Of a stretch of DNA of 32,000 nt, positions 1 through 32,000 are shown in pieces (within the stretch, counting starts at the first letter, position 1; each line of letters begins with the position of its first letter). The stretch is from Candidatus Brocadia sp. (GTDB lineage: Bacteria; Planctomycetota; Brocadiia; Brocadiales; Brocadiaceae), in NCBI GenBank assembly GCA_021650915.1, contig CP091279.1, positions 3,480,001 to 3,512,000 on the forward strand. The letters are read 5' to 3'. A model generated the notes under the pieces. The model was not told where the DNA came from and did no database searches. It saw only the letters and a program-made list of their open reading frames with translations. Position numbers and translations under genes: made by a program.

Positions 1-369
1 CTTTTTTACATTTTCAAAATGTTTGTCATTTGACCAGATACCGTTATTCTCTGTTGCTAAGGCAAGAGCTATAAAAGGGACGTCAAACGGATCAGTTAAG
101 CCGATAATTTTATAAGCATTTTCTAAATATGGTTTTATTTCAGAAACAGAGACAATTCTTATGTTATCCAAAAGCAGAGATAGTATTATATTCAACTCTT
201 TCTCACTCAAACCACTCCGTTTGGAAATAACTTTTCGGTGCTTTTCGTATTCTTCCAATGCGTATTCAGGCAGGAGAAACTCGATATCTGCAAACAGCAG
301 AATTTCCCTTGTTGCAGAATCTTTAAGAATCGCTGAAATAAGAATGCCGGTATCTATTACTAATCTCAT
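1..369 (-). CDS. PIN-domain toxin (VapC-like); 3' end runs off the window
   Basis: My reverse-complement translation from the ATG at 369-367 gives MRLVIDTGILISAILKDSATREILLFADIEFLLPEYALEEYEKHRKV...GLTDPFDVPFIALALATENNGIWSNDKHFENVKK. The VIDTG, DPFD and SNDKHF acidic motifs are typical of PIN nucleases. It is missing from the ORF track because no stop occurs before the window edge. Its start overlaps the upstream ORF's stop (TGATG). Confidence 0.75.
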   Translation of the reverse strand, partial: MRLVIDTGILISAILKDSATREILLFADIEFLLPEYALEEYEKHRKVISKRSGLSEKELNIILSLLLDNIRIVSVSEIKPYLENAYKIIGLTDPFDVPFIALALATENNGIWSNDKHFENVKK

Positions 370-593
370 CAGGCTTTTTGATACCTTTTTGACAAAGCAG
401 CCTTTATTTCATGGTCTAAATCGTCAATATCATTTTCTGTGAGTCTGCTTTTTAGTGTGAGAGACTCCAGCAATTTTATCTTTTTTGCATAATCCCAGAT
501 TGCCTTATTGACAACTTTGTTCCAGTCAACCTCCTCATGTCTCTTTATGATATCTTTTATGTCTGTCGGAATTTCAAAGGTAAGCTTAGGCAT
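369..593 (-). CDS. putative antitoxin partner of the PIN toxin
   Basis: A 74-aa charged ORF lies immediately upstream of the PIN gene, with a 1-nt stop/start overlap. Its size and position fit a VapB-type antitoxin. I did not recognise a family by eye. Confidence 0.55.
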   Translation of the reverse strand: MPKLTFEIPTDIKDIIKRHEEVDWNKVVNKAIWDYAKKIKLLESLTLKSRLTENDIDDLDHEIKAALSKRYQKA

Positions 594-628
594 TTTTTAT
601 TCCTCCTTTGCATGAATTTTAACAAAAC

Positions 629-1105
629 CTATCCATTTCTCTGAAATAAATTATACGGGATGCTTACAAACTCAATCTGATTGGATTCCATGTATTCTTC
701 GTCAAGAAAGCAGGCTGGGGCATAGACAATCCGCTCCTTATTGGGCTGTTCGGCAATAATCCTTTCGGCAATCTCAAGATTAAGCGCCATCCTGGTCAAT
801 GCCTCATAGTCCTGTTTGTAAATCAGATAAATCGTCTGATTGCCGAAATCGCCCACAAAGAACTTCTTCTCGCTTATCTTTTTCTCATCCTTCAGGTTTT
901 CACCGGTGCAGAGATAATAAGCATACCTTGCAAATATTTTGTAATCAGGCAGTTTGCCTTCCAGCAAGGTTTCTGCATCCAAAGGCTGTCCGACCCGCAG
1001 ATACTGAAACCCGCTGTCATAGTCGTATTTCTCAATCGTCCTCTTGATACGCTCGCGGGTAATGTCCTTGCAGATATTTTTCCCTTTAAATTGCAGCGTG
1101 GGCAT
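629..1105 (-). CDS. hypothetical protein (possibly a remnant of a DNA methyltransferase; weak)
   Basis: This 158-aa ORF is on the same strand as its neighbours. The N-terminal LQFKGK and the C-terminal FVSIPYNLF region vaguely recall the ends of Mod-type methylases. No catalytic motif is present. Confidence 0.4.
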   Translation of the reverse strand: MPTLQFKGKNICKDITRERIKRTIEKYDYDSGFQYLRVGQPLDAETLLEGKLPDYKIFARYAYYLCTGENLKDEKKISEKKFFVGDFGNQTIYLIYKQDYEALTRMALNLEIAERIIAEQPNKERIVYAPACFLDEEYMESNQIEFVSIPYNLFQRNG

Positions 1106-1122
1106 GAGTTTCCTTTACTCCA

Positions 1123-1392
1123 TCAGATTCCACATTGTCCCCTTTTTTCGCAAAGAGCTACCGTCTTTCTATAAGCAGTTTCCTGGGAAAGAATAGTAGG
1201 TGTGTCAATTTCCCGAATTACCCAATTATTACTGATTGATACTTTGGGCTTGTAGGGTCCGTAGGTGTAAAGCTTTTCCAACTTACTAATAATTTGATCA
1301 TTATCCCTCCCCACCAGGTCAGGGAAGATAGTAAATAAAAAGGCATCTCTTTTTGTACAATTTGCAGCTAATTCCTTCCTTGAATTTTGCAT
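1123..1392 (-). CDS. hypothetical protein
   Basis: The track ORF is 1123..1434. The internal Met (MQNSRKELAAN...) at 1392 avoids overlap with the asd 3' end. No recognisable motif. Confidence 0.35.
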   Translation of the reverse strand: MQNSRKELAANCTKRDAFLFTIFPDLVGRDNDQIISKLEKLYTYGPYKPKVSISNNWVIREIDTPTILSQETAYRKTVALCEKRGQCGI

Positions 1393-1402
1393 ACCCTCTT
1401 TA

Positions 1403-2410
1403 TCACAAGAGCTTTTCGGCAATCTGGATGGCATTCAGGGCAGCCCCTTTCCTGACGTTATCGCTTACAACCCACAGATTGATTCCATGATCAAGGGATT
1501 CGTCTTCACGGATACGGCCCACGAAAACTTCGTCCCTGCCTGTAGCCATCGTGGCCAGGGGATACAGTTGATTGGCAGGATCATCCGCTACCTGAACGCC
1601 CGGCGCCGTCGAAAGCAGCTTCTTTACCGCCGCCGCGCTAATCTTTTTCTCCGTTTCTATATTGATGGACTCGCTATGACTGCGAATAACGGGCACCCGC
1701 ACGGTAGTTGCGGTCACCCTGACGCTATTGTCACCCAGGATCTTTTTGGTTTCGCTTACCATCTTCATCTCTTCCGAGGTATATCCATTGGGAAGAAACG
1801 CATTGTTCTGGGGAATCTGTGGCAACACGTTAAAGGCGATCTGGTGGGGAAACAGGTTTCTTCTAAAACCTTCCTGGCCGGATAAAATGCTAGCCGTTTC
1901 CTTTTGAAGTTCATCAATGGCTTTCAGCCCCGCACCCGATACGGCCTGATACGTTGACACGACAATCCTCTTTATCCTGGCGGCATCGTGGATTGGTTTC
2001 AAGGCAACCACCATCTGAATGGTGGAACAATTCGGATTCGCAATCACGCCGTGATGTTTTGCAATGTCCTGCGGGTTCACCTCGGGCACCACCAGGGGGA
2101 CGTCGTCGTCCATCCGAAAGGCGCTGGAATTATCCACGCAAACGGCCCCGCTCGCAATAGCGTAAGGCACATATTCCCTGCTTATGCTTGCCCCGGCGCT
2201 GAAAAGGGCAATCTTTATACCCTCGAACGAATGCTTCGTCAGTTCCTGCACGGTATAGTCGCGTCCGCAAAACCGCATCTTTTTCCCGGCCGAACGTTTT
2301 GAGGCTAATAACCGCAGCTCTTTCACCGGGAATTTCCTGCTTTCCAAAATCCGGAGAAATTCCTCACCCACGGCTCCTGTTGCGCCAACTACTGCTACAT
2401 TTACTGCCAT
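1403..2410 (-). CDS. asd: aspartate-semialdehyde dehydrogenase
   Basis: Motifs seen: VAVVGATGAVG NAD(P) fold, the NPNCSTI active-site Cys motif, and QAVSGAG. The likely start is MAVNV at 2410, preceded by AGGAG/GGAGGAG. The track ORF extends to 2437. Confidence 0.93.
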   Translation of the reverse strand: MAVNVAVVGATGAVGEEFLRILESRKFPVKELRLLASKRSAGKKMRFCGRDYTVQELTKHSFEGIKIALFSAGASISREYVPYAIASGAVCVDNSSAFRMDDDVPLVVPEVNPQDIAKHHGVIANPNCSTIQMVVALKPIHDAARIKRIVVSTYQAVSGAGLKAIDELQKETASILSGQEGFRRNLFPHQIAFNVLPQIPQNNAFLPNGYTSEEMKMVSETKKILGDNSVRVTATTVRVPVIRSHSESINIETEKKISAAAVKKLLSTAPGVQVADDPANQLYPLATMATGRDEVFVGRIREDESLDHGINLWVVSDNVRKGAALNAIQIAEKLL

Positions 2411-2506
2411 CTCTCCTCCAACTCCTTTCATCGTCAAACCACATCATTTTCAGCTGCCGGCATTGAGCCTGAGCTGCTGTGACATTTATCGCCCGAAGCG
2501 ATCGGT

Positions 2507-3472
2507 TTATCTCATACGTATGAGAATATCATCCTGAATTTTTTCGCTCTCCCTGACCGGCGCTATCTCAGCTAAAAATCGCTGCGCATCGCTATAGTAT
2601 CCTGCCGTTGGTTTCAAACCGGGGAGAAGGTGAGTCCAATATTGATTTTCCAGCCGCATAAACAACTCCCGAATATACTTGCTGAACATCGAAGCGAGAG
2701 CCACGGCCATGCACAGGTCTTCGCCCTTTTCCACAAAGGATATCGTCATTTTCTTCTGTACCGCTTCCACTTCGTAGGTTGAAACCTTGTCTCCCTCCTT
2801 TACAACCCGTATATCCGCGTGTGACAATTGCTCACGCAACAAGCTGGTATACGTATTTCTGCCGCCCTGTTTGTCAACCATTAACCGTATGTGACCGCCG
2901 GGTAAATTCCACAGCCGGGAAACAAGTCCCGCACATGCTTTAAAAAGGACAAGAGATTTATTCCGAAACAACCGTATCTGTTCGTTAAACTCCTGTACCG
3001 GGACAACGCAACTGCTTGCATGAAAAAACCGCACGCCCTGTTTATCAAAAGCCTGATTTAGAGCATCCGCAGAATTTACGATAACGATACGATTCGTGGT
3101 CAACGGCAGTGGATAATCTTTTCCGGCATACCAGGGATAGAGGCTGAGGCCTCCGGCAGCATGGTATGACAGACTGTCAAGCAATTGACAAAAGGACGTG
3201 ATGTTTAAGCCTTTTGATTCAAGGAACGAAAGAGCACCTACCTCCAGGGGTTTTAAGCCTGGTCCATGCTGTGGTCGGTAGAGTTTTTTGCTATCCCGAA
3301 CGGCAATTCGCTGATTCCCGCCCTTGAGATCGCTTGATACCGCGTCCTTTAAGAGGTCCCACAGTGAATGATCTATCTTTTCATCCGGCACATGAAAGGC
3401 TACGATGGTAGTGACCATGGGTCCTAGCACGGGACCGTAGCCGGCTTCATCGATACCTGCTATTATAGCCAT
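2507..3472 (-). CDS. RNase HII-family protein with extra C-terminal sequence
   Basis: Motifs resemble RNase HII catalytic motifs: MAIIAGIDEAGYGPVLGPMV, VRDSKKL and ALASMFSKYIRE. I place the start at the internal Met (3472). The track ORF extends to 3562. Confidence 0.6.
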   Translation of the reverse strand: MAIIAGIDEAGYGPVLGPMVTTIVAFHVPDEKIDHSLWDLLKDAVSSDLKGGNQRIAVRDSKKLYRPQHGPGLKPLEVGALSFLESKGLNITSFCQLLDSLSYHAAGGLSLYPWYAGKDYPLPLTTNRIVIVNSADALNQAFDKQGVRFFHASSCVVPVQEFNEQIRLFRNKSLVLFKACAGLVSRLWNLPGGHIRLMVDKQGGRNTYTSLLREQLSHADIRVVKEGDKVSTYEVEAVQKKMTISFVEKGEDLCMAVALASMFSKYIRELFMRLENQYWTHLLPGLKPTAGYYSDAQRFLAEIAPVRESEKIQDDILIRMR

Positions 3473-3574
3473 CTCGAAACAGGACGAATCATATCCGTAT
3501 ATTGTCTTTCTCTGAGTCCATGACAAAAAGGTTATTAGAAAAATTATTTTACCCGTTGTCAATAAAAAATATCT

Positions 3575-4324
3575 TCATGCCTGCCTGGCCCGGTCCGCAT
3601 CGGTCTTCTCCGAAGGCCAGTAATAGGCATCCGGCGTATTACGGGCGCCAAAAATAGCGGTACCGATGCGCACCATATTTGCGCCTTCTTCAATTGCGAT
3701 CTGGTAGTCCCCGGACATGCCCATGGAAAGGTATTTCATCTGTACCCGATTGATGGCTTCGTTGATAAGCGTGTCGTGTATCCCTTTCAGTACCTTAAAA
3801 CACTGCCGAATCTTTATTTCGTCTTTCGTAAAGAGACCAATGGTCATGAGCCCCAGGACCCTGAAGGTATCATATTTGGCGGTCTGTTTCACCAAAGAGA
3901 CTGCATCTTCCGGGGCGACGCCATACTTACTTTCCTCATGCGAGGTGTTGATCTGGATCAGAATATCCAGGGAACGGCCTTCCTGCTGGAGTCGCTGATC
4001 CAGTTTCTCCACAAGAGACAGGCGGTCTACGGAATGGATCATGTCTGCAAATTTCAGGACGTCCTTGACCTTGTTCGTCTGGAGGTGTCCGATAAAATGC
4101 CATTCCGCATCCTCATCTTTTAAGACCTCGTATTTTTTGAGCGCCTCCTGCACCTTGTTTTCTCCAATAATGTTTCCTCCAGCCCGAATAGCCTGACGGA
4201 TCCGCTCCGGCTCTACCGTCTTGGTCGCCATCACCAGGGTAATATCCTCCGGCCTTTTGCCCGCCTTTCTGGCGGTATTCGCAATGTTTTGTCTCACCTG
4301 CTCCAGGTTTTCTTTGATCGACAT
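3575..4324 (-). CDS. yggS: YggS-family pyridoxal-phosphate homeostasis protein
   Basis: Motifs seen: LVMATKT, HFIGHLQTNK, LSMGMSGDY and VRIGTAIFGAR. The length (249 aa) is typical. Confidence 0.9.
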   Translation of the reverse strand: MSIKENLEQVRQNIANTARKAGKRPEDITLVMATKTVEPERIRQAIRAGGNIIGENKVQEALKKYEVLKDEDAEWHFIGHLQTNKVKDVLKFADMIHSVDRLSLVEKLDQRLQQEGRSLDILIQINTSHEESKYGVAPEDAVSLVKQTAKYDTFRVLGLMTIGLFTKDEIKIRQCFKVLKGIHDTLINEAINRVQMKYLSMGMSGDYQIAIEEGANMVRIGTAIFGARNTPDAYYWPSEKTDADRARQA

Positions 4325-4751
4325 AGGTTCTCCTGCACTACTCCTCCCATCGTAACGGTTTCATATTTTTGAAAAAAGCTCAGTAAAAGCGATGTTGCCT
4401 GGCCTTCATCAGGCTGCCTTTGGCAGCGTTTTAAACCCTTCCCTGTAATGAAGGGACAGATTGCCATACGTCACCGCGCACCGCTATCAATAGCCAATAA
4501 TCAACAATATCATATCCGCCCCGAATAATCAAAAAATAAAGTCCAAAGGGCTCTGTAATCCTTGAAGAGTCGTGAATATTATGAAACACGAGAGATAGCC
4601 GGCAGCCTTTCTTATAGCCACGTGGGCATTTATAAAATCTCTGTTGCATTTGGCGCTCAAACGGTGTACCTTGTCAAGGCGGTAATCTTTTATCAGAATG
4701 TTACCAGGAATGACGGATGATCTACCAATCATTTTTCAGGAAGGAAAATTT

Positions 4752-6527
4752 ATGAGACCTATACACCGTAGTTTCATTACCGGCACGATGCAAAAATTGA
4801 CACCTCGCTTTTGCCGTCTTGCCCTCACCGGAATTTTTTTCCCCGGAGTCATCGTGTTGAGCTGGTTCGCCTGCCGTTCATACCCGCTATATTCAGAAGA
4901 CAACATTTTCAGCCAGGCCACGGGGTCCGTGCCCTATTATTCCCAAACCGAGGCCTCCGGCACGCAATCCGCTGCTGATGCGCCAAGAGCCATAACCGGT
5001 CCGGCTTCGCGGATCACCCAGAATTCAACAACGCTTCACGGGGTGGTAAATGCACATGGATTATCAACGACCGTATGGTTTCAATACCGGATCGTCAACG
5101 GGCCATCAAAGATCACTGCTGCAACGCAAACCGTAATTGGAACGGACGACACGGGAATAACTATCAGCATCATTGAACTCTTCCCCGGCTCAACGTATTA
5201 TTATCGTCTTGTGGCAAAGAACGACGCGGGCACGTCGTATGGACGAGAAATGTCATTTACCACCCTTGATATCGATTCATCAATCGCAATGGAAACAACC
5301 CAGCCCGTGGGCGGCATTGTTATTAATGAAGGGGCATCCAGCACCAATTCTTTAACGGTTGCCGCAACCCTTTCTGCCACCGATAATACCGGAATCACGG
5401 GTTACTATCTCTCTGCCAGCTCTCTCCCGCCGTCCCAACACTCTGCCGGATGGATATCGGTACCGGCGACCACGGATTACCGGGATAAGGTTCCCTTTGT
5501 TGTGGATAACGGGAATGGCGCCACTACCGTTTTTGTCTGGTATAAGGACGCTTCCGGAAACATATCGGATGCCGCCAGTGACGCTATCGTTGTGGATACC
5601 ACACCCCCGATCATCACGATTCAGGATCCAACGTCTGACCAGATCTATGCGACTACCAGCGAAACCATAAGCATTGGCGGAGATGCTTCGGACGACCTTA
5701 ACGAAATAACCAGCATTGTATGGACGAATAACCGGGAAACGTACAACACAGACCGAAATACGCTCAACTGGATTATTCCCCACGTTCTCCTGGCGAAAGG
5801 GGATAATGTCATAACCGTGAAGGCTGCCGATCGCGTGGGCAATACGGGAATAGCAAAGATAACGATAACGTATACCACCGGAGACAATGCGCCGCTGGCA
5901 ACAACAGGACTTGCGGCGAGCATAACCACGGACCTGGCGACGTTGGGCGGAACAGTGCATGCCATGGGATTACCGACAACGGCGTGGTTCCAGTACGGCA
6001 CAAGCAGCAGACAGTACAGCAGTATGTCACCCATTCAGGATGTCGAAGAACTGGAGCTTGATACGCCGGTAGGCAACCGGTTAAGCGGATTACAGGCGGG
6101 AACGACCTATTATTACCGGTTGGTCGCTCAAAATAGCGCAGGGTCTGCCTCCGGAGGTGAAATGACCTTTACGACATTACCCCTGAAAGGCAGGATTTAC
6201 GGAAAAGTCGTCCGCTTTCAGAAGGGCGATCCAATCGAATCGGTAAAGGTGCGGCTCAAGGGAACGAAGGCGAGGAAAAAGGTCTTTCAGGTGGTATTTT
6301 CCGATACGCACGGACTTTTCACCATTGATAACTTAGATGCGGATACGTATGGTATAACCGCGACAAAAACCGATTTTACGACGGCTACCCAGATCGTAGA
6401 GCTGAAAGAAGGCGAGGAGAAGAAGATCGAGATTTCCTTGCAAAGCAGAGAGAAAGACAAAGAAGAGCCAAAGGATACTAAAATTGAGCAACCGAAGGCA
6501 AACGAAACACCACAGAATGTGAAATAA
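4752..6527 (+). CDS. secreted or membrane-anchored multi-domain surface protein (two FN3-like repeats, Ig-like middle domain, CarboxypepD_reg-like domain, Lys/Glu-rich tail)
   Basis: A hydrophobic N-terminal segment is present (LALTGIFFPGVIVLSWFA). Two repeats end in GSTYYYRLVAKNDAGTSYGREMSFTTL and GTTYYYRLVAQNSAGSASGGEMTFTTL. The C-terminal region reads GRIYGKVV...TDTHGLFTIDNLDADTYGITATK. An AGGAAGGA RBS favours the ATG at 4752. The track ORF begins at 4698. Confidence 0.7.
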   Translation: MRPIHRSFITGTMQKLTPRFCRLALTGIFFPGVIVLSWFACRSYPLYSEDNIFSQATGSVPYYSQTEASGTQSAADAPRAITGPASRITQNSTTLHGVVNAHGLSTTVWFQYRIVNGPSKITAATQTVIGTDDTGITISIIELFPGSTYYYRLVAKNDAGTSYGREMSFTTLDIDSSIAMETTQPVGGIVINEGASSTNSLTVAATLSATDNTGITGYYLSASSLPPSQHSAGWISVPATTDYRDKVPFVVDNGNGATTVFVWYKDASGNISDAASDAIVVDTTPPIITIQDPTSDQIYATTSETISIGGDASDDLNEITSIVWTNNRETYNTDRNTLNWIIPHVLLAKGDNVITVKAADRVGNTGIAKITITYTTGDNAPLATTGLAASITTDLATLGGTVHAMGLPTTAWFQYGTSSRQYSSMSPIQDVEELELDTPVGNRLSGLQAGTTYYYRLVAQNSAGSASGGEMTFTTLPLKGRIYGKVVRFQKGDPIESVKVRLKGTKARKKVFQVVFSDTHGLFTIDNLDADTYGITATKTDFTTATQIVELKEGEEKKIEISLQSREKDKEEPKDTKIEQPKANETPQNVK

Positions 6528-6579
6528 GAAGGGCACACCCTTTTGACCTGTTTGTTTCAATGGCGGCAAGCCGTCGCTG

Positions 6580-6800
6580 CATTTATAATATTACGGTGTA
6601 AAAACTTCTTTTTTTGTAAGTTTTTTCACAAACCCCTTTCAGGCGGTACCGTTTTTTATGAGTGAAAGGTTGCTTCGCTTCGCTCGCAATGACAACGTGC
6701 AGTGTACCGCAAAGCGCAGGTCGCTGTCATTGCGAGGCCTTTTCCGAAGCAATCTCCCCACCTTCATAAAGGAAATTTGGTTGCGGCTGTGCTGCGCTAT
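6580..6800. repeat. intact copy of a ~220-bp dispersed repeat with an internal 12-bp stem
   Basis: It is near-identical to 25072-25176 plus 28752-28880. It contains CTCGCAATGACA...TGTCATTGCGAG. Boundaries are approximate. Confidence 0.7.
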
Positions 6801-6831
6801 GCCTTTTTCAGACAGAAGAATTTCATCCCTT

Positions 6832-6860
6832 CCTGTTTCCCGCAATTTGCGGGAAACAGG
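6832..6860. terminator. perfect 12-bp hairpin downstream of the DinB-like gene (no U-tract)
   Basis: CCTGTTTCCCGC-aattt-GCGGGAAACAGG lies 23 nt past the stop of the minus-strand gene. No T-run follows on either strand, so terminator function is uncertain. Confidence 0.35.
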
Positions 6861-6882
6861 GGGAATAAAAGTTGCTGAAGAC

Positions 6883-7386
6883 CTAATCTGAGCGCTTCTT
6901 TTGCCACTCAGCGAATCGCTTCTTCATCTGGCTGATATGCCCGGGTATATGCTGCTCATACACTTCCAACCAGTTATCCAGGGTAGCGGTTTCATTCTCC
7001 ATTGAGCCGACTGAATCTGACCAGACAGACTCAGGCAATGCCTTGATAAGTGCGTACGATGACAGGCGAAGTCTCCTGAATAATTCCAAAGCCTCTTCCG
7101 TATTTTGATCCCGGTAATGAAGTGCGGCAGACCATTTGTCCTGATCGTATGCGGCAATGGACTTGCCAGGTTCAGCAATTAATTTCCTGCACTTGACGTA
7201 AGCGTTTGCCTCGCTATCGGCAATATGGATGATAATTTCGTGGATGCTCCAGCGGTCAGGTGAAGGTTTGAATGACCACATCGTTTTGGGAAACTGTTTT
7301 AATGCCTCTGTAAGTTGAAGGTGCCCTTTGCCGTAAGATTCGATCTTTTGTATCCGTTCTTCTTGCGTCATGATAATCATCCTCAC
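6883..7386 (-). CDS. DinB-family (DinB_2-like) metal-dependent protein
   Basis: This 167-aa protein has conserved His positions in a four-helix-bundle pattern (HEIIIHIADSE ... EQHIPGHISQM). The start may be MTQEER at 7371, which has a GAGGA upstream. Confidence 0.7.
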   Translation of the reverse strand: MRMIIMTQEERIQKIESYGKGHLQLTEALKQFPKTMWSFKPSPDRWSIHEIIIHIADSEANAYVKCRKLIAEPGKSIAAYDQDKWSAALHYRDQNTEEALELFRRLRLSSYALIKALPESVWSDSVGSMENETATLDNWLEVYEQHIPGHISQMKKRFAEWQKKRSD

Positions 7387-7450
7387 ATATCGTTTTCGTA
7401 ATAAGAAAATAGCCTATTGCTATTTTCTCCAAAAAGTCTATTATAACCAT

Positions 7451-7477
7451 AAAAAAAGCCCCTCGTCTCCGAGAGGC
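7451..7477 (-). terminator. intrinsic terminator
   Basis: The minus strand forms an 8-bp stem GCCTCTCG/CGAGGGGC (one G.U pair) with a GAGA tetraloop, followed by seven T. Confidence 0.7.
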
Positions 7478-7560
7478 TCAAAGGGCTACCCATAGGATAG
7501 TTTCCTACGAAGTTTTCTTTATTGTAGAAAGCAAGGTAGGCATTTGTGTGGTACAACGAC
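7451..7560 (-). ncRNA. tracrRNA-like small RNA (anti-repeat/repeat-like 37-mer + hairpin + terminator)
   Basis: The minus strand reads GTTGTACCACACAAATGCCTACCTTGCTTTCTACAAT (7557-7521). It is followed by AAAGAAAACTTCGTAGGAAA, the hairpin CTATCC-TAT-GGGTAG, and GCCTCTCG-GAGA-CGAGGGGC-TTTTTTT. The unit is bracketed by its own promoter and terminator, divergent from cas9. Confidence 0.5.
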
Positions 7561-7563
7561 ATA

Positions 7564-7593
7564 ATTATTATCTAATTTCCTCGAAAAAGTCAA
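7564..7593 (-). promoter_or_regulatory. sigma70-like promoter for the tracrRNA-like RNA
   Basis: On the minus strand: TTGACT (7593-7588), an 18-nt spacer, then AATAAT (7569-7564). The G at 7557 lies 7 nt downstream and is the first base of the GTTGTA segment. Confidence 0.45.
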
Positions 7594-7612
7594 CAGAAAT
7601 ACGGGAGGAAAA

Positions 7613-9358
7613 ATGGAAAAATATATTTTGGGGTTGGATGTGGGAACCAACTCAATCGGTTCTGCAATTGTCAGATGTGATGGCAATAAACAACCAGTCG
7701 GACTTATTGCCCTGCACAATAGAATTTTTCAAGAGATGGTGGAAGCGGATACGCGTGTGCCGAAAAACAAAAAGCGCAGAGAGAAACGAGGGGCAAGAAA
7801 ATTAGTGCGCCGGTACAAAATGCGAAGGACAAAACTTGTCCAACTCCTGAGTGAAAACAAAATGCTGCCGGACAGCATGCAGGATATGAAAAATTGGGAA
7901 GGTGTTTTAAATGGTATTGGAGACCCGTTCTTACTTCGGGCTAAAGGTGCAAATGAACCGCTTTCTCCGTATGAATTCGGGCGAGCGCTGATGCATCTTT
8001 TAAGGCGCAGAGGCTACAGAAGCAACCGTGGGGCAAAATACATAGAACTGATCAAACACCCAAAAGTCGTTGAATTCTCACAAGCCGAGTTGCAAGACAA
8101 TGATGAAATTGAAGGGGAAGACAAAGCAAAGGCTGATGATCGAAGGAAAGTATTAAGGGGAATATCCCGATTGTATGAAGCAATGAAAGCAAACAACTGT
8201 ATAACTCTTGGGCAATTTATATACAAAACGAGCAGTGAACGTAACCATGAGCCTCGCCGAATTACCAAGTTAACTCTTAATGATACTACTCTGTATGCAA
8301 ACCGTAAACTTTATGAAGATGAGTTCAATTTTCTTTGGGATAAGCAGAACCAATTTCTTTCCTTGAGTGACGGAATTAAGGCTTCAATACACGATGCCAT
8401 TTTCAGTCAACGTCCTATGAAAATCCAGAAAAATCTTGTAGGAAAATGCTCGCTTGAGATTCGCAAGCCCCGTGCAGCAAAGGTAACGCTTGAAGCCCAG
8501 GAGTTCAGGATGTTGCAGGAAATAAATGATCTGAAGATTAAATTGCCTTACACCCCGTTTTCCCCTCTAACTCCTGAGCAAAGAGCCACACTTTTAAATG
8601 CAATTGATAATATTAAGAATTTAAATGAAAAAGGACAACTCCCCTGGGCAGACGTCAAGAAAGTCTTAGACTTGGATAAAAAAGCAAAATTCAACTTACA
8701 AGAGACATCGAAAAACGGACTTTCCGGCAACCGTACAAACCTAGTGTGCAGACATATTAATTACAAATTATATATTGTGGACAATTTTAACTATATCGCG
8801 CCGTAAAACAGCATTTATATGTTTCGTTATTAATATGTCTCTACACTAGCCTTATTCAAAACGATACCTGAACATTGGAAAAATTTCAGTCTGCAACAAA
8901 AACAGGCTTTGATAACCGACCTGTTCACCATCCACAATAAAAAGGCATTATTCAGTCGCCTTATCAACGAACACAACCATGCAAACAATATATGGAGATT
9001 CAGTAGTAAAGAAGCTTATGATCTTGCCACGCTTGAATTAGAGCCGGGGTATGCCAAACACTGTATGAAAGTTATCAATAAGCTTTTGCCTTATATGCGC
9101 GATGGAATGAATTATCACGATGCAAAGGAAAAATACGAGAACGAATACATGAAGAAACACCCAGTTCAAACAAATCAAAATACAACGCTTCCCTTACCTC
9201 CCAATGTGGCAAACCCGATTGTTCAGAAGGCTTTATACGAAACACGCCGGGTGGTAAACGCTATTTTAAAAGCTTACGGTATGCCAGAGATAATCCGTAT
9301 TGAATTGGCAAGAGACCTGAAAACCTCTAAAGAACATCGCAAAAAATTTAGTAGCGTT
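7613..9358 (+). pseudogene. cas9: cas9 (type II CRISPR effector), interrupted by a MITE and truncated after RuvC-II
   Basis: Motifs seen: MEKYILGLDVGTNSIGSAIV (RuvC-I), RREKRGARKLVRRYKMRRTKL (bridge helix), IFSQRPMK, LVGKCSLE and GNRTN. The same frame resumes at 8850 (ALFKTIPEHWKNFSLQQKQALITDLF...). It continues to NPIVQKALYETRRVVNAILKAYGMPEIIRIELARDL (RuvC-II). A GGAGG lies 4 nt before the ATG. No HNH motif occurs anywhere in the window. Confidence 0.85.
8741..8849. mobile_element. MITE inserted in cas9
   Basis: TIRs are CTAGTGTGCAGACATATTAAT and CTAGTGTAGAGACATATTAAT (19/21 matches). CTAG occurs at both ends, 105 bp apart. The element has no coding capacity. It carries the in-frame TAA (8804-8806) that ends the first cas9 ORF. 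Confidence 0.7.
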
Positions 9359-10740
9359 GTCAAGTGGAGACCTGAGAAAAGTCCTCCAATGTATAGTTGT
9401 CACGCATCAAAGCCGTTGTAGTAATAGGCAAGCCGAATTTTGGTAACGTTCAGCGCCCCGGCAACACTCCATTTGCTCACATTCACCCGCAGGTTAACCG
9501 TACGCATGACGCGCTCTACTTTACTTGTCGTTCTGCCATTGAGCCTCTTTTCTATCGCCGTAAACATATCAGGCCTGGCATTCTCAAGATAAGACGCGGT
9601 ATGAGCATATCCCTTCGACAAACAATACTGAATCACCGCACCCAATCGTTTCCTCTTGGACTCTATCATTTTCTCGATGGTCTTCTGGCAATCAACCAAT
9701 GGCCGTATCGCACAGACCTCCATAAGCTCCGACATCACCTCCAGCCATTCTTTCCCCTTGCTCTTGAGCCCATCCTGCCACAATACATACTTTGCCTGAT
9801 ACGGAATATGCCACAAACATCTCTGTACAAGCACCTTGACCTTCCCTTTCAAACTATCCAAAATAGAGGTGTCGCCATCGGTTATCAAAAGAAACTGGGA
9901 AAACTTCCTGAACACCTTAACACTCTTACCAAACAGCTTATCCCAACTGCCGTTGTAATTCCCTATGTCAAGCCCTGCCACTCTCACCCCTCCACCTCTC
10001 TTATATTGCACAAAGACCTTGAGCTCCTTGCCTCGTTTTGCTATCCCCTTAATCCCTACCCCTGTCCCGTCTGCTTCTCCCAGGGGAAGTCCCTTCTCGT
10101 CGAGTTGAAAATCTATCTCTGCTGCCGTCTTTTGTACCGATTTCCATATCGTCATCTTGTCTACTGTCCAGCCAAACATCGACACGATCTTCTTCGCTAC
10201 CCGGTAGGTCGTTAACGATCCTACCAGCCCAAGCTTCCGATACGTCTCCGGTGGTATTCGCTTCATCCGCTCCATCCCCAGAAGCTTTCGCGTTATATAC
10301 ATCTTATGACCGCACCTCTTGCACTGCACCTGCAACTGCTCTAATCTCAACCACTGAAAGACCGTCAGTATCTTCGTCTCTTTTCCATGCCTCGTCTTCC
10401 AGATAAACTCCTTGTCATTCCCACATTCGTCGCAGCAAAATGGCTTCCGTGATTGCGCCATCGCACTCTCACCAAAACCAACCACGATCTTCTGAATAAA
10501 ATCCCTTAATATCTCCGGCAGTATCTTGCAAAATGCCCTGAGAATCGACTCCAAGCTGCCGTCCTTTAATTCAACCCGAATTTGACAACCAAATTCTATT
10601 GTGATACCATCTGTGCATGGGGTTGCTCCCATATAGCCCTCCTTCTCTTTATGGTTTAGTTTCTTTTATCAAAACTATTTTTTACCATATTTGAAGGGCT
10701 TTTTCTTTAACCAAGTCTCTCTTTTTCTACTCCACCAGAC
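9359..10740 (-). mobile_element. IS element truncating cas9 (boundaries tentative)
   Basis: It contains the 410-aa transposase gene. Weak terminal similarity exists: GTCAAGTGGAG (9359-9369) against GTCTGGTGGAG (reverse complement of 10730-10740). I found no flanking direct repeat. Confidence 0.5.
9400..10632 (-). CDS. DDE transposase with N-terminal zinc-ribbon (ISLre2/ISKra4/ISH6-like; family uncertain)
   Basis: Motifs seen: CCDECGN...CKRCGH Cys pairs, ITDGDTSILDSL...QRCLWHI, and EADGTG. The 410-aa ORF is intact. Confidence 0.75.
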   Translation of the reverse strand: MGATPCTDGITIEFGCQIRVELKDGSLESILRAFCKILPEILRDFIQKIVVGFGESAMAQSRKPFCCDECGNDKEFIWKTRHGKETKILTVFQWLRLEQLQVQCKRCGHKMYITRKLLGMERMKRIPPETYRKLGLVGSLTTYRVAKKIVSMFGWTVDKMTIWKSVQKTAAEIDFQLDEKGLPLGEADGTGVGIKGIAKRGKELKVFVQYKRGGGVRVAGLDIGNYNGSWDKLFGKSVKVFRKFSQFLLITDGDTSILDSLKGKVKVLVQRCLWHIPYQAKYVLWQDGLKSKGKEWLEVMSELMEVCAIRPLVDCQKTIEKMIESKRKRLGAVIQYCLSKGYAHTASYLENARPDMFTAIEKRLNGRTTSKVERVMRTVNLRVNVSKWSVAGALNVTKIRLAYYYNGFDA

Positions 10741-10839
10741 CAGGAATTTTAAATATTTCAGGCTTGCAGATTGAACCGGATATTAGAACCTGACTATGGA
10801 TTTTAAATCAGTCCCGGCCATGAAAAAAGCCGAATGTTT

Positions 10840-10863
10840 GGTTCAATCGAAAACGATTGAACC
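10840..10863 (-). repeat. REP-like hairpin, copy 1
   Basis: GGTTCAATCG-aaaa-CGATTGAACC forms a perfect 10-bp stem about 95 nt downstream of the GH15 stop. A related copy lies at 21034-21057. Confidence 0.5.
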
Positions 10864-10959
10864 AGCGCGGTAAACATCTAAAATATTTATGGTTTCTGGG
10901 TTCAGCAAAAACGGTGTGATGACGTGGTGGTATGAACCGTTACAAGATTTGGCACCCCC

Positions 10960-12984
10960 CTAAGCATTCCAAGGTTTCTGAACATGCCGGTGCACGTAAG
11001 ACTCTGAATTACCGCACTCAGGACATATGAGGAGTCTTTCTCGTTTTTTCATATATTTTAAGAGAGTCGTAACGAAGACGGCATGACTCCAGGTAAGGGG
11101 TGATACCGACAACGGTTCACCGGTGTAGGGATTGATCTGTTCTGCAAGGACACCGGAGGGCAATGCCCTGCTCACCACCCATTCCAGGACGGATAACGCA
11201 TTTCTGAGTTCTGCAAGGGTTTTTGCCCGCATAATATCGTATTCGGCCAGCCACAAGGTGCAAACAAACCAGGGATTACCTGGCACCTGTCCGGCTTCGT
11301 TGCTGACCCTATGATAGGGATCGTTGGTATATCGGGCGATCCCACCCACATACGTGTTTACCGACAATTTTTCCTTTACCGCATTCATTGTTGAGGCAGT
11401 CATTGATTCTTCTGCGTCAAAGACATCAAAGGTAACAAGCCCGGCAAGACTTGCATCCACCGTCATGTCGAGTTCGTAACCGGTTGCCGTCCTTGTCCCC
11501 ATCCTTGCAAATCGTTTTTCTTCTTTATGATAAAAATAGGTCGTCAGGGCACTCTTCATCGTATCTGCGATTTCATGATATTTACTGCCGTATTCATGCT
11601 CTCCAAAGGCATTGGCAAAATTACCCGCTGCACGCAACCCCGCAATAACCGCTGATACCGTAAAGGTATGCACCCCGTACCGTTCTTCCCATAAATCATA
11701 CGAATCGAGCGGCAACCCGGTTTCTTCATCCCTGAATTTAATCATAAACTCAGCCGCGCTTATGATTAAATTCCGGTAGAGCGATTTCACGAATTCAATG
11801 TCCCTGAATTCATCATAATGGTTCCATAACGCCCAAATGACCAAAGCAATTCCGTCTTCCTGAATGGGCAGGCTCTTCTTGTCGTTCTTCAGCCACGGAT
11901 GCCACGAACTGGCGAAAGACCGGTCGGGATTATATTTGTGGAGCAGATAGCCGTCATTGGAAATAACATCTGCGCAGAACTGGAAGAAACGTTTTGACGT
12001 GTCCAGATACCCTGACTTAACCAGGGCTTGCGCCACCAGGGCCCCGTCCCTCGGCCACATATAAGAATAGTGATCCCGCCCCATTTGGACGATATCGGAA
12101 TCATTCGCGGCAATAATGGCGCCTTCGTTGTCAATCTGCGTCCGGATAATCAGCAGACTTCTCTTGAAAAAGGAGATAAGCCTTTGTGGGATGTCAGAGA
12201 AGTTAAACGTCTCTTTATTTACCCACAATTTCCAGTAATTTTCCGTCCGTCGTATCAATTCTTCCGGCATTTTTTCCCAGATAACCTTATTGAGTTTTAC
12301 GACTTCGCTGTATTTCATTCCTACGGCAATCCAATAATGGGCTATATTTTCACTGTATGCTTTCACCTGAAGATTGATACCCAGGGTTGAATCTACCGAA
12401 CCCTGGGCAATAGGATTGCCACTTAAGGCGCCATCTTCGGCATCCTTCCACGTCCCCTCTGCACCCCGTGTTTCTTTGATCCCCGTGGCGAAATGGTCTA
12501 CCCCGCATTTTGCCGAATCACAACAATTAATCAGAAAATACCGATGGGACTTGTAGTGAATAACGGACATGGTATCCGGGTCGTAATACGCAGTATCCCC
12601 AACTTCATTTTCGTAGATGTGAAAATCATGGTTGAAAAATAATCGTACTTCCCGGTCCCTTCCCTCCAGATTCCGGACGACAATTTCCTTCACAAAGATG
12701 TTCAAATGAAAATCCACGGTATCGTACATCTGAAGCTCGATCTTCAACCGATCGTTTCTTGCTCTCACATCTGTTACCAGGGTATCTTCTTTATATCGCA
12801 AGGTCTTTTGCCATTCTCCTCCAAACCAGCTGAATTGCCCATCAACCCATATACCCATCCGGCAGGGATGACCGATAGTGTGATTTTCCTTACCGACATA
12901 GGGATAAAAAATGTCTCTGATCTGGTACTCCCGGTCAAAGGTAACCAGCATTGAACCATTTCCTACCGGTAGGTCTCTGGGCAT
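10960..12984 (-). CDS. glycoside hydrolase family 15 (glucoamylase/glucodextranase-like)
   Basis: This 674-aa protein carries YMWPRDGA and EQINPYTGEPLSVSPLTWSHA motifs. It has an N-terminal beta-sandwich region followed by an (alpha/alpha)6 region. Confidence 0.88.
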   Translation of the reverse strand: MPRDLPVGNGSMLVTFDREYQIRDIFYPYVGKENHTIGHPCRMGIWVDGQFSWFGGEWQKTLRYKEDTLVTDVRARNDRLKIELQMYDTVDFHLNIFVKEIVVRNLEGRDREVRLFFNHDFHIYENEVGDTAYYDPDTMSVIHYKSHRYFLINCCDSAKCGVDHFATGIKETRGAEGTWKDAEDGALSGNPIAQGSVDSTLGINLQVKAYSENIAHYWIAVGMKYSEVVKLNKVIWEKMPEELIRRTENYWKLWVNKETFNFSDIPQRLISFFKRSLLIIRTQIDNEGAIIAANDSDIVQMGRDHYSYMWPRDGALVAQALVKSGYLDTSKRFFQFCADVISNDGYLLHKYNPDRSFASSWHPWLKNDKKSLPIQEDGIALVIWALWNHYDEFRDIEFVKSLYRNLIISAAEFMIKFRDEETGLPLDSYDLWEERYGVHTFTVSAVIAGLRAAGNFANAFGEHEYGSKYHEIADTMKSALTTYFYHKEEKRFARMGTRTATGYELDMTVDASLAGLVTFDVFDAEESMTASTMNAVKEKLSVNTYVGGIARYTNDPYHRVSNEAGQVPGNPWFVCTLWLAEYDIMRAKTLAELRNALSVLEWVVSRALPSGVLAEQINPYTGEPLSVSPLTWSHAVFVTTLLKYMKKRERLLICPECGNSESYVHRHVQKPWNA

Positions 12985-13142
12985 ATATTTTCTTCCTTAT
13001 ATATAAAACCTCTTAGGTCGAAGGGACAAGGGTCAGGGCTCAAGGGTCAAGTTTGTAAAGACCTGATTGATCCTTTTAGCAACCTTGCTACTTCCTGACG
13101 TTTATCATCCATTGCTTTGTACTTTTCATTCACCGTGCATGG

Positions 13143-13910
13143 CTACACTCCGGTTCGCGTGAGTTTACCGGCAGCCATACGGTCAACGATAAACAAAAGC
13201 CGGCCATGTACCGGCTGTATGAGCTGGGCAGGCAATCTCTGCGGCTGATAATCACCTTCAAGGACTTCTTGCAACACCGGGGCTTTTGATGCACCGGAAA
13301 CTAAAAATATGATATGCTCTGCCTGGTTAATCACTGGGACCGTCAGGGTGAGACGGTATGCACCAAGCTTTTCAACGTAATGGGAACACATGAACCGGCT
13401 TGTTTCTTCAAGTACGGAGACGCCGGGAAAGAGCGAGGCGGTATGCCCATCATCCCCCATGCCAAGCAAAATCAGGTCAAAACGGGGGAACTCACCCGTA
13501 TTCAGATGAAAGAATGTTTTTATGGTCTGCTCGTATTCCCCTGCTGCATGAGCGTGATCTTCCCGCTCTGCCGGTATCCGGTGAATGTGTTCTTTTGGAA
13601 TGGGCACCCTCTGAATGAGCGCTTCACGGGTCATTCGGTAATTACTGTCCGGGTCATCCGGCGGGACACAGCGCTCGTCCCCCCAGAACAGATAAACATC
13701 CGTCCACGACACCTGCTTCCGGTATACATCGCTGGCCAGCATCGTGTATAGTCCCCTGGGGGTTGAGCCACCGGATAACGCAACCGTAAAAAACCCCTTC
13801 GCCCGAACTGCTTCGCCAGCAAGGCGAACGAACTCTTGTGCCGCCTGATGACTTAATTCATCGGGGTTCGCAACAACCCGGATTTCACGTTTGACAAGTG
13901 CTTTGGTCAT
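13143..13910 (-). CDS. pgl: 6-phosphogluconolactonase
   Basis: Motifs seen: ALSGGSTP and LLGMGDDGHTASLFPG. It lies adjacent to and downstream of zwf. Confidence 0.9.
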   Translation of the reverse strand: MTKALVKREIRVVANPDELSHQAAQEFVRLAGEAVRAKGFFTVALSGGSTPRGLYTMLASDVYRKQVSWTDVYLFWGDERCVPPDDPDSNYRMTREALIQRVPIPKEHIHRIPAEREDHAHAAGEYEQTIKTFFHLNTGEFPRFDLILLGMGDDGHTASLFPGVSVLEETSRFMCSHYVEKLGAYRLTLTVPVINQAEHIIFLVSGASKAPVLQEVLEGDYQPQRLPAQLIQPVHGRLLFIVDRMAAGKLTRTGV

Positions 13911-13929
13911 ATCTCATCTTCACCCGACG

Positions 13930-15468
13930 TTACTTGATACATTTCCTCCACTCCCGTCCGTCTCTTGCCATCAACTCATTAGCTTCCTGCGGACCCCATG
14001 TCCCCGATGCATAGTTAGGGTATCTCCGATGTGGCAGCGCGTTCCATACGTCCTGGACCGTTGACACCACACCCCAACTGGCCTCAACCATGTCAGCGCG
14101 CTGAAACAAGGTCGCATCTCCCAGCATGCAGTCATAGAGCAACCGCTCGTGACCGGTGCTCGGCGTGCGGCCGAAATAGTCTTCATACTTGAATTCCATA
14201 TCAACCGTTCCCATGCGCACGAGGGGGCCGGGAACCTTTGCGCCAAAGTTAAGCGAAATACCCTCATTCGGCTGGATATGGAGCACCAGTAAGTTTGGTT
14301 TCAGGTGTTCCACCGTGGTTTTGCGAAACAGTACAAAGGGAGCGCTTTTGAACTGAATAGCTATCTCCGTGACCCGGCAGGGAAGCCGCTTGCCGGTCCT
14401 CAGGTAAAACGGCACATTCGCCCAGCGCCAGTTATCGATGAACAGCTTCATTGCCACAAAGGTTTCCGTGCAGGAATCGGGCGGCACACTTGGCTCAGAC
14501 CGGTAAGCGGGCACTCGCTGTCCTTTCACCATACCTTCACCATACTGCCCTCTCACCGTAAAACTCAGTACCCCTTCCGGCGATATTGACTGAATGGCAT
14601 GTAAAATTTTGACCTGCTCGTCGCGCACCGCGTCAGCTTCAAAGGAAATCGGCGGTTCCATCGCCGTCAACGTAAGCAGTTGAAACATATGGTTGGGCAC
14701 CATGTCCCTCAGCGCACCAGCTTTATCGTAATAATCGCCCCGCTGCCCTACGCCGATATCCTCCGCAACCGTGATTTGTACGTGGTCAATGTAACGACGG
14801 TTCCAAATGGGCTCAAAGATGCCGTTGGCAAAACGGAAGACCATAATGTTTTGCACCGTTTCCTTACCAAGATAATGATCAATGCGATAGATCTGGCTCT
14901 CGGTCAGCACCTTTCTGATCTCCTGATTCAGGGCGCAGGCAGACTCCACATCCCGCCCGAATGGTTTTTCAATGATAACCCGGCGCCAGCGCCCGTTTTC
15001 TTCGCGGGCAAGCCCGGCGGCGCCAATATGCTGAATAATCGGAGAAAACAGCTCCGGCGAGGTTGCAAGGTAATAGAGATAATTTCCCCGGGTACCCTGC
15101 TCTTTATCTACTTTCAGCAAGAGGTCCTTGAGTTGCTGGTAATCATTTGAATCCTGAATATCCCCTGGTGAATAATAGAGTCGCTGGACGAACCAATTCC
15201 ACAAGTCCGGATCAATCGAACCTGTCGCATGCTCTTTCATATCCTTGCTGATCCTCTCGCGGAACTCCTCATGACTCATCCTGGTGCGGGAAAATCCGAC
15301 GATGGCAAATTCCCGGGACAACAAACGTTCCCGCGCCAGGTTATACAGAGCGGGAAGAAGTTTCCGTTTGGCCAGGTCACCCGAAGCCCCAAATATAACC
15401 ATAACACAAGGATCCCCTGTCTTCCCCAGCGGGTCACTAACGGCACCCCTTTCATTTGTGCATTCCAT
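13930..15468 (-). CDS. zwf: glucose-6-phosphate 1-dehydrogenase
   Basis: Motifs seen: [17 protein letters not shown] and RIDHYLGKE. Confidence 0.95.
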
Positions 15469-15507
15469 TCTTACCCCCTTTTCATGACCTCTCTGATAAT
15501 CGCCCCT

Positions 15508-15641
15508 GGTAACAATTTAGTTTTTTGAAAAATCCCAATAAAGGCGATGTTTACCATACCGTGCAGGGGCAGGTTTGAAACCTGCCCCTACAAGACAATA
15601 GTATTTATCGAGAGAATTTTTCAAAAAGCTAAATTGTTACC
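15508..15641. mobile_element. 134-bp MITE-like element with 26-bp terminal inverted repeats
   Basis: GGTAACAATTTAGTTTTTTGAAAAAT (15508-15533) pairs with ATTTTTCAAAAAGCTAAATTGTTACC (15616-15641), 25/26 complementary. An internal hairpin reads GGGGCAGGT-ttgaa-ACCTGCCCC. No ORF is present. Confidence 0.6.
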
Positions 15642-16452
15642 GATCCTGTTTATCCTTGTTCGCAAGCTTTAATCGCATCATTTCTGCAAAGAGCCCCACT
15701 TCATATTCAATGCCTTTCACAATGTCATTTTCTCCGGCAAAATTAATGCACTTCTTCATTTCCTTGAGCGCCCTCGCATCCCTTTCCAGGAGAATCTTTG
15801 CCGTAGCTATCGCGTGATCCAAGACTTCCTTGTGAGGCACGACCTGGTTAATAAGACCCCATTCCAAGGCGGTTTCTGCGCGGATCATCTTGCCTAAGAA
15901 CAACATCTCTTTCGCGCGGGCTGCCCCAATAAAACGCGGCAGGCGCTGTGTGCCGCCAAGTCCGGGAATAATGCTCAATTCCAGCTTCGCCTCCGGCAAA
16001 CTAAAGAAGGAAATTTCAGATGCAACGCGCAGGTCACACAGCATAGCAAGCTCCAGCCCGGCCCCGATAGTGACGCCGTTAATCGCGGCAATAACGGGTT
16101 TCTTGCAATTTTCAATTTCCACGAACATCTCATGGGCGCGTTTGAATCGTTCGTAATTTTTTTCCGCCACAAGGCCGGAAATCCAGGAGCCAAAGAGTTC
16201 ATCACGGTCGGCGCCGTCACTGAATACCCCCCGGAGTTTACTGGCGATAATAATCGCGCTAATCTTGCCATCCCCTTCGTATTGATCCATTTTATCGTAG
16301 ATGGCGTCCAGCAGCCATGAACCGATAGAATTGCGGGGCGGCTTCTTCATAGAGATAATGCCAATAGCCTTGCCATGATCTCCGGAAATTTCTTCAAACT
16401 CGATGTGGTCATAACCAGAGTTATCACCACGATTCATGCGAATGTCTTTCAT
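15637..16452 (-). CDS. enoyl-CoA hydratase/isomerase (crotonase) family protein
   Basis: AAINGVTIGAGLELAMLCDLRVA is a crotonase oxyanion-hole region. Length is 271 aa. Confidence 0.85.
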   Translation of the reverse strand: MKDIRMNRGDNSGYDHIEFEEISGDHGKAIGIISMKKPPRNSIGSWLLDAIYDKMDQYEGDGKISAIIIASKLRGVFSDGADRDELFGSWISGLVAEKNYERFKRAHEMFVEIENCKKPVIAAINGVTIGAGLELAMLCDLRVASEISFFSLPEAKLELSIIPGLGGTQRLPRFIGAARAKEMLFLGKMIRAETALEWGLINQVVPHKEVLDHAIATAKILLERDARALKEMKKCINFAGENDIVKGIEYEVGLFAEMMRLKLANKDKQDR

Positions 16453-16855
16453 TGTTCAAAAACTCTGCATACCGTATCGCTGTCCTTTATTTAATACCTT
16501 CCCGATCAGCTTAAATACCTCTAATTGAGCAATCCCGTGGCTATTTCTTTCTTGAAGGAGCTTCGCCTTCTCTTATGAGTCTTCCAGTCGGAGGTGTTGG
16601 CTTCTGTAGCTTCTGTGGCTGTGGTTGCTGTGGTTTAGGTTTTTCTTCCCGCATTTTTTTCTCCTCAATTTTTGTTTACCAGTTCAACCTTCAGTATTTC
16701 AAAAGTTGAATGATAAACCATGTAAAAAGAAAATAAACTGAGAAACAAAACCAGCAGGTAAGGAAAGACTTGAATTTATCCTGTCCCTACGATCTAATTC
16801 TTTCCAATACATGTCTCTAAATAATTCTTCTGTATACTTACTTAAATTTGTCATG

Positions 16856-18880
16856 CTATATCTTTAATGCCACGTTAAAACCTTCATGGATAGCCTCAAG
16901 GGCGGTGCGCACCTTAACGCAGTCGCCAATGAAATAGGTCTCCGGGAATTTGCCTTCTATCTGTTTCTGCAGTTCATTATTGGGGCTGTATCCCACCGCA
17001 ATGATAACCGTATCGGCCTTGATAAAATGGCGCTGCCCGTCCTTTTCGTAGATCACACCGGCGTCTGTGTGTCCATTTTTACCCGGTTTGTTTACCAGTT
17101 CTCTTACCTTCACCTCCGTTATCTCCCGTATCCCGGCATCTTTTATCTCATTCAGAATGATCCAGCGCGTGGAAATACCGAATCCGCCGCCAATCTTTCG
17201 CTTCATTTCAAGAATGGTAATCTTCCGGTTTCCCTTTGCGGTGTATTCAATCACATCGCGGGCGTCAAGCACCCGGTGTTTCAGAAGAAAGCAGGCCACA
17301 TCCGGCCTCATAGCCCCTTGTTTTGCCACGTACAGGGCCACTTCACACCCAACGGTACCGCCGCCAATAATGACGACCTCTTTCCCCACCGGCACCTTGC
17401 CTTCCAGGACGTCGCTGGCAACGCACACATTTCCCGCTGATATTCCGGGAAGATTGAGCATGATCGGATTCCCGCCCGTGGCAACAATGACCGCATCGGG
17501 TCGTTCTTCCTGCAACGTCCGGGAATCTGCCTCCTTTTCCATTTTTATCTGTACCCTGAGCTTTGTAATCTGCCTTTCCAGATAGGTAATAATGTTTTGA
17601 ATCTCTTCGCGACCGGGAGGAACGAACGCATATCGCAACTGCCCTCCCAGGTGATGGCTTCTCTCGTACAGAGTAACCTTATGTCCCCGCAATGCCAGGA
17701 CGCGCGCGGCCTCCATACCGCCCGGCCCTCCGCCCACAACCACAACCTTTTTCGGCTTGTTCGTCATGACGATCTTATACTCATCCTCATGCCCTGCCAG
17801 GGCGTTATAGGTGCAGGAAACGGGTTTAAAGTTGAGCAAGGAATCAAAGCATCCCTGATTACAGGCAATGCAGGTCCGGATATCCTCAAGGCGTCTGCTC
17901 TTATATTTCTCCGGTAATTCCGGGTCCACGATAAGCGGCCTGCCAACCGACACCATGTCTGCCTGTTCATTCCCGATAATCTCTTCGGCCAGTTTGAGGT
18001 CATTTATCCTCACCGAGGCAATCACGGGAACCTTCACCTGCGATTTGATCTTCTCTGACAGAAATACATAAGCCATCCGGGGGATGGCCATCAGCATAAT
18101 GGGGGTCTTGCTCTCGTGCCAGCCAGGGGATACATTAAATGCATCGGCGCCCGCCTGTTCCAATATTTTAGCGATTTCCAGACTTTCCTGTATCCTGAGT
18201 CCTTCCGCAACAAAATCATCCCCCGACATACGGAAGATGACCGGGTAATCCCTCCCGACCGTTTCTTTTACCGCAAGGATCATTTCCCGTGCAAAGCGCA
18301 CCCGATTTTCCAGGCTTCCGCCGTAGGCATCGTCGCGTTTATTCGTAGCCTCCGAGAGAAACTGGTTGATAAGATATCCCATCCCCCCGTGAAGCTCCAC
18401 GGCATCGAAGCCTGCTTTTTTCACCCTCACCGTGGCACTAACATAATTATCGATAACCGTTTTGATCTCCGAAACCGTCAGGACGTGAGGTTCCTGCTTA
18501 ATGCTTCTATGGGTGAGCGGAGACGGCGAAACAGGCTGCATCTTGGTGAAAAAGGATGAGGCGCTTCGGCCACCATGCAGGATTTGTGCTGCGACACGAA
18601 CATCGTATTCGTGAATGGCATCAGTCAGTCTTTTCAGCCCCGGAATAAATTCGTCCTTGTCTAACCCGATAATACTCTTCCAGACCTTGCCATTCGCTTC
18701 CGGATAACAGCCGCCGACGACAATGATTCCTACCCCACCCTTTGCCCGTTCACGATAAAAATTGATAATCCGGTCGTTAATGCTGCCATCTGAGGTAAAC
18801 CCAAGGTCCATGGCGGACATCATAACCCGGTTTTTTACGGTAACCTGGCCGATCTGTATCGTATCGAATAATGTGCTCAT
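16856..18880 (-). CDS. NADH:flavin oxidoreductase / 2,4-dienoyl-CoA reductase-like (OYE barrel + FAD/NAD(P) domain)
   Basis: The N-terminal region is OYE-like (ELHGGMGYLINQFLS). A CIACNQGC Fe-S Cys motif is present. VVVVGGGPGGMEAA is a dinucleotide fold. Length is 674 aa. Confidence 0.85.
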   Translation of the reverse strand: MSTLFDTIQIGQVTVKNRVMMSAMDLGFTSDGSINDRIINFYRERAKGGVGIIVVGGCYPEANGKVWKSIIGLDKDEFIPGLKRLTDAIHEYDVRVAAQILHGGRSASSFFTKMQPVSPSPLTHRSIKQEPHVLTVSEIKTVIDNYVSATVRVKKAGFDAVELHGGMGYLINQFLSEATNKRDDAYGGSLENRVRFAREMILAVKETVGRDYPVIFRMSGDDFVAEGLRIQESLEIAKILEQAGADAFNVSPGWHESKTPIMLMAIPRMAYVFLSEKIKSQVKVPVIASVRINDLKLAEEIIGNEQADMVSVGRPLIVDPELPEKYKSRRLEDIRTCIACNQGCFDSLLNFKPVSCTYNALAGHEDEYKIVMTNKPKKVVVVGGGPGGMEAARVLALRGHKVTLYERSHHLGGQLRYAFVPPGREEIQNIITYLERQITKLRVQIKMEKEADSRTLQEERPDAVIVATGGNPIMLNLPGISAGNVCVASDVLEGKVPVGKEVVIIGGGTVGCEVALYVAKQGAMRPDVACFLLKHRVLDARDVIEYTAKGNRKITILEMKRKIGGGFGISTRWIILNEIKDAGIREITEVKVRELVNKPGKNGHTDAGVIYEKDGQRHFIKADTVIIAVGYSPNNELQKQIEGKFPETYFIGDCVKVRTALEAIHEGFNVALKI

Positions 18881-19351
18881 AATTCATTCATGAAAATTAA
18901 ACGTATGTGGGGTATTTGTGAAGTGGCCTGTTAATCGCAGGAGCGGTAAAAATCCATCATCTCATAAAAAGTAAGGGAATACCTGAAAATTGCCTGAAGC
19001 AACGTATCTTATCCTTTTTGTAGTCAGAGAGAGGCACCCGCTTGATGTATAAGGAATTCCAATCTTTTATGATTCCCGCCTCTTTTTCAAGGGGGGTTTG
19101 AAAGCCACAACCGAAGGCAGCCTGATTCAATCTCCAGGAGTTTCGAACTCGTAATTTCCCTTCCGGGAAGAGGAAACACGCCCCTGTGTCCCCCCCCACG
19201 AGAGGGAATTTTGCGGTGTATAAGTGATCGGAACACACCCACCCTGCCCCCTTTTAGAGAGGAGATGAAAAGTCGCCAAAGACCTAATTAACGGTAAACA
19301 CAGGGTATGCCGGGATTATACGGTTCACGCCGATATTTGTCAAGTTTAACC

Positions 19352-19507
19352 TTATGCAAACGCTATTTCATATTCCTGAACCACATGCGTGTTTCTGATT
19401 TTCAATAAGCTCCATACCGTCTCACCCTGCATCTTCACGGAGTCTATTGCCCGCTTTACCGCTTCCACGCTATCGGTTGAAATCCTTGGTATAATATTAC
19501 CTGTCAT
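19352..19507 (-). CDS. possible 51-aa small protein
   Basis: My own translation gives MTGNIIPRISTDSVEAVKRAIDSVKMQGETVWSLLKIRNTHVVQEYEIAFA. An AAGGAG lies 10 nt upstream of the ATG. It falls below the ORF-track size cutoff. No homology was recognised. Confidence 0.3.
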   Translation of the reverse strand: MTGNIIPRISTDSVEAVKRAIDSVKMQGETVWSLLKIRNTHVVQEYEIAFA

Positions 19508-19661
19508 ACGTTGTTCGCTCCTTATCTTGACAAAAGGTTATACAGGTAGTACAACTGTGTAAAAGCGCCAGCTTATGGTGTTTTTGCTTATAAACCGTCT
19601 GATGCATTATTGGAAAACCTGAATTATTTGAGATTTCGATTATGAAATTAAATCCAGAACA

Positions 19662-20969
19662 ATGACCATCAACACAGAACACATCAAGGCCTTTGTCAGG
19701 AAATACTACCATTACCTCGGCATTAACAAACAACAGGAAATATCCAGACTCTTATTCGAGATTGCCAAACGTGAACGTATCGATTATACAAAGGTAACCG
19801 AGAGCTTGCCAAAACCACCGACTCGATTCTCCAAAATCAAAGATTACCTCCTCGAACGACGCTATCCATCTCTCGCTGTGGCAGGTCAAGGAATCAGGCC
19901 TGCTCTTTTCGATGTCGCAATCGATCCGAAACTGAAGATGGATGTTGCTTTGAAACCGCAGATTCAACCCAAAAACCTGTTCATTGAAGATTCCGTTTTC
20001 CACACGGAGATGGCAAACAGGGTGCGGACTCACTTTCCGGAAAGCACAGTTGAACGAATAAAGACTTACAAAGAACACGTTGGAAAGCGCCGGTTCGGTA
20101 TCGAGGATTACAACCGAAGATTGGAAAACTTTTATCTCGTGCGCGAGGACTACGATTTTTTTAAAAAATGTCCCTGTTCAAGTAAATCGGTGTTCTGCGG
20201 TTATTTTGTCGTCAATCTGGGCAGTGGGTGTCCCTATGAATGCTCCTATTGCGTCCTGCAGGATTATATCAATTCCCCCGGCATTATCTTGCCCGCCAAT
20301 ATCGAGGATTTTTTTGCAGCCTTCAGGAATCTTGGACGAAATATCCGCTGCGGTTCTTGTGAGCTAACCGATTCCCTTGCGTTCGATCATATCACAGGAT
20401 ACTCACCACAGATCGTTGCCTTTTTTCGCTCCTATCCGAAAACGATGTACGAGTTGAAAACCAAGAGTGACAATGTTGGGCTTTTAACGTCTGTTCCTGG
20501 GGCAAGAAACGTCATCGTCTCCTGGTCGTTGAACCCTCAGAAAATCGTGGAAGCCGTTGAGCACTTTACCGCCCCGTTAGCGCAGAGACTCGCGGCAGCG
20601 CAACGATGCGTTGCCAGCGGTTACCGGGTGGCCTTCCACTTTGACCCAGTTATCTATTATCAGGGGTGGGAGGCTGATTACGAGGCATTGGTCGATATGA
20701 CCTTTCAAGCAGTTGACGCAGAGAATGTCGCCTGGATAAGCCTGGGCGCCCTCCGTATGACACCGCGCCTGAAGAAGATTATAGAAAACCGTTTCCCGGA
20801 CAATACCCTGCTCGATGAAGAATTTTTCGTAGGGCACGACGGCAAGCTTCGCTACCCAAAAGACGTGCGGATTTTTCTCTATAAAAAAATGACGTCCTGG
20901 ATTCGAAGGCATGGTAAAGACGTCCCGGTTTATTTGTGCATGGAAGAAAAATCGATGCGCCTAGAATAA
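19662..20969 (+). CDS. spore-photoproduct-lyase-like radical SAM protein
   Basis: The CPYECSYC radical-SAM CxxxCxxC cluster sits in an SPL-like context (GSGCPYECSYCVLQDY). The N-terminal ~150 aa are extra. Confidence 0.78.
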   Translation: MTINTEHIKAFVRKYYHYLGINKQQEISRLLFEIAKRERIDYTKVTESLPKPPTRFSKIKDYLLERRYPSLAVAGQGIRPALFDVAIDPKLKMDVALKPQIQPKNLFIEDSVFHTEMANRVRTHFPESTVERIKTYKEHVGKRRFGIEDYNRRLENFYLVREDYDFFKKCPCSSKSVFCGYFVVNLGSGCPYECSYCVLQDYINSPGIILPANIEDFFAAFRNLGRNIRCGSCELTDSLAFDHITGYSPQIVAFFRSYPKTMYELKTKSDNVGLLTSVPGARNVIVSWSLNPQKIVEAVEHFTAPLAQRLAAAQRCVASGYRVAFHFDPVIYYQGWEADYEALVDMTFQAVDAENVAWISLGALRMTPRLKKIIENRFPDNTLLDEEFFVGHDGKLRYPKDVRIFLYKKMTSWIRRHGKDVPVYLCMEEKSMRLE

Positions 20970-21033
20970 TTGAATTACGTTGCCTTCGATGATGATTTTG
21001 AAATTCCCTTGATTAACGGGGAGTTCCTTCGCT

Positions 21034-21057
21034 GGTTCAATCGTCTTCGGTTGAACC
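21034..21057 (+). repeat. REP-like hairpin, copy 2
   Basis: GGTTCAATCG-tctt-CGGTTGAACC forms a 10-bp stem with one G.U pair, 65 nt past the radical-SAM stop. The flanks (cgct / raaac) also match copy 1 in inverted orientation. Confidence 0.5.
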
Positions 21058-21332
21058 GAAACTTTAGAGATCTACAAGTCTGTCACCTGCCAGGGAAAAA
21101 AGAGGCACCCTATGACCGTCATCCGTCATCCGTCATCTTTCAGCATTCATTATTCCTTGCTCGATATTGGAATCCTTATAAATCGTGGGGACACGGAGCA
21201 CCGTGTCTCTACGACCCTTTGCTGTGAACGCTCAGTCGAACGATTAAAATGCCATTTTTTGCAACAAAATCCATCAACATTATGCGGGGAAACCTTAGAT
21301 TCGTTTTGCCTTAACCAATCATCCCTGTCTTT

Positions 21333-24110
21333 TTACTCCCACAATCTGAAGATAATCTTGTTGATTACCTCGTGAAGCCATGAGGGTGGACGATTGGGAT
21401 ATTTGAAAAAGATTTCCCGCGCATTGGCGAACAGCGGGCGGAGTTCGTTCATAAGGGCAGACTCTGTTGGTCTGGGCGGGAAAGCGGGATCCATTTCGCT
21501 CATGATATAGTAAAGGGGATACCCGAAGGTGTAGTGTCTGTCAATCATATGCGCGCCAGAACTGCCAATCCTTAGGGTATTGGACCAGAATTTATATAGC
21601 CGGTCGTTCCCTATTACTCGTATCCGCGGTTTTCCGAAGACCTTTATCGCTTCCTGCATGTATCGGGACAGCAGGGGATCCAGGCCCATCTTGGCGGCGC
21701 CTACCCAGTCAACCGCCACGATATCTTCGCCGGCAATGATGGTCTGCGTAAGTTGTGGATAAGGGTCTGCAAAGATGCCAAAAGGCCCGTCGGCGCTCAC
21801 CACGGCATCGATGAAACCGAAATGGATCGGAAATGCCCTTATATAATCGATGGTAGGTTCGTAGATATCCCCCATATCGCAGTGATAGACCTTGTATTTG
21901 AATTCCATAGGCAGCGCGCCGTATATGTTCTTGAGGGTAAGGGTATAATAGGCATAATTGTGCGTCTTATTCTTGGCAAAGGAGATCCGGAAATCGGCTG
22001 ATTTCCATTCCTTATTCACATAATGCTTGCCGAGTTTGCCGCCGTAATCCCAGTCCTCAAGGTTATCTGAGAGGTCAATAACCTGGTATTTGCCTCCGTC
22101 CTGATAGCCAATATGTTTTGCCACAGCCGTAACATCACGATTGCTGAAAAAGTTACTCAGGGTGCTTCTGGCCTCAGCTATCCTGATCTTCCGGAACCCC
22201 TTTTCGTATATCCTTTCTGCCAGATGCTCCACGAGGGCAGGATCCGTAAAGGTGGACTTGTCCGCCAGGGAATAGAAGAACATGAAATTGGGTTTGATGA
22301 TGATGGAGAAGTCTTCCCTGCTTTTCCCTGACCGGGCAAGGGCATTCTCCAGAGTCTGGAAAAAGCCTGATTCTTCCATTGCCTTGTCCAGGACTTTAAA
22401 TTTTTCCGGACTTTGGTAAATGTCCAGCACTTTTTCTTTGCTTGCGGGCTTACCGTCCCATGCATCCGCGTCTTTATAGGTAGAAACAGCCACGACGGTT
22501 TCTTTATCAGAATTTATGGGGGCGGTGTTTATTGCATCAATATATTCTTCCAGGCCATAAAAGGTTTTTCCATTATTCTCAATCTGCACAATCCTCCTGA
22601 GGAGCACGCCGGAGGGGTAATGATCATTCACCAGGGTGAGAATCTTATTATTTACTACTTTTGGCTCAGCCGGATTTTCAGCGATAGAGTCCTTCAGGAT
22701 GAGGTTTTTCCTGATATTCCTCTGGATTACCTTGCCCAGCGCCTTATCAATCAGGTCCTTAAAGTACCATTCTCTTTCATTTCTCAGGGTGCCTGAGTTC
22801 ATCTTGAGAAAGAGGGACTGCCCGGCAGGGTCAATTCCACAAAGGTAATTATAATAGAGGGTCGGTTCCTTGAGATTATTGATTTCACCCAACTCTCCCT
22901 CACCGAAGGTGCTTTCTGGGTCAAGAGAGTACGTGGTCGTTCCCTGCGCATCGGTAATGCTGATCGTTCCGCTTTTTACCTTTACCTTGTGGGGAATGGT
23001 AAAATACCCAAGGAGTGGAAAAAAGGTCAGGTATTTTCGTACTTCCTGTTCAAAAGTATCCGGGATTAAACCTGTTATTTGTTCCACAGGTTTAAAGGAC
23101 ATGTCTACCTTGGTGTCGTATTTTTGCGCCTTCAGGGTCAGCGCTATCTGAACCTGAACCTTATCGATATTACCACCTTCCTGATAATCTTTTATTTCGG
23201 AAAATGAAACGGAGTGGCCATTGCGAATACGATATAATTCGCCTTTGTAACGGTAGCGACTGCCATCCAGCTTGACCGATAAGCCCTTTAGTGACTGTCT
23301 GGTAATGCCAAAGCGGAGCGGTTCTTCCTGGCCATTTGATATAAGCAGGGCGACATCGCTCATGGTCTCTTCATCCCCCCAGGGGAAACCCCTGTCATGC
23401 TCACCCGAGAAAAAGAAAAATGCCCTTGACGTATCTTCTCCTTCTTTTTTAAGATTTCCGGAAAGGACTAAATTTTCATACCGTGTTGTGTACAGGAACC
23501 TGGGCCCCGGGGCAAACGTCTTCAGCGTCTCCGCCATAAAGAAACCGGCGTACTTGGCAATGGTAGCATACTTTTCCAGCGGGTTGCTCGCCCCCGTGAC
23601 CTCGCTCGTCTGTATCATTTTCTTAAGGGAGGCCATGTCTTTGATCCTGAAATACATGACGCCACTGCCATGCAGCCTTCCCGACTCGTCTTTTCCCTCG
23701 TAGATCCTCACAAACAGGGTCGTCAGATCATCAAGAATGTCGAATGCCTTGTCATTAAAAATGTCTTTAAACCCGGCAAAATAATACTCCTTGCCATCAG
23801 GACCGGTAAAGGTAAAACGGTAACGCATGTTCCTGTGGCCGGTTTCCTGGTTAACGTCAAAGAGATTGAACCTGCCGCCTCTCATCGTCATTCCTTTGTC
23901 GCCCCCTATCGAGGCGCAGTAAAACTTTCCGGCAATCTTGGCTTCGTGGGAAGAAACCTGAATGAAGTCATCAACAGAATCTATCGTTATTTGAACGTCA
24001 AATTTAATCGGATTGTTGTGCCGTATGCCATAGTCCTCCCCATCCCGGAAGTTCCTGATATTTTCACCAAGGTAACCGTCCATGTCTTCTTTAAAGCGTA
24101 TGCCAGGCAT
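21333..24110 (-). CDS. large uncharacterised protein with C-terminal DUF362-like domain
   Basis: The C-terminal third follows the DUF362 pattern: IIKPNF..., TDPALVEHL, KNKTHNYAYYTLTLKNIYG, IDAVVSADGPFG, EDIVAVDWVGAAKMGLDP. The N-terminal ~600 aa are unassigned. A GGGAGGGGG RBS favours the MPGIRF start at 24110. The track ORF begins at 24125. Confidence 0.75.
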   Translation of the reverse strand: MPGIRFKEDMDGYLGENIRNFRDGEDYGIRHNNPIKFDVQITIDSVDDFIQVSSHEAKIAGKFYCASIGGDKGMTMRGGRFNLFDVNQETGHRNMRYRFTFTGPDGKEYYFAGFKDIFNDKAFDILDDLTTLFVRIYEGKDESGRLHGSGVMYFRIKDMASLKKMIQTSEVTGASNPLEKYATIAKYAGFFMAETLKTFAPGPRFLYTTRYENLVLSGNLKKEGEDTSRAFFFFSGEHDRGFPWGDEETMSDVALLISNGQEEPLRFGITRQSLKGLSVKLDGSRYRYKGELYRIRNGHSVSFSEIKDYQEGGNIDKVQVQIALTLKAQKYDTKVDMSFKPVEQITGLIPDTFEQEVRKYLTFFPLLGYFTIPHKVKVKSGTISITDAQGTTTYSLDPESTFGEGELGEINNLKEPTLYYNYLCGIDPAGQSLFLKMNSGTLRNEREWYFKDLIDKALGKVIQRNIRKNLILKDSIAENPAEPKVVNNKILTLVNDHYPSGVLLRRIVQIENNGKTFYGLEEYIDAINTAPINSDKETVVAVSTYKDADAWDGKPASKEKVLDIYQSPEKFKVLDKAMEESGFFQTLENALARSGKSREDFSIIIKPNFMFFYSLADKSTFTDPALVEHLAERIYEKGFRKIRIAEARSTLSNFFSNRDVTAVAKHIGYQDGGKYQVIDLSDNLEDWDYGGKLGKHYVNKEWKSADFRISFAKNKTHNYAYYTLTLKNIYGALPMEFKYKVYHCDMGDIYEPTIDYIRAFPIHFGFIDAVVSADGPFGIFADPYPQLTQTIIAGEDIVAVDWVGAAKMGLDPLLSRYMQEAIKVFGKPRIRVIGNDRLYKFWSNTLRIGSSGAHMIDRHYTFGYPLYYIMSEMDPAFPPRPTESALMNELRPLFANAREIFFKYPNRPPSWLHEVINKIIFRLWE

Positions 24111-25071
24111 TTTTCCCCCTCCCATAAATAGATTTAAATGAAAGATTACGGTGCATGCACTTTACCGTGGAATGCTCTTGAATTTTTGTAAATATAGTAA
24201 ATGCAAAAGGAAAGTTGTCCATTACGAGGGCGTTAGCCCGAAGCAATCGTTCGACTGAGCCCACAACGAAGTCTATTTCCCACGTCTCTCCCAATGGTGG
24301 ATGCGCTTCGCTTCATCCACCCTTATCAACTACCAGGTTTAAAAACCTTATACAAGGATTCACGGCGAAGTCTAAAGGGGGATTTTTGTATTTTCCTTTC
24401 CAAAGGAGGGATATTGCCTGTCCCCCTACAAAGGGGATTTTCTTTAGCACCTCCTGTCAAAAGGGACTTTACTTGCGTCCCTTACCAAAGCTTATCGTGC
24501 CCACATTTTTGCCGAACACAACAAAAAACGTATGCTATATTACCCTGCATGAGGGTATGCGGTCAAGACTTTACCGAAGGACTCATAGGGAGGATATAAA
24601 GGGCACTATCGGAGCAGCCAGATATTTCGCGGGCAAGACGGTCTGTAATGGTGCGTCAGCGGCTTGATTGGCGAGGTGACAATGTCGCTTTAACGACGGT
24701 GAGTTGCCGGGTACCGTTTTGAAGTTGCACCGTAGGGGTCTCATGAAGTTTTGGGTGGATTAAGGCGCTGTCTTTTGCGCCGAACCGTCCGACTGAGCGT
24801 TCGTCCGAGCTCACACCGAAGGCTCACGACGAAGTCTCAGAAAGACTGCGTCGCGGTTTGTCTGCGTTATCGTTTTCCCGTGTAAAATCTTCATTTATTT
24901 TCAATTTTTTTTCATCCTGGCCGTCTTAAGATTCTTCAGGATAAAGGATCACATGATTCAAAACACCTTATTGGGAATTGTTATTCCCCCTTCCGTTTCA
25001 TCCGCCCCCATTCTTTTTTCTGGTTCAATACCAGCCTCCTGATGTATTGTTAGCTTCCCGCTTCCCCATTT

Positions 25072-25176
25072 TGCATTATAGTATTACTGTATAAAAACTT
25101 CTTTTTTTGTAAGTTTTTTCACAAACCCCGTTCAAGAGGTACCGTTTTTTATGAGTGAAAGATTGCTTCGCTTCAC
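25072..25176. repeat. left half of the second copy of the ~220-bp repeat (split by an IS)
   Basis: It aligns with 6585-6690 and ends ...GATTGCTTCGCTTCAC at the IS junction. Confidence 0.75.
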
Positions 25177-25441
25177 GTAACTATTCAGCGAAAATATTTT
25201 AGAATTTAGTTGACAGTCAACATGAGAAAAGGGGGCCGTAGAATTGGTTGGTAGAATAAATGGCTGTGGAGGATGCCACTGTAGCCCATCGGAGGTTTTT
25301 GCAAAGAGAGGTGTGGGGTATGTTCGGCCAGAGAATTACAGAGTTTTGTAGGGCGGTAGAGGGTGAAAAAAATGGGTGAAAAAGCCTGTGGTATAATAGC
25401 CGCAGGAGATGATTTCAGGCTATTAATACCGGTGCCATCCA

Positions 25442-26773
25442 TTGACGATAGAGAATATAGATATAGATGCAACGCTGCGGAAAGTAGAAAAGCTGCTTTC
25501 AGAGGAAAAAGGTCTGTCACCTGCCATAAGGTCAATGATAGAGTTGTTGGTGTTAGTGATAACGCTGCTGGTAGGACGTCTGAACCGGAACAGTCGCAAC
25601 AGTAGTAAGCCGCCCGCAAGCGATCCGAATCGCACGAGAAAGAGCAGGGCGAAAGGAGAGAGGAAGGCAGGTGGGCAAGAGGGTCATGATGGAGTAACGC
25701 TGAAAAAGGTAGCCAATCCTGATAAGGTGGAAGTAATAAAAGTAGACCGGAGGAAGTATCCGAGCGGCAAATACAGGTTGATCGGTTATGAGTCGCGTCA
25801 GGTGTTTGATATGAAGATTTCAAGGGTGGTAACGGAGTATCGGGCAGAGATAGTTGAGGATGCGGAGGGAAGTAGGTTTGTAGCGTCATTTCCGGAAGGG
25901 GTGACAAAGGCAGTGCAGTATGGGCCGGATTTGAAAGCGCACGCAGTATATATGTCACAGTATCAATTGATACCCTATAAGAGGATCCAGGAGTATTTTG
26001 AGGAGCAGATGGGGATACCGCTGAGCGAAGGCTCTCTTTACAACTTTAACAAGGATGCCTACGAATCTCTGGAAGCCTTCGAGGGGAAAACCAAGGAAGA
26101 ACTTGTCAAATCAGAGGTATTGCAGGCAGATGAAACGAGCATCAACAAGAACGGAGACAGGTATTGGCTGCATAGTGCATCCAATAGTTTGTGGACACAC
26201 TTTTTCCCTCACGAAAGACGTGGGACGGAAGCGATGGATAGTATCGGGATACTGCCCCAGTTTCGGGGGATTCTTTGTCACGACCATTTGAAGGCGTATT
26301 ACACCTACACCCGCTGTACACATGCGCTCTGTAATGCACACCACCTGAGGGAATTGGAGGGGGTGTGGGAAGAGGATAAGAAGCAACCGTGGGCGAAAGA
26401 GATGAAAGCCCTGCTCGAAGAGATAAACCGTGCGGTAAAGGATGCGGGGGGTTTGTTGGAAAACGGCGAGTCTGAGAAATACCGGCAAAGGTACCGGGGG
26501 ATATTACAAAACGCAGAAGCTGAAAGCCCGCCCCCTGATGAAACGAACCGTAAGGGGGAAAGAGGGCGGGTAAAAAGGACAAAAGCACGGAATCTCCTGG
26601 AACGATTACGGGAGTATGAGGGTGATGTGCTCAGATTTATGGACAATAAAAACGTCCCCTTCACGAATAACCTGGCCGAAAACGATATCAGGATGACGAA
26701 GGTTCAGCAGAAGATATCGGGCTGTTTTCGTTCTCTGGACGGAGCGAAGATCTTCTGCCTCATCCGTAGTTAG
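25442..26773 (+). pseudogene. IS66-family transposase, 5' part (C-terminal ~30 codons displaced to 28627-28719)
   Basis: Motifs seen: LQADETSINKNG, CNAHHLRELE and FTNNLAENDIRMTKVQQKISGCFRS. The ORF ends in a TAG created at the nested-IS junction. Confidence 0.85.
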
Positions 26774-28622
26774 TGTTTGAACGGAAACCCCCCAGAGCCC
26801 TGTAAAGTAAGGAGAAGCTGGTGAAAAATGTTCATGAAAGTCATTGAATTTTTTCGGGTAAAAGGGTAAAATATGGCGAAAATGAAGGGATTCTGGGTAT
26901 AAAGAGTCCAAATATTCGGTTCATTAACCCACTAGCCAAAGGACATTCGATAGAAGATGAGAAAGAGATTTGAGCAGCAATTGAAGCTTGGCATCATACC
27001 CATTTCAGGGGTAAAACTGCCAATAAAGAGTCGAGATGAGCTACCACCGATACTGAGGGCGTTGCAACATATCTATGTTACACCGGAGTTGAACGAGGAG
27101 GTATTCCGGATATTAGAGGCGAAGGTAACGAAGGGGAAGAAAAAGACGGGAAGATATGGGATGGATTTATGGCATATTTTGGTGTTGTCGGTGGTAAGAT
27201 TAGGGTTAGATGCCGATTATGACAGGTTGGAGGATTTTGCCAACCATCACAAACTTATCAGGCAGATAATGGGGGTTGAGACGGCATTTGGAGAGGCGAA
27301 GGTTTTTTCGATGCAGAGCATCAAGGACAATATAAGATTGTTGGATGAGGAGACCCTCAGGCAGATAAATGAAGTGGTGATATCATCGGGGCATCAGTTG
27401 GTTAAAAAAAAGGACGAAGGACTGTGTATTAAGGTGGATACGTATGTGTTAGAGACGAATGTACACTTTCCGACCGATATGAATTTATTGTGGGATGCGG
27501 GACGCAAGAGTCTGGACATGATAGAGGATGCAATAGAGGAAGGCATCCTGGCGGGGAAAGGATGGCGCAAGAGCAAATATTGGAGGAGAGAGTTAAAAAA
27601 GCTGATGAGGATAAGCGCAAAGGCGTCAAGCAGCGGGGGGGAAAAACAAGGAAGAGCATGTGAGGAGTTACTTGGAATTATCGAGGGGTTTGAGTGAAAA
27701 GATAGGAGCGAGTCTGTTAGCCATCTACGAAAAGGTGCTAACGACGAACCAGGTAGACAAGCATGCAGGGAAAATAGGGACACTGGAGTATTTTCACGGG
27801 ATGTTGAATAAACAGATAGACCTGGTGGAGAGAAGGGTGATCCGGGATGAGGTAATACCGGCGGCAGAAAAGGTTCATTCGTTGTTTGAGCCGCATACGG
27901 AGTGGCTGTACAAAGGCAAGTCAAACAAAAGGGTAGAGTTGGGACATAATATTCTGGTAGCAAGCGATCAGTGGGGTTTCATCGTGGACCATGTGGTAGG
28001 AGAAAAACAGGCGGATGTATCGTTGGTAATTCCATTGGCAGATAGGTTGTTGAGCCGTTACGGAGAAGGCACAATAAAGAGTATAAGTTTTGATAAAGGT
28101 TTTTACAAGAAAGAGAATAAAGAGTTGCTGAGTTTGTATATACCAGAGGTAATCCTTCCCAAGAAGGGCAAGAAGAATAAGGCGGAACAGGAAGAGGAAT
28201 CGGGTAAGACATTTAAGAAGCTAAGGCACAAGCACTCGGCGGTAGAATCGGATATCAATCGTTTGGAGCATCACGGCTTGGATAGGTGTCCGGACAAAGG
28301 GCTGCATGCCTTTAAAAGATATTGTGCAATGGGCGTGTTAGCTGCGAATTTGCACAAGCTGGGAAACGTGCTGCAGGAGAAGGCACGGAAGCAGTGCGAA
28401 AAGTTGCGAAAAGCCGCCTAAGCAAGCAAAAAACACGAAGAAAAACAGTCTGCCGGGAGGCAGGTACGCCCAGACAAGGCTAAAATAAAGGGGAAAACAA
28501 GGGAAATATGTAAAAGAACAGTATTTTTGCCAAAAACCCTAATCTCAAATCTTAAAATTATCTATTGGTAAATAGAAAATCGACCTCGCACTTTTACAAA
28601 AAGTGCGTTTTCGTTCAGACAC
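26773..28622 (+). mobile_element. nested IS (IS5/ISNCY-like DDE element)
   Basis: TIRs are GTGTTTGAACGGAAAC and GTGTCTGAACGAAAAC (14/16). It is flanked by the direct repeat TAGTTA (26767-26772 and 28623-28628). Removing it restores the IS66 transposase frame. Confidence 0.8.
26957..28421 (+). pseudogene. DDE transposase (IS5/ISNCY-like) split by a +1 frame break at a G7A5 run
   Basis: ORF A is 26957-27697 (VDTYVLETNVHFPTDMNLLWD). ORF B is 27660-28421 (FDKGFY..., SAVESDINRLEHHGLDRC). ORF B's frame is open back to the G-run at 27635-27641. Confidence 0.8.
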
Positions 28623-28626
28623 TAGT

Positions 28627-28719
28627 TATCTCTCGACTTGTCGAAAACAAGGGGTAAATTTAAGTCAGGCATTACGGATGGTATTTCGCGGCAAATTGCC
28701 TGATTTTGCCAGCTCGTAA
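28627..28719 (+). pseudogene. displaced 3' end of the IS66-family transposase
   Basis: It reads YLSTCRKQGVNLSQALRMVFRGKLPDFASS*, in frame with ...FCLIRS at 26770. Confidence 0.8.
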
Positions 28720-28751
28720 CGATAGGGGGCGATATTACGCTGAATAGTTAC

Positions 28752-28880
28752 CGCTTCACTCGCAATGACAACGTGCAGTGTACCATCAAAGTGCATGGTC
28801 GCTGTCATTGCGAGGGGCCTTTTCCGAAGCAATCTCCCCGCTTTCATAAAGGAAATTTGGTTGCGGCTGTGCTGCGCTAG
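28752..28880. repeat. right half of the second copy of the ~220-bp repeat
   Basis: It aligns with 6683-6800 and includes the CTCGCAATGACA...TGTCATTGCGAG stem. Confidence 0.75.
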
Positions 28881-28909
28881 GAAATTCGTCGCTCATTCCT
28901 GATTGCAGC

Positions 28910-29072
28910 TTACCTGAAGCTCTTATTTCCATCAACATTTAATGATAAATACATCTCATGCCATTCGAAGCCCCCATGCCTCGACTTTGATTTTCCACCA
29001 TAGGAAAAACCATACTTTTGATAATAAGGAATTAAGTCAGACTTGCAAATGAGAAGAATTTTCTCCTTTTTT
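28910..29072 (-). pseudogene. GNAT acetyltransferase, 3' fragment
   Basis: The reverse-complement reads (K)KEKILLICKSDLIPYYQKYGFSYGGKSKSRHGGFEWHEMYLSLNVDGNKSFR*. This is the expected GNAT C-terminus and continues the frame of 30930-31273. Confidence 0.75.
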
Positions 29073-30925
29073 ACGGATGTTCACCTCAAGGCAAAAAACA
29101 AAAAGGCTGCGAAAGCCTTAATTTTACTGGCTTATTTGTTGCCTGGTAAGTTTTTTTCTCGTGACTACCCGTAGGTTCCGGCTTGGCAATGCCTCCGGCA
29201 GCTTTACCTGCAATGCCTCTAACAATTCACGTGATTGTTGCCGTGGACGTGGTATCTTCTGGCAATGCGCCTTTTGACCCTTCACCTTCACTTCCACGGA
29301 ACAAATGGTAGTCAATTGTTTGAGTCCTTCCTCTACCGTCAGATCAAAACTCTTCCACGCATCACGTAACCTTCGGATTATCAGGTACGCAAGCATTACC
29401 ACAAACACATGCCCTTTTGTACTCTCTTCTTTCCTCACGTATACAGGACGAACCTCAAGATTCACCGTCTTGCACCCCCGAAACACCTTCTCCACCTCTG
29501 ACAAGTCCTTGTACCGGTCGTGCACCAGATCGGCATCCGCATCGCCCTCCTTCAGATCGGTCTTGATTACATAACATCCATCAAGATACGATTCTTCCTT
29601 GAATGCTTCTTCATTGTTCTCAATCTTCAGCGCCCCGGCCTCGTCTTTTATCTGCACCCACCCCTCAAGCTTCAGCTTCCCGAGCTTCTCCTTCGCTGCC
29701 CCCAGCGCCTTCAATACCGATGCCTTCGGATGTTCTCTCAAATAACCATTCCTCTTCTCGACATATCTCTCCATACTCTGTAATTTTGACATGCGAGTCT
29801 TCGCCATCTCTTCTGCCCTTATCGGATTGCGTCTCAGAATATACCGAACCCCCTCACTCTTTATCTCGCAGAGCTTTTCTTCAAACAACCCTAACTGCAG
29901 AATCCCTTGTTTTATCAACGACTCGATCTGCGGCTTGGTTATCGCCGTTATGTAATGAAACCCCTCCGGTAAACATTCGATTTGCATCGTCTTGATCATC
30001 CCCCGATCACCTACCATGGTCACCCCGGTGCACCCAAACCGTTCTGCCGTCTTCTTTACCTGAGACTCAAAGGTCTTTGGGTCCTGAGTATTGCCCCGAA
30101 AAACCTCCGTGGACACCGGCTCCCCAAATTCATCACACAGCATACCAATCACGATCTGCTTCTTCCCCTTCTTGCCGTCACGATTATACCCGTACTCACC
30201 AAAACGATTCTGCTCCCCTCCAGATAACTGCTCGTCACGTCATACAGAAACAGCTTCGGCTTCTTGCCTGCCCGTCTTGCCTCAAACAACGTTCGCTCTA
30301 TCCTCGCCTGTTGCTCCGATAACCACGATAAATTATCGTAGAGATCATTCTCGTCGAACCCCCGCTTCATACCCAGCACATCACCCGCTGCATGCACATG
30401 CGCCAGCCGCACCGCCGAGAGTCTTGACCCCTGATTTATCACCCGCGCCATTACCTGCCACAGCGCCAGTCTCCCTTGAAAATCCTTCCCCAACGCCTCC
30501 TCTATCCCTAATTCCTTTGCCACCTGGTACACACTCCAGATCGCCCCCACGGACATCCCCTCCTGGAGTTCCACCGATCCTGACAATGCCCCCAATGCAG
30601 TGAGATCCTCTTTATGGCTGAGGGCAAGCTTTATCGCTTCTATCTCCCGCGATGTGCAGTTCGACAGATTTGCAATGGTACGCTTCCTGACCTTTCCGCC
30701 TTCCCGATACGATTCCCGCAAAAGAATGGAGCGATAGATTTTTTTGCCGGATTTTGATTTGTTTTCCACAATATGCATGTCTACTATAATATACTATATT
30801 ATTCAACATTTCAAGCACATTATTGAATAATAACAATATATTAGTGACTACATAATTGCAGACAAAACCACACTAACTACCAATATATTAAATACTTACG
30901 TGGTTTGCTTGGGGTGAACATCCGT
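29073..30925 (-). mobile_element. IS1634-family element inserted in the GNAT gene
   Basis: A 13-bp perfect TIR ACGGATGTTCACC lies at 29073-29085 and inverted at 30913-30925, extending imperfectly. It is flanked by TTTT at 29069-29072 and 30926-30929. Confidence 0.8.
29124..30778 (-). pseudogene. IS1634-family transposase with a frameshift
   Basis: The N-terminal ORF is 30149-30778 (MHIVENKSKSGKKIYRSILLRESYREGGKVRKRTIANLS...LYDVTSSYLEG). The C-terminal ORF is 29124-30152, whose frame reads back as GEQNRFGEYGYNRDGKKGKKQIVIGMLCDE. The break is at the C4 run 30215-30218. Confidence 0.85.
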
Positions 30926-31273
30926 TTTTAACTCCTTTGATATGTCAACAAACTTTGTCAGGAGCTTCTTTGAAACCCCCATCCCCTGGAATTCTGGCAA
31001 GACCGCCAAAGAAAAGATAACGATATTTTTCCCGTCTCTCACATGACCAACCATGTCCTTGAATGCCTCATCCGTTATATCCTCTTTGTTTGTCGATCCG
31101 CTGTTAATCATCCCAACGATTTGCCCGTGCGATTCAGCAACGAGAAATCCCTCAGGAAACATCTGTATGCGCTTCTGAATCTTTTCCCTCGTTGCCGCAT
31201 CAGACGTATAACAAACAGACTCGATGACATAACAGGCATCTGAATCGTGTTCCGTAACGCGTCGAATTCTCAT
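30926..31273 (-). pseudogene. GNAT acetyltransferase, 5' fragment
   Basis: MRIRRVTEHDSDACYVIESV...IFSLAVLPEFQGMGVSKKLLTKFVDISKELK includes the acetyl-CoA motif Q/RxxGxG/A. The reading frame then runs into the IS TIR (TDVHPKQTT*). Confidence 0.75.
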
Positions 31274-31442
31274 AGCAGTGCGACCACAAAAACACCTTGT
31301 ATCGAAAAAATCCCCCCTGAATACCTTAACCAGGATAAATCGGAAGGACAAAATCTGAAGCACGAATACGTGAGACAACCCTGTCAGGGTTACTTTTACT
31401 GCACGGGGATATTAAATCCTGCAATGGCTTCACTTCTTGTAT

Positions 31443-32000
31443 TTACTTAATGACTACCGGCACCGGTGCGTTTCTGTTTGAGGCAGAACCGTCTCCCAGT
31501 TGGCCGTTCTTGTTTAATCCCCATGCCCACACCGTGCCATCAGATCTCAGGGCAAGGCTGTGTTGTCCGCCGCAGGAAACAGAAGTAACATGATCAAGGT
31601 TTTTTACGAGCGTGGGGAGCCCTCTACCCATGTTCGTTGCATCACCCAATTGACCCAAATTATTGCTGCCCCACGCCCAGACGGTTCCATCCGACTTCAG
31701 AGCAAGGGTATGATCTCCACCTCCGTCAGTTGCAATGACATTTTTCAGTCCTTCCACCGGACATGGGGTGCTCCTGCTGTCAGCCGTAGCGTCTCCCAAC
31801 TGACCATACTGGTTAAATCCCCACGTCAGAACAACGCCGTTATTCTTCAGGGCAATGCTGTGATCTCCTCCGCAATTGATACCAATAATGCCTTCAAGTC
31901 CTCTGAGTGAAACAGGGATTACCCGGTCAGCGGTGGAAGCGTCTCCCACCTGACCGTATTGGTTCGATCCCCAGGCCAAAACCGAACCGTCTGCCTTACG
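31443..32000 (-). CDS. RCC1-repeat (beta-propeller) protein; 5' end beyond the window
   Basis: WGxNxxGQLGD repeats occur about every 50 aa. The frame stays open upstream of the track's TTG start, through to position 32000 (RKADGSVLAWGSNQYGQVGD). Confidence 0.8.
   Translation of the reverse strand, partial: RKADGSVLAWGSNQYGQVGDASTADRVIPVSLRGLEGIIGINCGGDHSIALKNNGVVLTWGFNQYGQLGDATADSRSTPCPVEGLKNVIATDGGGDHTLALKSDGTVWAWGSNNLGQLGDATNMGRGLPTLVKNLDHVTSVSCGGQHSLALRSDGTVWAWGLNKNGQLGDGSASNRNAPVPVVIK

Follow-up and report, generated by a model that had tools for sequence, protein, structure and literature searches.

A type II-C tracrRNA gene, probably a recent orphan, beside a destroyed cas9 in Candidatus Brocadia

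Why does a seemingly complete tracrRNA gene stand next to a cas9 gene that has been destroyed? The question is raised by positions 7451-7593 on the minus strand of the window, by which we mean the whole 32-kb stretch of Candidatus Brocadia DNA that was analysed. An earlier interpretation made from the letters alone, hereafter the sequence-only reading, offered three answers, namely, a relic, the only clue to a CRISPR array elsewhere in the genome, or an RNA retained for another role. The analysis reported here favours the first of these, in that the segment is most probably a type II-C tracrRNA gene left behind as a recent orphan relic of a destroyed Candidatus Brocadia locus.

The unit runs along the minus strand, and its promoter and terminator were located by consensus scans. 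A sigma-70-like promoter (7564-7593) consists of a -35 element TTGACT (7593-7588), an 18-nt spacer and a -10 element AATAAT (7569-7564), and is the top sigma-70-like site within 6500-11200, matching 10 of the 12 consensus positions. Six nucleotides lie between the -10 element and a 37-mer, GTTGTACCACACAAATGCCTACCTTGCTTTCTACAAT (7557-7521), and the transcript is predicted to start at or near G7557. The 37-mer is followed by AAAGAAAACTTCGTAGGAAA, which links it to a hairpin, termed H3 (CUAUCC-UAU-GGGUAG, 7486-7500; A4 columns 105-108/155-158); by CCCTTTGA, the stretch between H3 and the terminator stem; and by a Rho-independent terminator, termed H4 (7451-7477), whose RNA stem GCCUCUCG-GAGA-CGAGGGGC ends in U7. 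In DNA terms, the terminator stem GCCTCTCG-GAGA-CGAGGGGC occupies 7477-7458 and the T7 tract 7457-7451, and the terminator scan made its call at 7479-7456. By these scans the unit has a predicted promoter and a predicted intrinsic terminator to itself, as a tracrRNA gene should, and the promoter, 37-mer, hairpin and terminator were all found where the sequence-only reading had placed them, the terminator by scan and the promoter as the best local site. Moreover, the 116-nt segment 7445-7560 is more stably folded than its shuffles (z = -2.65).

Two further points concern the 37-mer. First, it occurs once in the window even when up to three mismatches are allowed (shuffles matching, 0/100), and its uniqueness both in the window and in the sequence collections rules out that it belongs to a dispersed repeat family. 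Second, its complementary ends, GTTGTA and TACAAT, had been taken as the mark of type II-C repeats and anti-repeats; they reflect the GTTGT...ACAAT ends of the repeats of the family and are not a hairpin. Nucleotides 18-22 of the 37-mer (CCUAC, 7540-7536) pair with a downstream GUAGG (7508-7504) to form a helix, termed H1 (7504-7540), inside which lies a weak 3-bp remnant (GAA/UUC within 7520-7509) of a further family hairpin, H2. Thus, H1, H3 and H4 are intact in the window copy, whereas H2 is shortened, with two non-standard pairs flagged by cmsearch.

Scanning a single genome of each species brought up 80 related loci. The contigs of the nearest homologues, at about 40% identity, show the order cas9-cas1-cas2 followed by the array, also where assembly errors split cas9, and in each of these loci a small unit lies immediately before cas9 and is encoded on the other strand. 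This unit opens with the exact first 22-23 nt of the repeat of its own locus, and its start varies in step with that repeat, as is the case for L008 and L009, which differ at three positions both in the unit and in the repeat. The following stretch of around 14 nt (for example, UUGUUUUUUACAAC and CUUGCUUUUCACAAU) is imperfectly complementary to the other 14 nt of the repeat, and the hairpins and the terminator come thereafter. When the best match to the repeat was sought outside the array in 37 array-bearing loci, it was found in 33 of them upstream of cas9 on the opposite strand, at a distance of 29-417 nt, and typically covered the initial 16-27 nt of the repeat of that locus; most lie within 170 nt, and four loci at 308-417 nt. 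A location upstream of cas9 is one of four typical anti-repeat positions (PMC3737331). The anti-repeat has the sequence of the repeat as read on the cas-sense strand, and the unit and cas9 are transcribed in opposite directions; it follows that crRNA transcription must run against that of the cas operon, an orientation of the array that was shown experimentally in N. meningitidis and C. jejuni (PMC3737331). In the window, 56 nt separate the unit from the ATG of cas9, which is read from the other strand, and this upstream placement is the one typical of the clade. The comparison with tracrRNAs beside related cas9 genes, which the sequence-only reading had proposed as a check, yielded counterpart units with the same position and structure.

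To compare these units with that of Brocadia we used a covariance model, R1, built from 13 tracrRNAs of other organisms, with Brocadia excluded and four helices set by hand, and searched with filters off. In the window, R1 matched 7451-7557 on the minus strand with 58.4 bits (E 1.2e-11) over model positions 1-109 of 109, while the runner-up scored 8.7 bits. This match coincides exactly with the 107 nt of the unit (7557-7451), in agreement with the RNA of about 107 nt anticipated from promoter and terminator. When applied to 87 sources (1.33 Mb), R1 gave 30 significant hits, one per locus and including the window, and all 30 are situated just upstream of cas9 on the strand opposite to it, so that the view of a tracrRNA-like unit divergent from a broken cas9 is borne out. 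The window ranks 22nd among the 30 hits and outscores six array-validated tracrRNAs from outside the training set.

The structure embodied in the model is supported by covariation. In the alignment of the 13 sequences, 88.8% of the cells pair, as opposed to 34-53% when partners are slid, and compensatory changes occur in nine pairs. In the alignment of all 30 members, compensatory changes affect 17 of 19 pairs and 91% of the cells are paired, against 41-60% with partners slid, figures that lean towards the structure because this alignment was fitted to the model. Across the 30 members, H1 is 93.9% paired and includes a pair that covaries between A-U and G-C in a ratio of 13:14; H3 is 92% paired, with compensatory changes in all four of its pairs; and H4 is 94% paired. 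H2 is missing altogether from L008 and L009, yet both loci have large arrays. RNAalifold, run on a MAFFT alignment of 21 sequences, predicted zero pairs, which is due to misaligned terminators, and the 13-sequence subset with the hand-set structure was used instead. Rfam 15 at gathering thresholds returned no family for the whole window, tracrRNA included, and a permissive scan of 7350-7650 (E up to 10) gave only noise.

Given that the unit lies 65 nt upstream of a DinB_2 gene (6883-7386) on the same strand, it could be read as a 5' leader or small RNA of this DinB-like gene rather than as a tracrRNA. We consider this highly improbable: a terminator with a U7 tract intervenes between the two, the same RNA is found upstream of cas9 in 30 loci of unrelated organisms, its anti-repeat pairs with a repeat of the family (see below), and no leader or small-RNA family rises above noise in Rfam. 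Sequence, structure, position and pairing together identify the unit as a type II-C tracrRNA.

The neighbouring cas9 gene, on the plus strand, is broken at two places. Its first remnant (7613-8744), within an ORF at 7613-8806, encodes RuvC-I, the bridge helix and the start of the REC lobe, and is recognised by TIGR01865 (Cas9; E 1.5e-64, model positions 1-358 of 1070) as well as by Pfam Cas9_a. It is interrupted by a MITE-like insertion of 105 nt (8745-8849), with terminal inverted repeats CTAGTGTGCAGACATATTAAT / ATTAATATGTCTCTACACTAG and CTAG duplicated at 8741-8744 and 8846-8849, which supplies an in-frame stop at 8804-8806 and of which a 93%-identical copy exists elsewhere in a Brocadia genome (L001, 16985-17099). 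When the MITE is removed in silico the two cas9 ORFs fuse in frame, and the tblastn alignment spans the join. The second remnant (8850-9349; ORF 8909-9421, TIGR01865 model positions 391-533 of 1070) extends from the REC lobe to RuvC-II and ends abruptly after ...IRIELARDLKTSKEHRKKF. Homology to the closest relative, P0002, a Cas9 fragment with an HNH domain from a JGI metagenome (3300045502; 64-69% identical, and 64% in this part), ends at 9349, and P0002 runs for 225 residues further, into HNH; Cas9 homology in the window thus covers only residues 1 to approximately 482. Abutting the truncated cas9 is a gene for an ISH6-family-like transposase on the minus strand (9400-10632), identified by NCBIfam NF041731 (E 8.7e-57) with 192.7 bits, that is, below the 240-bit cut-off; Pfam gave no match for this 410-aa ORF. 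Five of the six loci returned for the Brocadia cas9 terminate between window positions 9451 and 10172, which is the signature expected of a multi-copy repeat element.

Nothing of the rest of the system was encountered. Queries with full Cas9, Cas1 and Cas2 from a related locus retrieved only cas9 fragments, both in the window and in the 21-kb L001 locus (from a 3.25-Mb Brocadia contig), and the window holds neither a CRISPR array nor a tandem repeat, as had been noticed before. The components of a functional type II-C locus, namely, an intact cas9 with HNH, RuvC-III and PI, cas1, cas2 and an array, are therefore not assembled here. At the same time, the cas9 remnant (1.6 kb) is free of frameshifts and stops apart from the two insertions, and its first part retains 47 of the 47 invariant columns of an 11-sequence alignment. 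As the fragments are otherwise undamaged, the inactivation looks recent, and after a recent inactivation an intact tracrRNA is to be expected. A destroyed locus with an otherwise undamaged cas9 remnant makes the relic the best supported of the three options mentioned at the outset.

The broken state is not peculiar to one assembly. The 397-aa product of 7613-8806 is identical to an annotated Candidatus Brocadia sp. protein and is found on 11 contigs, of which the longest measures 4.05 Mb; a contig of GCA_000987375.1 is 99.99% identical to the window; and the same truncated product was present in all ten of the contigs with the Brocadia cas9 N-terminal sequence that were read. The public Brocadia assemblies fall into just two haplotypes that differ by 13 SNPs over 9.4 kb, the tracrRNA unit being free of them. 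Because the broken state is common to every assembly found, it must be at least as old as this shallow split, and because there are only two shallow haplotypes, conservation of the unit is uninformative for or against selection. A protein search with the N-terminal part of Cas9 did not find a second Brocadia Cas9, and a literature search found no paper on a Brocadia Cas9.

The repeat with which this tracrRNA would have worked was sought with a 20-mer probe, taken from the part of the repeat complementary to 7557-7536 as predicted by analogy with the clade. There were no matches in genome_contigs, a collection of species representatives from which the Brocadia locus itself is absent, four matches in metagenome_contigs and one in viral_contigs (IMG/VR), none of them within an array. 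The four metagenome matches are the Brocadia contig itself, L018, L019 and L020. L019 and L020 were discarded as cognate repeats, as they share the exact 20-mer only, in unrelated, gene-poor sequence of 40% GC with no repeat-like continuation; they were taken as chance matches because roughly one or two are expected at this database size. L018 (WBZR01003010.1), which shares its metagenome assembly with a Brocadia contig, has one full copy of the repeat, and so does L022, its IMG/VR counterpart, which is 99.95% identical to it.

This cognate repeat reads, in crRNA sense, GTTGTGGCTTGCGGGTAGGCATTTGTGTGGTACAAT (L018 1507-1542). Its 3' 22 nt are complementary throughout to nucleotides 1-22 of the anti-repeat (7557-7536), with a G·U at the last position, and its 5' 14 nt, which fit the family pattern (compare GTTGTGGTTTGCGG in L038 and GTTGTGAATTGCGG in L010), pair imperfectly with nucleotides 23-37 (CUUGCUUUCUACAAU, 7535-7521), so that the whole 37-mer acts as the anti-repeat. 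The sequence-only reading had predicted the 3' 22 nt correctly (GTAGGCATTTGTGTGGTACAA-), but not the 5' 14 nt, which are GTTGTGGCTTGCGG and not ATTGTAGAAAGCAAG, since pairing in this part is imperfect, with wobbles and an internal loop. The co-folding that it had suggested gave a duplex between the tracrRNA and the solitary repeat, GUUGUGGCUUGCGGGUAGGCAUUUGUGUGGUACAAU, of -51.7 kcal/mol, made of 7 bp, an internal loop and 26 bp. This value falls within the range of 20 genuine repeat/tracrRNA pairs (-39.6 to -60.9 kcal/mol), whereas the window tracrRNA with non-cognate repeats gives -12.8 to -36.4 kcal/mol. The anti-repeat is thus complementary to a real repeat, its partner being a solitary phage copy and not a repeat from an array of the Brocadia genome. 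In turn, the idea of a clue to an array elsewhere came true only in part, as a solitary cognate repeat in a phage, and no array turned up in the three public collections.

These data bear on the possibility that the tracrRNA remains in use, acting in trans together with an intact Cas9 and an array of GTTGTGGCTTGCGGGTAGGCATTTGTGTGGTACAAT repeats that lie at another place in the genome or belong to Brocadia strains living alongside. That a perfect cognate repeat is kept in phage, both in the same assembly and in IMG/VR, fits best with a system that is active or was so recently, and P0002 attests to a related Cas9 with HNH in a metagenome. Nevertheless, an array with the cognate repeat is absent from genome_contigs, metagenome_contigs and viral_contigs, each of the ten contigs read encodes the truncated Cas9 product, and the protein search gave no second close Cas9, so that we regard continued service as unlikely.

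The phage nature of L018 follows from its genes, which PHROGs identifies as encoding the terminase large subunit, a head-tail connector, a scaffold or protease and the major head protein; its GC content is 46.5%, compared with 46.9% for the window, and the phage probably infects anammox bacteria. The stop of the terminase gene and the ATG that follows it are 73 nt apart, and the repeat lies in this gap, with its crRNA sense on the coding strand, and no promoter is predicted directly upstream of it. Being intergenic, on a mobile element, and accompanied by neither a second repeat nor cas genes, L018 1507-1542 has the features that define a viral solitary repeat unit. Its 40-nt flanks show no match of 8 nt or more to window positions 7300-7800, which comprise the cas9 promoter region, and a search with R1 revealed no tracr scaffold on the phage contig. 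Lacking both a promoter-matching guide and a scaffold, the element is therefore not a viral scaRNA targeting the cas9 promoter, nor a viral sgRNA, in the sense of a recent preprint (10.64898/2026.06.01.729453).

A closer parallel is found in RNA anti-CRISPRs (Racrs), solitary repeat units that have been validated for types I-C, I-E, I-F and V-A only (PMC10651486). Like the Racrs of Camara-Wilpert et al. 2023 (PMC10651486), the phage element is one full-length repeat, intergenic and without cas genes, and it matches the CRISPR type of the presumed host. Unlike the validated examples, a type II repeat mimic in a phage would have to act through the tracrRNA, and, unlike in the setting of Racrs, the host system that it matches is defunct in every genome sampled. 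By analogy, the solitary type II-C repeat is a candidate RNA decoy that would act through the tracrRNA. As a separate observation, its retention in the phage could be a sign that strains not yet sampled harbour live versions of the system.

The intactness of promoter, terminator and helices may also be taken to mean that the RNA is kept for a role independent of Cas9, either as a small RNA acting on host transcripts or as an antisense of phage repeat transcripts that leads to RNase III cleavage. The duplex of 33 bp with the phage repeat, at the stability given above, would be an RNase III substrate, and cellular RNAs can be targeted by a tracrRNA in the absence of Cas9 (PMC12302355). Against this, intactness is already accounted for by recent inactivation; there is no sign of selection, two haplotypes providing no power to see it; no further complementary target exists within the window; and orphan tracrRNAs are not known to have taken on a role of this kind. 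Retention for another role, the third option of the sequence-only reading, thus found no support, and we judge it quite improbable. The specific version in which the orphan tracrRNA is still made and, independently of Cas9, forms 33 bp with late phage transcripts in the terminase-portal gap, directing cuts by host RNase III, strikes us as very doubtful. If it were true, what began as a phage decoy against Cas9 would have turned into a vulnerability of the phage itself or, put conversely, the decoy would continue to titrate an RNA that is still being made. The orphan tracrRNA itself is most likely inert.

We therefore return to the recent orphan relic, for which the following sequence of events can be proposed. 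The ancestral locus would have had the intact layout of its clade, with a divergent tracrRNA followed by cas9, cas1, cas2 and then the array. Judging from the family, the 5' 37 nt of the tracrRNA would have paired with every repeat along a pre-crRNA that was read in the direction opposite to the cas genes, the tracrRNA would have been processed along with these repeats and loaded Cas9, and its 3' scaffold (H2-H4 plus terminator) would have bound that protein. The MITE would then have interrupted the Brocadia cas9, and the ISH6-like element would have truncated it after about 480 codons, with loss of the HNH, RuvC-III and PAM-interacting parts, as well as of cas1, cas2 and the array. The tracrRNA gene, which is located on the far side of cas9 from the insertions, would have survived with its promoter, anti-repeat, helices and terminator, most likely because there has been too little time for decay, rather than because of any need for it; in the absence of Cas9 and crRNA, an orphan tracrRNA would have no known job.

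The implications of these results are as follows. First, Candidatus Brocadia of the fulgida group once possessed a type II-C Cas9 system, whose loss was recent and whose agents can be named, a MITE and an ISH6-like element. Second, a tracrRNA family has been defined, with 30 members and a structure supported by covariation, which belongs to a Cas9 clade of uncultivated bacteria and stands outside Rfam. Third, the covarying helix between anti-repeat and GYAGG was unexpected, and hints, as a structural model, that the free tracrRNA may adopt a self-closed form. Fourth, the solitary type II-C repeat provides a host link for an uncultivated phage. Type II-C tracrRNAs are known as a kind, and what is new is the orphaned Brocadia copy and a scaffold family that matches no Rfam model; for follow-up, the phage-borne cognate repeat and the anti-repeat/GYAGG helix are of more value than the unit itself.

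When placed among known systems, the unit shares with scaRNA, viral scaRNA, tracr-L and viral sgRNA (preprint 10.64898/2026.06.01.729453; Workman 2021) that it is a repeat- or tracr-like RNA outside an array. Those RNAs interact with Cas9 and tracrRNA (preprint 10.64898/2026.06.01.729453); the unit of the window begins at the anti-repeat, without an upstream guide or repeat part. Its likeness to the type II-C tracrRNAs of the Neisseria meningitidis (Nme) and Campylobacter jejuni (Cje) kind, which were surveyed by Chylinski et al. 2013 (PMC3737331), lies in a promoter to itself, hairpins on the 3' side, an intrinsic terminator, and a 5' anti-repeat that ends in ...CUACAAU and is followed by AAAG. 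The equivalent end of the Nme anti-repeat is ...GCUACAAUAAGG. Beyond the anti-repeat end, however, a sequence relationship to these tracrRNAs is undetectable, and the scaffold of the Brocadia clade is a distinct family without an Rfam match, with an extra covarying helix that joins nucleotides 18-22 of the anti-repeat to the downstream GYAGG; in addition, the Brocadia locus, in contrast to the Nme and Cje systems, is without Cas9, crRNA and adaptation genes. The tracrRNAs of its own clade (L023, a Deltaproteobacteria MAG; L010; L013, NC10; L024, Elusimicrobia; L026-L044; and others) stand beside Cas9s whose N-terminal regions are 35-45% identical to that of Brocadia. Although, compared with this clade, H2 of the Brocadia tracrRNA is shortened to 3 bp and its locus has lost everything downstream of Cas9 residue ~480, position, strand, order of modules and helices are shared, and the Brocadia copy falls within the 98-131 nt over which the clade tracrRNAs range in length.

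The tracrRNA family to which the gene of the window belongs shows a covarying helix within the RNA itself. In our alignment of 30 tracrRNAs (A4), columns 18-22, namely, the CCURC of anti-repeat nucleotides 18-22, covary with a GYAGG found further downstream in columns 92-96, with an A-U pair in 13 sequences and a G-C pair in 14; the corresponding positions of the window are 7540-7536 and 7508-7504. More distant tracrRNAs have other complementary versions of this helix, for instance GGCCCG/CGGGCC in locus L045. Pairing of the anti-repeat with GYAGG competes with pairing to the crRNA, and therefore the free tracrRNA may adopt a self-closed state through this helix. To our knowledge, it has not been described before.

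The start region of the tracrRNA gene, together with the anti-repeat, also contains a promoter-like site for cas9 on the plus strand (TAGGCA, 17 nt, CATAAT; 7537-7565). Since this putative promoter lies inside the tracrRNA gene, the two genes may be transcribed from overlapping, back-to-back promoters.

On the plus strand of phage contig WBZR01003010.1 (1507-1542) there is a type II-C repeat that stands alone and is the cognate of the Brocadia tracrRNA; this single copy is situated between the terminase gene and the next gene. The same element is present in IMGVR_UViG_3300020577_003307 (2907-2942), the IMG/VR counterpart of this contig. This repeat may serve as an RNA decoy of type II, and it provides a host link for this phage. 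Its 3' end, TGGTACAAT, resembles an extended -10 box oriented toward the downstream gene.

Two mobile elements are associated with the broken cas9. First, the interrupting MITE (8745-8849; 105 nt) has terminal inverted repeats of 21 nt and a CTAG target duplication, which is IS5-like; Brocadia genomes hold at least two copies, another being located at 16985-17099 of L001, a Brocadia locus from a different assembly. Second, an ISH6-family-like element (9350-10900; transposase at 9400-10632, minus strand) adjoins the truncated cas9. Identity between L001 and the window stops at 9677, within this transposase gene, after which L001 runs on into a copy of window 30819-30926, which suggests that the sequence was rearranged or mis-assembled at a repeat.

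Two adjacent dispersed repeats of about 100-130 nt each, both with copies at other places in the window, occupy the intergenic sequence beyond the downstream end of the DinB-like gene at 6883 and may be further MITEs (6578-6681, resembling 25072-25174 at 92%; and 6676-6799, resembling 28752-28879 at 93%). The window also contains a near-perfect 29-nt palindrome (6832-6860) and, in the gap separating the G6PD gene from the one that follows, an imperfect palindrome of 134 nt (15508-15641; 70%).

Other type II loci may also be damaged. In the related locus L010, an in-frame TAA (2421-2423) falls inside the HNH motif of cas9 (DDS*MNK), at a position that Tyr occupies in relatives; L011 and L012 share this stop, which is seen in an NCBI assembly and two Logan runs. 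Because tracrRNA, cas1, cas2 and the array are retained despite this stop, the system of L010 may likewise have been inactivated recently. L014 (10001-12572; also L015 and L016) may illustrate another way in which a type II locus becomes truncated: it lacks the HNH half, cas1 and cas2, and its 581-aa Cas9 N-terminal ORF leads straight into a CRISPR array starting at 11681.
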